DNA of 64,000 bases from a virus, in the IMG/VR virus record IMGVR_UViG_3300020599_000004, positions 63,831 through 127,830 of that record, one strand, 5' to 3'. The position numbers were made by a program, and so were the translations under genes. Numbering within the stretch: the first letter of the stretch is position 1; the number at the start of each line of letters is the position of its first letter. A model generated the notes under the pieces. It made no database searches and had not been told where the DNA came from. It worked only from the letters and a program-made list of their open reading frames with translations. Positions 1 through 64,000 of this stretch are shown piece by piece.

Positions 1-258
1 GCGCAGAGGAGCAGCAGAGACGTAATCCACGTCACGCATCAGGTGCTCCAGCTTCCGGCTGTCGACCAGCTGAGGCTTAGGAGACGCAGGACTCAGCACG
101 CCAGCAATGAATTGCTTGGCTCCGTCCAGGAATTCCGGAAGACGACCCGTGAACGCATTGAGCGTTTGCGAGACGTTCAGGGCTTCCAGGCCGATGACAG
201 TACGCTGATGGGACAGGCTCTCGAAAGTTACCTGCTCATCAGTGGCAAAAAGGTCTAA
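1..258 (+). CDS. 3' end of a hypothetical protein (truncated by window edge)
   Basis: Frame 1 is open from base 1 to TAA at 256-258, upstream of and co-directional with the recombinase gene. Confidence 0.4.
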   Translation, partial: AQRSSRDVIHVTHQVLQLPAVDQLRLRRRRTQHASNELLGSVQEFRKTTRERIERLRDVQGFQADDSTLMGQALESYLLISGKKV

Positions 259-309
259 CATAGTGGTTCTACTCCTGTGGGCAGCGTATTTTAAGAAAGA
301 AGCTGTCAT

Positions 310-1848
310 ATGGTTTGCGAAGGACCCAGCAGAGGAATGCCAACAGTGTCTTTTAACCATTTCAAATCCGCCCCGGCTGTACGTCCAATGCCCAACTTGG
401 GCTGTCTCTTGGACATCCAAACTGGGCGGTATTTTACCGGCAAACATGGGGAAAGCATCCTGAACGGCGGCATGCCGAACTTCAGTGGTGTGGCCGGTCT
501 ACCCAACATGTTTAAGACTGTACTGAGCCTGTACATCTGTGGCGCAGTGCTGAACCATCATAGCTGCGCCGTCATGCAAGCCCACGACTCCGAGAACACC
601 CTTTCTCTGGGTCGTATTTATGCCGCGTTCGAGCAATTCCAGAACCTGGCGGGCAAAGATTTGGTGGACCTCGGTCGGCTGAACTTCAGTGATGCCATGG
701 TCTACATGGGCAACGAATGGTTCGAAGCCCTGAAGGATACTTCCAAAGAACGCCGCAATGATCCGTCCATCAAGGTCACCACGCCGTTCTGGGATGAGAA
801 GGCCAAGGAGTTCGTCAAGATTCCTTCTCCGATGATTTCTTTCCTCGACTCGCTGTCCGGTCTGAACCCGGAAGTGATCGTCGAGATGTTCGACAAAGAC
901 GATATCGGTGGCAAGGGCCTGAACATGCTCGCCATGAAGTCGTCGGGTGCGAAGAGTCAGATGATCGACCAGATGACCAACGTCACGGCCCCTGCCGGCA
1001 TCTACTCGCTCATGACCGCACACGTCGGTCAGGAATACCAGTTGGACCCGTACAAGGCCAACGTCAAGAAGCTGAAGTTCCTGAAAGGTGATCTGAAACT
1101 CAAGAAGGTTCCCGAGAACTTCACCTTCCTCACCGGTAACTGCCTCTACGTTACCGGACTGTCGCCATTGCTGGACGACAATAAGACACCGGAGTTCCCG
1201 CGCGATGAGACTGACGATCTCAAAGGCGATACCGACCTGATCCTGATCACCGTCGTGCCGCTGCGCAACAAGTTCGGACCGTCGGGAATTCCATTTGATA
1301 TAGTGGTCTCCCAATCCGAGGGTGTCAAGGTAGGACTCACCGAGTACTACTACCTGCGTCAAGCCGGTTATTACGGCCTGTCCGACACCAATGGCAACAC
1401 TGCCAAAGGCAAGCCGAACTATCGTCTTGACCTGTACCCGGATGTGGCCCTGAGCCGCAAGACCATTCGAGGCAAGATCGAGGATTCGTACCGGCTACAA
1501 CGGGCATTCCAGATCACGTCCGAGATGGCCCAGATCGCTGATCTGTGGCACCACCTCGACGACGAGTACTACGTCCTGCCCAAGGACCTGTACAAGAGCC
1601 TCAAAGACAAAGGGTACGACTGGGAAATCCTGCTCGATACCACCGGTTTCTGGTCCTTCCAAGAGTACCCGGCTGAGAAGCCCTTCCTCTCCACCATGGA
1701 CCTGCTGAACATGCACGTGGGCAAATACCACCCCTACTGGTATCCCAAGTCGCGAGAAGAACTCGGTCTTAAGGACACCCCGGTCCAGACCGCCCCCACT
1801 CAGAAAAAGGCCGATGAAAAAACCATCATCGGTAAGGAACTCGCATGA
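310..1848 (+). CDS. uvsX: UvsX/RecA-like recombinase (phiKZ gp152-like)
   Basis: Walker A-like GVAGLPNMFKT, HDSEN motif, Walker B-like MISFLDSLS, and LTGNCLYV...RNKFGPSG. The start may be ATG 337. Confidence 0.85.
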   Translation: MVCEGPSRGMPTVSFNHFKSAPAVRPMPNLGCLLDIQTGRYFTGKHGESILNGGMPNFSGVAGLPNMFKTVLSLYICGAVLNHHSCAVMQAHDSENTLSLGRIYAAFEQFQNLAGKDLVDLGRLNFSDAMVYMGNEWFEALKDTSKERRNDPSIKVTTPFWDEKAKEFVKIPSPMISFLDSLSGLNPEVIVEMFDKDDIGGKGLNMLAMKSSGAKSQMIDQMTNVTAPAGIYSLMTAHVGQEYQLDPYKANVKKLKFLKGDLKLKKVPENFTFLTGNCLYVTGLSPLLDDNKTPEFPRDETDDLKGDTDLILITVVPLRNKFGPSGIPFDIVVSQSEGVKVGLTEYYYLRQAGYYGLSDTNGNTAKGKPNYRLDLYPDVALSRKTIRGKIEDSYRLQRAFQITSEMAQIADLWHHLDDEYYVLPKDLYKSLKDKGYDWEILLDTTGFWSFQEYPAEKPFLSTMDLLNMHVGKYHPYWYPKSREELGLKDTPVQTAPTQKKADEKTIIGKELA

Positions 1849-2144
1849 ATACTCTCCATCCCGGGGCCAGCCTTGTGCGTGCTGTCTCCAACCTGCTCCA
1901 CGAAGAAAACCCCACCTTGGCTGATCGCTTCGATCGCCAGTTCCGGGCAGCGTCCAACGACCCTCTGGATGAAATCATCGACCTGAATAGCTTCTGGCGT
2001 GATCAGCTGAGCTTCCTGTCGGTGAACACCATCTCCGAACGCGAATGCCTCATCGACGCTATCCAGCCTAACGACTGGCTGCGTCACTTCCGGCAGCAGG
2101 TTCTGCCGACCATCGTGCGGTTCGAGTTACCCCGCGTGGCATGA
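1845..2144 (+). CDS. hypothetical protein
   Basis: 99-aa ORF whose ATGA overlaps the uvsX stop; operon-like coupling. Confidence 0.7.
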   Translation: MNTLHPGASLVRAVSNLLHEENPTLADRFDRQFRAASNDPLDEIIDLNSFWRDQLSFLSVNTISERECLIDAIQPNDWLRHFRQQVLPTIVRFELPRVA

Positions 2145-2152
2145 GGTAAGGT

Positions 2153-2275
2153 ATGAGCGTTCGTATCTGCTACAAGTGCCTCCATGTTGCCACACCCGTG
2201 CAAATCTGGAGTAAGAACGCTCGCATCTTCTACCTCGGCTGCGAGAAATGCGGCCGTGGGGTGTTCTTCAACTAG
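2153..2275 (+). CDS. 40-aa C4 zinc-ribbon micro-protein (not in ORF track)
   Basis: MSVRICYKCLHVATPVQIWSKNARIFYLGCEKCGRGVFFN*. GAGG/AAGG lies upstream, the ORF exactly fills the gap between two genes, and its TAG overlaps the GGAGG RBS of the next gene. Confidence 0.65.
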   Translation: MSVRICYKCLHVATPVQIWSKNARIFYLGCEKCGRGVFFN

Positions 2276-2283
2276 GAGGCCGC

Positions 2284-2991
2284 ATGGGTAACCGTAAGAA
2301 AGCAACCGACTATATCCTCAAGCACATCGCGATGTTCGACCCGAACGACACGTCGAACGTCCAGCTGACCAAGAACTTCTTGGAAGGCCTGTCGGATGAG
2401 CAATTCGAGGACTACATGCGTCGGTTGCGCAAACCCCAAACCGGCGAAGAGGATCAGGGTCGCGAGACCCTGACCTACTATGCCCCGAACCTCAGTAAGA
2501 TCAAGCTTGAAGTTAAACGCAACCTTGAGATTGCTAAGGCCATCGGTCACAATTTCTTCGAGAGACTGTGGCTGACGGACCCACAGACCGGTGAGGTGTA
2601 CCTGACCACTCAGGCGCACATGGTCGTGGACCTGCCCATCCGTCGTCAGGCTCAGCTGCTGATCAAGAAGTCGTCTATCCCTGCAAATAACAACACGGTC
2701 GACGAACTGTCCGGTCAGCCGACGGGTGAGAGTAAAGGCGGTAAATTGAGCTTCCCAGAACTTCAGGCTCAAGTGGCTCAACAACTGGATAACACCATCC
2801 TCGAGGAAATCAAGATTCGTGGGGGTGATGAAATTGCGTACCAGGAGTTTGAGCGCCAGATGATTGACACTGGCAGTGCCTCATTGGAGCAATTGCTCCG
2901 GTTGGGGACCAAGGTGAAATCCACGGAGACACTCAGCAAGTTGTTCAAAGGGATGCATTTCGACAACAATCTGGCGGACAATGGGCGATAG
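2284..2991 (+). CDS. virion RNA polymerase beta subunit, C-terminal fragment (phiKZ gp149-like)
   Basis: QTGEVY...SGQPTGESKGGKLSFPE...EEIKIRGGD aligns by eye with RpoB RTGEQF...[20 protein letters not shown]...EMLTVKSDD. GGAGG RBS precedes ATG 2284. Confidence 0.88.
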   Translation: MGNRKKATDYILKHIAMFDPNDTSNVQLTKNFLEGLSDEQFEDYMRRLRKPQTGEEDQGRETLTYYAPNLSKIKLEVKRNLEIAKAIGHNFFERLWLTDPQTGEVYLTTQAHMVVDLPIRRQAQLLIKKSSIPANNNTVDELSGQPTGESKGGKLSFPELQAQVAQQLDNTILEEIKIRGGDEIAYQEFERQMIDTGSASLEQLLRLGTKVKSTETLSKLFKGMHFDNNLADNGR

Positions 2992-3015
2992 GCGCTCGTG
3001 TCAAGGAGTTTGGTA

Positions 3016-3366
3016 ATGTCAGGGGACAAGCTCTTCGGTGGAATGCACGACGATACTCGCAAAACCCTTCCCGCGACTGCTGCTTGTTTGTTCGAGCTGG
3101 TAGAACGCGGTCCCTTCAAGGACGTCGAAGTCCCCGAAGTGGATATGCAGGAACAAGGCTTCAATCAGAAGCAGCTGAACTCCCTGCTCGATGAAGGCAA
3201 GGCCATCCACATCACCGTGCGGGGCCAGGGCGGGTTCGTGGCAGCCACTGATAAAGGCTTGGATGCCTACTTGGCACTGTTGGGGGAGAAAACCTTCGAG
3301 GCAGCCAAGAGAGTCAGGATCGCAACCTACACGCTGACTGGCCACCTGGAAGGTAAGTCGGCATGA
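3016..3366 (+). CDS. hypothetical protein
   Basis: AGGAG RBS before ATG 3016; stop overlaps the next start (ATGA). Confidence 0.7.
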   Translation: MSGDKLFGGMHDDTRKTLPATAACLFELVERGPFKDVEVPEVDMQEQGFNQKQLNSLLDEGKAIHITVRGQGGFVAATDKGLDAYLALLGEKTFEAAKRVRIATYTLTGHLEGKSA

Positions 3367-3809
3367 AGTTCAACGAAATCGTAACCGTCATCGTCGAGCA
3401 CACCGGTCAGTATCGCGACAACTATCTGGCCGAGATGACCGACGAGAAGAAGAAGGATCTGATCAAAGCCCTCTTCGAACTGCGCGTCTCCATCCGTTGG
3501 TACCAACTCACTTCCAACGAACAGATCAAGCAGCTCTGGGACAAGGTCCGGGCTAATGTGGAATTGACCGACTACGTCATCCGTGGTACGTCGGCAATGA
3601 TCATGCGGTTCCACGACAGCCAACAACAGTGGAGCAACCTTATCGGCCAAATGGCCGAAGCGATCTGCTGGGTCACCAGTGACACCAAGATCGGTAAAGA
3701 AGTCACCGAGCGCGCTCCTCAGATGGAGTCCTTCAAGGCTTCGATCAACAGTAGCCCGTGGCTGTTCTTCCTGTACATGGAAACCCTCACCCCTCAGGTC
3801 AAGCCGTAA
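3363..3809 (+). CDS. hypothetical protein
   Basis: 148-aa ORF coupled to the previous gene, with phage-like codon usage. Confidence 0.75.
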   Translation: MKFNEIVTVIVEHTGQYRDNYLAEMTDEKKKDLIKALFELRVSIRWYQLTSNEQIKQLWDKVRANVELTDYVIRGTSAMIMRFHDSQQQWSNLIGQMAEAICWVTSDTKIGKEVTERAPQMESFKASINSSPWLFFLYMETLTPQVKP

Positions 3810-3821
3810 GGGAAGGGAAAC

Positions 3822-3840
3822 AAAAACAGTCGTACATTAT
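3822..3840 (+). promoter_or_regulatory. possible phage promoter (A-tract + TACATTAT, short spacer)
   Basis: AAAAAcagtcgTACATTAT resembles the motif found before other transcription units, but the spacer is 6 nt. Confidence 0.4.
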
Positions 3841-3896
3841 CTACCTGACGCTCGGTTCGCTGGGCGTCAGGCTTGTATGCGATTAAGGTAGGAAAC

Positions 3897-4667
3897 ATGA
3901 ACGACCAACGGATTTTGATCGAGTTGGATTGTCTGCTGGACACTCGGCTGGGTACACTCAGCAAGCTCAGTCAACAGGCGGCCGCCAATGCCATGAACAA
4001 CGACTTGTGGGTACGAGAGACGGACGACTTCCAGACGCTGTCCAACGGTCTGGTCACCAATGAGGCGTATAAAACCACGTATGCCCTACGGGATGTGGAA
4101 ACCCTCGCCCGGTCCTTCCTAACCAATATCGTCGATTACCTGGGCAACCTAACCCGTACCCTGCAACATAACGCCACCGATGGCATCGACGTGAAGGACA
4201 TCTACCTGACCATCAACACCAATCGGTACGATCTGACGAACGAAGAGATCGGCCTCATGATCGAGGGGTTGCGACCCCACGTGGCACTGACCACGCAGAT
4301 CAATGCAGTGAAGTACACCATCGATCAATTGACACCTGGGCTACTCAACGCAAATTACGACAGCTACATTCTGTACGACTTCGATGAGTGGGACAAACGG
4401 CATAGAGAGCAACTGATGAAGAACCCCATGCCGGAGTTCTCCATCGTTGCCCCTAGGCTGCATTTCACGGGTAAGGTCCCTGATCCATCGGACCTGGTGT
4501 CCGATGGACAGACGGTCGATCCGTTCAGGTTGACACAGTTGATCTTCATGGAGCGGTTGGACTTGGAGTTCTTGCCCGTGTTTTTCTACTCAGTCACCCG
4601 ACCAGCCACACGGACTAAGACTCCGGAGAAACAAAGTCCTCATACTTCAGGTTCTCTACGCCAATGA
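3897..4667 (+). CDS. conserved jumbo-phage hypothetical protein
   Basis: About 256-aa ORF beginning MNDQRILIELDCLLDTRLGTL. The DxDxxxDT-like start is reminiscent of a degenerate HAD fold. Confidence 0.75.
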   Translation: MNDQRILIELDCLLDTRLGTLSKLSQQAAANAMNNDLWVRETDDFQTLSNGLVTNEAYKTTYALRDVETLARSFLTNIVDYLGNLTRTLQHNATDGIDVKDIYLTINTNRYDLTNEEIGLMIEGLRPHVALTTQINAVKYTIDQLTPGLLNANYDSYILYDFDEWDKRHREQLMKNPMPEFSIVAPRLHFTGKVPDPSDLVSDGQTVDPFRLTQLIFMERLDLEFLPVFFYSVTRPATRTKTPEKQSPHTSGSLRQ

Positions 4668-5028
4668 AGGTTTGACCGGGGACAGTCTTCACCGGAGGCA
4701 GCTTGTCACGGTCCAGCGTGGGACGATCGTCGCGCTCTTCGACGAGCACACCTTTACGGAAGGGGTTCTTGCCGCCGATGGCCGCGAGGATCTTGGAAAC
4801 GTTGGCGGTAGCACGAGCAGCCTGGTCAACGGCGCTCTCCTCGACGTTGATCTTACGCGTGGTCAACGCCGCCGCGTCGAGGTCACGTAGCACACTGCTG
4901 AGTTGTTTGATGCCGTCCTCACTGGTCGGGACACCATCACGGGTGAGGTTATCAACAATTTGCAGGCGAAGGCTCTGCGAGAGTTCGATGACATCCTCGG
5001 GTTTGGTGGATTTCGATTTAGCGGTCAT
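4615..5028 (-). CDS. hypothetical helical protein
   Basis: Probable start MTAKSKSTK at 5028 (GGAG upstream). Its 3' end overlaps the convergent gene by 53 nt. Confidence 0.7.
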   Translation of the reverse strand: MTAKSKSTKPEDVIELSQSLRLQIVDNLTRDGVPTSEDGIKQLSSVLRDLDAAALTTRKINVEESAVDQAARATANVSKILAAIGGKNPFRKGVLVEERDDRPTLDRDKLPPVKTVPGQTFIGVENLKYEDFVSPES

Positions 5029-5068
5029 AGCCTGGCTCCACTGAGTATAGATTGCCATAGGAATACAC

Positions 5069-5584
5069 ATGCAGCTACTGAAACCGATCAAGGATTTCTT
5101 CACACGCCGACGGCTATCGAAGGAAGCAGAGGTCATCGAGGAGGTGGAGGACCCGGTGGAGATCCTGCTCCGGGCCTATCATTTACTGGAAGAAGCCAAC
5201 CTTGAACGATGGAGCATCCGCGACATCGTCAACCGTAATATCGACACCTACTCACCGGATGTGGAACACCTTTCAAGATGGCTCGAATGGGCCTGGGTTA
5301 CCATGACGTCCAATGACTACGTGCCAGATAAGTGGAAGAAGCTCCAGCACACGCTCTCCAATAAGTCGTTGGATGACTGGATGAGTGCAGAGGGCCATGA
5401 CGTTCATCCTGCGATCTTCTTTAGACGATCAGGACAACATATCCGAGTCATCTCGAACATCCTGCTGTCTGAACCTAACAATGAAACGGAAAAGAACAAA
5501 CTGAGGTACTACCGCCGCCAATATAGCACATTGATTCAAGATTGCACGACTGTGATGCGCACCATCTTCGAGGTCGTCAAGTAA
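5069..5584 (+). CDS. hypothetical protein
   Basis: 171-aa ORF, divergent from the previous gene. Confidence 0.7.
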   Translation: MQLLKPIKDFFTRRRLSKEAEVIEEVEDPVEILLRAYHLLEEANLERWSIRDIVNRNIDTYSPDVEHLSRWLEWAWVTMTSNDYVPDKWKKLQHTLSNKSLDDWMSAEGHDVHPAIFFRRSGQHIRVISNILLSEPNNETEKNKLRYYRRQYSTLIQDCTTVMRTIFEVVK

Positions 5585-5658
5585 TCCCCACACCCACTCC
5601 ATTTTAGTGCACCATCGCTCATCCGAGGTAAGTGCACACCGTGACAATGGAATAGACC

Positions 5659-6186
5659 ATGAGCAAAGAATTTAAACGTCTGCTGGAAACGGAAGACAAG
5701 AAGATCAACTCGTCTCGTAACGCGTTGTCGAAACTGTTCCGCGATATTCTCGCTTACCACGATGTTCGTCCAATGAAATGGGACGCCCTCGTTACGCGGT
5801 ATTTCCGTAGCCCGTTCTCGCGCACTCCGAAGAATGCGAAGGACATTGGTCAGGACAAGAATAACCTGAATCGTGCGTTAGCCAAGGATGCGCTGACGTG
5901 GAATAACTTCTTCAAAGCCTTGATGATCTTGAGTCCAAAGACCATCGAGATCACTATCACTATGGAGTGGCCCAACCGCAATGTAAGGTCGGAACACAAG
6001 GTGCTCATTCCTAATCCTGTTGCTGAACTGGACAATATCCACAACGAGGAACTTCAAGAAGAAGTCCTCAGAGCCAGTCAGAGGGCAACCCGCCGCAGTG
6101 CTCAGAATGCGCCCGCTGCGCCAGGTTCGACCCTTAAACAGAAAATCCAAGATCAGGTGGACCGCAAAAAGAATAGGGGTAAGTAA
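5659..6186 (+). CDS. hypothetical protein (possible DNA-binding)
   Basis: 175-aa ORF with a helical core and basic tail. Confidence 0.75.
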   Translation: MSKEFKRLLETEDKKINSSRNALSKLFRDILAYHDVRPMKWDALVTRYFRSPFSRTPKNAKDIGQDKNNLNRALAKDALTWNNFFKALMILSPKTIEITITMEWPNRNVRSEHKVLIPNPVAELDNIHNEELQEEVLRASQRATRRSAQNAPAAPGSTLKQKIQDQVDRKKNRGK

Positions 6187-6189
6187 GAG

Positions 6190-6759
6190 ATGGGTAAGCG
6201 AGTAGAGAACCCCGCCCAGGCCGAGGATAAGATGCGGCGCATCACCTTTGACCCGGCCGAAGATGGCGTCTCCCACATCAACTTCTTCACCCGTGGAAAA
6301 ACCAAGTTGGGTCGTATGGGCAGTAACCTCTCGGATGGTCCTCTGAATCATCCGCTGTACGGTCACTTCCGCAGCCCTGAAGGCCTCTGGTACTACCTCA
6401 AAACGGGCATGAAGGAGGATATCCTGCGTGTCGTCTCTGGCTATGAAGCCAAGGAGATGGGGAAGAAGTTGGAGACTGTCTGGAACGCAAACTTCCATCG
6501 TGAGTTTAAGATGGGTATCCTGGCCAGGATCATGGCCAGTGAGGACCTGCGTAACGAGTTGAAGAACTCCACTCTACCACTGGTGCATTACTACACCTTC
6601 CCGGATCGTAAGGACCGGAGCAAGTTGGTGGTAATCGTCCCCAAAGGACACGAATGGCAGATGGACTTCTGGTCCAGCATGCGGACTCGCTTGCAGAAAG
6701 GCGAACCGCTGGAGCCTGTTATGGACGGTTTGATCAACTTCAAACCGTCTGAGGAATAG
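6190..6759 (+). CDS. NADAR (YbiA-like) superfamily protein
   Basis: RMGSNL...GHFRSPEGLWYYLK...AKEMGKK...W...LRNELKNSTLPLVH matches the NADAR pattern (SNF...FxSvEhyfqaxK...AkxlGR...W...LlxT...LVE). Confidence 0.6.
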   Translation: MGKRVENPAQAEDKMRRITFDPAEDGVSHINFFTRGKTKLGRMGSNLSDGPLNHPLYGHFRSPEGLWYYLKTGMKEDILRVVSGYEAKEMGKKLETVWNANFHREFKMGILARIMASEDLRNELKNSTLPLVHYYTFPDRKDRSKLVVIVPKGHEWQMDFWSSMRTRLQKGEPLEPVMDGLINFKPSEE

Positions 6760-6769
6760 TTTTCACTCC

Positions 6770-6812
6770 ACTGGGGACCTTCGTGGTCCCCAGTTCTTTT
6801 CTTTTTTCTTTG
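6770..6812 (+). terminator. intrinsic terminator
   Basis: ACTGGGGACC-ttcgt-GGTCCCCAGT followed by a T-run. Confidence 0.9.
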
Positions 6813-6821
6813 AGGTGAGCT

Positions 6822-7841
6822 ATGTCTTCTACTGATTTCGCCGGGATGGCCGAAACAGTCTTCGGTGGACTCGGTACTGACACTGTCATGGCCAAGGACG
6901 TTTACAGTGTCAATGACAGCTCGGGCATCAACGCCATCTTCGGTGCCGCCAAGGGTGTCGCGACCGATGTCGTGGATGGTATCCGTAAGCGCCCAGGTAT
7001 CCTGGCAGAAGTGGTGCAGCTCGCTGGGATGGGCACGGGTAAGCTGACCAAAGCCGACATGACCCAACGGGTGATCAGCATCCTGGGGTCAGGTGGTAAC
7101 AGCGCTCTTAAGAAACTCTCCGACACCACACTAAACACCATTTTTGGTGCCATGGGTGTCAGCGCAGAAACCACCAAGGACATCAAGGTGGCGCTGGGCG
7201 CTGCGACACAGGTGGTCGGCTACAGCAATGTCACTGATGTCCAATCAATGACCAGTTTGCTGGGCATGATTGCGGGTAACTCGGAGTTGGCCAAGGCGTT
7301 TGATCTGGAAGCTGAAGCTGCACTGTTCACGGGCATCCTGAGCCAGGCCACTTCCATGGGCGCCTTCCAGGCGTTCGACATGATCAAGGAACACGCCAAT
7401 GATGACTACACCTGGCAGAGTGCGTACCAAGCCTCCGCAGGACAAGCCATCCTGGCCAGCGACCTAACCATCCTGAACAAGATCATCGATGAACTGGGTA
7501 GTGACAAGGTCCTGGCCGATAATCCTAACGCAGCGGAACAGCTGATTAGCAGTTATCGTTTCGCCAATGGCGTCACCGCTGATCAGTACCCAGCGAAATG
7601 GACAGAGCTGAACACCACGCTGAACAAGCTGGATGTCCATTGGTGGCAGTACCTGCGATCGGGCACTTGGATCGCTAACCTGGGGGTGTTCTACAAAGCC
7701 AGTGCGGATGCGAAGAAATTGCTCTATCTCAATGAGCCCTTTCGCACCATTGCACTGACGGCGCCTTACTACCCACCCACCTCTGCTGTGAACCTGGCAA
7801 GAGGTCTGTACCCCAACAACGTCTTTGGTACCACGACATAA
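6822..7841 (+). CDS. probable virion/tail-associated structural protein
   Basis: 339-aa Ala/Gly-rich helical ORF, GAGGTG RBS, adjacent to the tail gene cluster. Confidence 0.65.
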   Translation: MSSTDFAGMAETVFGGLGTDTVMAKDVYSVNDSSGINAIFGAAKGVATDVVDGIRKRPGILAEVVQLAGMGTGKLTKADMTQRVISILGSGGNSALKKLSDTTLNTIFGAMGVSAETTKDIKVALGAATQVVGYSNVTDVQSMTSLLGMIAGNSELAKAFDLEAEAALFTGILSQATSMGAFQAFDMIKEHANDDYTWQSAYQASAGQAILASDLTILNKIIDELGSDKVLADNPNAAEQLISSYRFANGVTADQYPAKWTELNTTLNKLDVHWWQYLRSGTWIANLGVFYKASADAKKLLYLNEPFRTIALTAPYYPPTSAVNLARGLYPNNVFGTTT

Positions 7842-7879
7842 GCAGGGAGGGCCATGGCCCTCCCTGTATGCCGCTTATG
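7837..7879. terminator. bidirectional hairpin (CATAA...TATGCC family)
   Basis: CAGGGAGGGCC-at-GGCCCTCCCTG flanked by CATAAGC and TATGCC, between convergent genes. Confidence 0.75.
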
Positions 7880-9896
7880 GACGGTCAGTGCGTTGGGATA
7901 CAGCCTTGAGGAGTTCCCCTGCCCAAGTACCCATCGCCCAGTTCGCAAAGTGCGCTGGCGATTTCCACTGGTTGAAAGCTGCCATTTGTTGCGTCAGACG
8001 AAGGCGCATCTTCCGCATCGGATTGACCTGTGCTTCGAGTGGCAAGCTACCGAGTACAGCGAGGTAATCGGTGTACTTGTTATCATCGTCATAGGTCGAT
8101 GGCATGAATGCCGACGCAATGCCCGCCCCAATATTAGCACCGGTGGTGCTATCGCCACCGGTAAACTTGGAGATGGCTGCGCCAAGCCCACTACCTGCCC
8201 CGGCGATAGCAGCCTGCACGGTGGAGAAACTGGCGTTGATTGGCATGTGCACCACTTCCGAAAGATCCATGAACGTGATGTTCACATCAACACCCAAGTA
8301 GCGCCCATCGTTCGTCCAACCGACATCACCCACACCCCGAGTGATTGACAAGGATTCCACCATGCCCAGACGAATCTGAGTACGGCCTTTGTTGAACAAC
8401 TCCAGGATGAAGGGTGAGGTGTAGGATTGCTTACCCGTGGACAGCGGAAGGGCCATCGCCAAGAGCATGCACATCGGGACGATGATGTTCTGCAACCTGG
8501 AGAGGTCGTTACCATAGGGGGAGCGTAGCGGGATGGTGAAACTGCTACGGCCTACATCCGCAGTCGAGGCATCCCAGGTTTTCGGAATATCCGCAAACGC
8601 AGACCCTGCCAGCGCCGCGATACCATGGATCGACAGACCTTCCGCGATACCATTGACTGTATCAGTGGCTGCTTTCACCACCGCACCGATGAGGCCTGCG
8701 CTGTCCACATTACCGTCTGCCAAGTCAAAACGTGTCGACCTGGCTTTGGACGACATGCTGTTGATGGTGCTGGCAATGCCCGATTCCTTAGTAGACGTCG
8801 AGAAGGATTCCGACTGAGGACCGGTATGGTCCACACGGAAAGTCACGAAGTCAGAACCCATGCGTCGTTCTGCGGTGAAGAAGGAACTCATCGAGTTGAC
8901 GAAGGACTCATCACGAACGTCCACTTCCATGGAGGATTCCGTGACTTCCTTGTCTTCGTCCTTGACAGTGTAGATACCGTCATTACTTTCCAGATAGAGC
9001 CTCATGTATTCACGCAGGTCGCCCTTACCCACGTCTTGCACGGTCGGGTTCCATTGCGTCATCCGCTTCATGCGATTGGTCAGGTCAGTGGCATTGGCAG
9101 AAGACACCACCTCTTGTTCCAGGGCATCACGGAAGGCATTCGCCAGGCGCTGAGCACGGTTAGCCACGGCATAGATATCGATACCACCATCACTGCGGTA
9201 GATATCCGGCAGCAGCTTGTGTGTGGCTGCAATGGCAGCTTTCTGTTCCTCAGCGTCATTAACCGAATCTGGATCAATCAGTCCAGAGTTGCCAGTCTTT
9301 GCGTCTGAGGTGAACAATCGAGGGATCACACCCAGGTTAACCGCGATGCCGTTGACCATGGTGGCTACGGCATTCCAGTACAACGGCATGGTGGGTTTAA
9401 GGTAGTAGTAACGACTGGCGGGTTTCTCCAGTAGCAACCTGATCAACTTAGCCGTGAGCAGAATGGGTTGTAAAGGCAACGAGACCACAGTACCGGTCAA
9501 ACGACCGACATCGTAGAAGATGCTCGGTGTACGACCGGTACGAGCCAGACTCGATGCCTCGACATTGTAGAAGTCGCCGAAGAAACGCGTCAAGCTATTG
9601 AATTTGGGTACGCCCAAACGAATGTGAATCGTCTGTGCGTTATCGTCGATTACCTCGCTGTAGAAGCGCCCCATGCCCTTCCCCGCCGTGTAGCGACCAG
9701 GTCGCTTAATGTCGGCATTACGGGTGAATTGGGGAAATGCGTTGATGGCAAAGTTACCACCCAGCGTGGTATCGGTAAACTTTTGGTCTGCTGTGGTGTA
9801 GACCCGACGGACGGCGTCGTACGCCTCGTCAATCGAATTCTGAGGCATCAGAAACGACTGACGGACCCAATCGGCGTCCTTCAGTGACATCCGCAT
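7875..9896 (-). CDS. virion structural protein, baseplate/tail-tip (phiKZ gp182-like)
   Basis: About 673 aa, directly downstream of the gp181-like gene as in phiKZ. The C-terminal region (LGMVESLSITRG...GVDVNITF) resembles tube/hub folds. Start is uncertain (9890/9896/9902). Confidence 0.7.
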   Translation of the reverse strand: MRMSLKDADWVRQSFLMPQNSIDEAYDAVRRVYTTADQKFTDTTLGGNFAINAFPQFTRNADIKRPGRYTAGKGMGRFYSEVIDDNAQTIHIRLGVPKFNSLTRFFGDFYNVEASSLARTGRTPSIFYDVGRLTGTVVSLPLQPILLTAKLIRLLLEKPASRYYYLKPTMPLYWNAVATMVNGIAVNLGVIPRLFTSDAKTGNSGLIDPDSVNDAEEQKAAIAATHKLLPDIYRSDGGIDIYAVANRAQRLANAFRDALEQEVVSSANATDLTNRMKRMTQWNPTVQDVGKGDLREYMRLYLESNDGIYTVKDEDKEVTESSMEVDVRDESFVNSMSSFFTAERRMGSDFVTFRVDHTGPQSESFSTSTKESGIASTINSMSSKARSTRFDLADGNVDSAGLIGAVVKAATDTVNGIAEGLSIHGIAALAGSAFADIPKTWDASTADVGRSSFTIPLRSPYGNDLSRLQNIIVPMCMLLAMALPLSTGKQSYTSPFILELFNKGRTQIRLGMVESLSITRGVGDVGWTNDGRYLGVDVNITFMDLSEVVHMPINASFSTVQAAIAGAGSGLGAAISKFTGGDSTTGANIGAGIASAFMPSTYDDDNKYTDYLAVLGSLPLEAQVNPMRKMRLRLTQQMAAFNQWKSPAHFANWAMGTWAGELLKAVSQRTDRP

Positions 9897-9957
9897 GGTC
9901 ACCTCTGGTGTTATCTGGTTAAAGGAAAGGGGGAGGACAACCTCCCCCTGATTACCG

Positions 9958-12900
9958 CTAGAACGTTGAACGCCGTGCTACACTGACAGGCAGTGCTGGC
10001 ATGGCTTGAGGGTTGCGCAGGAACGGTGGCACACCTGCCGTGGAGCTTTTAGGTGCCGCTACGGGTTGCGCTTGCGGTTGCCCTTTAGGCTCAGCGGTTT
10101 TAGCTTGCATCAATTGCAGGATCATACCCAACTTCTGGTCCATGGATTGCGACACTTGCAGTTGAGCATTCAGTACAGCGGTCACCGAGTCTACTGACGT
10201 GGTCAGCTGCTGGTTTTCCTTACTGGACTGTTTCTGCGCGATGGCAGCCTGCACCTGCGGCGTGGGCAATGCCGGAGCATCGTTTGCCACAGGGGTGGTG
10301 AGACCCGCTGCTGCGGAAGGTTGTACACCCGTAGCGGCAGCGCTGTCCTTACCTGCTGCCACTGCATCGGCACCCATGGCTCCCATTGCAGGAGCATTGC
10401 TTTGGGCTTGTTGCGTATAGGTGCCATTGTTAACGCCTTTCATGGCTTTGGCCACTTCAGGGTCCATCTGCCCCAGGCTACCGGCGGTAGGCCCAGAAAC
10501 GTTGTTCCCATTGGCGGTAGCAGCCGCTTCTGCGATTTTACCCACCTGATCCTTGTTGAGCACCGTAGAAGCCACATCCTGCCCCGGTTGTAGGTCATGC
10601 ATTCGACGTCCTTTGTTCAACCGCGAGGACATCTCTTGCACCACTTCACCCACGGTACGTGGACGACCGCTCGCAAAGAAGATGGAAGAGTTCGCGCTCG
10701 GTACGTTGGAATCGACGTACTTGGTGGAGACGTCACCCGGTGGGGCGCTGAGGAACCTACCCGCACCATTCGGGCCAAGGAAGTGAGCCATGTACAGGTC
10801 GGTGTCGGTGATCTGACGACCTAGTCGCTTCTGAAGATAGTCCGCATTCTCTTTCAAGAACTCCATGCCCATCAGCGCGTTTGCACGTGCATCAGTAGGA
10901 GGCGTTCGGGGATCAATCCCGTACTTACCGGCGTACTTCTCTATCATGCTCTTCCAAGTCCCTCCAATGAACTGGAAGAGCCCCGTTGCCGTAGACGTAC
11001 CCGCCTTGGCATTGGGTTTGAAGCTGGACTCGATTGCCGCCACTGTGGCTGCTGTGGCTGGGTCAAACCCTGCCATCTTAGCCGCAGCGATGATCGTGTC
11101 TCGGACACCGTTCCACCCATCACCCGTGGGCATCGGAATCTGGTTGATGTCACCGCCTGTACCGTTACCCGGTTGGGCCATGGGCATCCCACTGCCAACA
11201 CCTGCCCCGTAGAACGGAATGGTGCCGGCGATTCCTTGTTTGGACTTGTTGAACGAATCCCCCATCTTTTGCAAGATGGATGTCCGTTGGGTGATCTCAC
11301 CAGTCTTGTAGCCCGACAGCGGTGAGGGCGCCTGGGTGAAATCGACCTTAGCTTTGTTATCCTTGCTGATGGGTCGATTGTTCTTCGGCGTGATGGCGTT
11401 AAGGAATTGCTCGGTGTACTTCTTCTTATCCTCAGGTCCTTTGAGGGCATCGATGTTACCTTTGATGCTTTCCTTGTCCTCGTTCAAGACATAATCCGGC
11501 CAAGGACTGGCTTTGACTTCCCAGATGGACACCTTCTCGTCCTGGAAGGTCGTCTGAGCGGCGGCTGTTTCTTGCAGCACTTCAGCCATTTCATTGCCGC
11601 TAAGCTTCTTCATGGCCAAATAGGCGTCGATCTTCTGACGTGCCCGTACCGAGGTGGCGTACTGCATCATGACCGGCAGGAAGCGGAACCGATACCAGAC
11701 GTACCAGTCAGTCTTAGCCCGCGTGTTGGTCGTGGAAACACCAAAACGCTGCATGGCGTCAGCCACGAACTCATCTGAGCGCTTGTCCACGTTGGCAACG
11801 CCATCGCTATCGTACTCGATGATCGGCCAGACCTGGCTTTCCAGGTACATCAGGTTGTCGGCCTTGGATTTCTCCAGATCGACCAAGCCATAGATCTTGA
11901 ACCGAGCAGCCATGGCAGCATCAAGTTGCGATGCAGGAGCTTTAGCAGGCTTGAATAGCTTACCTGCAACCCAGTTGGCGATCACGCCACCACCGATACC
12001 ACCCAGTAGCGTTCCTGCTGCGGTTAGCGCCATCTTGGCCAGGTTCGAGGGTGTTAGGGTGTCCTTGATCCCTTGCCAGAACCGTGACATGATCCCAGGT
12101 TTGCCCTGGGGACCAATACCCGTAATGGACGCCACGCCCTGATCCGTGGTCTTTTTGGCAAGCTCCGCTGCTTTCGCCTGTTCAGGGCTGGCCAACTTAT
12201 CCTTGTCGCTACGTCCAGGACCTGCCTTGTAGTAGAACTCGGCATCGCTGACCCACGACTTCACGTCGTTGGCGTCGCAGTCCAGATCCCCAGAGAACGG
12301 ACTATTGTCCGTGTCGTCGTAGGCATCTTCCAACTGTTCCAGCTTGGTGGCTTTGACGTAGTCCAGACCCAGTTCCTTGGGCAGTTTGTCGTCAGCTTCA
12401 AAGACTTGCGCCCCTTTAACCATCGAGTGCAGCGTGGTGGCATGAGAGAGGAAGACCGGCTTGAACCGCTTCTGGAACCAGATGATCCAGCGCTTGATAC
12501 GCTCACGATCACCGGTTTGCCGTGGGTCGATTCCAAAGATCGGGAAGACTTGCATTGGCGTAATGGATTTGTCATCCAGCGTAGCCAGTTCTCCATCGTT
12601 GCCGAACCGGAGGGCTTTACCGCAGACCTCCTCCAGCTTCATGACGGCTTCAATTTCCTTATTGTCGTGCGGGCTAACCCCGTACTGCGCCATCCGCATG
12701 GAACCCAGCACCCCCAATTTCTTGTTGAGGTACTTGTACATCTTGTACGCACCGTAGCCAACGACACCAACGGCAGCAGCACCCAGCAGTACAGGTGCCG
12801 AAACGAGACCCGCCAGCAGTGTGCCCAGTCCAGTGGCGACTGCTCCTGCTGCGGTGGCGATACCGCCTGCCACTGCCCCAGCCACGGGTAGAGCTTCACC

Positions 12901-15900
12901 CAGCCACGGCAAGAAGGGTAACAGTTTCAGGGCTTGTCGGCCACCCCATTTGAGGAAACCCCATCCCTTACTTCCTGCCCACTTAGCCTTACCCAAGAAC
13001 CCTTTGGAGTTTTTCCAAGTGCGTTTGGGCTTCCTTTTACCCTTACCTTTTCCTTTCCCCTTCTCTTCGCCATCACCACCGATAGAACCACCGATGTTGA
13101 TGTCGCCATCATCCCGATCTTCCTCGATCTCTTCCTGACGCTGGAAGAACTTCTTGAAGAGCCCGCCCAAGCCATCGAGCAAACCACCGCTCGACTGCTT
13201 GCCCGATTCCGCTTTCGCTTCCTCGTCGGCTTTCTTCTTCTCCTTGCTCCGCATGATGTCTTGCCAGGAATTATCCCGGATACCATCGTCATCGGAATCA
13301 CCCAAGACTTTTTTCTTCACTGGGAAGCGAGCCTTAAGGTGTTTCAGGATTTCATCTTGGATGCTGGTCTGATGATAACTCAGGGAAACCAGGTCGTCCA
13401 TCGGCTCGCCCGTGGATTTACCACGTGCTTTAATGCCTTTACCGGTGAAGAGGTTCTTAAGCCCCTTGATGCCACCAGTGAGTTTCTTGGTCCACCAGTT
13501 GGTGAGCGTAAAGGGTAAACTGAACGCCGCCTTACCAAACTCTTTCAGGTTACCTAGCAGGTTGGCACCTTGTTCCATCTTCTTGCCAAGGAAGTCACGG
13601 AATCCACCGCTGTTACGCAGCTCCTCTGCCGTAACGACGATGTTACCCGCTTTGTCGACCACCGTGCCCTTGATGTCGTCGTAGGTACGGATAACCTTCT
13701 TGGTTGCTTGATCGAAGTACCCACCCTCTTCCATGAGGACAGCACGGATACGCGGGATGGACTCGTTGTTGATGTAACCATCCTTGATCTTGTCCTTGGT
13801 CCGACCAAATGCCGCGCCGATACCCGCTTTCGCCCCTTTCCACAGCAGGGCATAAGGCAGGGTGGAAGCCTGGAGATAACCCTTGGTCAGTTTGCCCATG
13901 AGGGAAGCTGCTTTACCTGCTAGCGACTTACCGTAGACATCCTTAAGACCTTGAGCATACTCTTCAGCATCCAGCACCAGGTTACCGGCTTTATCCCGTA
14001 CAGGACCGGTAATATCCTTGGCAGACTGGATCACCTTCTTGGTGTTCTCGTCGATGTACTCGCCAGCTTCGATCAACTTCTTACGCAAGGCCGGGACCTG
14101 ATCCTGACCTTTGACGTAGATGTCAGCCACCTTATCCTTGGCAAAGGCTTTCTTCGTAGCCCACCAGCCCAGACCCGCAGTTTTCTTGGTAGCCCACCAG
14201 GCACCCAGTCCAGCGCCTTTATAGAGGTTACCCCACATGCGAGTGTAAGCACCGATGCCTTTGGCGCCCTTACCAAAGGCCCACTTGGCACCTCGCCACA
14301 AACGGTTTCCTTTGCGATTTTGGTTACCAGGTGCAGGCGGACCATCCCCTGCACTCCCTTCACCTCCTCCTTCACCGCAGCACTCTTTGGAGGCGATATA
14401 CCCTAACAAGTCGATCATCTGGCCTGACAGCTCCAGTTGACTTTGACGACCGGTTTGGATAACCTCCTTCATCGAGCGCAATTCACCGAGGATGATGCTC
14501 TCATTGCCCAAGTAGCGACTCAGCAAGAGATCACTGACTTCTTGCGTGCCGCCTAGCGTCGGCGTTTCATCCAGCGGGCCAGGTCCAGGGGTAGGTGGTA
14601 CAGGAGGTCTGCCACGCTCACCACGAGGAGGACGAGGAGGACGGCGACGCTTGCGCTTACCACCACGATTACCCGGAGGTTGTCCCGCGGGTTTCTTATC
14701 GTCTTCTCCATCGAGCAGATCCCAGATGTTGTCGAAGTCGATCCGATCATTACGGCCATTGCCGCTGATTAGGCCGAGCTCACGCAGGTTGTCCAGACCG
14801 AACGCGTTGGCATAGCCGCGCAGGCGATCACCCACAGCCGGGATGATATTCTGCATCCGATCGAACTTATCTTGCAGGCTGACCATGCGTTCGTGGTACT
14901 GGGTCGAGTTGTCTGCTTCATTGCCGTCGTAGTCCAAACCGAACTCATTACGGAAGAAGTAGCGCAGCTCATCGATCGCCTCGTCCGAGAGGTTCTGGCG
15001 ATAGTTCTCGCGTTTAGTGTAACGTCGAGGGTCGAAGGCCTCACCTCGTGCCAGATCACCGGTGATCTGCTTGAGCAGCACTTTGCGGTTACTTTCGGAG
15101 AGTATCTTATCCTTGTCGATATCATCCATCATCCGTTCGACTTCGGATTTGATGAGATCTGCTTCGTTCTTCGGCAGGATACTGGACTTGATGTCCTTGT
15201 GCAACACGCTCTTCTTGCTAAACCCACCTCTGGCGACGTTCCAGGTGTCCATGTCGTCATCCAGCTGACCGGTGGCGACACCTTTTACCCAATGGTTGAT
15301 CTGTGCCAGGTAACCCGGAATCACTTCATTGATCGAGCGATGGGTCATCCGGTCAAAGATTGCAGGCTGGTCAGACGTAAGCAGGTGGTTATCGGCTACC
15401 TTGTCGTTCAGGTAGAACTTAGGCATGATGTCCTTGAGCAGTTGCGTCAAGGTGGAACGCGCACCATAGCCTTGAGTTTCCGATTTTGCCCAGCGGTTGA
15501 GCTTCTGAGGCGCGCCAGTCAACAGCCGACCCAGCTTAGCCCCACCCCGCCGCAGACCCTCGTGCTTCTGCAAGAAGGGGTTGGCCATAATCGACAGGTA
15601 GTCCAGCGCCGTCCCGGTCAACATCTGACCTGCTACCATACCGGAGTTGGTAGCTTTGTCCATGCCGAACTCATCCCCACCGCCCATCCCCGCCAGACTG
15701 ACAGTGTCAGCCAGCGGAGAGACGATACCTTGCACCAGACCCGTCAGGTTCTGCATCAGCTGGTCACGGTAGTTCCGCGTCCAGTTGGAGATGGTGTTAA
15801 GACCAGCGCCCGTCAGGCGCTGTTTGAGCATCTGACTGGCCAGTTCACTCTTATGGATTTTAACGGCATCAGGGAGCGCGGTGTTTTTGACCACCTTCTC

Positions 15901-16653
15901 CATCGCTGCCATCATTTTCTCGTTTTGGACGTTGGTGATGTCCAACAGGTCCTTGGCCACGAAATAATGACGGTATTGCAGTTCCAGCGATTTCTGCTGG
16001 TACTTGATCAAGATGTTGTCTTGATACCCGACCAGGCGACTAATGCCTTTAGCGATGATGTTCAGCTGACCGATTTGGTCTTTATGCTGATCGTCCTGAA
16101 TCTTGTCACGGATCAGGCGGTTGGCATCATCCTTGTTCTGCTGCTGTGCACCCGCATCAGCTTGCAGTTTAAACATCTCACCCAGGACTTGGGTGATCTG
16201 GCTGTCTTCGTAGTCAGCTTTCAGTTTCTTGGCGTCATAAGCGGCACCTTGGCCGCCCATCGCAAAGTCTTCCAACTGTCGGCTGAGCCAATTACCTTTG
16301 CCGTTACCTGCAATTTTCTTGGCAAGTTTATCAGCAGAACGCCGTGCCACATCCGTGACTGGACGCAGCTCATCCGCGGCGGTATTGTATAGTTGCTTGG
16401 CGGACTCGAACGTGGCTTCCGCGACGTTAAGGCCTTGCGCGTACCCTTTGGGCAGCGCATTACGCAACACGCGCTTGGCAGTGTCCGGACTCGTCAGCTC
16501 GCTTTTTATGCCACTGAGAAACCCAGCCCCCAGACGAGTGACGGCTTTACGGTCGTCCTTCGTCGGGTCGGGGTCTTTGAACTCAGGGAGATCGAAATCG
16601 AAACTGTCGAAGTCAAAATCATCGAGTTCGATATCATCCTTTTTACGTGCCAT
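9958..16653 (-). CDS. tail tape-measure-like protein with C-terminal lytic transglycosylase (phiKZ gp181-like)
   Basis: 2231 aa with SLT motifs AAIESS...ATGLFQF...YMAHFLG near the C-terminus (about 10750-11050) and a central hydrophobic segment. It is divergent from the vRNAP beta' gene. Confidence 0.9.
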   Translation of the reverse strand: MARKKDDIELDDFDFDSFDFDLPEFKDPDPTKDDRKAVTRLGAGFLSGIKSELTSPDTAKRVLRNALPKGYAQGLNVAEATFESAKQLYNTAADELRPVTDVARRSADKLAKKIAGNGKGNWLSRQLEDFAMGGQGAAYDAKKLKADYEDSQITQVLGEMFKLQADAGAQQQNKDDANRLIRDKIQDDQHKDQIGQLNIIAKGISRLVGYQDNILIKYQQKSLELQYRHYFVAKDLLDITNVQNEKMMAAMEKVVKNTALPDAVKIHKSELASQMLKQRLTGAGLNTISNWTRNYRDQLMQNLTGLVQGIVSPLADTVSLAGMGGGDEFGMDKATNSGMVAGQMLTGTALDYLSIMANPFLQKHEGLRRGGAKLGRLLTGAPQKLNRWAKSETQGYGARSTLTQLLKDIMPKFYLNDKVADNHLLTSDQPAIFDRMTHRSINEVIPGYLAQINHWVKGVATGQLDDDMDTWNVARGGFSKKSVLHKDIKSSILPKNEADLIKSEVERMMDDIDKDKILSESNRKVLLKQITGDLARGEAFDPRRYTKRENYRQNLSDEAIDELRYFFRNEFGLDYDGNEADNSTQYHERMVSLQDKFDRMQNIIPAVGDRLRGYANAFGLDNLRELGLISGNGRNDRIDFDNIWDLLDGEDDKKPAGQPPGNRGGKRKRRRPPRPPRGERGRPPVPPTPGPGPLDETPTLGGTQEVSDLLLSRYLGNESIILGELRSMKEVIQTGRQSQLELSGQMIDLLGYIASKECCGEGGGEGSAGDGPPAPGNQNRKGNRLWRGAKWAFGKGAKGIGAYTRMWGNLYKGAGLGAWWATKKTAGLGWWATKKAFAKDKVADIYVKGQDQVPALRKKLIEAGEYIDENTKKVIQSAKDITGPVRDKAGNLVLDAEEYAQGLKDVYGKSLAGKAASLMGKLTKGYLQASTLPYALLWKGAKAGIGAAFGRTKDKIKDGYINNESIPRIRAVLMEEGGYFDQATKKVIRTYDDIKGTVVDKAGNIVVTAEELRNSGGFRDFLGKKMEQGANLLGNLKEFGKAAFSLPFTLTNWWTKKLTGGIKGLKNLFTGKGIKARGKSTGEPMDDLVSLSYHQTSIQDEILKHLKARFPVKKKVLGDSDDDGIRDNSWQDIMRSKEKKKADEEAKAESGKQSSGGLLDGLGGLFKKFFQRQEEIEEDRDDGDINIGGSIGGDGEEKGKGKGKGKRKPKRTWKNSKGFLGKAKWAGSKGWGFLKWGGRQALKLLPFLPWLGEALPVAGAVAGGIATAAGAVATGLGTLLAGLVSAPVLLGAAAVGVVGYGAYKMYKYLNKKLGVLGSMRMAQYGVSPHDNKEIEAVMKLEEVCGKALRFGNDGELATLDDKSITPMQVFPIFGIDPRQTGDRERIKRWIIWFQKRFKPVFLSHATTLHSMVKGAQVFEADDKLPKELGLDYVKATKLEQLEDAYDDTDNSPFSGDLDCDANDVKSWVSDAEFYYKAGPGRSDKDKLASPEQAKAAELAKKTTDQGVASITGIGPQGKPGIMSRFWQGIKDTLTPSNLAKMALTAAGTLLGGIGGGVIANWVAGKLFKPAKAPASQLDAAMAARFKIYGLVDLEKSKADNLMYLESQVWPIIEYDSDGVANVDKRSDEFVADAMQRFGVSTTNTRAKTDWYVWYRFRFLPVMMQYATSVRARQKIDAYLAMKKLSGNEMAEVLQETAAAQTTFQDEKVSIWEVKASPWPDYVLNEDKESIKGNIDALKGPEDKKKYTEQFLNAITPKNNRPISKDNKAKVDFTQAPSPLSGYKTGEITQRTSILQKMGDSFNKSKQGIAGTIPFYGAGVGSGMPMAQPGNGTGGDINQIPMPTGDGWNGVRDTIIAAAKMAGFDPATAATVAAIESSFKPNAKAGTSTATGLFQFIGGTWKSMIEKYAGKYGIDPRTPPTDARANALMGMEFLKENADYLQKRLGRQITDTDLYMAHFLGPNGAGRFLSAPPGDVSTKYVDSNVPSANSSIFFASGRPRTVGEVVQEMSSRLNKGRRMHDLQPGQDVASTVLNKDQVGKIAEAAATANGNNVSGPTAGSLGQMDPEVAKAMKGVNNGTYTQQAQSNAPAMGAMGADAVAAGKDSAAATGVQPSAAAGLTTPVANDAPALPTPQVQAAIAQKQSSKENQQLTTSVDSVTAVLNAQLQVSQSMDQKLGMILQLMQAKTAEPKGQPQAQPVAAPKSSTAGVPPFLRNPQAMPALPVSVARRSTF

Positions 16654-16721
16654 GGAACATCTCCTAATGGCGCACCAAAACTGTCATATCAAGTCAACAT
16701 TTACGGGAATTGAGGTGATTT

Positions 16722-18173
16722 ATGGACTTCAAAATGCTCCCGACCCAACTGTGGCTCCTGGAGCTTACGGACGAACGGGTCAGGCATTTGCGACCTGTGA
16801 CCAGCCTGGACATCTACGATGGTGCCACGGCCAACTTCCATGAGGATGGTCTGTACTCTACGTCGATCTTCGGCCGAGTCGGGACCCGTGAACGCGATGA
16901 GCGCTTCTCGTACATCGACATCAAGGCGTCTATCATGCACCCGAAAGTCTTCCGGGATTTGGTGGCGCTTAAAGGTCTCTATAAAGGCATCCTCTCGGGT
17001 AAAGAAACCGCTCGCTGGGACGATGAGATCAAAGACTTCGTCGCAGATAAGTCCTCGGCAGGGCAAACCGGCTATAGCTTCTTTATTAGCCACTGGAAAG
17101 ACATCGTCCTGCGTCGCAACAAATCGCCTTCACGCCAACAGCGTGTGGACTTTATCGAGAAGTACCGCGATAAGGCCATGACCAGCAGAGTGGTCGTTAT
17201 CCCGGCAGGTCTACGTGACCTGGAAATCGGCGACAACGGTCAAGCAACCAAGAACGAGATCAATGACCTGTACTACAAGTTGATCTCGATCAGCAACACC
17301 ATCATCAAGAACCGTGACATGGAGTCGCCAGCGCTGGATATCCCGCGCTATTCCCTGACCATGACCTTCTGCGAGATCTACGATCTGCTGGAGCAAATGA
17401 TCCAGGGTAAGAAAGGTTTTATGCTCAACCGCTGGGGCAGTCGTAAAGTCTTCAACTCCACGCGTAACGTGTTGTCGGTGATGGACACCAGCTCTTCGGT
17501 GCTGGGTGAACCCAATGCACCTGGCTACGACGCCACAGTACTCGGTCTGTTCCAGACAGCGAAGGGTCTGCAACCCCTGACCATCCACCTGCTGCGCAAC
17601 AGTTATCTGTCGAACATCTTTAGCGAAGGTGAATCGTCGGTGCCGTTGATCGACAAAAAGACCTGGCAACAGGAGATCACCTCGATCGCACCGGAAACCC
17701 GTGACGAGTGGACGACCAAGGAAGGTCTGCTTAATGTGCTCAACAGTTATTCGGATGTCGATGCGCGTCATCGTCCCGTAGAGGTAGAAGGCCGTTACCT
17801 GGCCCTGATCTACAAAGGCGACGACATGACGTTTAAGGTCTTCTACGACATCCGTGACTTACCGTCTCATCTGGACAAGAAGAAGGTCAGTCCCATCACC
17901 CTGGTGGAACTGCTGTACCTTTCCGGATATCGAGAATGGAACAAGTACTTCGTCTCGGTTACCCGATACCCCGTCACGGGTGTGGAATCCATTTACCCCA
18001 GCCGTGTGTACGTCAAGACCACCACGGTGGGCGAGGTACGTTACGAGTTGGGTGAGGATTGGGAACCGATGGGGGACGAATTCCGTGCGTTGGAATTCCC
18101 ACGCGCTGACATCAATTCCTTCATGGATTCGCAAGCGCCACACTCCTCCCGTCTTAAAGGCCTAAACGCGGAT
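16722..18173 (+). CDS. virion RNAP beta' N-terminal subunit, exon 1 (phiKZ gp180-like)
   Basis: DGLYSTSIFG, VIPAGLRD, GKKGF...GSRKVFNSTRNV; ends GLNAD, the first half of the catalytic NADFDGD motif. Confidence 0.93.
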
Positions 18174-18526
18174 TAACAGTAAAAGCATATATCTACATGC
18201 TTTGAATAAGTCCCCTCCAGGCGAAATCCTGGAGTGATATCTCCTTAATTGCTGGAAACCCCTAAAGCTGCTCCACCACTGCGAGCCGAAAGGCAAAGCC
18301 ATGGTTAGACAACGGAGCGGATATCACAATGGGCAATCAGCAGCCAAGCGCCGTACAGGTGAAGGTTCAACGACTAGAGCGTAGCGGCTCGTACCCGACA
18401 GCGTCGGGGAAATGGGAGACACCCTATCCCGTAAGGGAGGGTGAAGATATAGTCTGTTCCTGTAGGAGACTACAGGCGGGTGTCCTTGCACACCGGGTGG
18501 AAGTCGCGACTCCACTGGACAATAAG
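18174..18526 (+). mobile_element. group I intron 1 (IA2-like, 353 nt, no ORF)
   Basis: P AAUUGCUGGAAAC, Q AAUCAGCAGC, R GUUCAACGACUAG, S AAGAUAUAGUCU. P1 is exon GGAU / GUCC (18209-12) with a U.G pair; P10 is UUCGA/UUGAA. P7.1, P7.2 and P8 hairpins are present and the intron ends in G. Splicing restores NADFDGD. Confidence 0.95.
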
Positions 18527-18739
18527 TTCGATGGTGACACCGGTTCGGCCACCATTCTCATGACCCGTGAAGCATTGGAGGAGAATGAAGCGTACCTGGG
18601 TACCCGTCAGGCGTGGGTCTCGACCGATGGCAAATTACGCGCCAGCGCAGCCTACGATACCCTCGAACTGGTCGTACGCAACCTCACCGGCCGTTACGGC
18701 TACCAGCAAGAACAGCTTCGTAATCCGATGACTCAATAA
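18527..18739 (+). CDS. virion RNAP beta' N-terminal subunit, exon 2
   Basis: FDGDTGSATIL... 70 aa; the spliced product is 554 aa. Confidence 0.92.
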   Translation, partial: FDGDTGSATILMTREALEENEAYLGTRQAWVSTDGKLRASAAYDTLELVVRNLTGRYGYQQEQLRNPMTQ

Positions 18740-18755
18740 GCAGAGAGCTAAAACC

Positions 18756-20555
18756 ATGTCGATGCTTCTCTATCCGCAGTATTACAGACGCTTCGGGGTG
18801 TGGCAACCTGGCCACATCATGGCCCCGCGTCTGTTCCCACTGTCCATCATGCGGTTGCCGCGTGACAGCGTGCTGCACTATCAAGCCGAGTCGGAGGCCG
18901 AATACGGTCCTCCGTCCGACGATCTGCTCCTGCAAGGCGTGCCGCGACTGACCTTTGTAGGGCATGTGACCCAACTGACCAGTCTGCTGGGTAACCCACG
19001 TTCGGCCTACGTACCCCCAGGCCCGATGATCAATGAGTACCGTCGCCGGTACCGGAAACTGCGGCCGCTGAACAAGTTGGAGATCGCCGATCGGGAACCT
19101 CAGAACCTGATCGTGCAGAACTACGCGCTGCTGCCGCATCTGTACAAGTACATCCGCAGCTTCTTCACCCTGTACTACACCTGGTACAACCTCCAAGCGA
19201 CTATGGTGAGTGGGATCAACGACATGTTGGGGCAGTCCAACCGCCACAACTACATCCAGATCCAGCTGCCCAAGGTCATGCCTTCATTGCAACAGCTGCG
19301 TCTGGCCCAGGCGCGTCGTAGCAAAACTCAACTGGAACCGTTCAACAACTTCGCTGCGTTGAATATCCTGGACTTCTTCACCTGGTTGGGTAAAGACCGG
19401 GAACATTCGCTCCTGTCGAAACTGCCTCACGACAAGCTGGACCACGTGGACATCATCTTCCGTCACGTCGGTACTTGGTTCACTGTCAACCTGGGCAAGT
19501 TGGACTCGTGGCGCCGTGCAACGGAGAAAGCGTCCACTGAGGGCGTTTCGCTGGAGTCCATCGCCGCATCCGGTCAACTGGGTGTGTCCATGGAACAGAT
19601 GGCCGAACTGTCGGCCTTCCTGGAAGTCTCCATGGAAGATGTGCAGATTGATGCAGCGACATTCCAACTGCGCGTTCTGAAGATGCTGATGGCACTTTAC
19701 GAGGCCAGCACGTTGGCAGGTTCTGATCAACCGAACAAACAGGTTGTGCAAGAACCTGAAGCGGTGGCAACCGATCCGGCGGCAGTGGAAGAGAAAATCG
19801 AGATCGGCCACGACGAGACCAAGAAACAGCTCGATGAACTGCGTCAACCCATCTCCGACGAAGAGATGGAAGAACTCTCGGCGCTGGATAAAGAAACGGC
19901 AGCTGAACTCGATGCCGGTGAAGAGGACGATGGCACCGAGTACGATGAAGATGGTGTCATGATCATCAACGACACGGGCGCCAAACCGGCGATGCATCTG
20001 CCGCCCGCGGTTAGTGCACCCAAGCCGCAGGTCGTTAAAACTCTCTCCAGTGCCATCGAAGAGAAGGTCGAAGCCCTGGCGGATCAAGGACTGCTCTCGG
20101 CTGCCGAATACCGAGCTAAGCTGCGTGCCGCAGTGGCGTACAAGTCCCTGAAGGACCCCTATGGCACAGGCCAGACGGTTGAAGATGCGCTGAGAATCGA
20201 CCCCAAGTCCCTGGTGATCGATCAGAATGCCTCCTTTGTCGATATGCCGCAGGTGCTGGACAAGTCGATGCTCAAATCGACAGTCTCAGACATCGATCGT
20301 CAGTACGTCGAGAATGTCTTGCCGAAAGATATCCTCAACGCTGTGATGGCCGTACAAAATGCCGGCATCGCAGTGACGGACTACAATATCGAACGCGTGG
20401 TCGATGCAGTCAGTGACTTTGAGGTCCACTCGGTGCAACTGACGCCTGCGGTCGGTCGGCAGTCTACCATCCGCTTCCGTGTTCCGCGGGTGACGACCGA
20501 TGGCACCTACATGTCCAACGGTACACGCTACCGTCTAAAGAAACAGCGAAGTGAT
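18756..20555 (+). CDS. virion RNAP beta subunit, exon 1 (phiKZ gp178-like)
   Basis: 600 aa ending YMSNGTRYRLKKQRSD (compare RpoB FVINGTERVIVSQLHRSP); continues after intron 2. Confidence 0.9.
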
Positions 20556-21147
20556 TAAAGCCGATATCCTTGACGAATTAATGATATAATTACATTCGTC
20601 GATGGATATTGTAATGAGTAAGGTTAAGAGAGTAGTAGGCTGTAAAGGGTTCAGCAATGATGAATTCATCGCCATTGCTGAGAGTCGAAACACCTCTTGT
20701 CAGCAATTGCTAAAACAAACCCTGATGTAGCCGAACTGTTTTAACCTGACTCATCGTGCATGGTCACTGTGGCGTGGTAACACGCCACTAGCAAACCTAC
20801 CTAATTGCGGGAAAACGTCTATAATCTCCATGGCTACCACTTGACGGTCGAAAGGCACGTCAACACCCATCCCAGTAATGGAAGCGATGGGCACGGTAAA
20901 AACGTCCTGGAGAGACACAACCGGCGCAGCGAAGCCCCTAAATCCTACATGGACATGGGGTGTGCTCAGAGGCCATCGAACGCTACGGTACCTCAAAAAA
21001 AAGGTGCTTAATGACACCTGTATAAAGCCAGGTGGTCACCTAGGTGATTAAAGCCAGTAGAGTAGGAGGCTGTTACAGCTCCGAAACGGTAGGCACCCCA
21101 CCCAGCTCAGGCTGGAGGGTGAAGATATGGTCCATCTAAGGGGGATG
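20556..21147 (+). mobile_element. group I intron 2 (about 592 nt)
   Basis: P AAUUGCGGGAAA (about 20802), R GCUCAGAGGCCA (20964) and S AAGAUAUGGUCC, with a co-varied P7 (GGCCA/UGGUC). P1 is exon AGUGAU / GUCACU (20763-68) and P3 is CCUACC/GGUAGG. The 3' splice site is most likely GAUG|CUU (alternative 21144/21145, same frame). Confidence 0.92.
20614..20744 (+). pseudogene. remnant of an intron-encoded ORF (probable homing endonuclease) in the P1 loop
   Basis: MSKVKRVVGCKGFSNDEFIAIAESR..., followed by an out-of-frame protein-like tail KHLLSAIAKTNPDVAELF* (20688-20744). AT-richer than the flanking exons. Confidence 0.5.
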
Positions 21148-22593
21148 CTTCCCCTACGTAAGGTCTCCCCGACCCGTGTGGCACTGTCGTCGTATTACGC
21201 CAAGATTTTCGTGGATAAGTCCGACCGTGCCACTTTTAACTACGACAAGTACGTCTCCGACCAGATCGTAGCCAAGGGTCTGAACCAGGCTGACAGCACC
21301 ATTACCGATATCCGCATCTCCAACGTGGCGGATAACACGGTTAAAGTGCCGCGGATCTATGCGGTGCTGGCTGCGCGGGTGGCTTCATTCAAGGCAGGTG
21401 GAGCAGAGTACTTCTTCGATTACCGCAATCGCTTCGAGAAGACCTTCACGCCAGAAGAACAGGCACTGGAACGCGATGGTGCTGTGCTGGTCGGTCGGAT
21501 TGGTCGTAATCCGATCATCGTGGACACGAACGATGTGTTCTACGAGGCCAGTGGAGGGGAACTGCGGGTAATGGGACGGGCAGAAGACCTCTTTGCTTTG
21601 ACGGCTGAGAAAGTACCAGCCCCCATGGCAGAGTTGAAGATCTTCAGCAAGGTCATTCCGCTGGGTGTCGTGTTGTCGTACATGCTCGGCTTTAATAACT
21701 TGGTCAATCTGCTGGGTGTTCGTCCCCGTCGTGTGCCTAACGGCCAGCGCATGAACCTCATGCCAGACGAATACGCGATTCGTTTCCTCGATGAATCGCT
21801 GATCTTCCCGAAAGATGATGTCAAGTCGGCCTTGATCCTGTCTGGTTTCAACCTGTACCACGCTACCATTCGTAACTACAGCGTTTACAGCTTCGATAAG
21901 AAGGACATCTACCTCAACCTGCTGGAAAACTACGGTATCGGCATCCGTTATCTGCGGGAAATCGATCTGATGACGGCGATGTTCATCGACCCGATCACCA
22001 AAGAGATTCTCCAGTGGATGAAGGAGCCCACGGAACTGGCCGCTCTGCTGATCCGTGCTGCGGAGATGCTGGTAACGCTGTACGTACCGGATCGAGTGGA
22101 AACCGCACCGGGCATCGTGGAAGGGATGGAGCGTGAACGGGGTTACGAGCGCTTTGCTGGGGCGGTGTATTCCGAACTGGTGCGTTCGATCAGGACCTAT
22201 AACGCCCGTACAGCCACCTCGTCTGCATCGATCAGCATGAACCCGCACGATGTTTGGACGACCATCGTGCAAGACCCGGCCTCTGAGCCCATCAACGAAG
22301 CCAACCCGATCCACAACCTGAAGGAAAAGGAGGTCATTACCTTCGGTGGGCGCGGTGGCCGTTCTCGCCGTTCCATGGTGGCAGATTCTCGACTGTATAA
22401 GAAGACCGATGAGGGCTTCATCAGCGAGGCAACTGTGGATTCCGGGGACGTAGCCATCATTACCTACGTGCCGCCCAACGCCAACTTCACAACGGTGCGT
22501 GGTACGGTGCGGATGTTGAACGAAATGACGGACGGTCCTTCCAGTCGTCTGTCCACCGCGGCATTGCTGGCACCGGCAGCTGACCGCGATGAT
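21148..22593 (+). CDS. virion RNAP beta subunit, exon 2
   Basis: LPLRKVSPTRVALSSYY...GRGGRSRRSM...GFISEATVDSGDVA...LAPAADRDD; 482 codons. Confidence 0.92.
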
Positions 22594-23072
22594 CAATTCT
22601 GAATATACGTGAAGTAAACACTCCGACTCGGTATTCTCGCGACTACACTGAATCTCCGACTCAAGACCGAAGGGAAGAAGGTCTTCTCGGATAACAAAAC
22701 CTACACGTATATTTAAAACGGTCCGGGTAACCTGAGAGGGTTACTTGAATCTCCTCTAATTGCTGGAACCCGCTTAGAGCTGTCTCACCACAACGTGGTC
22801 CGAAAGGACGAGCGTGACGGTCTGAAAACGAGACGGATTGGGGAACCGTGGGTCCTAAGGACCCCTGTAGCAGCCAAGACCCTACCGGTGCTCTGCACCC
22901 ATGGGTAAGGTTCAACGACTAAGGCCTTATCAGCCTGTACCCAGTAGCACTGGGGAAATGGGGAGCACCCTACTCACGGAGAGGGTGAAGATATAGTCTC
23001 GACATCCAGGGAAAGCCTGGAGCAGTGCTTAAGTGCACGGGTTCAATCTAGCGAGTTGGACTGAAGACTTCG
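22594..23072 (+). mobile_element. group I intron 3 (IA2-like, 479 nt)
   Basis: P AAUUGCUGGAAC, R GUUCAACGACUAA, S AAGAUAUAGUCU, with P7.1/P7.2/P8 hairpins and a terminal G. Splicing restores DRDD|PKRVNFINIQ (compare RpoB HDDANRALMGANMQ). Confidence 0.93.
22618..22716 (+). pseudogene. C-terminal HTH remnant of a homing endonuclease inside intron 3
   Basis: TLRLGILATTLNLRLKTEGKKVFSDNKTYTYI*, with no start codon. It resembles the NUMOD1/IENR1-type HTH tail of GIY-YIG enzymes. Confidence 0.5.
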
Positions 23073-24194
23073 CCAAAGCGAGTCAACTTCATTAACATCC
23101 AGCAGACTCACGGCATCAGTGCAGTGGGTTACCGTGCCACCCCGTTGCGTACGGGCTACGAACAGGTGTTGGCTCAACGTACCGATGACCTGTTCGCTAC
23201 CGCAGCTAAGCAAGACGGCAAAGTGGTAGAGGTGACGGACTCGTCCATTAAGGTCGAGTACGCCGATGGGCAAATGGTGGCCATCGAGCTGGGTCGTAGG
23301 TTCGGATCCAGCATGGGCATGACCTTGCCACATGAGGTGGTCACTTCATTCAAGGTCGGTGATCCGGTAAAACGCGGCGACATCATCGCGTACAACAGTG
23401 GCTTCTTCGAACCGCTGTATGGCAATGAGAAACAAGTTGCCTGGAAAGCCGGTGTTATTGCTCGCACAGCGTTGATGGAAGCAAGCTATACCCTGGAAGA
23501 CTCCTCGGCTATCAGCGAACGGATGTCGCGGTTGCTGGGCACACAAGTGACCAAAGTTAAGACGGTGCTGGTGAAATTTAACCAGTCCGTCCACAACCTG
23601 GTAAAGGTGGGAGATAGCGTCGATCTCGACACAATCCTATGCACCATAGAGGACTCTGTCACCGCGAACGCTAACCTGTTCGACGAGAAATCGTTGGCCA
23701 CGTTACGTCTGCTCTCTGCCATGACACCCAGGGCGAAAACCGTGGGTAAAGTGGATAAGGTGGAAGTCTTCTATCACGGCGATTTGGAAGACATGTCCGA
23801 GTCGCTCCAGGAACTGGCCACTACGGCTGACCGTGACCGCAAGCGTCAAGCCCGGCGACTGGGTAAGCCGCCGGTAACTGGCATGGTCGATCAGTCCCTG
23901 CGGATCGATGGGAATGGCCTGGATCTCGACACGGTTGCGATCAAGGTCTACATCACCAGCACCGTAGGTACTGGCGTCGGTGATAAGGCAGTTTTTGCCA
24001 ACCAGATGAAGACGGTATTTGGTCGTGTTTTGACCGGTATCCATGAAACCGAATCTGGTGAGGAACTCGACGCGATCTTCGGCTTTAAGTCGATCCAAGA
24101 TCGTATCGTCCTGTCTCCTATGATCATCGGTACGACCAACACCCTGCTGCGCGTTATCGGTGAGAATGCCGCCGAGCTCTACTTCCAGGGTTAA
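23073..24194 (+). CDS. virion RNAP beta subunit, exon 3
   Basis: PKRVNFINIQ...YTLEDSSAIS...VGDKAVFANQMKTVFG...LDAIFG. The spliced total is 600+482+373=1455 aa, similar to the phiKZ gp178 size I recall (about 1450 aa). Confidence 0.92.
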   Translation, partial: PKRVNFINIQQTHGISAVGYRATPLRTGYEQVLAQRTDDLFATAAKQDGKVVEVTDSSIKVEYADGQMVAIELGRRFGSSMGMTLPHEVVTSFKVGDPVKRGDIIAYNSGFFEPLYGNEKQVAWKAGVIARTALMEASYTLEDSSAISERMSRLLGTQVTKVKTVLVKFNQSVHNLVKVGDSVDLDTILCTIEDSVTANANLFDEKSLATLRLLSAMTPRAKTVGKVDKVEVFYHGDLEDMSESLQELATTADRDRKRQARRLGKPPVTGMVDQSLRIDGNGLDLDTVAIKVYITSTVGTGVGDKAVFANQMKTVFGRVLTGIHETESGEELDAIFGFKSIQDRIVLSPMIIGTTNTLLRVIGENAAELYFQG

Positions 24195-24258
24195 GACCAC
24201 ATGTCACGGTGGGGTAACACCTGCCGTGACTTCCTTTGTAATTCGGAGTTAACTCCCC

Positions 24259-24453
24259 ATGACCACGCAAGCAGAAATCGACAACACGGCGGTGCTGGGC
24301 AACGCCGGGAATCTCGTCGCCGAGATCGTCCTGGCTGTGGCCGGCAACGACATCTCCAACCACCTGGAAGGCGAACAGATCAAGGGCGACGCCCTGGGCG
24401 GTATCGCTCAAGCCATCTTCAACAAGGAACACGGGGGCATCGACAATGCTTAA
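24259..24453 (+). CDS. small hypothetical protein
   Basis: 64 aa, GGAG RBS, stop overlaps the next start, highly biased codons. Confidence 0.7.
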   Translation: MTTQAEIDNTAVLGNAGNLVAEIVLAVAGNDISNHLEGEQIKGDALGGIAQAIFNKEHGGIDNA

Positions 24454-25834
24454 CCGCATCTTCCTGGAGCAGTCCCTGCCCCTGGCCTCTAAGTTGGCCG
24501 CGGCGGGCAAGCGCATCATCCCGATCCAAGGCACGCCCCTGGATGACATCATGCGAGCGTGCTCCACTTTCAGCCTGTACAACACCGCCCAGGACCTGGA
24601 TGCCCTGACCAGCAACGAGTTCGTTGGCCAACTGGTCGACATCGCCGGTGCCAAGGACGACAACGGGGAGAACCTGCACAACGGTGTCGTATCTCAGTTC
24701 GTTGAACTGGCCAAGTCTGCGGTGCAGCAAGGTCTGAACAACGCCCGTAACGTCGTCATGCCCGATGTGAAGAACATCCTGCAAACCGTCCAAGAGGTGC
24801 AGGCTGGTCGTCGCAACACCTCGGCCAACCCTTATGTCGTGGTACCGAGCGTCATGCCGGCGGTGTTCAGCAACCCTGTGCTGCTGGAACTGGTCGAACG
24901 GTACAACATGACCCCGGCTCGGGAAGTACCGCGCCGTGAACTGCCAGGCCTGACCAACGATGAGATCAAGGCTGCCATCACCACAGGTGCTGCCGAGTTC
25001 GATGCTCAAGTCGCTGAACTGCTCGGTGAAGAAGGCCTCACCCAAATCGGCAACGTCTGGTCCGGTGGTATCGAACTGGGCTTCCTGGCACCGGAGTACG
25101 CGGTCGGTCTGCACCTGCTGACCAAGGCGCTGTACAACAACCCGCCGGCAGGCACCAATTACCAGCTGTCCGACTACAACAACCTGGTCAGCCTCATGAC
25201 CGAGCAGACCGGTCGCATCACCTACCAGGTGATCGAGACCCAGGCACGTCGTAAGAAGCTGGGCATGCTGTACAACAGCGGCGCCGCAGTGGCAGGTGCG
25301 AATGGTCAGCGCATCATCGAGGTCAACAACGACGTCTACCTGCCCCTGCTCGACAAGGGCTTGACGCCGGAGATGCTGATCGGCAACGAGTTCCTCGGTC
25401 GTCCCTACTCCGATGGTCAACTGCTGGAGAACAAAGAAAACCTCGAAGCAGCGTACAATCGCGAAAAGCGTCTGTACGACACCCGCGCTGAGCTGGAAGA
25501 CCGCAACGCCCTGCGCAGCACCCTCTCGTTGGTCTTTTCCCGCGAGATCGCCAATCGTGAAGAAGCGGATCTGCCGGTGGATCGTTCCATCCTGCAAAGC
25601 CGTCTGAACGAGGCAATGAAGCGCATCCAGGATAAGGACCTGAACTGCCTGGAGTCGCTGGTGCGCGACCTGACCTGCTACATCTTCTACGCACACACTG
25701 ACGCCGACATGATCCTCTGTGTCATGGACGACCTTGGGTGCAAGTACCCCGAACTCGACCCGCGCGAGATCGCCCTGCTGGCCACCACTCAGTACGTTTC
25801 TTACTGGGTGGCCAAGCAGATGCAAGTGGTCTGA
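24446..25834 (+). CDS. virion head protein (phiKZ gp177-like by synteny)
   Basis: 462 aa with highly biased codons, lying between vRNAP beta and the beta' C-terminal fragment. Confidence 0.7.
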   Translation: MLNRIFLEQSLPLASKLAAAGKRIIPIQGTPLDDIMRACSTFSLYNTAQDLDALTSNEFVGQLVDIAGAKDDNGENLHNGVVSQFVELAKSAVQQGLNNARNVVMPDVKNILQTVQEVQAGRRNTSANPYVVVPSVMPAVFSNPVLLELVERYNMTPAREVPRRELPGLTNDEIKAAITTGAAEFDAQVAELLGEEGLTQIGNVWSGGIELGFLAPEYAVGLHLLTKALYNNPPAGTNYQLSDYNNLVSLMTEQTGRITYQVIETQARRKKLGMLYNSGAAVAGANGQRIIEVNNDVYLPLLDKGLTPEMLIGNEFLGRPYSDGQLLENKENLEAAYNREKRLYDTRAELEDRNALRSTLSLVFSREIANREEADLPVDRSILQSRLNEAMKRIQDKDLNCLESLVRDLTCYIFYAHTDADMILCVMDDLGCKYPELDPREIALLATTQYVSYWVAKQMQVV

Positions 25835-25840
25835 CCCGTC

Positions 25841-25875
25841 TAGGAGGTGGGAGGGTAACCCTCCCACCTCCTATG
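25841..25875. terminator. hairpin with TATG tail
   Basis: TAGGAGGTGGGAGGG-taa-CCCTCCCACCTCCTA then TG. Confidence 0.7.
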
Positions 25876-25897
25876 ATGCTTCCGAAGGACTGCTCCT

Positions 25898-26632
25898 ATG
25901 AAATCCATTGAATTTACCCGGGACGCTGATCGGGTGTACAAGGCGTTCACTGCAACTGACAACAATGAACTGGTGGCCTTGAGGGAAATGAAGGTCATGA
26001 TCCCGGCTCGATTCCCCCAACGGGACCTGGCCAACTTCGAAGAGGAGACCAGTTTCGTGGGGATTGCTGCCTTTATCGTCGAAGAGGGTGGCAAGAAATA
26101 CTACGGTCTGTCCTGTGTCCCCGCCTACATGCGCAGTGAGCCATCCTTGGTCAATACTGTGAACGTCGATGACGTGGACTACATCGAGATGACCTACGAG
26201 CCAGGCGCCCTGATCGTGGCTAACCTGAACCTCGTAAAAATCGACAACTTGATGTACCGCATCTACGACGAACTCATTGCCAAAGGCCGCGTGCCCTGGT
26301 ACATGAGCTACGCCGACCTGGGCCAGCTGTTTGCCAACGCACCTTACCATGCAGGGGTCAAGGTGGGTGCGAACCCTGCGATCATGGAAATGATCGTGGC
26401 GGCAATCTGCCGGAATCCAGACGACGTAAAACAGTATTACCGTCAATCGATGACCAACCTTAACGACATCGAGAGCCGTCCCCCGACGGTTATCCCGCTG
26501 CGTGAGGTCAGCTACGGTGCGACCAACGCCATCGCCAAGCTGATGGGTCCGTATTTCGACGACAACGTCACCAGCACCCTCGTCTCGCCCGGCGAACGGG
26601 TGGAGCGAGTGGAGCGCCTGCTCAGGATGTAA
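25898..26632 (+). CDS. virion RNAP beta' C-terminal fragment (phiKZ gp176-like)
   Basis: LREVSYGATNAIAKLMGPYFDDNVTSTL resembles RpoC region H ([24 protein letters not shown]). It sits directly upstream of the protease gene. Confidence 0.75.
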   Translation: MKSIEFTRDADRVYKAFTATDNNELVALREMKVMIPARFPQRDLANFEEETSFVGIAAFIVEEGGKKYYGLSCVPAYMRSEPSLVNTVNVDDVDYIEMTYEPGALIVANLNLVKIDNLMYRIYDELIAKGRVPWYMSYADLGQLFANAPYHAGVKVGANPAIMEMIVAAICRNPDDVKQYYRQSMTNLNDIESRPPTVIPLREVSYGATNAIAKLMGPYFDDNVTSTLVSPGERVERVERLLRM

Positions 26633-26641
26633 GGAGACCCC

Positions 26642-27430
26642 ATGCAACAAGCTATCACTTACGGCTGCACTGCACTCGTAGGGACCAACAAAGTGGGCCT
26701 GCTGTCCAAAGACGCGGACGGCTATTATGACATGGTGCTCGGCGCCCTGCAAGCCTACAATAGCGCCGGTGCGTTCTACGAACTCAACCAGGCCAAACAA
26801 CTGTTCGAGAGTTCCGGTGAGCTGATGCGTCGCATCGCTAATGGCGCCGTGCGTTCCGAGGTGGGCCACCCCCGCTACCAGGAAGGCATGTCGGAACGGG
26901 CCTGGTTCTCCAGGGTCAATGACATCTACGAACCCAACTGCTGCGCCCACATCGCCCAGGTACAACTGTCTTACGACACCATGCGTGATGACAAAGGCCG
27001 TCCGGTGGTAGCCATCATGGGCAAGGTGCGACCCTCAGGTGCCAACGAACGCTTCCTCGAGCGCCAGCTGGAGAACCCGAAGGAAAACGTCTGCTTCTCC
27101 ATCCGCTCGTTCACCAACGACCGCGTGGAAGGGGGTCGGATCGTCAAGTACCTGAAGAAGATCGTCACCTGGGATACGGTTAACGAACCTGGGATTTCGA
27201 TCGCCAACAAGTACTCGGTTCCCTCGCTCGAATCGATCGGTTCGGACTGCATTGCTGATCTTGACAGCTACGAGTTCGACCTCGTGAACATTGCCCAGTT
27301 CGCAAAAGAAGAACAGGCAAATGGTGTGAGCATGGAATCCGGCAATGCCCCAGCTTCGCAGATGTTGCAGCTGGTCGGCTATGTCGAGAAACCGATCAAG
27401 GTCTATGTACCCGCCAGTTACCGCTGGTGA
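26642..27430 (+). CDS. prohead protease (phiKZ gp175-like)
   Basis: SEVGHP (His), FSIRSF (Ser), TWDTVNEPGI (Asp); C-terminal SLE/SME autocleavage-type sites. Confidence 0.9.
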   Translation: MQQAITYGCTALVGTNKVGLLSKDADGYYDMVLGALQAYNSAGAFYELNQAKQLFESSGELMRRIANGAVRSEVGHPRYQEGMSERAWFSRVNDIYEPNCCAHIAQVQLSYDTMRDDKGRPVVAIMGKVRPSGANERFLERQLENPKENVCFSIRSFTNDRVEGGRIVKYLKKIVTWDTVNEPGISIANKYSVPSLESIGSDCIADLDSYEFDLVNIAQFAKEEQANGVSMESGNAPASQMLQLVGYVEKPIKVYVPASYRW

Positions 27431-27459
27431 TCTTTGTCAACCATCAGGAATTTACTCAC

Positions 27460-29715
27460 ATGTCGCAATCTCTTGCAATGGCACTGCGCGCCTCCCTGGA
27501 GGATGGTGAACAGGCTGACCTGCTGCCCGAGGGCGAAAACGGCCAGCAAAAGTCCCAATCCACCGGCGGTAGCGATGGCCTGGATGAAGGTCGCCGTTCG
27601 GCTGATGCCATCATCATCGACACCGCTCCGGGTGAGCGCATCAACATCGGCGAACCCACGGCCGTCGATCCGCAAGCGCTGATCTCCGCCGCCGTGCAAG
27701 GCCACGAAGCAGCTGACCAGGTCGAAGATCTGGCCGACGAAGCCGAAGCTGTGCTGGACGCCACCGGCGGTAGCGATGGCCTGGTCATACCGCCGCCCGC
27801 GGACGCCGGTGCGCCTGAAGTCCAAGAAGGCGGTGACACCGCTGCCGACCCGCTGCTGGACGGTACGGCTGCTGCTGTCGATACCGATGCAGACGGTAAC
27901 GGCACTGGCGATGAAACTGAAGCGGCCGCCGCTGCTGCCCAAGCAGAAGCCGACGCCGGTACCAGTGAGCTGGGCGATGCCTCTACCGAGATCGACCCGG
28001 ATGCTGCCGAAGGTTCCGAAGACGAACTGACCGAAGAGGAAGAGCTGGAAATCGCTGCCGAATCCATCTCCCTGCGCATGATGGGCATCCTCCAAGGCTT
28101 CGACATGCAAGGTCGTCTGCCGTCGATGGAATCCAACATCCCGGCTCGTCAACGCCTGATGGGTCTGGTCGTGCATGGCCGTGCAGCGGCTAAGGCTCTG
28201 CGTAAGCAGGTCCGCAAGTCTCTGCGTTCTTCGCTGGAAGATATCGTCGATGTCGACGATGACAGCATCAACAACGAACTGGAAGAAATCGCTGACAAGG
28301 CCAACGATGGTTCCTTCCAGGAGTGGGCCACTGAGCTGAACACCGCAGCCACCACCGTGGCTGAGCTGAACGGTCTGGCTGAGAAGTCCGAAGCCCTGGC
28401 TGAAGCTGCCCCTGACGCGCCGGTGCAGCCGAACCAAGTCACGGTCGAGGCCATGGCCCAGACGCTGAACGCCCTCTCCGGTCGCTACGGCATCCGTGTG
28501 CAGATGGAAAGCCTGGAGAGCCTCGATGGTTACGCCGGCTCCCATGCCAACATCGCTCGCATGGCCCGTCGCTACGCCTCCCACCTGGAAGATGGCATGC
28601 AGGTCTCCGTCGAGGCCATGCCGTTCAAGTACGTGTTCAACGCCCTGCGTGGCCTGGAAGGTCTGAACGTCGAGTTCGACAAAGCTGCGGCCGAACTGCG
28701 CAAGAACGCCGACCTGTATAAGGAAGGTGCGGTGGCGATCAACCACCTGGGTATCTTCAAGTTCCTGACCGTCAATGACAAGCAGGTGACTGACATCCCT
28801 GCGGCCATCGCGGACAACAACAAGAAGATCCTGGGCTTCTTCGACCTGGGCGAAGAGCTGCACAAGGACGCCGAAGGCTACATCAAGGCCATCCTCGATG
28901 CAGACATGACGACCCAGGAAGGTCGTGACGCCATCAAGCAGAAGCTGCGCGGCTCCGCCAACGTCAGCAACAAGCTGAAGAAGCTGCAAGGTCAGGCGCT
29001 GCTGGGCAACCATACCGTCGTCGTCACCGATGACACTGCCACGGATGACAACGGTGCTGAGCACGACAGCTACCTGTCGGCGTACTTCGACAAGCAGAAG
29101 GTCTCCCCGACCAACAAGGCCGCCTGGTGGGCGCGTATCCCGGCCGGTGTGCTGGGTGCTGCTGCGGGTGCCAAGACCCTCAGTGAGCTGGTGGGTGGCG
29201 GCGTCTCTCCGCTTGTGTTCGGTGCACTCGGCGGTGGTCTGGTCGGCACGGTGGCAGCCACCGGGGTCTGGGCCTACGGCGTATATCGTGGCGGTAAGTT
29301 CATCGGCGGTCAGTCGATGAAGAACGTCGACATCATTGCCAGCGGGCTGAAAACCAAATCCGAGACCAAGGTATCGGACATGGCCAAGATGCTCGATGAG
29401 ATGAAGACGCTGGGCCGTAAGGCGCTGGAGTACCGTCGTCTGGTGAAAGGCTCCTACGACCGTTACCTGGAAGTGGACAGCCTGATCGAGGGCAAGATGA
29501 AGGCAGCTGACATGCCCAAGGCCGAGCTCAAGGATATGCGTAAAGCTGTCCAGGTGGCCATGGGTGCGCTGCAAACCGAGTTCGTCGTGTACGAACTGGG
29601 TGTGGATGCGGCGACCTTCACCCTGCGTGGTACTCTGAACCTGGTCGAGAAGCTCAACGCAGCAGCTGAGAAGATCAAAGGCGGTAAAGTCGCCGAGGCA
29701 CCTGCTTCGGCCTAA
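27460..29715 (+). CDS. internal head / ejection protein with long acidic propeptide
   Basis: About 751 aa with many S-[LMV]-E sites, an acidic N-terminal region, a Gly-rich hydrophobic segment near the C-terminus, and strongly biased codons. Confidence 0.7.
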   Translation: MSQSLAMALRASLEDGEQADLLPEGENGQQKSQSTGGSDGLDEGRRSADAIIIDTAPGERINIGEPTAVDPQALISAAVQGHEAADQVEDLADEAEAVLDATGGSDGLVIPPPADAGAPEVQEGGDTAADPLLDGTAAAVDTDADGNGTGDETEAAAAAAQAEADAGTSELGDASTEIDPDAAEGSEDELTEEEELEIAAESISLRMMGILQGFDMQGRLPSMESNIPARQRLMGLVVHGRAAAKALRKQVRKSLRSSLEDIVDVDDDSINNELEEIADKANDGSFQEWATELNTAATTVAELNGLAEKSEALAEAAPDAPVQPNQVTVEAMAQTLNALSGRYGIRVQMESLESLDGYAGSHANIARMARRYASHLEDGMQVSVEAMPFKYVFNALRGLEGLNVEFDKAAAELRKNADLYKEGAVAINHLGIFKFLTVNDKQVTDIPAAIADNNKKILGFFDLGEELHKDAEGYIKAILDADMTTQEGRDAIKQKLRGSANVSNKLKKLQGQALLGNHTVVVTDDTATDDNGAEHDSYLSAYFDKQKVSPTNKAAWWARIPAGVLGAAAGAKTLSELVGGGVSPLVFGALGGGLVGTVAATGVWAYGVYRGGKFIGGQSMKNVDIIASGLKTKSETKVSDMAKMLDEMKTLGRKALEYRRLVKGSYDRYLEVDSLIEGKMKAADMPKAELKDMRKAVQVAMGALQTEFVVYELGVDAATFTLRGTLNLVEKLNAAAEKIKGGKVAEAPASA
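27560..27784 (+). repeat. 24-nt direct repeat (TGGSDGL) at 27560-27583 and 27761-27784
   Basis: CCACCGGCGGTAGCGATGGCCTGG occurs twice, identical. Confidence 0.9.
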
Positions 29716-29732
29716 CTGCCTGCTACACCCCC

Positions 29733-29768
29733 CATAAACGAGGGACCCTAGGGTCCCTCGTTTATGCC
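29733..29768. terminator. palindromic hairpin (CATAA...TTATGCC family)
   Basis: CATAAACGAGGGACCC-TA-GGGTCCCTCGTTTATG-CC. Confidence 0.8.
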
Positions 29769-29796
29769 GAATACCTAGTGTTGAAAAGTCGATTCC

Positions 29797-29819
29797 AAAA
29801 ATCTTCAGTGATACATTGT
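29797..29819 (+). promoter_or_regulatory. putative early (vRNAP) promoter
   Basis: AAAAA-N10-TACATTGT; compare the phiKZ early motif TATATTAC preceded by an A-tract. Confidence 0.7.
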
Positions 29820-29901
29820 AATGGTGACACTGCGACACTGAAAGACTTCGCAGCTGTCAAATCCCTAAATATCTCAGTTGATCTACACTAGGAGTTACAC
29901 C

Positions 29902-30213
29902 ATGCAAAACGAAATCATCGCCACTGCTGCTGCCACTGCTACCGAAGCTGCTCCGGCCGTCGTCGACACCGTCGTGAAATCCGGTGTCCTCGCGACCATC
30001 GGTCTGGGTGTCGGTGCAGCGCTCAACGCCGCTGCCAACGCCCACCCGGCCATCAAGGTCGGCGTGGGTCTGGTGGGCCTGGGCGTCGCAGGGCTGGGTG
30101 CTCACAAGCTGTGGAAACAGCGCGTGGCCAAGAAGCTCGCCAGCGTGAGCGAACCCAAGCTGGCGGATGCAGCGCCCACCGCGGAAGCACCCGAAGCACC
30201 GGCAGCCCAGTAA
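29902..30213 (+). CDS. small early membrane protein
   Basis: AGGAG RBS; hydrophobic Gly/Ala helices followed by KLWKQRVAKK. Confidence 0.75.
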   Translation: MQNEIIATAAATATEAAPAVVDTVVKSGVLATIGLGVGAALNAAANAHPAIKVGVGLVGLGVAGLGAHKLWKQRVAKKLASVSEPKLADAAPTAEAPEAPAAQ

Positions 30214-30305
30214 CCCTGGGCTGTAACACCACACCGTAAAAAGAAATGTATCCTGCCCTGTATATACAGGGCAGGATCTTAAGCTGTTTTTTAGGAGTGA
30301 TACAC

Positions 30306-30599
30306 ATGGACATGAACGTAGTCGATATGATCGTAGCGGTAATCCTTTTCTCTGCCGTGGTCTTCTGGGCCATGGGTCTGCTGCTAGGGGCAGTGGGTAA
30401 TACCGAGAACTGGTTGACTGAAGCTGTGGTACGCTTCGCCGGTATCGATCAGATCTACTTCATCGGCGCGATGGGTACGCTGGCGGTGGTGGCTGTCAAG
30501 TTCGGGCTGTGGGCTACGGTTGGCGTGATCCTGTTCGCCACGGTGCTCATGATCGTGCAAGACTTCATCATCAAGCCCGCTGATCCCATCGCCAACTGA
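30306..30599 (+). CDS. small multi-pass membrane protein
   Basis: AGGAG RBS; three hydrophobic segments in 97 aa. Confidence 0.75.
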   Translation: MDMNVVDMIVAVILFSAVVFWAMGLLLGAVGNTENWLTEAVVRFAGIDQIYFIGAMGTLAVVAVKFGLWATVGVILFATVLMIVQDFIIKPADPIAN

Positions 30600-30615
30600 A
30601 TCCGAGGAAGAGAAC

Positions 30616-30885
30616 ATGCAAGAGGTCATTACCACTGCTGCTGAAGCTGTACCGGTTGTCGCACAGACGGCAGGTACTCGCCTGCTCAGCGTTACCAGCG
30701 AGCTCGCCAAGGCCCATCCGTACCTGGGCGTGGCGGCCATCGCGGGTACCGTGATAGCCACTGCGGGTCTGCTGACCCTGCGACGTCGCCGTCAACCGCC
30801 GTCCGACTTCCTGGTCGGTATCCGCGAGACCTGGGTGGATCACGTTCGCCTACAAGAACTAAAGCTGGCCGAACAGGCCTACTAA
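30616..30885 (+). CDS. small early membrane protein, paralog of 29902
   Basis: GAGG RBS; MQEVITTAAEAVP...AHP-TM-RRRR. Confidence 0.75.
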   Translation: MQEVITTAAEAVPVVAQTAGTRLLSVTSELAKAHPYLGVAAIAGTVIATAGLLTLRRRRQPPSDFLVGIRETWVDHVRLQELKLAEQAY

Positions 30886-30893
30886 GGAACCTC

Positions 30894-30913
30894 GGGGGAG
30901 CTACGGCTCCCCC
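30894..30913 (+). terminator. hairpin/terminator
   Basis: GGGGGAGC-tacg-GCTCCCCC followed by T-rich sequence. Confidence 0.6.
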
Positions 30914-30944
30914 TGGGTATTCCCTTTCATTTTGCTTGGATTGT

Positions 30945-30967
30945 AAAACTAATCAGTCCTACATTAC
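30945..30967 (+). promoter_or_regulatory. putative early promoter
   Basis: AAAA-N11-TACATTAC. Confidence 0.6.
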
Positions 30968-31071
30968 CTCCTTGCTACAGGAGGTTCTGTAATTAAATAC
31001 GGAACCTTTCTGTCATGTGCACAGGGCGACTTACGCCCACATCGCGACCGTTGAATAGAGGAAACATTCGA

Positions 31072-31551
31072 ATGACTACCGCTACCGAAAACAAACTCGA
31101 GAAAGTCGACGCCAAGACCATCGCCCTCGCCGACCGCCTGCAACCCGGCCTGAAGTTCGACGCTGAAGGTAACGGCACCGCTGACGACGCCGTCATCGCC
31201 GCCGAGTACGAAAGCGAAGGCCTGAGCATCGACGGCGCCAAGTCCTACCAGCGTGTGGCCCTGCGCGTCGCCGACGCCCTGACCCTGGCCAACGGCCGTG
31301 CCGGTACCGAGTTCCTGGGCAAGAACAAGGACGTCGATCGCGTCTCCACCACCGTCAAGATCGGCACCGACCACATCACCACCGAGTTCGGCCGTCAAGC
31401 CCAGCTGCGCAACCCGGGCACCGGCGAGACCTTCATCAAGTACGGCATCGCTTCCACCAAGCTGGCCTCCGGCATCGGCGCCAAGCGCGGTGACTACAAG
31501 CGCATCCAGGAATCCCTGTCCGAGTCCGCTGCCAGCGTCTTCGGCCAGTAA
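31072..31551 (+). CDS. highly expressed hypothetical protein
   Basis: 159 aa, GAGG RBS, extreme C-ending codon bias, own promoter and terminator. Confidence 0.8.
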   Translation: MTTATENKLEKVDAKTIALADRLQPGLKFDAEGNGTADDAVIAAEYESEGLSIDGAKSYQRVALRVADALTLANGRAGTEFLGKNKDVDRVSTTVKIGTDHITTEFGRQAQLRNPGTGETFIKYGIASTKLASGIGAKRGDYKRIQESLSESAASVFGQ

Positions 31552-31578
31552 GCGTCAACGGTCGCCGGCGACGGCACC

Positions 31579-31630
31579 CAGGATCAGGCGTGAAAGCGCC
31601 TGATCCTGTTTTATGCCTTTTTTCTTTTTT
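31579..31630 (+). terminator. intrinsic terminator with TTATGCC
   Basis: CAGGATCAGGCG-tgaaag-CGCCTGATCCTG, then TTTTATGCC and a T-run. Confidence 0.85.
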
Positions 31631-31641
31631 GTGGAGGAAAC

Positions 31642-31758
31642 ATGGCTGCCCCTGAGTGCCGTTACTGTAAGTCTGAGGACGCACACCTGTTTATCATGGG
31701 GAGTCTGAGGACTCCCCGCTTTATGCCGTTATCACTTGATCCCAAATATTTTCAGTGA
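31642..31758 (+). pseudogene. truncated zinc-ribbon ORF (one CxxC only)
   Basis: GGAGGA RBS, MAAPECRYCKSEDAHLFIMG; it then reads through a hairpin and stops inside the promoter motif. Confidence 0.45.
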
Positions 31759-31766
31759 TACATTGT
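31744..31766 (+). promoter_or_regulatory. putative early promoter driving the GIY-YIG gene
   Basis: Shares TTCAGTGATACATTGT (16 nt, identical) with the promoter at 29797. Confidence 0.7.
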
Positions 31767-31806
31767 TATCGTGATCCCATGGCATAGATAACTTAAGGAC
31801 ACCATC

Positions 31807-32379
31807 ATGCCGGCTTATTACATCCTTACCCATAAACCTACGGGAATGTATTACATAGGCTCGACTTCCAATCTGATCAAGCGCCTTAGCCGGCACAAGT
31901 CTGCATTGAATAGCCGTTCCCATGAATGTGCTAAATTACAAGAAATATACACCTGCTGGGAAGATATCGAGATCGTTTCTCACGAAGTTGGTTCCATCGA
32001 GGAAGCCCGTCGAATGGAACAAGATTTACTTAACACTCATTTCAGGAAATCGAAATGCTGCAATACATCTTCAAGTGCTGAGCCATTCGGAGATATGACC
32101 GCTGAAGATCGAAGCAATCTTCATCGCGGTCATAAGTACAATCTAGGCAAAGCCCATTCGGACGAAACGAAGGCGAAAATCGGAGCAGCAAGTTTAGGGA
32201 GAACAAAGTCTCCTGAGGTGCGTCAAAAGATCGCCGCTGCAAAAAGCAAGAAGGTTTCCATCGATGGGACTGTTTACGATAGCATCAAAGACGCTGCTTA
32301 TAAACTAAACCTGCCCTACATGACTGTATCAGGTAGACTCAAGTCAACGAGATATACAGCTTGGTTCTACATTGAGTAA
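31807..32379 (+). mobile_element. free-standing GIY-YIG homing endonuclease (Seg-like) with NUMOD3 repeats and C-terminal HTH
   Basis: AYYIL...YYIGSTSNLIKRLSRH, Glu in RMEQDLL, CCN; NUMOD3 repeats HSDETKAKIG and KSPEVRQKIA; SIKDAAYKLNL HTH. AT-richer than its neighbours. Confidence 0.93.
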
Positions 32380-32425
32380 GATTGTCTTAACCTTAATCCA
32401 GCTGATAAAGCTAAGGAGCAACATC

Positions 32426-32815
32426 ATGTCGTTCATCTCTAAAGTGGTAACTGGTGCGTTCATCGGTCTGGCTGTCTACGCAGTTGCTGAGCGCGTCAAG
32501 AAGAACCGCCAGTTCCGTCAGGACCTGGATGCCCTGAGCAACTTCGATGCTAAAGGTTGCGTGGATCGAGCACTGGCTGGCGTACAAGACAGCCTGGCCA
32601 AACAGAACCTGGCCACCGCCGAGTCTTTCAAGAAGCGCGCTATCGAACTGCGCGAAGAAGCTGACAAGGCACTGAAGGAAGGTAACCTTGATCTGGCAGC
32701 TTTCCTCTCGGCACGCGCTACTCGTAATGACGAGTTGGCTGACGCCTACCACAGCGCCTGGTTCAACAAGAAAGGCGTCAACCAAGAACCCGTCTGGACC
32801 CCGTCCGCTAACTAA
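32426..32815 (+). CDS. membrane-anchored hypothetical protein
   Basis: AAGGAG RBS; N-terminal hydrophobic helix followed by RVKKNR, then a coiled region. Confidence 0.75.
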   Translation: MSFISKVVTGAFIGLAVYAVAERVKKNRQFRQDLDALSNFDAKGCVDRALAGVQDSLAKQNLATAESFKKRAIELREEADKALKEGNLDLAAFLSARATRNDELADAYHSAWFNKKGVNQEPVWTPSAN

Positions 32816-32826
32816 AGGTAAGTAAC

Positions 32827-33096
32827 ATGAACCAGGAACGCTGTGTGATTCCCAAGGAACTCATGGCGTTCCTTGGTCCGCTGGAACGTCAGTACAACGA
32901 CCTCAAGTCGAAGTGCGAGTACCTGCGCAAGAAACACCTGATCTTGATTGAACAGAATGAGTGGGTCATGGCCGACGAGACCATGACCCATTTCCTGGCA
33001 ATCGATCGGGAAATGCAGGGGTTGTCAGCGATCATCGTCGACGCCTACCTCAAACATGACGCTCTCCAGCGTCAGACTTACAAGCTGGTTGCATAA
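32827..33096 (+). CDS. hypothetical protein
   Basis: 89-aa ORF in the early operon. Confidence 0.7.
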   Translation: MNQERCVIPKELMAFLGPLERQYNDLKSKCEYLRKKHLILIEQNEWVMADETMTHFLAIDREMQGLSAIIVDAYLKHDALQRQTYKLVA

Positions 33097-33106
33097 GGAG
33101 TCATCC

Positions 33107-33217
33107 ATGATCAGTTATTTCGCGAAGGGTTTCTTCGCAGGCCTCGCCATCACCATCGGCATGTACGCTATCCAGCACGCCGAAGCTTCCTACAACAATG
33201 TCCGTGGAGAACGTTAA
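33107..33217 (+). CDS. 36-aa membrane peptide (not in ORF track)
   Basis: AAGGAG RBS; MISYFAKGFFAGLAITIGMYAIQHAEASYNNVRGER*. Confidence 0.65.
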   Translation: MISYFAKGFFAGLAITIGMYAIQHAEASYNNVRGER

Positions 33218-33218
33218 C

Positions 33219-33368
33219 ATGATTCGCATGATCTGCTGGACCCTGGGCATGGGCGCTGGCGCTGTCGCCGCTCGCATCACCATCAACGAAGTCAAGCGCT
33301 ACCAAGCTGTCCATGGTTCCATCGTGGGTAACGTCAAGCGCAAGCTCGGCTTCCACGCGGCTAAGTGA
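33219..33368 (+). CDS. 49-aa membrane-associated peptide (not in ORF track)
   Basis: GGAG RBS; MIRMICWTLGMGAGAVAARITINEVKRYQAVHGSIVGNVKRKLGFHAAK*, followed by a terminator. Confidence 0.65.
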   Translation: MIRMICWTLGMGAGAVAARITINEVKRYQAVHGSIVGNVKRKLGFHAAK

Positions 33369-33374
33369 GTTGCA

Positions 33375-33420
33375 CCATGAGGACCTTCGGGTCCTCATGG
33401 TATCCTTTTCTTTTTTGTTT
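33375..33420 (+). terminator. intrinsic terminator
   Basis: CCATGAGGACC-ttcg-GGTCCTCATGG then a T-run. Confidence 0.9.
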
Positions 33421-33426
33421 CCAGGC

Positions 33427-33463
33427 GGCATAAACGGGAGGGCCTCTACGCCCTCCCGTATGG
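33427..33463. terminator. GGCATAA-family hairpin
   Basis: GGCATAAACGGGAGGGC-ctctac-GCCCTCCCGTATGG. Confidence 0.7.
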
Positions 33464-33464
33464 C

Positions 33465-33893
33465 TCAGAATGGGTTAAGGTAGGAGTCCTGCTCCCACGG
33501 CTGCTTAGGGCCCTTGTAGCGCATTGTAGGCTGCATGGAGAGGGGGTCTGCGACCTTGACCTCCTTGAAGGGCACTGCCTTGAACGTTTCCGGGAAGGGA
33601 ACGCGGCCTTTGGTGGTCTGGATGTAGTAGATACCCGTACCATCGACTAAGTGCGTATGCTTGACTTCGTACTTGGAGAAGCCCAGGTACATGTAGCTGT
33701 CGTGTTTGGCAAAGACTGGGATGATCCCATCCAACTCATCGATCGCTTCACGTAGCTGTCGCAGAATAATCGGCGAAGCGCTATCGTCAACGCGCAGGTA
33801 GCCGGTGATCGAGTTGAAGTTGAAGTCGTGCTGATTCTCCAGCTCTTTCAGCAGATCGATCAGCGTGGAGGTTGGCAATTTGTTCATTTCCAT
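33465..33893 (-). CDS. hypothetical protein
   Basis: AGGAGA RBS before MEMNKLP at 33893. Confidence 0.65.
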   Translation of the reverse strand: MEMNKLPTSTLIDLLKELENQHDFNFNSITGYLRVDDSASPIILRQLREAIDELDGIIPVFAKHDSYMYLGFSKYEVKHTHLVDGTGIYYIQTTKGRVPFPETFKAVPFKEVKVADPLSMQPTMRYKGPKQPWEQDSYLNPF

Positions 33894-34006
33894 GCAACAC
33901 TCTCCTAACACCAGGGACGTACTTCACATGATCTCATACTGCCATCAGAAACTACAGTAACGGCATACGAAGGGGAGTCGAAACTCCCCCGCGTACGAAA
34001 GCGTCC

Positions 34007-34873
34007 TTACGGACGGAGGAAGGTGCGCGATTCCTCGTTGACCTGCTCGACGTAGCCGTACTGGGAAGCCAGCACGTCCGGGTCGATGGTGTCCACGAAG
34101 CTCGGCTTGAGGTTCGGGTTGGTACCGGTCTTGTTCATCGAGTCCAGGATCTTCTGGCCGAATTGGTTTACGGCCCAGCCGACCTGTTGCAGGCCGGTGT
34201 ACTGGATCGACAGCGAGACGCCTTCGCCATCGGCGGTCTTGTCTCGACGACCGGTGTCGTCACCGGCGGTGGTCGGGAACATGTTCCCGATCAGCCAGCA
34301 GCGCTGAACCTTGGTGAAGGTCGGGTCCGGTTCGATGAACGCCATGGTCATCGAGTAGACGTCCGGCAGCAGGTCGGTCACGCCGGTGATACCACGGGTC
34401 ACGATGTTCGGTGCCTTGGTGTCCGGGTCCATGATCAGTTCGGTGATCCAGTCGCGGTGCAGTGCCTGGATCGGCATGCCGTACTTCTCCGGCACCGTCA
34501 TCACCGGCTCAGAACGTGCCCGGGTGACGTTGGTCGGGGTTTGTTGCATCTCACCCGCACCGGAGACCGGGGTCTCGTTGGTGGTGACGGTGAGGGTCTT
34601 GTTCAGACCTTCCCAGGTTTGTGCGTGCATTTCCACGACCGCCTTGAGGGCATTGACGTAGTCCATACCGTTGGGGAGGTACAGGAAGCCACGCGGAACC
34701 TCGATCAGCTTCGCGATCACGTTACGACGGATGTAGTCCGTGTTGGCGTGGAAGTACCGCAGATCGGATTGGTAGGCGTTCTGCCCACCAATCGCGAGGT
34801 TCACCATGGGCGCGGTCTGGAACTGACCGTAAGCCCTGCCCGAAGGCAGGACCGAGTCCTTGTTACGAGACAT
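34007..34873 (-). CDS. tail tube protein (phiKZ gp30-like)
   Basis: 288 aa, coupled directly downstream of the sheath gene, with highly expressed codon bias. Confidence 0.8.
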   Translation of the reverse strand: MSRNKDSVLPSGRAYGQFQTAPMVNLAIGGQNAYQSDLRYFHANTDYIRRNVIAKLIEVPRGFLYLPNGMDYVNALKAVVEMHAQTWEGLNKTLTVTTNETPVSGAGEMQQTPTNVTRARSEPVMTVPEKYGMPIQALHRDWITELIMDPDTKAPNIVTRGITGVTDLLPDVYSMTMAFIEPDPTFTKVQRCWLIGNMFPTTAGDDTGRRDKTADGEGVSLSIQYTGLQQVGWAVNQFGQKILDSMNKTGTNPNLKPSFVDTIDPDVLASQYGYVEQVNEESRTFLRP

Positions 34874-36942
34874 TATGCGGCCTCCGCTTCGGTGTCACGA
34901 CGGCTGGCAACGACCGTCAGGGTTTGCACCGTTTTCATGCCCTGGCCGGCGAACTGGATGTCGGTGTGCCAGCTGTAGCCACGAGCGCTGTCGTCGGTGG
35001 TGTAGTACGATTTCGGCGTCACATCGACGCGGTTGTCGTACTTGCCGGTGGTCTGGTCGTTGATGTACCGGTCCACACGGGCGATGAACTGCGTGTTGGT
35101 CAACTTGCTGTTGCCAGTGAAGTTGCGCCAGGCACGCTCGCCGATGCGGGTGAGGTTGCACGCGATGACCATGTTGAAGAAGCTGTTGAGGATCGACGTG
35201 TTGTCGTCGTAGATCGTCTGGATACCCGGCCAGAAGATCGACCGACGGTCGAAGTTCTGAGCGAAGACCAGGCCGTTCTTCCAGTCGACGTTGCGTGCCT
35301 CGGCAGCCTTGTAGGTCGCGTTGTGGTTCTTGAAGTCGGAGACGACCGAACCCGGCGCCGAGTCGAACTCGTTGCCATCGACCATGTAACCGTTTGCAGC
35401 ACCCATGTACTTCGCCGATTTGCTGGCAAAGGCCACGGTGAACGGCAGGATGCCCTTGTAGAGCGAACCGATCAGCTCACCCGCATGGCCCAGAATCACC
35501 ACCCGGCAGGTAGCGGTACCGTAGTAGTCCGACTCCGGCGTGTTGCGGAAGTACGAACGCAGGGCCACGGCCGTCGAGGATTCTTCGGAGGCGGTATTCA
35601 GCGGCTCAGTCGCATCCTGGGTGGAAACCACGACCCAGACATCACGGCGTTGCAGCAGGTTGCCCATCTGCTTCTTGGTGTCCATGCTGAAGCCGGAATC
35701 GTAGAAGCAGGAGAACGGGTAGACCGCGCTGTCGAGGTAGTGGACATCGCCGTTGCCGAAGGTGGCCAGCTCGTTACGAACCAGCGCATCCAGCGCAGCA
35801 TTGCCCAGGGTGCCGTCAGCACCACCCACAGCGTAGTGGTTGGTGTTCTCGGTGAACAGCAGGCCGCCATCCGCCGGACCGTCCAGGGTGAAGGTGTAGT
35901 ACGGGATGCCGGAGGCATTGACCGCGCCGAAGAGGTTGATGGTTTGTTCCGGGGTGACGTCAGCTTCCACCAGACCATGGTCCTTCTCGTTCGCGTAGAT
36001 CGCGTCCTGGATGGTCTTGATGTTGTCGTAGTAGAAGTGCACACGGCCGAACCTGCCGTAACCCTGGAACTCTTCCGGATCAGTGGACTCGTACGCCTGG
36101 AGCAGGACATCGTCAGCGAAGTACTGCTTGGCGGTGTTGCGGTCCACGACGCCGGACTTCAAGCTGAAGTCGACGTACTGCTCACCGGACATGGTGGCCA
36201 CGGCTTGCGGGGTGGACAGGCTGTCCTGACGTTCCACCGCTTGGAAGCGATAGATGTAGGCGCCGGTCTGCTGGATCAGGTCGGCATCGACCGGGTTGCT
36301 GGACAGCAGCGTCGGCGCCGAGATGCGGAAGCCGATGTTGTTGCCACGCCCGCCCTTGAAGCGAACTTCGAAGTCGCCGATCGGATACAGGGTCGAGGTT
36401 TCACCGGTGCTGTTGACCAGTTCACCTTCAGCCGGAGACGCTTGACCGAACTGGTAGACGTCATTGATGGTGTCGATGGTCTGATAGACCCAACGACCCC
36501 GGACGCCCGTCAGGGTGGTGCCCAGTTCGACCAGGTTACCGGAACTGTCACGCTTGTAGCTGCCGTCCGGGTTGCGCTGGTATTGCATCTGCTCGTCGGC
36601 GACGATGTCCAGCGAGATACGGATGCGCGCGATGTCGGCGTCAGCCGGTACCAGGCGACGTACGAAGGTCAGGTTGCCCTGGGGCAGTACGGCGTTGAGG
36701 ATGGCGGTCTGGTGGGTCGCGTACGGCTTGGAGTAGTCCAGGCTGTTCGAACCGAAGATGCTGTTGAAGCCGTTACCACCAACGAGGATGGCGTCATCGT
36801 CCGGACCCCACTCGGTGAAGACGGTGCACAGCGGAAGGTGAATCGGAAGCGACTCTTCTTCCAGTGGCTGTGCAACACCGCTGTCGTCCTTGAAACCGAG
36901 GAGAATCGTCCTCGGCAAAGAACTCGTGATGCTGATAGTCAT
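34873..36942 (-). CDS. contractile tail sheath protein (phiKZ gp29-like)
   Basis: 689 aa, GGAGAG RBS before MTISITSS; C-terminal sheath-type motifs (FYDSGFS...FWPGIQTIYDDNTSILNS). Confidence 0.88.
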   Translation of the reverse strand: MTISITSSLPRTILLGFKDDSGVAQPLEEESLPIHLPLCTVFTEWGPDDDAILVGGNGFNSIFGSNSLDYSKPYATHQTAILNAVLPQGNLTFVRRLVPADADIARIRISLDIVADEQMQYQRNPDGSYKRDSSGNLVELGTTLTGVRGRWVYQTIDTINDVYQFGQASPAEGELVNSTGETSTLYPIGDFEVRFKGGRGNNIGFRISAPTLLSSNPVDADLIQQTGAYIYRFQAVERQDSLSTPQAVATMSGEQYVDFSLKSGVVDRNTAKQYFADDVLLQAYESTDPEEFQGYGRFGRVHFYYDNIKTIQDAIYANEKDHGLVEADVTPEQTINLFGAVNASGIPYYTFTLDGPADGGLLFTENTNHYAVGGADGTLGNAALDALVRNELATFGNGDVHYLDSAVYPFSCFYDSGFSMDTKKQMGNLLQRRDVWVVVSTQDATEPLNTASEESSTAVALRSYFRNTPESDYYGTATCRVVILGHAGELIGSLYKGILPFTVAFASKSAKYMGAANGYMVDGNEFDSAPGSVVSDFKNHNATYKAAEARNVDWKNGLVFAQNFDRRSIFWPGIQTIYDDNTSILNSFFNMVIACNLTRIGERAWRNFTGNSKLTNTQFIARVDRYINDQTTGKYDNRVDVTPKSYYTTDDSARGYSWHTDIQFAGQGMKTVQTLTVVASRRDTEAEAA

Positions 36943-37148
36943 GGATCTCTCCCTAGGGATTTGGAAACTTCTGCGCGCGCGAAGTGTTGGTGAAGCGAAT
37001 GGTATGGCCACCGTATCTGGAGCCCATCAGCCCACGGCATGCAGCCGGTAAAAGATGACGGCGAAATGGCGCGACCACATACTATTTAAAACCAAATAAT
37101 GCACTTAGCGTTATTTTTTATCAGTTTTATCACCAGGAGCCGCCGCGA

Positions 37149-38084
37149 ATGTTCCTCTCTCCTTACCAAACTTCCCCGTGCCGGGATTTCCGGCTCGAAA
37201 AGATCGTCTCGGAAGTGATGATCGCTCGGATCGATGGCGCTCTCCTGCGGGAGAACTGGCCGATCGAGATGGTGGGTCCCAGCAGCCCAGAAGTTCCCAT
37301 CTTCACTCAGCCACTCACCAAGCTGGAGTTCGGCAATCGAAAAGATGTGCCGGAAGTCGTTTTTGACGCGCGTTCCATGATGCGTCTGGGCCGTGCCAAC
37401 GACAACAAGCCCTATGTGGTCTCCAATTACGCCGAAATGGAATTCACTCTGAACCGTTGCCGACTGCTGACCTATTGGCTGAGCGATGGCTTTGACAAGC
37501 TGGACATGCTGCGCGCTGGCGACCTGGTACCGATTGCCTGGAACCATTGGATCAGCCGCACCCTCTCTGGTCGACTGGGGCTGGACCCTGAGCATCAGAT
37601 GTTCATCGAAGTCGCCGCTGCCTTCTATTACTGCGCGCTGCACTATGAAGAGCGTCTCTTCGACGAACAAGCTCGTACCAAGAGCGTGCAGCAAATCTCG
37701 CGTTGGACGCGGGTGCCGGCGCAGCGAGTCTTCGAGATCACTGACCAGATCGGCTACATCACGGACATCAAGGGCTTCGTGGAAACCCTGAAGAAGGTCG
37801 TACCTTCCTCGCGGATGGAGCAAGTAAGCGTGGCGTTCCTCTATGCCCTGCTGGGTAACGGTTGGTTCGGCGCCAACCGTAACGAGATCGTCTGCGTGGC
37901 ACTGGAACATCCGCCGACCTGGGTTGCACTGGTCTACAGCTCGCTCCAGCAGCGCGGTTACCGCAACGCCACCATCTCCAAGGTGGTGGAGAAGGCTACC
38001 CGAGGTGGGAATGACAAGGACTTCATCAAGAGTCTGCAATTCATGATGCGCGAACTGACGGACTTGGCTACGCCGGATCGTTAA
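37149..38084 (+). CDS. virion structural protein (phiKZ gp28-like by synteny)
   Basis: 311 aa, AGGAG RBS, divergent from the sheath gene; ALEHPPTWVALVY. Confidence 0.7.
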   Translation: MFLSPYQTSPCRDFRLEKIVSEVMIARIDGALLRENWPIEMVGPSSPEVPIFTQPLTKLEFGNRKDVPEVVFDARSMMRLGRANDNKPYVVSNYAEMEFTLNRCRLLTYWLSDGFDKLDMLRAGDLVPIAWNHWISRTLSGRLGLDPEHQMFIEVAAAFYYCALHYEERLFDEQARTKSVQQISRWTRVPAQRVFEITDQIGYITDIKGFVETLKKVVPSSRMEQVSVAFLYALLGNGWFGANRNEIVCVALEHPPTWVALVYSSLQQRGYRNATISKVVEKATRGGNDKDFIKSLQFMMRELTDLATPDR

Positions 38085-38108
38085 TTCGTCGCTCTCATCG
38101 GAGACACC

Positions 38109-40733
38109 ATGTCTACGTTCGATTACCTCATCGACCATGCGCGCCGGAACGTATGGTGTTCGCCCGAGCAGGATTTCCAGGTCATCTTCGCACCGCAGAA
38201 GATTTCCCCGATCAATGGCTCGCGCAGCACCATCGAGGTCCTCTGGACCCAGATTCCGCTGCCTACCAACAACGACTGGTACCACGTGTACCAGGTCGGG
38301 GAAATCACTCCTGAACTGCTGGGCTTGCAAGATAAGAAGTCAGTCTGGATGCCGGCATCCAGACAGTGCAATGACAACCTGTTGATCATCGATCTGTACG
38401 TACGCAACGGTTTGCAGTTCCCACGATTCGACTGCTATTTCCTCATGACCCGTGATGGCAACGTCCTCTTGGCCGTGAAGGAGCAGCCGAAGATCGCTGA
38501 CTTGAATGTCGAACCGTTGTACGTGCGGTTCTACAGCAACGCATACTTCAATCGTCCTGACTATGATGCCGCAGTGGATGGTATCCAGGTGGTGGGTCGC
38601 AAGATCGCCAACTCTGATCAGCAGTACGCCCTGCAACGCCAATGGCGGGACAGTAAACTGCGCAAGGGTGCCACGTACGCCTTTGTGAACGGTTACCGTG
38701 TCCAAGACATCAATCCCACCACTGTCAAGGTGGGTGATAATGTCGAGTTTGTTTGGGACAGTTCGATCAAGTGTGTATTGGAACTGCCGGTGAAGGATCT
38801 ACCAGTATTCCTGTCCACGCTGGATAACAAGCAGAAGTATCTGGTGCACTACCCGGGTGCTCAAGTCGGTGGTGATATCATCGACTACCGGGATGACCTG
38901 GACTTCTGGTTGCTCCTGCGTACCAATGAAAACATCTTCAGTGGGGTTTACTACCACAAGAACAAGGAAGATGCGGTGCGCATGATGTCCCATCGGGACT
39001 ACAGCCTGGTGGTGCCCTACGTGCTGGCGTACACCAACTCTGTTCCAGGGTGGACCGATGCCAGCAAGCTGACCTTGCAGATCCACATTCGCGAGGCGGG
39101 TTTCAAACGACCGCTGATCAATGAACATCACCGCATCAAAGAGCTGTACAAGCTCAGCGATGAAGACCTGGTGAAGGCCATGATCGGTACGGATTCCACG
39201 GTCAGTGTCTGGACGGCGGCTTCTCTGGAATCCTCAGCCTATCCAGCCATCATGCGCAACGTAGGCGGTGACATCACTCGTCAGATGGTGCAGGATGCCT
39301 ATGGCTATAACGCCATCAGTAAGTTGATTGCTGATACCCCCCAGCCGTATACCCCCAGTGAGAACTGGGTGGAACTGCCCGTGGGTCTGCGTAGTAACTC
39401 CACCATCTACGAGTACGACAAGGACGGCGTACTGCTGGACTGGTACCAGCACACCTCGGGTCGTTACTACCCGCCACGTGATGCCAACTGCCGGCTGATA
39501 GAAGGTATTGTGGGTCTGGGCGGTCCTGCTCTGACCACGCAATACAACACGTCTGACACGATGCTCGATCCAGCTGTCAATTACCGGTTCTACGTTTGCA
39601 ACATCTGGAATGGCGTGCCAGATGGCAAATGGGTGGATGTAACTGGCAACGATGACTACTACATCGTGCAGGACAATGCCGTGCTCTGGAAGGTCGACCA
39701 GACCAAGTACTACACGGCCATCAAGAACGATTCGGAGTTTCTGGCGTACGACCTGATCCTGGATTATCGTGACGGTATCCTACGCTTCACGGTCAATGTG
39801 GATGAGGTACGCACTGACGGCGTGCTCTATCCGGACAAAGCGGAGATTCCCTTCGGGGCATTCGACATCTGGCTCAACGGACGACCGCTGATCCAAGACC
39901 TGGACTACTTCATCAACGGTTGGCCTGAAATCTGCATCGTCAACAAGGAGTACCTGGTCGATGGCACCGCGCAGCGCATCAGCTTGCGTGGCACGGGGTT
40001 CTGTAACGCAGACATGACTCAACCTGCGCCGGCTGAGTTCGGGTTTGTCAACCATGGTCTGCTCAGTCAGAACAACCGCTTCGATATCCGAGATGACAAG
40101 GTCATTCGGATCGTAGTGGACGGTGGGGTGTACGAACGGTCGGTGTTGGAGTTCTCTGAAGAGCACTCAGGGGTTACGCTGGCGCTGGCGGGTGTCCGTA
40201 ATGGCGCACCGTACCAGATCCAAGACCTGATCGTGCCGCTGCAAGGTCTGACGGATGAGGACACCTATTCACTCAGGGCGAAGAGCCTGGTGGTGGATAA
40301 GGAAATCTCTGACTACATGACCTTGAAACTACCACAGCCCACGTTCGATAACCCGAACCCCATTCCCCAGTTATACGCCATCTACAGTCCGTTCACGTCT
40401 AAGCTGATGTACGACCTTTACCAAGGCATCTTGAAAACAGATGACGTGGAAGGCCAGTACAGCGACGTTTACGTAAAGCAGAAACTCGCCCCGTACGAAT
40501 GGTTGCTGGCGTATGAGCCGACGTACAGGGACATGGATTGGGAATACGTGTCTGTTCATCCGCACAACCTCTTCACCGAGGTAACGTTGAACGTGTATGC
40601 GTATCGTCTGATGCTGCGAGCCATCAAGCTCTACTTGAACGACAAGGTGGACATCACCAAGTTCATCAAGATCGAGACCGGCTTCGAACACGAAACGCCC
40701 GATCATCCTCACCCCTACCGGGTTCTGCCCTAA
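38109..40733 (+). CDS. baseplate-region structural protein (phiKZ gp27-like)
   Basis: 874 aa, beta-rich, beginning YLIDHARRNVWCSPEQD; order is sheath-28-27-26-terminase. Confidence 0.75.
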   Translation: MSTFDYLIDHARRNVWCSPEQDFQVIFAPQKISPINGSRSTIEVLWTQIPLPTNNDWYHVYQVGEITPELLGLQDKKSVWMPASRQCNDNLLIIDLYVRNGLQFPRFDCYFLMTRDGNVLLAVKEQPKIADLNVEPLYVRFYSNAYFNRPDYDAAVDGIQVVGRKIANSDQQYALQRQWRDSKLRKGATYAFVNGYRVQDINPTTVKVGDNVEFVWDSSIKCVLELPVKDLPVFLSTLDNKQKYLVHYPGAQVGGDIIDYRDDLDFWLLLRTNENIFSGVYYHKNKEDAVRMMSHRDYSLVVPYVLAYTNSVPGWTDASKLTLQIHIREAGFKRPLINEHHRIKELYKLSDEDLVKAMIGTDSTVSVWTAASLESSAYPAIMRNVGGDITRQMVQDAYGYNAISKLIADTPQPYTPSENWVELPVGLRSNSTIYEYDKDGVLLDWYQHTSGRYYPPRDANCRLIEGIVGLGGPALTTQYNTSDTMLDPAVNYRFYVCNIWNGVPDGKWVDVTGNDDYYIVQDNAVLWKVDQTKYYTAIKNDSEFLAYDLILDYRDGILRFTVNVDEVRTDGVLYPDKAEIPFGAFDIWLNGRPLIQDLDYFINGWPEICIVNKEYLVDGTAQRISLRGTGFCNADMTQPAPAEFGFVNHGLLSQNNRFDIRDDKVIRIVVDGGVYERSVLEFSEEHSGVTLALAGVRNGAPYQIQDLIVPLQGLTDEDTYSLRAKSLVVDKEISDYMTLKLPQPTFDNPNPIPQLYAIYSPFTSKLMYDLYQGILKTDDVEGQYSDVYVKQKLAPYEWLLAYEPTYRDMDWEYVSVHPHNLFTEVTLNVYAYRLMLRAIKLYLNDKVDITKFIKIETGFEHETPDHPHPYRVLP

Positions 40734-40790
40734 GGGTAACCATCTGTTCACAGGAGGAAACGCAGGCAGGCAACTGCCTGCGTAAAACCT

Positions 40791-42473
40791 ATGGCTCAAG
40801 AAGACCTGATTGACGATACGCCTGGTCGCTTCATCGTCGACCCGGATCGCCGCTTCACCAGTTGGGGCATCTGGGAGATTTTCACGGGGACTGGCCCGGG
40901 TGCCTATGTACCCAACCCCGACGATGAAGTCCGTGACTGGGATCGCGGCGTGCTGCGCGTCGCCTCGGTGGACTACACCACCGGCCTGTCCACCCTGGTG
41001 CTCTGGGAAGACCCTAAGACCCCGGGTGAGATCTCCAAGGAAGATATCCTACTGGGGGTTACCCCGGGCTATCAGTCCGAGTCCTGGCGGGCTTACCTGG
41101 ACACCAACAAGATTCCGCACATCCTGCAAGTTGATGGTCGGCTGCACATCTACGGTTCTGAGGCGGCCTACGCGAAGATCTTCCAGGGCACTGACATCTC
41201 GGTCAACGGTAAGGTTATCTCGGCCTTCTACGACCAGAACGGCAGTTTCATTGACGAGAACATCCCGCTGGAGCTGGTGGGTACTGACACCATCGAAAAC
41301 CTTGCCATCAAGGCTATCAAGACCGGTTATACCGGTTACGAGTTGCCCGATGGTGAAGTGGTCACCGTGGTGGTCTACAACGTCGCTGGCGCGGTGGTTA
41401 CCAAGGTCAAGTTGCTGATCCAGAACACCACCCTGGTCAAGCGTACTGAAGAGAACCTGAAGTACGTCAAGGGTATCAGCATCATCAGTCCGTTCCTGTC
41501 CGACGCCGATCCAACCGTTATCGAGTTCCCGATCAACGCTACCGTCTCCTCCATCCCGATGCAAGGTCGAGTGGAGTATTCCGACGGCACCAGCATGATC
41601 TTGCCGATCGGCATGGATAACGGCAGCAAGATGTGCCTGTATGGTCTGAAGTACTACAACCCGACGATCGAAGGTGAGGTCAAGAAGCTCACCCTTAACT
41701 ACCAGCTCTCGCCGGACGAGTACGCCTACATGTCACCGCCCACGGCCAATGGTACGCTCACTGAGCGCTACTATGCCAAGACGGCCAAGAAGGACTCGAC
41801 CTACAGCGTCAAGCTGTTCATGTATCCGGTCTGGACGGGCGATGTCTCGGGTTACACCCTGGACTTCTGGCTGTACAACGTCGATCGCCGCGAATTCTAT
41901 CGCGTACCGAAAGGTAAGATCGAGGTGCCCGAAGGTGCCAAGTCCTTCGACGGTCTGGATTTCCTGTCGGTACAGCACCTGCGCGTTGCCCTGGATCTGT
42001 CGGCCCTGGATGGTAAGTTCAATGCCTATCGTCATACGCAGTCGTTCGACATCGCGCTCAAAGCGGCAGGCAACCTGAACCAGACCAACTGGACCATCAA
42101 CTTCTCCACGGGTCAGCTGACGCCGTATGGTGAGAACCTCTCGGCCAAAGTGAAGTTCATCAACACCAACCAGTGGACGCTGAACGTCGGCAACGGGTTT
42201 GGTTCCAAGGAAGAGTGGCTGCGCAACATCTTCTACGGCATCAATCCGCTGTACGACACCTACACCGAATCGGAAGCACCGGCTCCGACTCACTTCGTGG
42301 TGGTCACCAACCGTCGCGAAACCGAGTTCAGTGTCGAACTGTGGAACAACGACCTGTCCATCATCAACGATCTCAACGAAGGCGAAGTGCTGTACCTGCG
42401 TTGGATCAAGCGGACTCCGACCAACGACCTGCAACTGGGCGTTTCGGGTTTGCCGATGCACCAGATCAACTGA
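40791..42473 (+). CDS. virion structural protein (phiKZ gp26-like)
   Basis: 560 aa, beta-rich, upstream of terminase. Confidence 0.75.
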   Translation: MAQEDLIDDTPGRFIVDPDRRFTSWGIWEIFTGTGPGAYVPNPDDEVRDWDRGVLRVASVDYTTGLSTLVLWEDPKTPGEISKEDILLGVTPGYQSESWRAYLDTNKIPHILQVDGRLHIYGSEAAYAKIFQGTDISVNGKVISAFYDQNGSFIDENIPLELVGTDTIENLAIKAIKTGYTGYELPDGEVVTVVVYNVAGAVVTKVKLLIQNTTLVKRTEENLKYVKGISIISPFLSDADPTVIEFPINATVSSIPMQGRVEYSDGTSMILPIGMDNGSKMCLYGLKYYNPTIEGEVKKLTLNYQLSPDEYAYMSPPTANGTLTERYYAKTAKKDSTYSVKLFMYPVWTGDVSGYTLDFWLYNVDRREFYRVPKGKIEVPEGAKSFDGLDFLSVQHLRVALDLSALDGKFNAYRHTQSFDIALKAAGNLNQTNWTINFSTGQLTPYGENLSAKVKFINTNQWTLNVGNGFGSKEEWLRNIFYGINPLYDTYTESEAPAPTHFVVVTNRRETEFSVELWNNDLSIINDLNEGEVLYLRWIKRTPTNDLQLGVSGLPMHQIN

Positions 42474-42482
42474 TCCAGCTGA

Positions 42483-42515
42483 GCAGGGAGACCCTCGGGT
42501 CTCCCTGCTTATGCC
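42483..42515. terminator. hairpin + TTATGCC
   Basis: GCAGGGAGACC-ctcg-GGTCTCCCTGC-TTATGCC. Confidence 0.75.
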
Positions 42516-42576
42516 GTAAGGGTATGAACTTTATAATGGCTCGTCTATGTCCGGATGACGAGTGGGAGATTAACAC

Positions 42577-44796
42577 ATGCTGCTATTTGAGAGTGATTGG
42601 TTGGAATATCCGACAGCAGTGCCGGATTATTCGACCAGCAATGAAAGCTTCCTGAACTTCGTTGCCTTCCTCGACAAGGAAATGGGTGTCAAGAACTGCA
42701 CGTTCCCGTTGACATTGCTACAACCCGGGTTAATTGGGGTTGATCCCTTCAGTCCTGACTTAACTGAAGACGAACAAGCCATGGTCCGCATGGAATGCGA
42801 GTTCAACCCTTGGTATTTCATTCGGGAAGTCTTCCGTGTTCCGCCGGTAGCGGGTGATACGCCTATTCGGCTGATTGCCAATCGGGCTAATATTTCCTTG
42901 TGGTGGTGCTTCCTTAACCACATCGACTATTTCTTGATCCAGCCTCGTCAGACCGGTAAGTCAGTGAACGCGGACGGTATCAGTATCTGGTACCAGATGT
43001 TTGGGGCGAAGAACTCCCGTGCTAACTTGTTCACCAAGAACGGGGACCTGATCAAGGAGAACATCGCGCGCCTGAAGAAGATGCGCAAACTCCTGCCGCA
43101 TTACCTGGTCGATATCCGCAAGACCGATACCGACAACCAGAAAGAATTCACGTACATGGCCCTGGGTAATCGCCTGGTGGCTGTGCAGGCCCAGGCGTCG
43201 GAAGACGCTGCGCTTAACGTCGGTCGGGGTCTGACCGCGCCCTTCTGTCACGTGGACGAAGTGGCATTCCTGAAGTTCGTTCACGTTTCGGTGGGTGCCA
43301 TGCTCGGTGGTACCGGTGCTGCCCGGGAACAAGCTGAAGCTAACGACATGCCGTATGGGAACATCTTTACCACAACGGCTGGTAAAATCGACACTGACGA
43401 AGGCGGCTACGCGTACCGGATGCTCAACTCCGGCATGCCGTGGAGCGAGATGCTCTACGACAGCACGGACCGTAAAGACCTGTACAAGACAGTGCGAGCA
43501 GGTTGCCGGACTGAGACCATGCTCATCAATGGTACCTTCAGCCACCGTCAGCTGGGCTTTACTGACCAATGGCTGCGGGAACGGATTGCAGCGTCTCACC
43601 AGTCAGGTGATGACGTTCGTCGCGACTTCCTTAACCAATGGACAGCGGGCTCGCTTACTAACCCACTGCCCACCGAGGTGCTGGAGAAGATCCGCGAAAA
43701 TGTCAGGGAGCCTTACTACCAGCAACGTTACCCGAAAGAGGGGTACGTGGTGCGCTGGTATGTCGAGGTCGAGGAGGTCTTGCGCAAGATGCCCAATCGG
43801 CAGCTCGTCCTGGGTTTGGATACTTCCAACGCCGTCGGACGAGATTGCATCGCGGGTGTCATTGTCGATGTCTCCACACTGGAGGTGGTGGGGATGTTCT
43901 CGATCAACGAGACGACGATCCACTCCTTCTCAGGGTGGCTGGCCAAGTTCATGGTCGAGTACAAGAATATCACGATCATCCCGGAGGCGAAGAACGTCTG
44001 GATCGCCATCCTCGACTACCTGCTGGTGCACCTGCCACAATTGGGTGTCGACCCGGGTCGTCGTATCTACTCCACCATCGTGGACAAGAAGAACGAATCC
44101 GATCGCGATCGCCGTACCTACAACGAGTACGTCAAGAACTCCACAGTTGCGCACCACTACAACCCGTACCGAACCAGCTTCGGCTTCCCGACCAACGGAC
44201 CGTTGCGTGAGCTGCTGTACACCACGGTCATCCAGGAAGCTGGTAAACGGACGGCGACCCTGGTCCGTGACCAGACCCTGGCCTCAGAAATCGGTGGGCT
44301 GGTGACTCGCAATGGACGGATCGACCATGGTAATGGCCGTCATGATGACCACGTCATTGCCTGGCTGATGGTGCACTGGTTCCTCTCGCATGCGATGAAC
44401 CTGGATCACTATGGCATCGACAAATCCCAAGTCAAGCGCAAGGTGTACGAAGCTGAACACAAACTCACCTGGCAGGAGCAACGTGAGCGTGAACGGCAGG
44501 AGGAGTTCCGGGATGAGATCACGGTCATTCTGGATCGGATGGGCAATACGCGTGATAGCGTGGAGTTGATGAAGCTGGAGCATCGTCTTAACTCTCTGTA
44601 TCGACGGATTGATCAGGACAGCTTCACGGGTGAGTACGGTTCTATCGATGCCCTGATTCAAGAGGCGGCGGAGAAACGCTCTAGGAACCGCTCGGAGGCC
44701 CAATCTAGACGGGAAGGATTGGACAGGAAGTTCGATCGCTTTGGCAGTCGCAGTAAAACGATCACGGGCAGGGAACGTGTGATCGTCGAATGCTAA
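42577..44796 (+). CDS. terL: terminase large subunit
   Basis: Walker A IQPRQTGKS, Walker B HVDEVAF, nuclease GLDTSNAVGRD and HDDHVIAW. Confidence 0.95.
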   Translation: MLLFESDWLEYPTAVPDYSTSNESFLNFVAFLDKEMGVKNCTFPLTLLQPGLIGVDPFSPDLTEDEQAMVRMECEFNPWYFIREVFRVPPVAGDTPIRLIANRANISLWWCFLNHIDYFLIQPRQTGKSVNADGISIWYQMFGAKNSRANLFTKNGDLIKENIARLKKMRKLLPHYLVDIRKTDTDNQKEFTYMALGNRLVAVQAQASEDAALNVGRGLTAPFCHVDEVAFLKFVHVSVGAMLGGTGAAREQAEANDMPYGNIFTTTAGKIDTDEGGYAYRMLNSGMPWSEMLYDSTDRKDLYKTVRAGCRTETMLINGTFSHRQLGFTDQWLRERIAASHQSGDDVRRDFLNQWTAGSLTNPLPTEVLEKIRENVREPYYQQRYPKEGYVVRWYVEVEEVLRKMPNRQLVLGLDTSNAVGRDCIAGVIVDVSTLEVVGMFSINETTIHSFSGWLAKFMVEYKNITIIPEAKNVWIAILDYLLVHLPQLGVDPGRRIYSTIVDKKNESDRDRRTYNEYVKNSTVAHHYNPYRTSFGFPTNGPLRELLYTTVIQEAGKRTATLVRDQTLASEIGGLVTRNGRIDHGNGRHDDHVIAWLMVHWFLSHAMNLDHYGIDKSQVKRKVYEAEHKLTWQEQRERERQEEFRDEITVILDRMGNTRDSVELMKLEHRLNSLYRRIDQDSFTGEYGSIDALIQEAAEKRSRNRSEAQSRREGLDRKFDRFGSRSKTITGRERVIVEC

Positions 44797-44798
44797 GC

Positions 44799-44837
44799 CG
44801 GCATAAAGCGGGGGCTAGATGCCCCCGCTTTATGCCG
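44799..44837. terminator. perfect 17-bp inverted repeat between convergent genes
   Basis: CGGCATAAAGCGGGGGC-tagat-GCCCCCGCTTTATGCCG. Confidence 0.85.
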
Positions 44838-45950
44838 TTACGGACGGGTAACGATAGCAGCGCGCAGGTACTCGAAGATGGCGCCTTGCAGGTCCACCAG
44901 ACGATTGCTGATATCGCGCAGGATGTGTGCCTGATCCAGCAGAGCATGCAGGTCGAACGAGGAAACTCGGTGATCTCCCTGGTTAAGGTCCCAGAGAGCA
45001 TTGGACATGGTGTCGTCACGCCACGGGTAGTCGTCCAGTCCTTCTACACCTTCACCAACGTCATCCCATGCGCCCTCTGCACGACCAATGCCATCCAGCG
45101 TCCTTGCGAAGATCTCACTGAGTTTGATGGCAGTGGAGGCATCGAGTGAAGGCAAATCGAGTGGACCGTGCTGCTCAGGGGTACCGGCGATTTCCCACTC
45201 GGTCTGGCTGTTATTCCAATCATCGGCTTGATAGCCTAGACGATCAGCCTTGGGTACCTTGATGACTTCCAGCGGGGCTTTCGGACGTTTCTTGACCTGG
45301 GCCTTCAAGATTTCCTGAATCTTCGCGTACAGCTCATCGCTGTCTTTGAATTCATCCCAGCACTTCTCACACTTGTCCCAGGTCTCGGTGCACCACTTCT
45401 CGTAGGTCTTGATGACCGGGATAGCGGTGGCGAGGATCTTCAGGTAGTCGTTCAGCTCTTTACCGAACTCGGAAACGATCTGCTGCGCACTGGTGAGTGG
45501 TTTCCCACCTCGGAAGAACAGCGCTGCCGCCGTAGAACTCATTGAGATTGGACCAGTGCGGTATTCTGCCGAAGACAACCATTGACGGTTGTCGATGGCG
45601 CGCATGAACTTGGTGTGGGCCTCAAGGTCAGCCAGGATCTTTGCCGACTCATTTTCTTCAGCCTTGGTGGTAGCGTTCTTCTCACGCTTGGTGAACAACG
45701 ACTTCAAGCCCTGGAGCAGTGTACCGACACCTTCCATGGAAGCGTTGATGACCTGTTCCGGGGTGGTGCAGGCTTCCATGGCGGGGGTGTTCAGATCAAA
45801 GCGCACGTGATGCAGGTGAGCGTTGATCAGATCGCGGAAGTGCATCGCACTTTCCATCGAGGGGTTGTTGGCCATCAGATGGCGACCTTCCACCATCTTC
45901 ATGGCCAGTACTCTGGAGAGCCGAATAGCATCGCTCGTAATGCGGTTCAT
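44838..45950 (-). CDS. probable internal head protein
   Basis: 370 aa with two SME protease-type sites near the N-terminus. Confidence 0.6.
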   Translation of the reverse strand: MNRITSDAIRLSRVLAMKMVEGRHLMANNPSMESAMHFRDLINAHLHHVRFDLNTPAMEACTTPEQVINASMEGVGTLLQGLKSLFTKREKNATTKAEENESAKILADLEAHTKFMRAIDNRQWLSSAEYRTGPISMSSTAAALFFRGGKPLTSAQQIVSEFGKELNDYLKILATAIPVIKTYEKWCTETWDKCEKCWDEFKDSDELYAKIQEILKAQVKKRPKAPLEVIKVPKADRLGYQADDWNNSQTEWEIAGTPEQHGPLDLPSLDASTAIKLSEIFARTLDGIGRAEGAWDDVGEGVEGLDDYPWRDDTMSNALWDLNQGDHRVSSFDLHALLDQAHILRDISNRLVDLQGAIFEYLRAAIVTRP

Positions 45951-45959
45951 GATGATCCT

Positions 45960-47219
45960 TTACTTGGCGTAGTGGTTTCGGGTAAACGTTCTGAGAACGA
46001 TGTAGAGGAGGATGCCTGTGCGCACAGCTGCAATCACCGACCCGTTGCGCGAGCTGATCCCGTCGGCGGCGATGCCTTCAGCCAGACTGCGCATCTCCAG
46101 TAGCGTGGGATCGGAGCCACGGGAAGCCATGTAGAGTGACCGCATCCTGGCCACTAAGCCTCCAATGTCTGACGTATTGGTGGTCCGGTTGGTGGTCAGC
46201 TCAGCAAAGGCGTGGGTCAGGGTCTCATCGATCAGCTTGTCGATCCTGGGGTCAGCCAGCCGATGCGTCTGAGACACCTTGGTGCCTGAGGGCAGCTTAC
46301 CGCTGTTTTGTGCCATGTAAGTCAGGGCTTCGACCAGATGCCGGCGTGGCATGGCGTTCATGGCGGAGGCCACGATATCCACCAGCTCGTCACGGATAAA
46401 GGTTTCCTTATCCGTGATCACCTCATGCAGGTAACGGCGGTAGATGATAAAATTGCGTTGCTTGTCCCTGACCTTGGTCACCCCATCTAGCGTGACCGTC
46501 GCCGACGTCGAGCGAATCAGCCCTTTAGGGTCTTTGGACACCGTCTCGAACACATCCCTGATGTTCTTGAGGATATCCTTAATTCGGCCCTGGATGTCGT
46601 TAACCATGTACACCACAGCCAAGTCATCGTTGAAGTTGGTGTAGGTCCGATAGTGGATGGTACCCTTAGCCAGGATGTCGTGGGTACGCGCCAGCAACAG
46701 CGCTCGCCAGGAACCGTGGACTTTAAGGCCGAACTTCTTCGACAGCGCTGCGTAGGTGGCAGTTGCCACGGCTTCATCGGCCGGGTAACGGAACCAATGC
46801 GCCAGGATCGACGTGATGAACTTGTACTGAAGCACTAAGATAGCATCCACCATCGCATCTTCTTTTTCTTTCTGCGACAGATGAGGGCTGGTGTAGATAC
46901 GGTGCGTCAGCCACAGGCAGGACAGGTTCATCACATCCGAGGAAACCTGTCGGGAGGGGACGATGGCCGGGAGCTTGTGCAGTTCCTCTTCGATGGCCAG
47001 GTCATCGGCCTGAAGAATATCATCGAACCAACGGTTACGGTCTTCGGTACGAAAACGCACCGGGTGCACACCCATAAGCGTACCACCGAAGAAGGCAATA
47101 TGGTCATCGTTCTTGTTGGCAAACGCCTGGGCGTACTGGTGCAGCTTCTTGATGAATTCCCGATCGACCTTGAGATCAGGACAGCCTTCGTCAAAGACCT
47201 CTTTGATGTTCTTAGCCAT
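45960..47219 (-). CDS. conserved virion structural protein (phiKZ gp32-like)
   Basis: 419 aa; FFGGTLMGVHPVRF motif, which I recall from phiKZ-like virion proteins. Confidence 0.7.
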   Translation of the reverse strand: MAKNIKEVFDEGCPDLKVDREFIKKLHQYAQAFANKNDDHIAFFGGTLMGVHPVRFRTEDRNRWFDDILQADDLAIEEELHKLPAIVPSRQVSSDVMNLSCLWLTHRIYTSPHLSQKEKEDAMVDAILVLQYKFITSILAHWFRYPADEAVATATYAALSKKFGLKVHGSWRALLLARTHDILAKGTIHYRTYTNFNDDLAVVYMVNDIQGRIKDILKNIRDVFETVSKDPKGLIRSTSATVTLDGVTKVRDKQRNFIIYRRYLHEVITDKETFIRDELVDIVASAMNAMPRRHLVEALTYMAQNSGKLPSGTKVSQTHRLADPRIDKLIDETLTHAFAELTTNRTTNTSDIGGLVARMRSLYMASRGSDPTLLEMRSLAEGIAADGISSRNGSVIAAVRTGILLYIVLRTFTRNHYAK

Positions 47220-47282
47220 GGAAGTTCCAGTTTAGTTATAGGCCGAATACACAGAATTGGCCGTGGTTTGGAATCTTACTCC

Positions 47283-47305
47283 AAAAACATTGGGTCACAT
47301 ATTAC
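47283..47305 (+). promoter_or_regulatory. putative early promoter
   Basis: AAAAA-N10-CATATTAC. Confidence 0.7.
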
Positions 47306-47341
47306 GGCAGTGATCTATCCAACCCAAAAAGGAATCTCGCA

Positions 47342-48010
47342 ATGCAAACTCTTGCTGCTGGTCAACATTCCGCCGCCCTTTCCATTCTGGCTGCCTTGCC
47401 GGAGAACCTCGACGAACTGCTGGAGCGTCAAATGTCTGAAGAAGATCGTCGTACCACGGTCAGTGCCCACCGTGAGGAACGCCTGTTCATCAACGATGAA
47501 CCGCACAGCCCCAACGAGACCCGTAGTCTCAGCAGCAAGTCCCGTCGACCAGGTCTGCTGACCAGCCTCCTCTACGGTGAGGAAGTACCGATGATCTTCG
47601 ACATCAACGCCATCACCGATGCACAGAAGCAGACCGTCTTCCGCATCGACGACTGCCCCAACGAGATGCCCTGGGAACGCAGTGGCCTGCAACGGCTGTG
47701 CGATCACTTGCAGATCGTGCGCGAGTTGCTGCTGCAAGAACCGAAGCTGTTTGCCGACAAGGACGGTAAGGTCACCTCCAAGTCAGTGACCTCCTACGTC
47801 AAGCGCCACTGCGGTCAACTGCACCGCAACCTGATCGAGGCGCTCGGTGTGGTCGACTTCGACCTCTCCGGCAGCACCCCCAGACTGATCCCCGAGCAGA
47901 TCAAGTGGGATATCGGTGACCAACTCACCGCCTACGGTTTCCCTGTCGGCTATGACAAAGCCAACGACGTGCTGTCCGTCAATGTCGGTCAGTGGAGCAT
48001 CCTGCTGTGA
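47342..48010 (+). CDS. early hypothetical protein
   Basis: 222 aa with AAGGA RBS, downstream of the promoter. Confidence 0.75.
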   Translation: MQTLAAGQHSAALSILAALPENLDELLERQMSEEDRRTTVSAHREERLFINDEPHSPNETRSLSSKSRRPGLLTSLLYGEEVPMIFDINAITDAQKQTVFRIDDCPNEMPWERSGLQRLCDHLQIVRELLLQEPKLFADKDGKVTSKSVTSYVKRHCGQLHRNLIEALGVVDFDLSGSTPRLIPEQIKWDIGDQLTAYGFPVGYDKANDVLSVNVGQWSILL

Positions 48011-48123
48011 TTCGTACCAGAGTAGGGATACGCATTGGCCGTCTAGGCGTCTTCAGCGCCATCGCAGTCGGATTTCTGCTCAACGTGCTCTTCTGGGTGG
48101 CAGTGTGGTGGATGTCACCTTAA
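48007..48123 (+). CDS. 38-aa membrane peptide (not in ORF track)
   Basis: GTGA overlap with the upstream stop, GGAG RBS; basic N-terminus followed by LGVFSAIAVGFLLNVLFWVAVWWM. Confidence 0.55.
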   Translation: MIRTRVGIRIGRLGVFSAIAVGFLLNVLFWVAVWWMSP

Positions 48124-48129
48124 ACCCCT

Positions 48130-48600
48130 GCCCCAGCCACCTAAGCTCCTTGGTGGCTGGGGTTCTTAGAACATGGCTCATCACCCACCCATCCCGTTTT
48201 GGCATGGGGTGCCATGTTCTTCTTTTATTCCGAAAGTCCCTCACTCCAGTTGATTGAACACTTAGGAGATTCTCCATCGTCAGCAGGGCTTAATGGCCCT
48301 GCTGATTCCTTCTTCTTTTCTTTTTTACCTGGTTTGAAATTGTATGCGATTTTGCCCTTCGGAAGGGGGGTAAGATTATTTATCGACTGGAGTGTTAACG
48401 GAAGGAGATAAATAATCGGGGGGATGGCAAGGTAGATCTAGCTGCTTAGTCGTCTTCGAGTGGAATGTAGGTTAGCCCGTAGGGATGACCGGAATGGAAT
48501 GAGAAGGTAGACTAAGCACACATAGCTCTTTAGCTCTTATGGAGGGGGCAGAGCCCCCTCCTTTATATAGGGTGGTATCAAGAAGTACCATAGCCAATTT
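48130..48600. other. structured non-coding region
   Basis: At least six inverted repeats plus long-range complementarities, and no convincing ORF. Confidence 0.5.
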
Positions 48601-48699
48601 AATCTATAGGTAAAAAAATACATAGGTTAAAGTCAGGCGTGTAGCAGAAGGGGAAATAGCTATGCAGAAGCTTATCCCCCTTACCCTGAGGAAGTCACC

Positions 48700-49251
48700 A
48701 TGTCCATCAACCTGACCAGCTACCGTTGGTCTCCCAACGAACGTCCGGCGCTGGAGTCGGAAAAGAAAGACCTGAACACGCCCGTGCCTCAGGCCAGTGA
48801 TCCCACCTACGCGGATCAGCCTGTGGTGGCGGTGTACGTCCCTGAGCGTGACGGTGTGGCGAATCCTAAGACGGTCATGCATCTTAATGGTGCGATCGTC
48901 AATTACCGTCAATGGGACCAGAGCGCTGCCTTTGAGGGCAGTCAGCAGATGCTGGCCCATCAGCTGGGTAAGGTCGAGAAGCTGCTCGATCAACAGGAAG
49001 AAGAGAACAAGTCCGAGAAGATCTACGACGACTACAGCCTGTTCATCGTGGGCAAGGACACGGACCCTCAGCTGTACAAGACCCTCGGTGAAGTGCCGGA
49101 GCGTACGGCGGTGCTGCTGGAGCATCCGCTGCATGAGTACCCGGTGCAGGCCATCGATGCGATGGAGAGCCACTTTGGTCGTGAGCGCATGTACACATCG
49201 GTGGAGAGTGCGGTTAAGGGTATCCAGAGTGCGCTGGGACTGACAGCATAA
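48700..49251 (+). CDS. hypothetical protein
   Basis: 183 aa, GAGG RBS. Confidence 0.75.
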   Translation: MSINLTSYRWSPNERPALESEKKDLNTPVPQASDPTYADQPVVAVYVPERDGVANPKTVMHLNGAIVNYRQWDQSAAFEGSQQMLAHQLGKVEKLLDQQEEENKSEKIYDDYSLFIVGKDTDPQLYKTLGEVPERTAVLLEHPLHEYPVQAIDAMESHFGRERMYTSVESAVKGIQSALGLTA

Positions 49252-49284
49252 ACGGATGGGAGCCTGTGGGCTCCCCTCTATGCC
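49246..49284. terminator. GCATAA...TATGCC hairpin
   Basis: GGGAGCC-tgtg-GGCTCCC core with the family flanks. Confidence 0.65.
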
Positions 49285-49296
49285 GCATCGTATCCC

Positions 49297-49383
49297 AAAA
49301 ATATTTAGCGATACATTACTAACGTGGAACGGGCTCGTTCGAAAAGCCTGTGCTTTTTTCATTAAAATTGGGTAATACATTAT
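49297..49383 (+). promoter_or_regulatory. two tandem putative early promoters
   Basis: AAAAA-N10-TACATTAC (49297-49319) and AAAA-N8-TACATTAT (49364-49383). Confidence 0.65.
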
Positions 49384-49416
49384 CCACTTGATCGAGTGCA
49401 GTACAGGGGATGGACT

Positions 49417-49521
49417 ATGATCACTGTAAAGAAAGCCATCAAGTGGTATCTGGTCTTCTGCCTGATAGTGGTGGGGATTCCGATGGGCTTGGTGTTCCTA
49501 GCAATGTTCCTAAAGGGATAA
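49417..49521 (+). CDS. 34-aa membrane peptide (not in ORF track)
   Basis: MITVKKAIKWYLVFCLIVVGIPMGLVFLAMFLKG*; GGGGA/GGA upstream. Confidence 0.6.
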   Translation: MITVKKAIKWYLVFCLIVVGIPMGLVFLAMFLKG

Positions 49522-49525
49522 GGAA

Positions 49526-49720
49526 ATGCGTGAGAACTGGTTTGTGCTCCTGGTGTGCATCATCACTGTGATAGTGGCAGCGATGGTGGCCTTTAAACTG
49601 GGACAACTGGAAGTGCGTGGACAAATAGGCCATCTGCGGTATATCGCATACATGGTCTCCTGCATCCTGATCACAGCAGGTGCCACGCTGGTGTTTATCC
49701 TGCTGGTCACCAAGCAGTAG
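49526..49720 (+). CDS. 64-aa two-TM membrane protein
   Basis: Two hydrophobic helices; RBS overlaps the previous stop region. Confidence 0.65.
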   Translation: MRENWFVLLVCIITVIVAAMVAFKLGQLEVRGQIGHLRYIAYMVSCILITAGATLVFILLVTKQ

Positions 49721-49735
49721 CAGGAGACGACAAGC

Positions 49736-49773
49736 GGCATAGAGCGGGGACCTACCAGGGTCCCCAGCTCTCT
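49736..49773. terminator. GGCATA-family hairpin between convergent genes
   Basis: GGCATAGAGC-GGGGACC-tacca-GGGTCCCC-AGCTCT. Confidence 0.6.
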
Positions 49774-50606
49774 TAACGTCGCCCACCGACCGTGAAGCGT
49801 AGGATGCGTCTGTACTTCTCTGTGTCGTTACATACGCTGGACACTCGCCACTTGTCGTGGAGGAATTCCTTGTACATCTGGTTTGCATCCGCGTAACTGT
49901 CAACGATTTCCCGGAATCGACCGATCGAGATACCTGCCTTGATCTCACCTTCATCCAACTGAATGATCAATCGGTTGTAGATGTAGGCCTTAGCCGCCAG
50001 GATGGCCAGCTCTGCGAATTTACGATAGTAGGCAGGTTTGATGTTGTTGAAGTTAGGCTCATGGGTCAACATGCAGCGCAGGTACAAGATGCCAGGCAAT
50101 GCTTGGGCATCGTTGATCAGCACGGTGTTGTCACCCACCAGGGTCACATACGGCGAATGCACCGCCGGGATGGGAGCCTGGGACATGTAAATACCAGCAG
50201 CAGCTTCCAATAGAGGGGAGCCACCTTTCATCATCATGCGGTTAGAGCCGATCACGTTACCCTCACCGAAGGTAACGGAGTACACGGCGGTGATTTGACG
50301 TCCACCGGTCATCGACTGGGGGATGCGATAGATAATGTTCCATGGATCGATGATGTCCATGGGAATGCCGGTTAAGCGGATGGTGGTCTCCACACCCGAG
50401 CAGAGGTTGACATCGACCCCCACACGGGCCTCGAGTACCTCACGACGGATGATGGAATCCACGTTCAAGCCGAGTTGGTTGTCGCGATACCGCTCACGTC
50501 GAGCAGGGTCGTACTTCCTCGGCATGAACGCTTCCTGGATGATCTCACGTGGGATTTCCCACTTGATCTGGTCCTGGCAGTACGAGAAGAGGTCCATGCT
50601 GGTCAC
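49773..50606 (-). CDS. conserved virion structural protein
   Basis: About 275 aa (likely start MDLFSYC at 50597), located just upstream of and divergent from the PhuZ region. Confidence 0.7.
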   Translation of the reverse strand: MTSMDLFSYCQDQIKWEIPREIIQEAFMPRKYDPARRERYRDNQLGLNVDSIIRREVLEARVGVDVNLCSGVETTIRLTGIPMDIIDPWNIIYRIPQSMTGGRQITAVYSVTFGEGNVIGSNRMMMKGGSPLLEAAAGIYMSQAPIPAVHSPYVTLVGDNTVLINDAQALPGILYLRCMLTHEPNFNNIKPAYYRKFAELAILAAKAYIYNRLIIQLDEGEIKAGISIGRFREIVDSYADANQMYKEFLHDKWRVSSVCNDTEKYRRILRFTVGGRR

Positions 50607-50660
50607 CTGTAAATGAAAGCGTTACATACCAACCCACGTTAATAAAGTAAGGAGTTACTT

Positions 50661-51131
50661 GTGAACCTCAACCACTACATCAACGAGATGTACGAAAAGG
50701 CTACGCAGCTGAACAACCGTTATAAGGCCGATGCTGGTCACCTGCCGAAACACGACCACCTGCACCTGCACTACGCCGTGGAAGCGGTTTCTCATGCGGC
50801 ACTGTCGGCCTGCTTCCAGTTGCTGCTCGACGCCTTGGTCCAGGCGGAAAAGTTGGGTATGCCGGTGGACCTCACCTACGAGGTCGAAGAAGATAACCCG
50901 ATGGCTGCACGCATCACCGTACCCTGTAATGAAGCGTTCTGGGGCACCCCGGATATTTGCATCATCCGTACCCCTGAAAAGGATATGGATGAGGACAGCA
51001 TCAGCGACGAGCCGTGGTTTGGCGTCACTCGTCACACGGCGGACGAATGGACCACGTACGACCTGCTCGCAGCGCTCTATCCGTACTACCTCAGTCATGT
51101 TCAGAAGGACATCATCGTCCCGGCATCCTGA
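50661..51131 (+). CDS. hypothetical protein
   Basis: 156 aa, AAGGAG RBS, GTG start. Confidence 0.7.
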   Translation: MNLNHYINEMYEKATQLNNRYKADAGHLPKHDHLHLHYAVEAVSHAALSACFQLLLDALVQAEKLGMPVDLTYEVEEDNPMAARITVPCNEAFWGTPDICIIRTPEKDMDEDSISDEPWFGVTRHTADEWTTYDLLAALYPYYLSHVQKDIIVPAS

Positions 51132-51203
51132 GCCTCCAGTATTTTCGTACACCTTCCACTAAACCCTATGTAGTAATACGCTTTTCAACCACGAGGTAAT
51201 ACC

Positions 51204-52196
51204 ATGTCTCAAGCACAACAGAACCTGGTCGGCGAGATGATGATCTACGGCGCCGGTGGTGGTGGCATCAACATCGCCTCCATGTGCCAGGAATATACCG
51301 CTTCCGCCCCGGGTACCTCGGAGGTGCGTCTGGCCTACATCGACACCAGTCGCTCCAACATCCCCGATGGCGCTCGTCCCGAGCAGTGCTACCTGCTGGA
51401 AAACCTCGATGGTTCCGGTAAGGTACGTAAGGAAAACCACGAGAAGATCGCCGACGAGATCAACCGCATCCTGCTCGAGTTCAAGCCGGGCGACATCAAC
51501 ATCGTGGCCTTCACCGCCTCCGGTGGCACCGGCTCGGTCGCAGGACCGCTGCTGGTAGCTGAACTGCTCAAGCGTGGCAAGCTGGTGGTCACTGTGGTGG
51601 TGGGTTCCGATGAATCGGCCATCACTGCCGACAACACCTTCAAGACCCTGAAGTCGCTCGACCACATCGCGCGTTCCCAGGAAAAGCCGGTGGTCATGTT
51701 CTACAACAAGAACAGCCGCAACATGTCCCGTGTGGAAGTGGACAAGCGTTCCCGGTTCACCATCTGCGCCCTGTCCTTCCTGGCTTCGCGTCAGAACAAG
51801 GAACTGGACTCGATGGATGTGTTCAACTTCCTGAACTACAACCGCGTCCCTGGCTCGGATCTGCAACCGCAGCTGACCCTGCTCAATGTGTTCGACAGCG
51901 CAGCCGAAGTCGATCGCATCGGTGCCGACACCTTCTCCATGGCCATGCTGCTCAAGGGTCATGAAGAAGAGCAGCCGGAGATCGTCCCGGTGTACAGCGC
52001 TGCGGGCTACTACCGCGAGAACACCGAAGCACCGTGCAACCTGTTCTTCTGCCTGGAGACCAAGGGCCTGAACCCCATCCTCTCCGAGCTCCAGAAGACT
52101 GCCGCGACCATCGTCGAGCACAAGCAAGCCCGCGCATCCGGTCCGTCCTTCGTCAGCGACAGCGATCATGTCAGCAGCACGGGTCTGATCCTGTAA
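51204..52196 (+). CDS. phuZ: PhuZ/TubZ phage tubulin
   Basis: YGAGGGGINI, tubulin signature TASGGTGSVAGP, ENLDGSGK, and an acidic C-terminal tail. Confidence 0.95.
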   Translation: MSQAQQNLVGEMMIYGAGGGGINIASMCQEYTASAPGTSEVRLAYIDTSRSNIPDGARPEQCYLLENLDGSGKVRKENHEKIADEINRILLEFKPGDINIVAFTASGGTGSVAGPLLVAELLKRGKLVVTVVVGSDESAITADNTFKTLKSLDHIARSQEKPVVMFYNKNSRNMSRVEVDKRSRFTICALSFLASRQNKELDSMDVFNFLNYNRVPGSDLQPQLTLLNVFDSAAEVDRIGADTFSMAMLLKGHEEEQPEIVPVYSAAGYYRENTEAPCNLFFCLETKGLNPILSELQKTAATIVEHKQARASGPSFVSDSDHVSSTGLIL

Positions 52197-52211
52197 GGCC
52201 ATATCGGCTGG

Positions 52212-52248
52212 GCGGGGGACTTCGGTCCCCTGCTTATGCCTTTTCTTC
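52212..52248 (+). terminator. terminator with TTATGCC
   Basis: GCGGGGGAC-ttcg-GTCCCCTGC-TTATGCC-TTTTCTT. Confidence 0.8.
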
Positions 52249-52262
52249 TGCAAGGAGTGAAG

Positions 52263-52652
52263 ATGAAGCGGAAGACGTACGACACCAGTGGGTTCGATAA
52301 CAGAACAGTGGGTGAGGCACTGGCCATGGCACGCGGAGCGCACTCCCGTTCCCGCAGCTACAGCCACCTGTTGACGGCTGAACAGTTGGCAGCGGCCATC
52401 TGGAAGATGGAACAGATCAAAGTCAGGATCGAGGCGAAAAACGACTACCCCTGGTTCAAGAAATGGCCTTATAAGCGCAAGGTGGCCAACAACACGTCGC
52501 TGCGCACGTTCTTCAATCGCATTGAGAAACACCTGGAGGGCACGTACGCTACTGCCGTGGTCACAAGCCTCGATGGTCGTACTATCGTCCACGAAAACAC
52601 GGTGGTCGGTGATCTAAGAACAAGTTACGGATTCCAGCCTGGAGAGTTCTAG
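52263..52652 (+). CDS. hypothetical protein
   Basis: AAGGAG RBS before ATG 52263. Confidence 0.7.
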   Translation: MKRKTYDTSGFDNRTVGEALAMARGAHSRSRSYSHLLTAEQLAAAIWKMEQIKVRIEAKNDYPWFKKWPYKRKVANNTSLRTFFNRIEKHLEGTYATAVVTSLDGRTIVHENTVVGDLRTSYGFQPGEF

Positions 52653-52795
52653 GCTGGCTTTTATGCCCCATTTTCACGAGGCACCCAACATGAAGTTTTA
52701 CATCAGTCACAGCTCATGAAAGAGTGGGCCGAAGTCATCGCCGACACTGCTGAATTTAACCCGGACGACTTCTGATGCCCGGAGGGTGATAAAGA

Positions 52796-53053
52796 ATGAA
52801 AAAGAAAAGCGCTACTTCGGGGGTCCGTCGCCCACTCAGTCCTTCCGTGGTTATCGACAGCCGCTTTGCTTGGACGCCTTCAGAAGAAGACACGGCCGCA
52901 TGGAAAGTTAAGTCTGATGCCATGACTCCCGAACAGCGCAAGGAATACGTCATGGATGACTCGGTTACCAAAATGTACCCGGATAAAATCGATGTATCGG
53001 GAATTGAGTTAGTAGATAAGGAAGACCAAGGTGGCAAAGCACCCGAGCAGTAA
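52796..53053 (+). CDS. hypothetical protein
   Basis: 85 aa, GGAGGG upstream. Confidence 0.6.
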   Translation: MKKKSATSGVRRPLSPSVVIDSRFAWTPSEEDTAAWKVKSDAMTPEQRKEYVMDDSVTKMYPDKIDVSGIELVDKEDQGGKAPEQ

Positions 53054-53231
53054 GCTCCAACAGTTCCTCAAGGATCACGTGGCCGAGGAAATCCTCGGTC
53101 CCCTAACCCGTAGCACATTAGCCGCCATCGCTACCCGCATTGAAGCTGAAGGGGGCTCCCTAAACTATGACGTCACTGAACGTGGTAACGTAGAAGTGGC
53201 ACTTTCCTGGCCAAAGAAAGAAGAGAAGTAG
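53031..53231 (+). CDS. hypothetical protein
   Basis: 66 aa, AAGGAAG upstream, coupled to its neighbours. Confidence 0.6.
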   Translation: MAKHPSSKLQQFLKDHVAEEILGPLTRSTLAAIATRIEAEGGSLNYDVTERGNVEVALSWPKKEEK

Positions 53232-53233
53232 CC

Positions 53234-53446
53234 ATGACCAACGGTAACTTTGTCTGCACCCAGTGCGGATCGATTGACAGCATCTTCATCTCCCCTCCGG
53301 CACCGGGTGCTCCTTTTCTCTGTGCTAAGTGTCTGACCGGTGAATGGCATGGGCAGTTCCCCCAAGAGAAGGCGACCGGCGAATTCGAACACGATGGTCC
53401 GCTCATCAATGACGTGACCGCAGGCGATAAACCGTCCTTCAGCTGA
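53234..53446 (+). CDS. small C4 zinc-finger protein
   Basis: CTQC...CAKC in 70 aa. Confidence 0.7.
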   Translation: MTNGNFVCTQCGSIDSIFISPPAPGAPFLCAKCLTGEWHGQFPQEKATGEFEHDGPLINDVTAGDKPSFS

Positions 53447-53447
53447 C

Positions 53448-53497
53448 GGCATAAAGTGAGGAGGGCTACGGCCCTCCCGCTATGCCCTTTCTTTTTT
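53448..53497 (+). terminator. GGCATAA...TATGCC hairpin with T-run
   Basis: GGAGGGC-tacg-GCCCTCC core. Confidence 0.8.
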
Positions 53498-53671
53498 GCC
53501 CATACCTTAAAATCATCTGGGAGGGCCGTAGACGAGGCTTTCGTCACCTACCCTAGAACTGCCATGGCTCAGGTACCGTTTGTTTATCCTGAGCGATTTT
53601 AGACGCCTTGCAGGGCCATTCCTGTCGTACTTATTAACCGTATTGACCAATTATGTAGATGGCCGAAGGGT

Positions 53672-53694
53672 AAAAATCTGAAATCCTACATTAT
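53672..53694 (+). promoter_or_regulatory. putative early promoter of the paralog array
   Basis: AAAAA-N10-TACATTAT. Confidence 0.7.
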
Positions 53695-53722
53695 AGACGT
53701 GATAGGAAATGAGGGTTGATTC

Positions 53723-54124
53723 ATGACCAGGAACCATCTAAAACTCGTCCACAGTCGACCGGTTTATCGGTGTCAGGTGGCCTACGTGTTCGACATCTAT
53801 GACCTCAAGCAAGCGGCTCAGTTCATAGACGAGCGTCGCGCTGGCTATGAAGATATCGAGAGCATAGAACCCGGTCAGGCTGTCTTGACTGAGACCTGGC
53901 AGCGTTACCTGGAAGAGACGCTGTGGGACTACGGCCTCAACGTCGTGAGAACGGCGCGCTTTCATGACCAGACGTACCCTTACGTACGGTACCTGAAGTG
54001 GAAGCTGGATCATACACCGCTGATCAGGGGATTGATTCCCTGGCGCGAACTCAATGCAACTCATGGCCCAGATCAGTGCTATGTCTACATCCGTGGGGAC
54101 ACACTGCTGCTGGCTTATTACTAA
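53723..54124 (+). CDS. array member 1, hypothetical
   Basis: 133 aa, GAGGG RBS. Confidence 0.75.
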   Translation: MTRNHLKLVHSRPVYRCQVAYVFDIYDLKQAAQFIDERRAGYEDIESIEPGQAVLTETWQRYLEETLWDYGLNVVRTARFHDQTYPYVRYLKWKLDHTPLIRGLIPWRELNATHGPDQCYVYIRGDTLLLAYY

Positions 54125-54134
54125 AGGGGTTACC

Positions 54135-54587
54135 GTGTCTTCTCAGAATTCTGTCAACGCCATGTCCATCGCTGAGCTGATCGACACAGTGATGCTGATC
54201 ATGGAAAAGGCCGATGACATCCCTGAGCGCTTAAAACGCGAGCGCGTGGTCAGTGACGGGATTTTCAGTTGGCTGGATTGCTACATCCAAGGGCGGATGC
54301 GCTGGGCCGATAAGCCTGTGTCCCAAGTCCATTATTGGCTTAAGGGTATTGGTCTGAACCCAGAGGACGTTCCGAAGGGCACGACGCATGACCGCATCGT
54401 CCAGGTCATGGACGTGTGGATGAATGAGAACCTGACGGACCTGCTGCCCTACCACATGACATGGCGCATTTTGTCGATTACCAAGGTCAGTCCCATTAAC
54501 TTCTACCTGACGATCGGCCAGGATTACCGCATCTTCGACTGGATGCGTACCCATGGCATCGACGCCACTGGAATACCCGATGAATAA
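54135..54587 (+). CDS. array member 2, hypothetical
   Basis: About 150 aa; GTG 54135 follows AAGGGG (alternative ATG 54162). Confidence 0.7.
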   Translation: MSSQNSVNAMSIAELIDTVMLIMEKADDIPERLKRERVVSDGIFSWLDCYIQGRMRWADKPVSQVHYWLKGIGLNPEDVPKGTTHDRIVQVMDVWMNENLTDLLPYHMTWRILSITKVSPINFYLTIGQDYRIFDWMRTHGIDATGIPDE

Positions 54588-55068
54588 TCGCCTGCAACTT
54601 TCCGTACGGGATACCTTGCTCTACGATGTGGGTGACGTGTACACCCTCATCAAGACCGGTGTGACGGAAGAGCTGGGTTGTTGTTTTGATTACGTCATCC
54701 ATCAGTCGACGGAGATGGCATTAGATGCCATCTTCTACTCGACCGTGGCATCGGGTGAGCGGCAAATTGAGCGTTACCTCATCCAACGCGACATGCCTGA
54801 GCTGCAAGCTATCCGGCTATCGCGCGCCATCTTCCGCTTGTTGTTTGCAATCTTAGGAGTGAGGAGTCAGCTCGAACTGGGCACTGACCCTTACGTGTAC
54901 CATCTCCAGAAAGAGACAGGCATGATGCTCCTAAGGCGTGATAAGGACGCTCCGCTGGTCAGCACCGACATCGAGTCGATGATTGCGGAGATACAATACA
55001 CCCTGGACAATGGTGGTTATGTACCGGAGAAGTTCAGGAGACTCATTGATGAACACTTGCGACACTAA
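54580..55068 (+). CDS. array member 3, hypothetical
   Basis: 162 aa, overlapping the previous stop. Confidence 0.7.
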   Translation: MNNRLQLSVRDTLLYDVGDVYTLIKTGVTEELGCCFDYVIHQSTEMALDAIFYSTVASGERQIERYLIQRDMPELQAIRLSRAIFRLLFAILGVRSQLELGTDPYVYHLQKETGMMLLRRDKDAPLVSTDIESMIAEIQYTLDNGGYVPEKFRRLIDEHLRH

Positions 55069-55447
55069 TCGCCCCTCGTATTTCATCGTGGACTGGCCCT
55101 CGCAAGGACGCGAGGTCTACGACGTCTATCTCTCAGCCCTCCATCGGGCGGGCTTTGGGATCGACATCGAAGAGATGATGGATTGGGGCTGCATGGCGAT
55201 CCAGCAAATCGGTGGTCATAGCCCGATGTTAGAGAAAGTTGCTCATCGGATCTATTTCTCTGCGGAGGACTTGTTGCCCCGTGGACACGATCAGAAGGTT
55301 GTCATGGACTTGATCGTAGAGGTATTGGAAGTGCTGTACGGATCAATGTACGAAGAATACGGCGATCTATTCCAGGGTTACCGCCGCCGTGTCTGGGTTA
55401 AGGAAGTCTCAGACACAGGTATCCTCATGGAGGTCGATAATGGGTGA
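55049..55447 (+). CDS. array member 4, hypothetical
   Basis: 132 aa, AGGAG RBS. Confidence 0.7.
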   Translation: MNTCDTNRPSYFIVDWPSQGREVYDVYLSALHRAGFGIDIEEMMDWGCMAIQQIGGHSPMLEKVAHRIYFSAEDLLPRGHDQKVVMDLIVEVLEVLYGSMYEEYGDLFQGYRRRVWVKEVSDTGILMEVDNG

Positions 55448-55922
55448 ACCTGCGTACATTACTTACGTTATCGACCTACCAGAAGACCTGCTCGGCAGCC
55501 ACTGGGAGCATCTGTTGGCCGTGTCCGATGCGGACACGCTCCTTTATGCCGCATTTGCATACCTGATGTATTACGATATCTACTACATGGAGTCCATCGC
55601 CGAGAATCTTCCAGATGCTGATGAAGACCTCGAACTGGAAGCCCGAGAGTTGTTGGGCATGTGGGTGGATGACGTGTACATGGCACTCAATGGACTCGCT
55701 GAAGAATTGATCGACAGCAAAGCCTACAACCTGGCAGGGTGTCGCTACAACCGTGTCGATCAGTCCATGGCCATTATCTTGAAAGCGAGGGAGTTTGATG
55801 AACCCTTCACACCTGTCCGACTTGAAGACTATGAACGTCCTCGTCGAGATACCCGAAACCCTCACCCGATCTCGCGCCTGGGCCGCACTGGAGGACTTTA
55901 TAACGCCAGAGAGTTTCTTTGA
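55440..55922 (+). CDS. array member 5, hypothetical
   Basis: 160 aa, GGAGG RBS; its tail overlaps the next gene by 92 nt. Confidence 0.7.
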   Translation: MGEPAYITYVIDLPEDLLGSHWEHLLAVSDADTLLYAAFAYLMYYDIYYMESIAENLPDADEDLELEARELLGMWVDDVYMALNGLAEELIDSKAYNLAGCRYNRVDQSMAIILKAREFDEPFTPVRLEDYERPRRDTRNPHPISRLGRTGGLYNAREFL

Positions 55923-56223
55923 GGCCATCATCAATGAACTGATGACGTTTGATAGGCGCTTCTATCAAAAAGAAGAAGACCATTTGATTGAATTCCTCTT
56001 GGAGGATGGTGCGGAAGATCAAGTTGTTGAAGAATGCGAGAAGATGTTCAGAGAACTGGCCGAGGTAGCCAGATGTTGCTTCAAGAACCAGATGTGCACC
56101 TGGGTACAAGACAACGGATTTATCAATCGGTTCTGGTTGGAACAGGTCCTCATCGATGATCATAAGCAAGCCGCCATGCTTATCTTCTGTTGCGAAGACC
56201 ATCCCCAGCAATCGCTCTTCTAA
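55831..56223 (+). CDS. array member 6, hypothetical
   Basis: 130 aa, acidic. Confidence 0.7.
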   Translation: MNVLVEIPETLTRSRAWAALEDFITPESFFEAIINELMTFDRRFYQKEEDHLIEFLLEDGAEDQVVEECEKMFRELAEVARCCFKNQMCTWVQDNGFINRFWLEQVLIDDHKQAAMLIFCCEDHPQQSLF

Positions 56224-56232
56224 GGATCAACC

Positions 56233-56601
56233 ATGCCGAATACGGAAACGTGGATTATTGAGTTTCCTGCGATCGGCGAACGCCGGTACAGGCACTACCT
56301 GGAACTGGTGACGATTGAGGATCTGATCCACTTGGCTGTGGACTTCGTGCTCTACGAGGACCCGGATCACTTCTACGCATGGATGTACACGCGCATGACC
56401 CAGGATGACTTCCCGGTCGGATTGGGTCGGGTATTCGTGGATCACACGTTCGAGATCATCCGGGAGATCAAAGTGGAGCTGGATTACTTGAATGACCGTG
56501 ACTCCATTTACGAATACTTGAAGAGCTATCAACTCGATTACGTCAATGTCGATCGAGTCAGCAACTCCGTTTACCTACATTTTATCCTGAGGTCCGTTTG
56601 A
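56233..56601 (+). CDS. array member 7, hypothetical
   Basis: 122 aa, AAGGA RBS. Confidence 0.75.
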   Translation: MPNTETWIIEFPAIGERRYRHYLELVTIEDLIHLAVDFVLYEDPDHFYAWMYTRMTQDDFPVGLGRVFVDHTFEIIREIKVELDYLNDRDSIYEYLKSYQLDYVNVDRVSNSVYLHFILRSV

Positions 56602-57026
56602 TGACCAGAACTGATCTTGTCAAACAGGGGAGGACTGCACTGATTCTCCCAACCGAGGAATGGTTCCCTCCGGTAGAAAAGTACAGTCGACTACTCGATA
56701 GTGTAGGCATGTCTATGCACAAGGCCGTCGAAACCACCTTGGGCGTCACCATGCGGGCAGTACAAGGTCACATGTTCCGCCTCTCGTTGCCAGATAGTGG
56801 CGAGTACAACAACATGCTCATTAACTATCTGATGGAACTTGATGCAACTGAAGATCAGATGAACAACTTCGATACCATGGTCGCTGTGGCCGAGGTGTCA
56901 ACCCATTTCTACAACCAACTCACCCGGTTGTTCCGTGATTACGGCCTTTCCGAGTACCAGATCAAAACCATGAAGATCCTCGGATGGGAAGACAACGACC
57001 TGGTGGTGAGCATCGTCAGGAACTGA
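56598..57026 (+). CDS. array member 8, hypothetical
   Basis: 142 aa; start overlaps or abuts the previous stop, GAGG RBS. Confidence 0.75.
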   Translation: MMTRTDLVKQGRTALILPTEEWFPPVEKYSRLLDSVGMSMHKAVETTLGVTMRAVQGHMFRLSLPDSGEYNNMLINYLMELDATEDQMNNFDTMVAVAEVSTHFYNQLTRLFRDYGLSEYQIKTMKILGWEDNDLVVSIVRN

Positions 57027-57033
57027 ACCACAA

Positions 57034-57369
57034 ATGGACACGCGCTGTCTCTACGACGTTGAACAAGAGGTCAAGTACTTGCGCGAGGACCTCGCCAGTA
57101 TGTCTATCGCCGATTACGACCTGGTGGAGATCGTCTCCCACTTTGTCGACTTCTGGCGAGACGGTGAGCGTGCCATTGCCAGCTACAAGACCCATGGCTG
57201 CATGGTGGAATGGTTGGATGCCACTAGCGAAGATGGGATGGTTCTCTATGAAAGTTCTCTTCGCTTCTACGGTAAGCTGTGTCATTTGATGCACGACCTA
57301 CAGGGCTATGAGATCGCCCGAGCCGAACTCAGCGAGGACGAATGTTCTCTTCTGGTGTATGTCAGATGA
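57034..57369 (+). CDS. array member 9, hypothetical
   Basis: 111 aa, acidic. Confidence 0.7.
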   Translation: MDTRCLYDVEQEVKYLREDLASMSIADYDLVEIVSHFVDFWRDGERAIASYKTHGCMVEWLDATSEDGMVLYESSLRFYGKLCHLMHDLQGYEIARAELSEDECSLLVYVR

Positions 57370-57665
57370 AAGCGATAATACAAGAATCCGAAATTCTCGC
57401 TGCTCTGGCAGAAGAATTAACGCGTGATCTCGAACCGGATTATCCTCTCGATGATCTGGATGCGATGCCTGAGTCCGTCCAACGACGCCTGGAGAAAATC
57501 GTGGGGATGGCACTCCAACCCGAAGAAGATTATCGGGAGGAAGTGGAGGACTACGCGCTAGCGCTGCTGTTGCGTACTGATCCTGTGATAATGCAGTTGT
57601 TTGCGCTGCCCTGGCAGCGCATGGAGCTGTACGACAAGTTTGGTGCCATTGTCCTCTATTTCTAA
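57366..57665 (+). CDS. array member 10, hypothetical
   Basis: 99 aa, ATGA overlap with the previous stop. Confidence 0.7.
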   Translation: MKAIIQESEILAALAEELTRDLEPDYPLDDLDAMPESVQRRLEKIVGMALQPEEDYREEVEDYALALLLRTDPVIMQLFALPWQRMELYDKFGAIVLYF

Positions 57666-57676
57666 GGAGCTGTTAC

Positions 57677-58099
57677 ATGTCCGTACCCCTCGACCTTTCG
57701 ATCATCGGTAAGACCATCCAATTCGAGACGCAAGCGCCCGCTATCCTGGGCAGCATCGTCAAGAACGTCAAGGCATTGGGGTTCCTGGACCCGGGCTCGG
57801 CAAAGTCCATCAAGGACATCTTTGCCAAGCACGCGGAAGTCTACCCCTACCTGCCCAGTGGTGTAGCGGCTGACAGCGCCACGTCCTACAGCTACCTGAA
57901 GGTTCAATTGCCTGATGGCAGCTTCGATGTCTATGGTCTGCCCTGGATCAAGCAGGACACTGTCAACGTCATCACCGATACGGACATTGTCGCCCGTATC
58001 AAAGGCAAGAACGCCAGCGATGTCGACAAGGTTCGTACAGCCCTGCTGGCGCAGGGCTTCGATGCCGATGAGCTGGACATTCAAGTGGTGACCAGTTAA
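57677..58099 (+). CDS. conserved jumbo-phage protein preceding DNA polymerase (phiKZ gp49-like by synteny)
   Basis: 140 aa, AAGGAG RBS, HAEVYPYLP...YGLPWI, stronger codon bias than the array. Confidence 0.75.
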   Translation: MSVPLDLSIIGKTIQFETQAPAILGSIVKNVKALGFLDPGSAKSIKDIFAKHAEVYPYLPSGVAADSATSYSYLKVQLPDGSFDVYGLPWIKQDTVNVITDTDIVARIKGKNASDVDKVRTALLAQGFDADELDIQVVTS

Positions 58100-58166
58100 T
58101 TCTTACGGTATCCCCACAGATTTATGAAACTGGGGTTGTCCATTCCTTGGTTTCATACCTCGTGAA

Positions 58167-58203
58167 CAGGGTCCTTCGGGACCCTGCTTTTTCTTTTCTT
58201 TTT
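58167..58203 (+). terminator. intrinsic terminator
   Basis: CAGGGTCC-ttcg-GGACCCTG then a T-run. Confidence 0.9.
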
Positions 58204-58302
58204 CGTCTGGAGCAGCGCTCCTTTCTTTTATGCCGCATAGGTCCAGTTTTCGAAAACTGGAATGACCTATCACATGCAGAGATACCAGAAAAGGGTTAGT
58301 TA

Positions 58303-60495
58303 ATGAGCAGCAAGTTTGTGAACCACTTCGTCCTTCCGGTTGACAAATACAAGCGTGACCTGAACCTGGTCGGTGCTTATGTCAAGCAGACTGCTACGTT
58401 GCTGCACAAGCAAACTGGCAGGCCTTACGAAGAATGCGAGCAGTTCGTAAAGGACTGCATTCGTCCTGGCGGTCAGTTTGCGCTTAAGGACCCTAAGGTC
58501 TTCAGTCTGGAGCAAGTTACCCCAGGCAACCGTGAGCGTGTGGACCGTACTTTCCTGGGTTATGTGGGAGAAGTGGTCAACACGAACCGTATTCTGTCTC
58601 CCTCCATGGTTTGTTACGAGCGACCAGAGGTCATCAAGTCCACCTCCGCGGCCTTCATTGAAGGGGGGATTAACGAGCGCAAGGTGGCTAAGAAGGAAAT
58701 GTTCATCGCCGGTCAGAAAGGCGATAAGGTCCTGGAGTACATCAAGGACTGTGAGCAGAACGCCAAGAAGATCGCGATCAACTCCGTTTCCGGGATGCAC
58801 GGGTTCTCCGGAAACATTTTGTACGTCAAATCGGGCCACTCCAGCCTGACGTCCATGTGCCGGACTGCGACCGGCTACGGCAATGCCAACAATGAACGCT
58901 TCATTACTGGTTCCAGGCATTACTGGTCCAGTGATATCGTGGAAGCGAATATTGCCACCATTATCACTAACACCGACTATGACCTCCTACAGGAGACGCT
59001 GGACCACTACCAGATCGTCATCCCGTCGGTGGCAGACACCATGGCCTGCATTCGTCGGTCGACGGAACTTTACTGGCGAAATGAAGGCGAAATGAATCGT
59101 CTACAACAGCTGGTTGAGAAACTTACCGATCTGGAACGTGCAGCCTTCGTGTACTCGGGTGATTTGTATCACCTGGCTAAGTTCAATGACACCTTGGTTC
59201 GCGGCTTCATGGACAAGATGATCTGCCCGGCTGATCTGCCCAAGCCCGCAGACCCTGATGCCGTGCTGAAGAGTCTGGACTCGGACCTGACCTCGTTCGT
59301 GAACTACCTCAATGCCCATATCCTCGACACCTATAAGGACGAAGAGGGTAAAGTGCAGAGCAAGACTCACAAGTGGGTCAAAGAGAACGACCCCGAGGGG
59401 TACATGACCCTGGCTGGTACTGCACAGAACCTGCTCAATGTACTGGATGAATACGCGCTGCTAATTCGTGGGCTGTGGGTACCCAAGCACATGCCGCCTA
59501 CAGTAGCCAACATTAAGTCGATCATCCGTCGCACTGCATTGGCTTCGGACACAGACTCGACCATCTTTACCACTCAAGAATGGGTGATGTGGTACACCGG
59601 CAGTTACAAGCGAACCAAGAAGGGTGACGGCATCTGGTACGCCATGACGTATCTGACCACTCAGTGCATCATCCACGTGCTGGCACAGTTCTCGGCTAAC
59701 ATGGGTGTATCTCCGGCTGATCTGCACCGCCTGTCGATGAAGAATGAGTACGCCTTCCCAGTGTTCTCACTGACGGCGCGGGCTAAGCATTATTTCGCCT
59801 ACATGTCTGCCCGTGAAGGTAACGTGTACAGTGAGTACCACTCTGAGATCAAAGGTGTCGCTCTGCGGTCCTCGGCAGTGCCACCTCACGTGATCAAACG
59901 TGCCAAGGAATTCATGCTTGAGATCCTTTCCACAGCGGATAAGGGCGAGCAGTTTGACCTGGACTACGTGTACAACCTGGTTTGGGAGATGGAGCAGGAT
60001 ATCTTCCAATCGATTGAGAAGGGCGAGGGCAAGTACCTCAAGACCGGACAGATCAAGGAAACCTACAAGAACATGGATTCCTCTCCGTACCAGCATTACC
60101 TGCTGTGGGAAGAGGTATTCGCTCCGCGTTATGGCAGCACCCCGGCTCCGCCGTACTCCATCATTAAAGTACCGTTGGAGATTAACAACAAGACCGACAT
60201 GAAGAATTGGCTGGATAGCATCGAGGATCGTGCCCTGGCCAAACGCTTCATGAAGTACCTGGATGCTCGTGGTAAGACCGAGATGTCTACCTTGCTGCTA
60301 CCGATGGCGGTGCTGGGTAGTTCGGGTATGCCTAAGGAGATTCTGCAAGTGGTGAACTCCAGAAAACTTGCGTTTGAGATCCTGGAGTCGTTCTACATGC
60401 TGTTGGAATCCTTGGGCTTGTATCAAGTAGACAGCAACTACATTCGCATGATCAGCGATATCTACCACCCCAATAGCAAGGAAATGACGCAATGA
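58303..60495 (+). CDS. split family-B DNA polymerase, catalytic subunit (phiKZ gp50-like)
   Basis: Motif B NAKKIAINSVSG and motif C LASDTDSTIF; 730 aa. Confidence 0.92.
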   Translation: MSSKFVNHFVLPVDKYKRDLNLVGAYVKQTATLLHKQTGRPYEECEQFVKDCIRPGGQFALKDPKVFSLEQVTPGNRERVDRTFLGYVGEVVNTNRILSPSMVCYERPEVIKSTSAAFIEGGINERKVAKKEMFIAGQKGDKVLEYIKDCEQNAKKIAINSVSGMHGFSGNILYVKSGHSSLTSMCRTATGYGNANNERFITGSRHYWSSDIVEANIATIITNTDYDLLQETLDHYQIVIPSVADTMACIRRSTELYWRNEGEMNRLQQLVEKLTDLERAAFVYSGDLYHLAKFNDTLVRGFMDKMICPADLPKPADPDAVLKSLDSDLTSFVNYLNAHILDTYKDEEGKVQSKTHKWVKENDPEGYMTLAGTAQNLLNVLDEYALLIRGLWVPKHMPPTVANIKSIIRRTALASDTDSTIFTTQEWVMWYTGSYKRTKKGDGIWYAMTYLTTQCIIHVLAQFSANMGVSPADLHRLSMKNEYAFPVFSLTARAKHYFAYMSAREGNVYSEYHSEIKGVALRSSAVPPHVIKRAKEFMLEILSTADKGEQFDLDYVYNLVWEMEQDIFQSIEKGEGKYLKTGQIKETYKNMDSSPYQHYLLWEEVFAPRYGSTPAPPYSIIKVPLEINNKTDMKNWLDSIEDRALAKRFMKYLDARGKTEMSTLLLPMAVLGSSGMPKEILQVVNSRKLAFEILESFYMLLESLGLYQVDSNYIRMISDIYHPNSKEMTQ

Positions 60496-61499
60496 CGCAG
60501 ATCAACGTGTACCTGAATCTGGATGACTATCGCCTTAATACTCCGGACATGGCTGACCGTACGGTGGTGGAGCATCTGGTGCAGGGACAGAGCGCTCCTC
60601 TGTTCATTGGTGCGATCGGGGAACGTAACGTGGGCGGTGCCTTCAGTCAGTACGCCATTTACGGTGAGCAGGGCGAGTTAATACTTGCCCTGGGCTTCCA
60701 GGATGGGAATCCGGCGGCCGTAGGCCAGAACGGGGTTACCATCGAGGCACTCCTGGCGATCTGCACGCATCGCTTGAAGGCTATCCAATTCAAAGGTGCG
60801 TTCACGTGCGCAGAGAACGCCCAGGCCATTGACTACATGCAACGCGCCCTGCTCGCCCTTAAAGGTCGTACCGCACGTCGACTGAATCAGGGTGTTGATG
60901 ACGAGGATATTAGCTGGAGACCTTCTCTTGAGATCACGCGGGAGGACGTCGAGGGTATCCCAGAGGTTCCCGTGAAGTTCAACCAGGCTGATGAATATAA
61001 GTCGTTGGCTCAGCGACTGCGGGAGTATTCCCGTAATCCACACCACATCAACCCGATGTCGGAGGCCTTCCACAGACTGATCGACGAAGCCGCTGCTGCT
61101 CTCAGTGCCGTGGCGACTGAGAGGGAAGGCAAGGTACCCTCCGAACAACCCGCCGGCATTGATGCTATTGTTGAGCCTAATGGCAAAGTCCTTAACCTGA
61201 CGATCAGTGGCGACAAGTACAGCGGACAGTCCACCTTTACAGCAGCATTGATTTCTCTTCTCCAGCAGATCGGCGTAAAGGGTGTGACGGTTAACACCCT
61301 TTCTGATGAGTTCATTTATCTGTTCGGACACATGGACAGCGGTAAACTCACCATGGCTGAGGTAGGCAATACTTTGAATGCACCGACGATCGTCATCAGC
61401 CACGCCGGTGCCGAGGAAGGTGGTGTTCAGTACAAGATCGACCTGAAAACTGGTGACATGACCATGCAGACCCAGGGTAAACTCTTCGACAGGAGCTAA
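60492..61499 (+). CDS. multidomain protein containing a Tad1-like sponge domain
   Basis: Residues about 39-135 match Tad1 motifs (GGAxxxY, FQxG, QxGV, RLKxxQ, FxxxENAxA, RxxxR); ATGA overlap with the polymerase stop. Confidence 0.72.
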   Translation: MTQINVYLNLDDYRLNTPDMADRTVVEHLVQGQSAPLFIGAIGERNVGGAFSQYAIYGEQGELILALGFQDGNPAAVGQNGVTIEALLAICTHRLKAIQFKGAFTCAENAQAIDYMQRALLALKGRTARRLNQGVDDEDISWRPSLEITREDVEGIPEVPVKFNQADEYKSLAQRLREYSRNPHHINPMSEAFHRLIDEAAAALSAVATEREGKVPSEQPAGIDAIVEPNGKVLNLTISGDKYSGQSTFTAALISLLQQIGVKGVTVNTLSDEFIYLFGHMDSGKLTMAEVGNTLNAPTIVISHAGAEEGGVQYKIDLKTGDMTMQTQGKLFDRS

Positions 61500-61507
61500 C
61501 CCAGGAC

Positions 61508-61546
61508 GGCATAAAGGGAGGGCTCAGGCCCTCCCCTCCTTTATGC
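61508..61546. terminator. GGCATAA...TTATGC hairpin between convergent genes
   Basis: GGCATAAAG-GGAGGGC-tcag-GCCCTCC-...-CTTTATGC. Confidence 0.75.
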
Positions 61547-62635
61547 TCGTAGATACGGCCTGATGAAATCGTCAATGAACAACGTGAAGTAGTCACTAAC
61601 GAAACCGGGCAGGTTGCCCGAGAGTGCTTTGTTGCTGTCCAGCTGAATGAGTACACGGTTGATAGCGTTCATCTCATTCAGGCTACGTTCGTTGTCCGTA
61701 GCATCTCTTAGGTGCAGGAGGAAAGCTGTCATGTTTAGACGAGCTGCCACCAGTGCCCAGAGAATCTGGTTGGTAAATGGTGTTTCAGGCAGTCGATGGA
61801 CTTCCAACATGTCAACCCGGCTGAATGCTGGAATGTTCCGCAGGATATCCACCATGGGCAGGCGGTTGGTCTTGAACCGACTTAGTGCCGTGTTGATCAC
61901 GTTATCGAGTTTGTCCTCGATCCTGATCCGCACAAAGGGATACTGCCGATGGCTCTTACCGCAGTGCTCACCCATGCTGCGGCGGGTATAGCGGTTGAAG
62001 ATGGCTACGTCCAGGTGACTGTAGATGGCATTCGTCAAGGGATACTGCATGACGAAGTTCTCAACGTTCTTCACCGATTGCGGGTTGATCAGCTTCTGTT
62101 CGATACGCCACAGTTGGTACTGACATGCCAGCATAGGAACGTTGACCGAGATCACTGCCATCCCTCGCTCTTCAGACTTGGACAGTCCATCCAGGGATTC
62201 GATACCTAGGTCACTGCGGTGGTGAGCCAGGACTCTGACGGGCTGCCAGGTTTTCCAAACTTCCAGTGAATGAGAGAGGTCAAAGTCCGAATCATCGGCA
62301 ATGATGATTTCGAAGGTTTCCTCGCCGTAGAAGACACCCGGGCTAAACGGCTTACCTTTCTGTAAGCTGGAAGTCATGTGGAATGTACCTGTGAATAACG
62401 CAGTACGCTGTTCCACCGCAGCACGATAGCCAATCAGGTTACCGTCAAAGAAAACGTTGATGCTCTCAAGGAGCTTGACCAGCAAGTGATTGCTCCGACA
62501 ATGGGCTGCACCACTCCGCTGATAGGCAATCCAACGATCCACGTCTTTATTCAGAGCGTCTTTGACGTAGCTGAATAGAGGAAAGGTAAAGTTGGATGCG
62601 CGAGAAACTGGCTCGTTATTGAACAGAGTGTACAT
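61541..62635 (-). CDS. conserved jumbo-phage protein upstream of chimallin (phiKZ gp52-like by synteny)
   Basis: 364 aa, divergent from chimallin. Confidence 0.75.
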   Translation of the reverse strand: MYTLFNNEPVSRASNFTFPLFSYVKDALNKDVDRWIAYQRSGAAHCRSNHLLVKLLESINVFFDGNLIGYRAAVEQRTALFTGTFHMTSSLQKGKPFSPGVFYGEETFEIIIADDSDFDLSHSLEVWKTWQPVRVLAHHRSDLGIESLDGLSKSEERGMAVISVNVPMLACQYQLWRIEQKLINPQSVKNVENFVMQYPLTNAIYSHLDVAIFNRYTRRSMGEHCGKSHRQYPFVRIRIEDKLDNVINTALSRFKTNRLPMVDILRNIPAFSRVDMLEVHRLPETPFTNQILWALVAARLNMTAFLLHLRDATDNERSLNEMNAINRVLIQLDSNKALSGNLPGFVSDYFTLFIDDFIRPYLRA

Positions 62636-62871
62636 GTCGGTGTCCAGTTAAACGGTAGGAAAGGTTCAAAGGATTTGCAGGTTTTCCTGCTGGTGGAAAT
62701 GAGTCATGTAAAAAAATACAAACTTACTACTATGTTATAGAGGTTGACTACGGTCGATCTCCGGGCGGTTTGCCGCCCGAATACGGGAGAGGAGTACCTA
62801 CGTGTGCTCCTTAGGCACTGGGACTGTTAACCGTATCCCTGATTCTTCATCAATTGAGACGACTCGATTGT

Positions 62872-62894
62872 AAGAAAAAATGGTGATACATTAT
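62872..62894 (+). promoter_or_regulatory. putative early promoter of chimallin
   Basis: AAGAAAAAA-tggtga-TACATTAT, 78 nt before the ATG. Confidence 0.65.
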
Positions 62895-62972
62895 ACTCAT
62901 GAGCAAACGTGCGCAATGCACGCGTTGGTCAATTCGCGAATTGCAACCAAGCAAAACCAAGGAGTTAAGATA

Positions 62973-64000
62973 ATGGGTTTCCATGTCGATGAAACTGAAA
63001 ACACCAACGGCGGTGAAGAAGCTCGTCGCCCGGCTGGTGAAGGCCTGCGCCGCGAAGACGCTCGCGAACCCCGCGAAGAGCGTGGCCAGCTGCGCGGCTC
63101 CCTGCGCACCATGGGTCAGACCCTGGGTCGCGTCCTGGGTCGTAACACCCAGAGCGAAGCGCTGACCAAGACCGTCGCTGCGCTGAAGGACATCTTCGGC
63201 CAAGACGCCACCTCGCCTGATGGCAAGCTGGACCTGGAAAACTTCAGCGTCCTGAGCCTGGACAGCGCCGAATGGCGCACCGGCATCTCGGCCGCCGTCA
63301 TCGCCTACCCGATGACCAGCGAAGGCAAGACCCACGTGTTCTACTACACCCTGGGCATCGAAGCCAGCGCCGCTATCGGCGGCCTGAAGTCCATCGAGCT
63401 GGGCGCCGGTCGTCGCGCCGAAGTACCGGAAGTCGCCGGCGATGCGCTGAACGACCGTCTGCTGGACAAAGTCGAGCAACTGGTCGACGCTGCCGTCCGC
63501 AAGGACTTCAACGGCGAGTTCGTCCTGATCGACGCCGGCATGAACATCATGTTCTCCGAAGTCAACCCGGAGCGCGACGAAGACGCCATCCGTTCCCTGG
63601 CCTTCTACGCCTCCGCGGCGATCTCGACCGTGTCGGTGGAGCTGCTGAAGTACCAGCCGAAGTTCGACCTGGGCTGGCTGGAAGACGACGACACCCTGGA
63701 TGTGGTGCCGGACTTCAACCCCAACCAGATCCTCAACGCCAACGGCCTGCCGCGCCGTACCGACGTGACCCTGACCGTCAACGCCAACATGCGCGAGAAA
63801 GACGGCAACCAGCGTACCGCTCTGACCCAACTGGGCGGTGCCCTGGAGTTCGTCTACTCGCCGCCGAGTGGCAACGGTGGTCTGGGTGGCTTCGGTCGTC
63901 GCAGCCGCGAAGACAGCCGCTACTACTTCCCGCAGTTCACCATCACCACGATGGACACCCTGGGCCGCGTCATCACCCCGGAACTGCTGACCGTGAACCT
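62973..64000 (+). CDS. chmA: chimallin (phage nuclear shell protein), 5' part, truncated at window edge
   Basis: AAGGAG RBS; open to the window end with extreme codon bias. It contains VFYYTLGIEAS...EVPEVAGDALN...RTDVTLTV...YYFPQFTIT, and follows the DNA polymerase / gp52-like block as in nucleus-forming phages. Confidence 0.85.
   Translation, partial: MGFHVDETENTNGGEEARRPAGEGLRREDAREPREERGQLRGSLRTMGQTLGRVLGRNTQSEALTKTVAALKDIFGQDATSPDGKLDLENFSVLSLDSAEWRTGISAAVIAYPMTSEGKTHVFYYTLGIEASAAIGGLKSIELGAGRRAEVPEVAGDALNDRLLDKVEQLVDAAVRKDFNGEFVLIDAGMNIMFSEVNPERDEDAIRSLAFYASAAISTVSVELLKYQPKFDLGWLEDDDTLDVVPDFNPNQILNANGLPRRTDVTLTVNANMREKDGNQRTALTQLGGALEFVYSPPSGNGGLGGFGRRSREDSRYYFPQFTITTMDTLGRVITPELLTVN

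Follow-up and report, generated by a model that had tools for sequence, protein, structure and literature searches.

Two adjacent vRNAP genes of an uncultured phiKZ-like giant phage are split by three inserts, and this locus raises the question of what the inserts are, how they came to lie where they do, and whether their lack of nuclease genes serves the phage. The stretch of DNA analysed (the window, 64,000 nucleotides) belongs to a metagenomic contig of 128 kb that represents about 47% of the genome; the remaining half may hold further introns or nucleases. The host genome is that of a phiKZ-like (Chimalliviridae) phage; with this region as megablast query, no close relative appeared among cultured phages. 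The affected genes are phiKZ gp180-like (gene A) and gp178-like (gene B), and the features of the locus, including the internal guide sequence (IGS) of each insert, are as follows:

16722-18173, plus strand: gene A exon 1, phiKZ gp180-like vRNAP beta'-type subunit, C-terminal end ...GLNAD
18174-18526, plus strand: intron 1, group I, 353 nt, no ORF, RF00028 score 85.5 bits
18209-18213, plus strand: intron 1 IGS AGUCC, P1 pairing
18527-18739, plus strand: gene A exon 2, FDGDTGSAT..., 70 aa and stop, gap-free alignment with intronless homologues
18756-20555, plus strand: gene B exon 1, phiKZ gp178-like vRNAP beta-type subunit, C-terminal end ...KKQRSD, PHROG 3148 positions 1-574
20556-21147, plus strand: intron 2, group I, 592 nt, second ribozyme type, RF00028 score 46.7 bits
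20602-20730: 42-aa ORF inside the roughly 200 nt of unconserved P1-loop sequence of intron 2
20761-20768, plus strand: intron 2 IGS UGGUCACU, P1 pairing
21148-22593, plus strand: gene B exon 2, LPLRK...ADRDD, PHROG 3148 positions 575-1050
22594-23072, plus strand: intron 3, group I, 479 nt, no ORF, RF00028 score 54.1 bits
22720-22723, plus strand: intron 3 IGS GGUC, followed by the P2 hairpin
23073-24194, plus strand: gene B exon 3, PKRVNFINIQQ..., PHROG 3148 positions 1051-1420, gap-free alignment

Gene A exon 1 covers positions 1-484 of 539 in PHROG 2986 (E 7e-184) and shares 57% amino acid identity with the DT01 vRNAP subunit, and the PHROG 3148 coordinates run consecutively over the gene B exons (1-574, 575-1050, 1051-1420). 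A Pfam search with the vRNAP exons found nothing; PHROGs did match. Across all three junctions, the spliced products (554 and 1455 aa) show gap-free alignment with the intronless pPa_SNUABM_DT01 and Xoo-sp14 genes. For annotation, the two genes should be joined across the introns rather than called as five fragments. The anatomy bears out the proposal of the initial annotation that full-length proteins would require three splicing events distributed over both genes.

The same annotation had identified the inserts as group I introns and suggested an Infernal-type check, and both the restored reading frames and the Rfam model RF00028 confirm this identity. Against a gathering score of 50, introns 1 and 3 reached 85.5 and 54.1 bits, respectively, and intron 2 fell slightly below the cut-off (46.7 bits, E 1.4e-9); its homologue in IMG/VR contig IMGVR_UViG_3300018411_000019 (hereafter L033) scored 55.3 bits. 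No RF00028 matches beyond these three introns were found over the 128-kb contig. In the Rfam alignments, 35-110 nt are inserted between P7 and P3', where subgroup IA has P7.1/P7.2, and the fold of intron 1 places two hairpins at this position. The minimum-energy fold of intron 1 also contains hairpins consistent with P1-P9 (z -3.8).

The junctions read GCG GAT/TAA...AAG/TTC GAT GGT GAC for intron 1, AGT GAT/TAA...ATG/CTT CCC CTA for intron 2 and GAT GAT/CAA TTC TGA...TCG/CCA AAG CGA for intron 3 (slashes mark splice sites). As originally described, every intron is in phase 0 and terminates in G (18526, 21147, 23072), the 5' exon before it ends in GAT, and an in-frame stop comes within three codons of the 5' splice site (codon +3 in intron 3, codon +1 in the other two). 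A U before the splice site and a G as the last base are universal features of group I introns, so that their recurrence is no special coincidence. Ordinary group I chemistry, acting at conserved Asp codons, accounts for the pattern "after GAU, ends in G", and the regularity of GAU arises because the splice-site U falls at these codons. In-frame stops are likewise a general intron trait (PMC3984707).

Pairing with the exons provides further evidence for functional ribozymes. P1 can be drawn as GGAU/U:AGUCC for intron 1, as AGUGAU/UA:UGGUCACU (8 bp) for intron 2 and as GAU/C:GGUC for intron 3, the last with just three exonic and one intronic base pairs. Each 5' exon ends in a U that is wobble-paired to a G of its internal guide sequence, and all three guides share GUC, which pairs with GAU. 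At site 2, P1 covaries with the exon across three phages: the window's pairing corresponds to GCGGAU/UA:UGGUCCGC in contig L043 and GCGGAU/A:UGUUCGC in L033, a compensatory change. In the site-3 family, the intron-side P1 pairs covary as well (C:G, UA:UG, UGU:ACA). From general group I chemistry, the pre-mRNA would be expected to fold such that the guide core 5'-GUC-3' pairs with exon ...GAU to form P1. Guanosine would then attack 3' of the U, the terminal G would set the 3' splice site, and ligation would give back NADFDGD, ...QRSD-LPLRK... and ...DRDD-PKRV.... The stop at or near each intron start may serve to keep ribosomes off the ribozyme.

The insertion sites are shared with related phages, and the window introns are a clean further example of known vRNAP introns. 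Intron 1 interrupts the Mg-binding motif NAD/FDGD, the site of the already published phiKZ gp180/gp179 intron (PMC11512511), with an identical boundary. The phiKZ intron lies at GAD/FDGD after GCG GAT, begins with an immediate TAA and has a 5' end of the same type; however, it measures 1443 nt and carries a 357-aa HNH ORF (gp179), whereas intron 1 comprises 353 nt and no ORF. Site 3 (DRDD/PKRV) is the site of the "weaponised" PhiPA3 gp210 intron, at the position of E. coli RpoB D675, in the vRNAP beta gene gp211/gp209 (Birkholz et al., 2024; PMC11620839). Intron 3 has the characteristics of the gp210 type: it follows the beta-subunit motif DD, with the boundary after the second Asp (5' exon GAU GAU; DD/xKRV in both), and its ribozyme is homologous, with 70.5% identity to the PhiPA3 core over about 310 nt. 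The P1 loop of the PhiPA3 intron holds a gene for a 330-aa HNH nickase; that of intron 3 holds about 125 nt and no ORF. Site 3 is also used in 201phi2-1, where the gp273/274 intron, likewise ORF-less (336 nt), is supported by spliced reads and proteomics (PMC11512511). It is the sole intron reported in that phage (PMC11512511), in contrast to three in the window. For site 2 (D/LPxRK), a non-exhaustive literature search found no description.

In scans of IMG/VR for related loci, a single-protein query returned two loci and an alignment-based one returned 80. Insertions at or adjoining the sites occur in about 10 of the 80, and the genes of most relatives are uninterrupted. Other phages carry introns at each of the three sites, some of them nuclease-bearing and others not, as the occupancy survey proposed at the outset has now established. 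The premise that relatives carry nucleases at these positions also holds. Introns with HNH or DUF723-type nuclease genes are found at site 1 in phiKZ (gp179), Vibrio phage Yong XC31 and the PDCC-1-like contigs L080/L083, whose site-1 insert has an approximate 3' junction, and at site 3 in PhiPA3 (gp210) and L033; introns with such HNH or DUF723-type genes also occupy site 2 in Yong XC31 and L043. In L033, as in the window, all three sites are filled, with ribozymes homologous at 72-78% identity (74.5% for the site-2 pair). The two differ in that the L033 site-3 intron encodes a 340-aa gp210-like HNH protein, and their gene A products share only about 56% identity. Several nuclease-free introns in one phage gene also have a precedent in orf142 of phage Twort, a different gene in a phage of another host clade, in which Landthaler and Shub reportedly described three ORF-less group I introns in 1999.

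In the window, Pfam searches of ORFs on either strand of all three introns identified no domain, a contig-wide search for HNH and HNH_3 gave no match, and tblastn of relatives' nuclease proteins against the contig gave nothing significant. The inserts are very probably, as judged from their sequences, splicing-competent group I introns that lack homing endonuclease genes, each lying at a recurrent homing site within a vRNAP catalytic motif. The stronger wording of the initial annotation, that these ribozymes "have lost their nucleases", stands as to the absence of a nuclease domain from every intron ORF, but no significant remnant marks a loss. Against three relatives' nuclease proteins, blastx of the introns returned noise (best E 0.09), and local DNA alignments of the 5' intron parts with nuclease-bearing homologues were at shuffle level except in the guide/P2 region. 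A DUF723-type repeat remnant in the 42-aa ORF of intron 2 is suggestive at most, the repeat HMM scoring 0.7 bits and being matched by 8 of 200 shuffles. Loss is plausible, although it is indistinguishable from never having had a nuclease because no remnant was found.

With respect to origin, introns 1 and 3 belong to one ribozyme type and intron 2 to the other, and for each the closest intron is one at the same site in another phage rather than one of the other two here. A triplication within this genome was rejected, as introns 1 and 3 are nearer to introns of other phages and intron 2 is of the other type. Because the nearest ribozyme occupies the same site in another phage, each intron was probably gained by homing from a relative, the nuclease gene being later lost or never co-transferred, so that the introns would now be at the point of the homing cycle where no ORF is left. 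Introns that were nuclease-free from the start could instead have spread by reverse splicing into GAU sites or by mobilisation in trans through free-standing nucleases (collaborative homing). Such a route would fit the GUC common to all guides, the missing remnants and a ribozyme lineage that does not follow insertion site: site 1 hosts both types, and the introns of phiKZ gp179 (site 1), 201phi2-1 (site 3) and phiKZ gp56 (nvRNAP) form a clade (support 99/98). Insertion site and ribozyme type are only loosely linked in our survey. A free-standing I-TevI-like GIY-YIG gene at 31807-32379 is a candidate trans mobiliser, albeit about 7.6 kb away. However, the nearest relatives share the insertion site, as homing predicts, three base pairs confer little site specificity, and reverse-splicing mobility lacks direct experimental support (PMC3984707), which makes this route distinctly unlikely.

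Under acquisition by homing, the split target site would confer resistance to cognate nucleases, probably as a by-product; such immunity of occupied alleles is a general trait in the standard homing model (PMC3984707). It is conceivable, though doubtful, that the phage has instead been "vaccinated" by selection, with empty introns kept because they split three nuclease targets and so protect in co-infection. Relatives do hold nuclease-bearing introns at all three sites, triple occupancy is common to L033, and over-expressed gp210 inhibits phiKZ, in which site 3 is empty, but not PhiPA3, in which it is occupied (PMC11620839). Neutral persistence, however, fits the data equally, occupancy in about 10 of 80 loci gives no evident sign of strong general pressure, and immunity from a split site is not guaranteed, because the HNH nickases I-HmuI and I-HmuII also cut intron-plus alleles (PMC3428280). 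Highly improbable is a regulatory gate in which splicing limits or times virion polymerase output: two co-oriented late genes need three obligatory splicing events and phages offer known cases of condition-dependent splicing (PMC10914365), yet uninterrupted genes give the same proteins in most relatives and the sequence holds no sign of a sensor. With intron 3, a naturally occurring allele free of a nuclease gene becomes available at the sole phage homing site with a proven nuclease weapon (PhiPA3 gp210), and together with two more occupied sites in the same operon it offers a handy set for testing protection by empty introns.

Across chimalliviruses, at least seven insertion points were found in vRNAP catalytic motifs, four of them after GAU. 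These motifs could form a small homing-site network in which ribozymes of two lineages and nucleases of at least two families are exchanged, GAU:GUC pairing lets a ribozyme hop between Asp codons and the triple nuclease-free genotype is a selected, "vaccinated" state, although this full picture is unlikely. Whether an allele is occupied correlates in the survey with the wobble base of its Asp codon: the pooled GAT:GAC ratio is 13:1 in occupied and 30:109 in intronless alleles (Fisher p 1.7e-7, with rows that are not independent), and at site 1 GAC is found in 46 of 48 intronless alleles.

The 127.8-kb IMG/VR virus contig is approximately 47% complete, and the window forms its second half. Two adjacent (+)-strand genes, A and B, correspond to the virion RNA polymerase (vRNAP) pair of phiKZ-like, nucleus-forming jumbo phages. 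Their PHROG matches, 2986 for gene A and 3148 for gene B, both carry the name RNA polymerase beta subunit. Gene order is as in phiKZ: a gp181-like 2231-aa protein (minus strand) is followed by the gp180-like gene A and the gp178-like gene B. Among cultured phages, Pseudomonas phage pPa_SNUABM_DT01 is closest (protein identity 57%). A search of the whole contig with the Rfam group I intron model (gathering score 50) gave three matches and no others, all within the vRNAP genes, where junctions were read from the sequence.

Introns of the window
18174-18526 (+), intron 1, 353 nt, gene A, site 1 (NAD|FDGD); Rfam match 18193-18476, 85.5 bits
20556-21147 (+), intron 2, 592 nt, gene B, site 2 (D|LPxRK); Rfam match 20742-21157, 46.7 bits, E 1.4e-9, slightly below the gathering score
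22594-23072 (+), intron 3, 479 nt, gene B, site 3 (DD|xKRV); Rfam match 22701-23022, 54.1 bits

Intron removal yields proteins of 554 aa (gene A) and 1455 aa (gene B) that align to the uninterrupted genes of DT01 and Xoo-sp14 with no gaps at the junctions, and the three exons of gene B map in order to PHROG 3148 positions 1-574, 575-1050 and 1051-1420. In all three cases GAT ends the 5' exon and G is the last intron base; an in-frame stop follows early, as TAA at codon +1 (introns 1 and 2) or TGA at codon +3 (intron 3). UAA starts many introns of this family, in line with published work holding that introns fold better when an in-frame stop comes early (PMC3984707). Small ORFs on either strand of the three introns carry no Pfam domain, and HNH or HNH_3 matches are absent throughout the contig. 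Given these junctions, the restored frames and the lack of a nuclease domain, the initial annotation was correct in describing three nuclease-less group I introns with these shared boundary features. We infer that all three are spliced.

Each intron can form a P1 helix: GGAU|U pairs with the guide AGUCC in intron 1, AGUGAU|UA with UGGUCACU in intron 2, and GAU|C with GGUC in intron 3, where a clean P2 hairpin directly follows the guide. Within the site-2 family, the guide covaries with the exon (AGUG:CACU in the window; GCGG with CCGC or UCGC in related loci L043 and L033), and site-3 introns show covarying pairs on the intron side (C:G, UA:UG, UGU:ACA). Folded together with its flanks, intron 1 gives a minimum-energy structure (z = -3.8) whose predicted hairpins may be assigned to P1 through P9, with a further two lying between P7 and P3', where phage IA introns also have them. 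By eye, the Rfam alignment of intron 2 suggests that a U-A pair of P7 has been replaced by C-G in a compensatory change. Each of the four site-2 introns (window 21136-21158; L033 about 14290-14320; L043 about 14830-14862; L094, Vibrio phage Yong XC31, about 5300-5340) also ends in bases that pair with the 3' exon at about +4 to +10. These pairings (UAAGGGG/CCCCUA, GAUGGG/CCCAUC, GAAUUGG/CCAAUUC and GGUUGG/CCAAUC), which covary with synonymous exon changes, enclose the 3' splice site in a hairpin loop.

Occupancy was surveyed in 80 related IMG/VR loci by chaining the tblastn hits of both spliced proteins, and the phiKZ, PhiPA3 and Yong XC31 sequences were read in addition. In this survey, of a kind proposed in the initial annotation, each site is filled in relatives, with or without nuclease genes, and three relatives each are occupied at sites 2 and 3.

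Introns at the same sites in relatives
Site 1, phiKZ: 1443 nt, HNH gene gp179
Site 1, Yong XC31: 1430 nt, 315-aa HNH ORF
Site 1, L080 and L083: insert with 421-aa HNH ORF
Site 1, L033: 362 nt, without ORF
Site 1, L046: 396 nt, without ORF
Site 2, L043: 1547 nt, 389-aa DUF723/treble-clef protein
Site 2, Yong XC31: 1491 nt, 234-aa relative of the L043 protein
Site 2, L033: 464 nt, without ORF
Site 3, PhiPA3: 1352 nt, gp210
Site 3, L033: 1386 nt, 340-aa gp210-like HNH protein
Site 3, 201phi2-1: 336 nt, without ORF

Most of these introns are confirmed by Rfam, and those of phiKZ gp180/gp179 and 201phi2-1 gp273/274 have been published (PMC11512511). Window site 3 is the PhiPA3 gp210 intron site, at E. 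coli RpoB D675 (PMC11620839), and the two cores are 70.5% identical. The window introns are real and of already known classes. Approximately 70 of the 80 loci lack any of these introns, and only L033 (IMGVR_UViG_3300018411_000019) shares the window's full occupancy.

Neighboring positions are also used. L058 carries an insertion 9 nt upstream of site 3, likewise following GAU, and another 2 nt downstream of site 1; L015 and L030, the closest relative, are interrupted 11 nt past site 3; the insert of L030 is a 1361-nt intron, and the window's three sites are empty there. Around the DRDD-PKRV motif (compared with window 22585-23085), different phages use three insertion points, each no more than 20 nt from it: 9 nt upstream of site 3, at site 3, and 11 nt downstream. 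Elsewhere in the gp178-like gene, inserts of 360-420 nt lie at about 18216-18595 in L058 (group I by Rfam), 14682-15061 in L061 and 12162-12571 in L041. In Yong XC31 (vB_VmeM-Yong XC31, MK308674.1), whose vRNAP genes are split at sites 1 and 2 by nuclease-bearing group I introns, the pieces are all listed as hypothetical proteins in GenBank.

In a maximum-likelihood tree, 18 ribozyme cores fall into two types (support 96/92). Intron 2 clusters with other site-2 introns (90/99), and introns 1 and 3 fall in the second type, nearest to L033/L046 (site 1) and PhiPA3 (site 3), respectively. Since each is closest to a same-site intron elsewhere, each was acquired or inherited at its site rather than duplicated within the genome. 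Both types occur at site 1, and a clade with 99/98 support unites phiKZ gp179 (site 1), 201phi2-1 (site 3) and the phiKZ gp56 intron of the non-virion polymerase; ribozyme type is thus not tied to site across phages, and cores and sites have been reshuffled over time.

The U of GAU is the splice-site U of P1, and Asp is the conserved residue of each catalytic-motif site. Intronless alleles mostly use GAC at this codon (46/48 at site 1; 33 GAC vs 13 GAT at site 2; 30 vs 15 at site 3), whereas occupied alleles have GAT in all except L080, whose junction is not exactly placed. Pooled GAT:GAC counts are 13:1 in occupied and 30:109 in intronless alleles (Fisher p 1.7e-7, the rows being related and not independent). 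Other introns follow AAU (phiKZ gp56), GU within a Val codon (11 nt downstream of site 3) or UU within a Phe codon (L058, 2 nt downstream of site 1).

The initial annotation had further suggested immunity to relatives' homing endonucleases. An occupied allele is normally protected by its split target (PMC3984707). Over-expressed gp210 leaves PhiPA3 unharmed but inhibits phiKZ (PMC11620839), whose empty site 3 reads GAT GAC|CCT; by analogy with the spared, occupied PhiPA3, protection at window site 3 would be a fair expectation. Such protection is not assured against every enzyme, as I-HmuI and I-HmuII cleave intron-plus and intronless alleles alike (PMC3428280) and gp210-type proteins have weak I-HmuI-like NUMOD matches. 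Selected protection and neutral persistence fit the same data and are not separable.

The claim that the ribozymes had lost their nucleases held for the nuclease-free state, and the loss itself is plausible, although blastx, local DNA alignment and a repeat HMM gave no statistically supported nuclease-gene remnant in the window introns. Homologues with a nuclease gene carry it inside the P1 loop, downstream of the 5' splice site and upstream of the guide, and the long, unconserved P1 loops of introns 2 (about 200 nt) and 3 (about 125 nt) fit its decay. The intron 2 loop contains a 42-aa ORF (20602-20730, +), possibly all that is left of such a gene; it has a weak LSxExFIxxA-like resemblance, at the matching position, to the repeat at the N-terminus of the site-2 nucleases (about p 0.04). 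The data fit either a lost nuclease or one never present, and the two cannot be told apart. The genome itself is not free of homing nucleases, since a free-standing 190-aa I-TevI-like enzyme with GIY-YIG, NUMOD3 and I-TevI DNA-binding domains is encoded at 31807-32379 (+). A second GIY-YIG match lies outside the window (G000:C1:37893-38120, -) within a 313-aa open frame. In L035 and L037, approximately 1.4 kb of additional DNA between genes A and B could be a free-standing nuclease gene.

Follow-up and report, generated by a model that had tools for sequence, protein, structure and literature searches.

CbTad1 and CmTad1 (PDB 7UAV, 7UAW, 8KBB-8KBH) are stand-alone Tad1 hexamers of about 125 aa that combine a beta-sheet with two helices and that carry, besides a pocket holding gcADPR or a cyclic dinucleotide in CbTad1, a second site for cyclic trinucleotides. 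Tad1 has been called the sole anti-defence protein so far described in jumbo phages (PMC13282480), and the one jumbo-phage case, gp184 of phiKZ, is a fused and packaged form. In this 230-aa protein, a validated Tad1 (PMC12676376), the Tad1 part is C-terminal and lies behind a capsid-anchoring N-terminal part that is removed by the head protease; gp184 is a minor capsid protein, and the freed Tad1 part is injected (PMC12676376, PMC11297242). Acb4-Tad2 of Pasteurella phage Pm86 and the fusions of Sequestin (PF21825) likewise join a sponge and another small module in one polypeptide (PMC12265669). Fusion of Tad1 is thus already known from phiKZ gp184 and from sponge-sponge fusions, and the view of Tad1 as a stand-alone protein, from which a preliminary description of the present locus started, is too narrow.

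Here we analyse a 335-aa protein, P0001, encoded in a 64,000-nucleotide stretch of viral DNA (the window). Like phiKZ gp184, P0001 belongs to a jumbo chimallivirus and contains Tad1 inside a longer protein; in contrast to gp184, its Tad1 domain is N-terminal, its extra parts are unrelated and its gene adjoins the DNA polymerase gene. Whereas CbTad1 and CmTad1 consist of Tad1 alone, this domain makes up the first third of P0001, and whereas the partners in the sponge fusions are recognised sponge families, those in P0001 comprise a 45-aa module that is uncharacterised and a P-loop-like orphan domain. No earlier description appears to exist of a Tad1 placed N-terminally to a P-loop-like tail. 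The reading that we favor, at a probability of roughly 55%, is that P0001 serves a chimallivirus as an accessory counter-defence protein, in which an N-terminal Tad1 immune-signal sponge is followed by C-terminal modules.

Gene integrity and genomic setting

The reading frame at 60492..61499 on the plus strand encodes P0001 in full, as the preliminary description stated. Upstream lies the gene for a divergent family B DNA polymerase of 730 aa (58303..60495, plus strand; PF20286, E 5.6e-239; phrog_2927). The start of P0001 overlaps the polymerase stop in an ATGA at 60492-60495, in this phage and in a sister phage alike, such that MTQ followed by the stop closes the polymerase and MTQ opens P0001. 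A Shine-Dalgarno-like AAGGAA (60478..60483, plus strand), read from the sequence, has the ATG 8 nt further on, and an 8-bp tandem repeat, ATGACGCA-ATGACGCA, spans the junction of the two genes (60484..60499, plus strand); the junction is identical in the sister phage locus (L001). The ATGA overlap supports the earlier proposal of translational coupling, by which P0001 would probably be expressed together with the DNA polymerase.

Because the identical protein is present on five contigs from at least three samples, because the sister phage carries a syntenic orthologue (P0002) with the same polymerase junction and because both terminal domains show a pN/pS of 0.23-0.44 (N part, 0.195/0.85; C domain, 0.324/0.739), the P0001 ORF is no assembly artefact. 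The same shared junction and pN/pS values also establish that the fusion itself is real and constrained.

Downstream, a GC-rich terminator-like hairpin (61516..61535, no strand assigned; 8-bp stem with 7 GC pairs) separates P0001 from a convergent gene, the number of such sites in the sequence being not above that in shuffles. The convergent gene (61541..62635, minus strand; 364 aa, phrog_3938) occupies the same place and strand as gene 051 of PhiPA3, whose annotation likens it to phiKZ gp052. It is followed by the gene for chimallin, the shell protein of the phage nucleus (62973..64000, plus strand; phrog_4795, E 5.4e-12; in L009 this gene matches PF25677), which is cut by the window end; its longest ORF begins at 62880, and the start called on a 276-kb contig maps to 62973. 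The chimallin gene bears out the proposal that the phage forms a nucleus. In DT01 and PhiPA3 unrelated cargo fills the slot that separates the polymerase from the gp52-like gene, and a slot that varies among chimalliviruses is as expected for an accessory gene. Lack of conservation of this slot in other chimalliviruses means that the P0001 gene is not part of the core replisome.

The Tad1-family domain

Several lines of sequence and structure comparison indicate that residues of about 22-136 of P0001 (60555..60899, plus strand) are a true Tad1-family domain, which includes the stretch at aa 39-135 (nt 60606-60896) that had first been likened to Tad1. In phmmer searches P0001 matches CbTad1 with E 1e-4 (chain residues 15-117), CmTad1 with 4e-5 and phiKZ gp184 with 1.7e-5. 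With a profile built from nine family sequences these values become 7e-20, 1.6e-20 and 4e-23, respectively, with nearly whole chains covered (residues 16-124 of 125 in CbTad1); phiKZ gp184 (PDB 8Y6V chain I) is the best PDB match of this profile. Together with the match of phrog_2428 to P0001 (E 3.6e-18), the profile E-values place the similarity to Tad1 far past chance. P0001 has no Pfam match because the Pfam set searched contains no Tad1/Acb2 hairpin model; its relatives carry a precomputed PF24729. A joint MAFFT alignment that included proteins with the 45-aa module was discarded, as these misaligned onto the Tad1 domain.

The AlphaFold2 (AF2) model of the domain, with pLDDT of 60-85, has its strands within residues 26-69 and two long helices at 84-101 and 107-133, and the best 20 matches found by Foldseek in the PDB are all Tad1 chains (probability 1.00; TM by target 0.63-0.71). 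The structural match to Tad1, the absence of which would have spoken against the original proposal, was therefore found. The N-terminal extension, first put at 38 aa, is shorter, at about 21 aa (aa 1-21; 60492..60554, plus strand), with the nearest homologues aligning from about residue 22; it is modelled with low confidence, is kept in the orthologue and is missing from other Tad1 relatives.

Modelled as a homodimer, P0001 reaches an ipSAE of 0.90 against 0.00 for the best control, with a partner pLDDT of at least 88 and with the runs concurring in at least 92% of contacts; in the calibration of the tool the dimer mark was attained by 20 of 30 solved pairs and by 1 of 23 single chains, and the alignment used was our own. 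The model, in which contacts to the other copy involve I98, N109 and R126 among others, thus supports a homodimer of the Tad1 domain, as a prediction that may draw on memory of solved Tad1 dimers.

Mapping the ligand-binding residues by the phmmer alignment onto published mutagenesis (Li et al., 10.1101/2023.11.15.567273) suggests that three of the four residues of the gcADPR/dinucleotide pocket of CbTad1 are kept, with N92, R109 and R113 corresponding to N109, R126 and R130; the last two are the C-terminal arginines singled out in the preliminary description. Across the family alignment N109 and R126 do not vary, and the three residues taken together are invariant or nearly so. The fourth pocket residue, the aromatic F82, corresponds to I98 in P0001; it is isoleucine in the orthologue too and tyrosine in phiKZ gp184. 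Neither residue of the trinucleotide site is kept, CbTad1 R90 and T97 being replaced by A107 and D114, and at the eight hexamer contacts of CmTad1 (R88, T95, K96, Q98, E99, M102, W103 and K106) only the equivalent of Q98 is identical. The trinucleotide site and the canonical hexamer contacts are thus probably absent from P0001. In phiKZ gp184 the aromatic/N/R/R pattern is kept and the equivalents of R90 and T97 are lost.

As far as residue identities can tell, the replacement of F82 by I98 and the changes at both trinucleotide-site residues and at seven of the eight hexamer contacts count against a sponge; substitutions of this kind are reported for just 12% and 6% of homologues (Li et al., 10.1101/2023.11.15.567273). 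Together with the polymerase coupling, which is conserved in both phages, they could indicate that the Tad1 fold has been repurposed, with loss of immune-signal sequestration, and now either provides the C-terminal modules with a platform for dimerisation or ligand sensing or serves as an accessory factor associated with the polymerase. We regard this as unlikely: N109, R126 and R130 are held across the family alignment, the validated Tad1 of phiKZ has the same losses at R90 and T97, and the variability of the slot argues against a core replisome function. In the sponge reading, the Tad1 domain would dimerise, and N109, R126 and R130 would most likely line a pocket at the dimer interface equivalent to that of CbTad1.

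The C-terminal modules

Beyond the Tad1 domain, an acidic linker (aa 137-165; 60900..60986, plus strand; 8 D/E and 3 K/R, pLDDT below 50) leads to a mobile helical module with the pattern RLxEYxxNPHHINPxSxxF, which we refer to as the NPHH module (aa 166-212; 60987..61127, plus strand). The preliminary description had spoken of a helical middle domain, and its two marker strings lie at aa 172-179 and 196-204; the helical character stands, but the region is a mobile 45-aa module rather than a conserved part of the fusion. It is 55-70% identical to many small phage proteins and is missing from the sister protein; no family in Pfam or PHROGs, no PDB entry and no protein of named phages matches it. 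Recent transfer of the module was considered on grounds of composition and set aside, as GC content is 0.51-0.57 in all parts of the gene against 0.55 for the window and gives no signal.

After a second linker (aa 213-231; 61128..61184, plus strand; low model confidence) follows an alpha/beta domain of 104 aa (aa 232-335; 61185..61496, plus strand) that is 53% identical to the C-terminus of the orthologue and has no further relative that we could find. P0002 was the only sequence recovered when counterparts of P0001 as a whole or of this domain were sought, whether by word-indexed search, by scanning viral and metagenome contigs for patterns, by running aa 137-335 exhaustively against 1.8 billion representatives with HMMER, or by tblastn against 50,697 phage records. 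The C half resembles neither the N-terminal extensions of FLC9 gp131, PS119XW and the Tad1 relatives P0003 and P0004 nor the cargo ORFs in the same slot of DT01 and PhiPA3. That the domain might be a diverged second Tad1 repeat was prompted by a GxxGVT[IV] resemblance and a BLAST E of 0.003 in a small database; hhalign rejected this (probability 0.3%, E 0.18).

The domain had been described as a second nucleotide-binding module on account of the string ISGDKYSGQST. This string is present at aa 238-248 (nt 61203-61235), and its core, G-x4-G-Q-S, forms the Walker-A-like loop GDKYSGQS (61209..61232, plus strand), which lies after a predicted strand and before a predicted helix. The loop departs from the Walker A pattern GxxxxGK[ST], but the orthologue has a canonical GDNHSGKS; likewise, the strand IVISH (61389..61403, plus strand) departs from the Walker B pattern hhhhD/E and is aligned with a canonical IVITD in the orthologue. 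What the domain shares with P-loop NTPases is the succession of a strand, G-x4-G-[KQ]-S, a helix and, further on, a hydrophobic strand whose last residue is D in the sister protein and H here; it differs from them in its size of only about 100 aa, in giving no significant profile or fold match and in the absence of the catalytic lysine and aspartate in P0001. The weak leads from Pfam and the Atlas all point to P-loop families: the Pfam matches, all sub-threshold and on the P-loop segment, are RNA_helicase (0.064), AAA_29 (0.074), GTP_EFTU (0.12) and NPHP3_N (0.15), and the Atlas scores are low, at 0.75-0.88. A profile search of the PDB returned PilT with E 1.4 and nothing significant. AF2 gives the domain a pLDDT of 45-60 within the whole protein and 48.8 when modelled by itself, and a VIA-align wide search with the domain model (pLDDT 49) had a best Z of 3.1 and no P-loop fold, to which, the model being poor, we attach no weight. 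Judged from the canonical motifs of the one orthologue, the sub-threshold Pfam matches and the low Atlas scores, the domain seems to have arisen from a P-loop NTPase core of strand, loop and helix. The P-loop-like string is present as described, but with both Walker motifs degenerate and no family or fold match the domain is no more than a putative nucleotide-binding module.

These data bear on the possibility that P0001 addresses two classes of immune signal with one protein, the C domain serving as another sponge or, in the sister phage, working on immune signals as an NTPase or kinase. Fusions of one sponge domain to another are frequent and have led to the discovery of a new sponge family (PMC12265669); among the relatives of P0001, P0004 is a Sequestin-Tad1 fusion. 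The purifying selection on the C domain, the placement of the motif, its canonical form in the orthologue and the P-loop leads agree with such a function. Nevertheless, we consider it improbable, given the degenerate motifs in P0001, the missing family or structure match, a length that is short for a P-loop NTPase and the existence of just two sequences. Doubtful, too, is the more specific proposal that the tail is a novel and minimal P-loop-derived module for nucleotide binding, with catalytic activity in the sister phage but reduced here to a pseudo-enzyme that only binds, and that it would bind or process a second signal class beside the Tad1 dimer.

Function and implications

Finally, P0001 could be packaged and injected like phiKZ gp184 in reversed order, the C-terminal modules anchoring it in the virion and Tad1 entering the cell along with the DNA, perhaps after the head protease has cleaved the protein; the best PDB match is gp184 and the linker contains an S-L-E site (aa 145-147), but we doubt this strongly, since the C half does not resemble the N-terminal extensions of gp184-type proteins (FLC9, PS119XW), the six [SAG]-x-E motifs are about what we estimate from composition alone and give no evidence of processing, and the gene, which is coupled to that of the polymerase, belongs to the replication block and not to the head genes.

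Returning to the accessory sponge as the preferred reading, we suggest that (i) the Tad1 dimer would act probably in the cytoplasm, where the signals and effectors of Thoeris and CBASS are, (ii) the flexible acidic linker would tie it to a swappable helical module and the conserved orphan domain, and (iii) the orphan domain would at most bind a ligand, and not hydrolyse it, because the Walker lysine and aspartate are lost in P0001.

Fusion partners of sponges have already yielded a new sponge family, Sequestin, and for this reason the orphan C domain and the widespread NPHH module are cheap and testable anti-defence candidates. If P0001 does act on two signal classes, "guilt by fusion" would define a new family of anti-signalling domains; if its tail is inert, P0001 would be one more Tad1 homologue. 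The same sponge domain occurs in P0001 in an architecture different from that of phiKZ gp184, N-terminal, coupled to the polymerase and joined to swappable modules, which, taken with other Tad1 fusions, suggests that composite proteins built around Tad1 are perhaps routine in nucleus-forming phages.

A Tad1 domain fused N-terminally

The 335-aa open reading frame read from the sequence at window positions 60492-61499 (+), here P0001, had been described as carrying a Tad1-like N-terminal part, and this is confirmed by sequence and fold. Searched alone against the PDB, P0001 matched Tad1 of the nucleus-forming phage phiKZ (gp184; E 1.7e-5), CmTad1 (4e-5) and CbTad1 (1e-4), and it matched phrog_2428 with E 3.6e-18; a profile of nine relatives covered near-complete Tad1 chains (gp184 4e-23, CmTad1 1.6e-20, CbTad1 7e-20). 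Overall confidence of the AF2 model is low (pLDDT 55), rising to 60-85 within aa 30-135, where a beta-sheet precedes two helices (84-101 and 107-133); all 20 top Foldseek matches of this model in the PDB were Tad1 chains (prob 1.00, TM by target 0.63-0.71). The preliminary description had proposed comparing a predicted oligomer with Tad1, and a homodimer modelled from two copies of aa 1-140, with an alignment made in this analysis, was called as "supports binding" with a score of 0.90 (best of three controls, 0.00). As Tad1 dimers have already been solved, this call may reflect likeness only and not binding by this copy. The partner chain had a pLDDT of at least 88, and contact agreement between runs was at least 92%; in calibration, 20 of 30 solved pairs passed the dimer-score mark, as did 1 of 23 single chains. 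The N-terminal extension is present but measures about 21 aa instead of the proposed 38 aa, as alignment with the nearest relatives begins at residue 22.

The identical protein is encoded on five contigs from at least three samples (longest contig 276,567 bp), and a syntenic orthologue of 380 aa, P0002, follows the SH3DP and polymerase genes on a 161-kb contig of a sister phage. Between the two, synonymous sites are saturated (pS 0.74-0.85) and non-synonymous differences amount to 0.20-0.32 in both terminal domains, so both ends of P0001 are coding and under constraint. A 241-aa antisense ORF (60678-61403, -) lies wholly within the gene; nothing supports it as a gene.

Tad1 proteins had been taken to be stand-alone, which is not borne out: phiKZ gp184, gp131 of the Burkholderia phage FLC9, the PS119XW protein and P0004 are all fused. 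In gp184 (230 aa) the N-terminal part is capsid-anchored, and the head protease frees the Tad1 part, which is then injected (PMC12676376, PMC11297242). P0004 (240 aa) combines a Sequestin-type PF21825 domain with Tad1, and sponge-sponge fusions have been published (PMC12265669). The N-terminal extensions of about 200 aa in FLC9 gp131 (338 aa; L005 2874-3890) and in P0003 (332 aa), a further Tad1 fusion, matched no known family. Whereas Tad1 is C-terminal in gp184, FLC9 gp131 and the PS119XW protein (193 aa), it comes first in P0001, which also differs in its partners and in its slot between the polymerase gene and a gp52-like gene. Thus, a Tad1 fusion as such is already known, and P0001 appears to be new in domain order, partners and position.

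Ligand-site residues

In CbTad1, F82, N92, R109 and R113 form a dimer-interface pocket for gcADPR and cyclic dinucleotides, and R90 and T97 form a cyclic-trinucleotide site that also holds the hexamer together (Li et al., 10.1101/2023.11.15.567273). In the PDB-search alignment, with numbering checked so that every named residue fell on the right letter, the pocket residues correspond to I98, N109, R126 and R130 of P0001 and the trinucleotide-site residues to A107 and D114. In the dimer model, I98, N109 and R126 contact the partner chain, and one of eight CmTad1 hexamer contacts is identical (the Q98 equivalent only). These residues point to a retained dimer pocket and to probable loss of both the trinucleotide site and the canonical hexamer. 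Homologues with substitutions in the two sites make up only 12% and 6% (Li et al., 10.1101/2023.11.15.567273), so that P0001 belongs to a minority type. phiKZ gp184, which is accepted as a functional Tad1 (PMC12676376, PMC13282480), follows the same pattern, with Y, N, R, R in the pocket and E, N in the trinucleotide site. We suggest that P0001 likely acts as a sponge.

Partner domains of P0001

The proposal of a sponge wired to a second nucleotide-binding module stands in part: Tad1 homology and fusion are solid, and the second module is a hypothesis for which one orthologue provides the basis. The C-terminal domain (aa 232-335) is 53% identical to the P0002 C-terminus, and an exhaustive protein search, pattern scans of viral and metagenome contigs and tblastn of phage records gave no other relatives. 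Between a predicted strand and a helix P0001 has GDKYSGQS versus the canonical Walker A GDNHSGKS in P0002, and a later strand reads IVISH versus IVITD. In both proteins, sub-threshold Pfam matches (E 0.06-0.15) fall only on P-loop segments of P-loop families; Atlas leads are also P-loop clusters, at scores (0.75-0.88) often reached by chance. Modelled alone, the domain has a pLDDT of 48.8, making structure searches uninformative. That it is a second Tad1 repeat is ruled out (hhalign probability 0.3%). It is plausible, though unproven, that the domain has a P-loop origin and has lost catalysis in this phage.

An acidic stretch of low model confidence (aa 137-165) precedes the NPHH module (aa 166-212; 60987-61127, +), defined by RLxEYxxNPHH[IV][ND]PxSxxF with 12 positions invariant across 12 sequences. 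In the exhaustive search the module recurred in 67 further proteins (42-72% identity, mostly 55-70%). Its usual place is the N-terminus of phage proteins of 50-290 aa, some of which also have DUF551; one such protein comes from the early region of a phage contig of 42 kb. With no family in Pfam, PHROG or PDB, the module is an uncharacterised mobile mini-domain. P0002 lacks it and has an unrelated middle part, indicating that the inter-domain region of P0001 is swappable.

Polymerase junction and cargo slot

As proposed, the P0001 start overlaps the stop of the upstream gene (ATGA), which encodes a divergent family B DNA polymerase of 730 aa (PF20286, E 5.6e-239); AAGGAA lies 8 nt upstream of the ATG. 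The junction, identical in the sole sister phage found, carries an 8-bp tandem repeat, ATGACGCA-ATGACGCA (60484-60499; L001 5995-6010 in the sister phage), owing to which the polymerase ends in MTQ-stop and P0001 begins with MTQ. This repeat may be a footprint of the gene's joining to the polymerase. The tandem repeat ATGACGCAATGACGCA lies exactly at the junction and is kept in both phages.

GC-rich terminator-like hairpins at 58167-58186 and, downstream of P0001, at 61516-61535 flank the polymerase and P0001 genes, suggesting a two-gene unit; hairpins of this kind are no more numerous in the region than in shuffled controls. Beyond the downstream hairpin follow the convergent 364-aa gp52-like gene (phrog_3938; 61541-62635, -) and chimallin (phrog_4795 in the window; PF25677 for the same gene on the 276-kb contig), which identifies the phage as nucleus-forming. 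Among named phages, its closest relative is Pseudomonas phage pPa_SNUABM_DT01 (polymerase identity 54.6%). The interval between polymerase and gp52-like gene (60496-61540) holds P0001 here, one unrelated 194-aa ORF in DT01 (L007 7281-8190) and three unrelated ORFs in PhiPA3 (L008 7131-9223). In chimalliviruses, this interval is a slot whose cargo varies.
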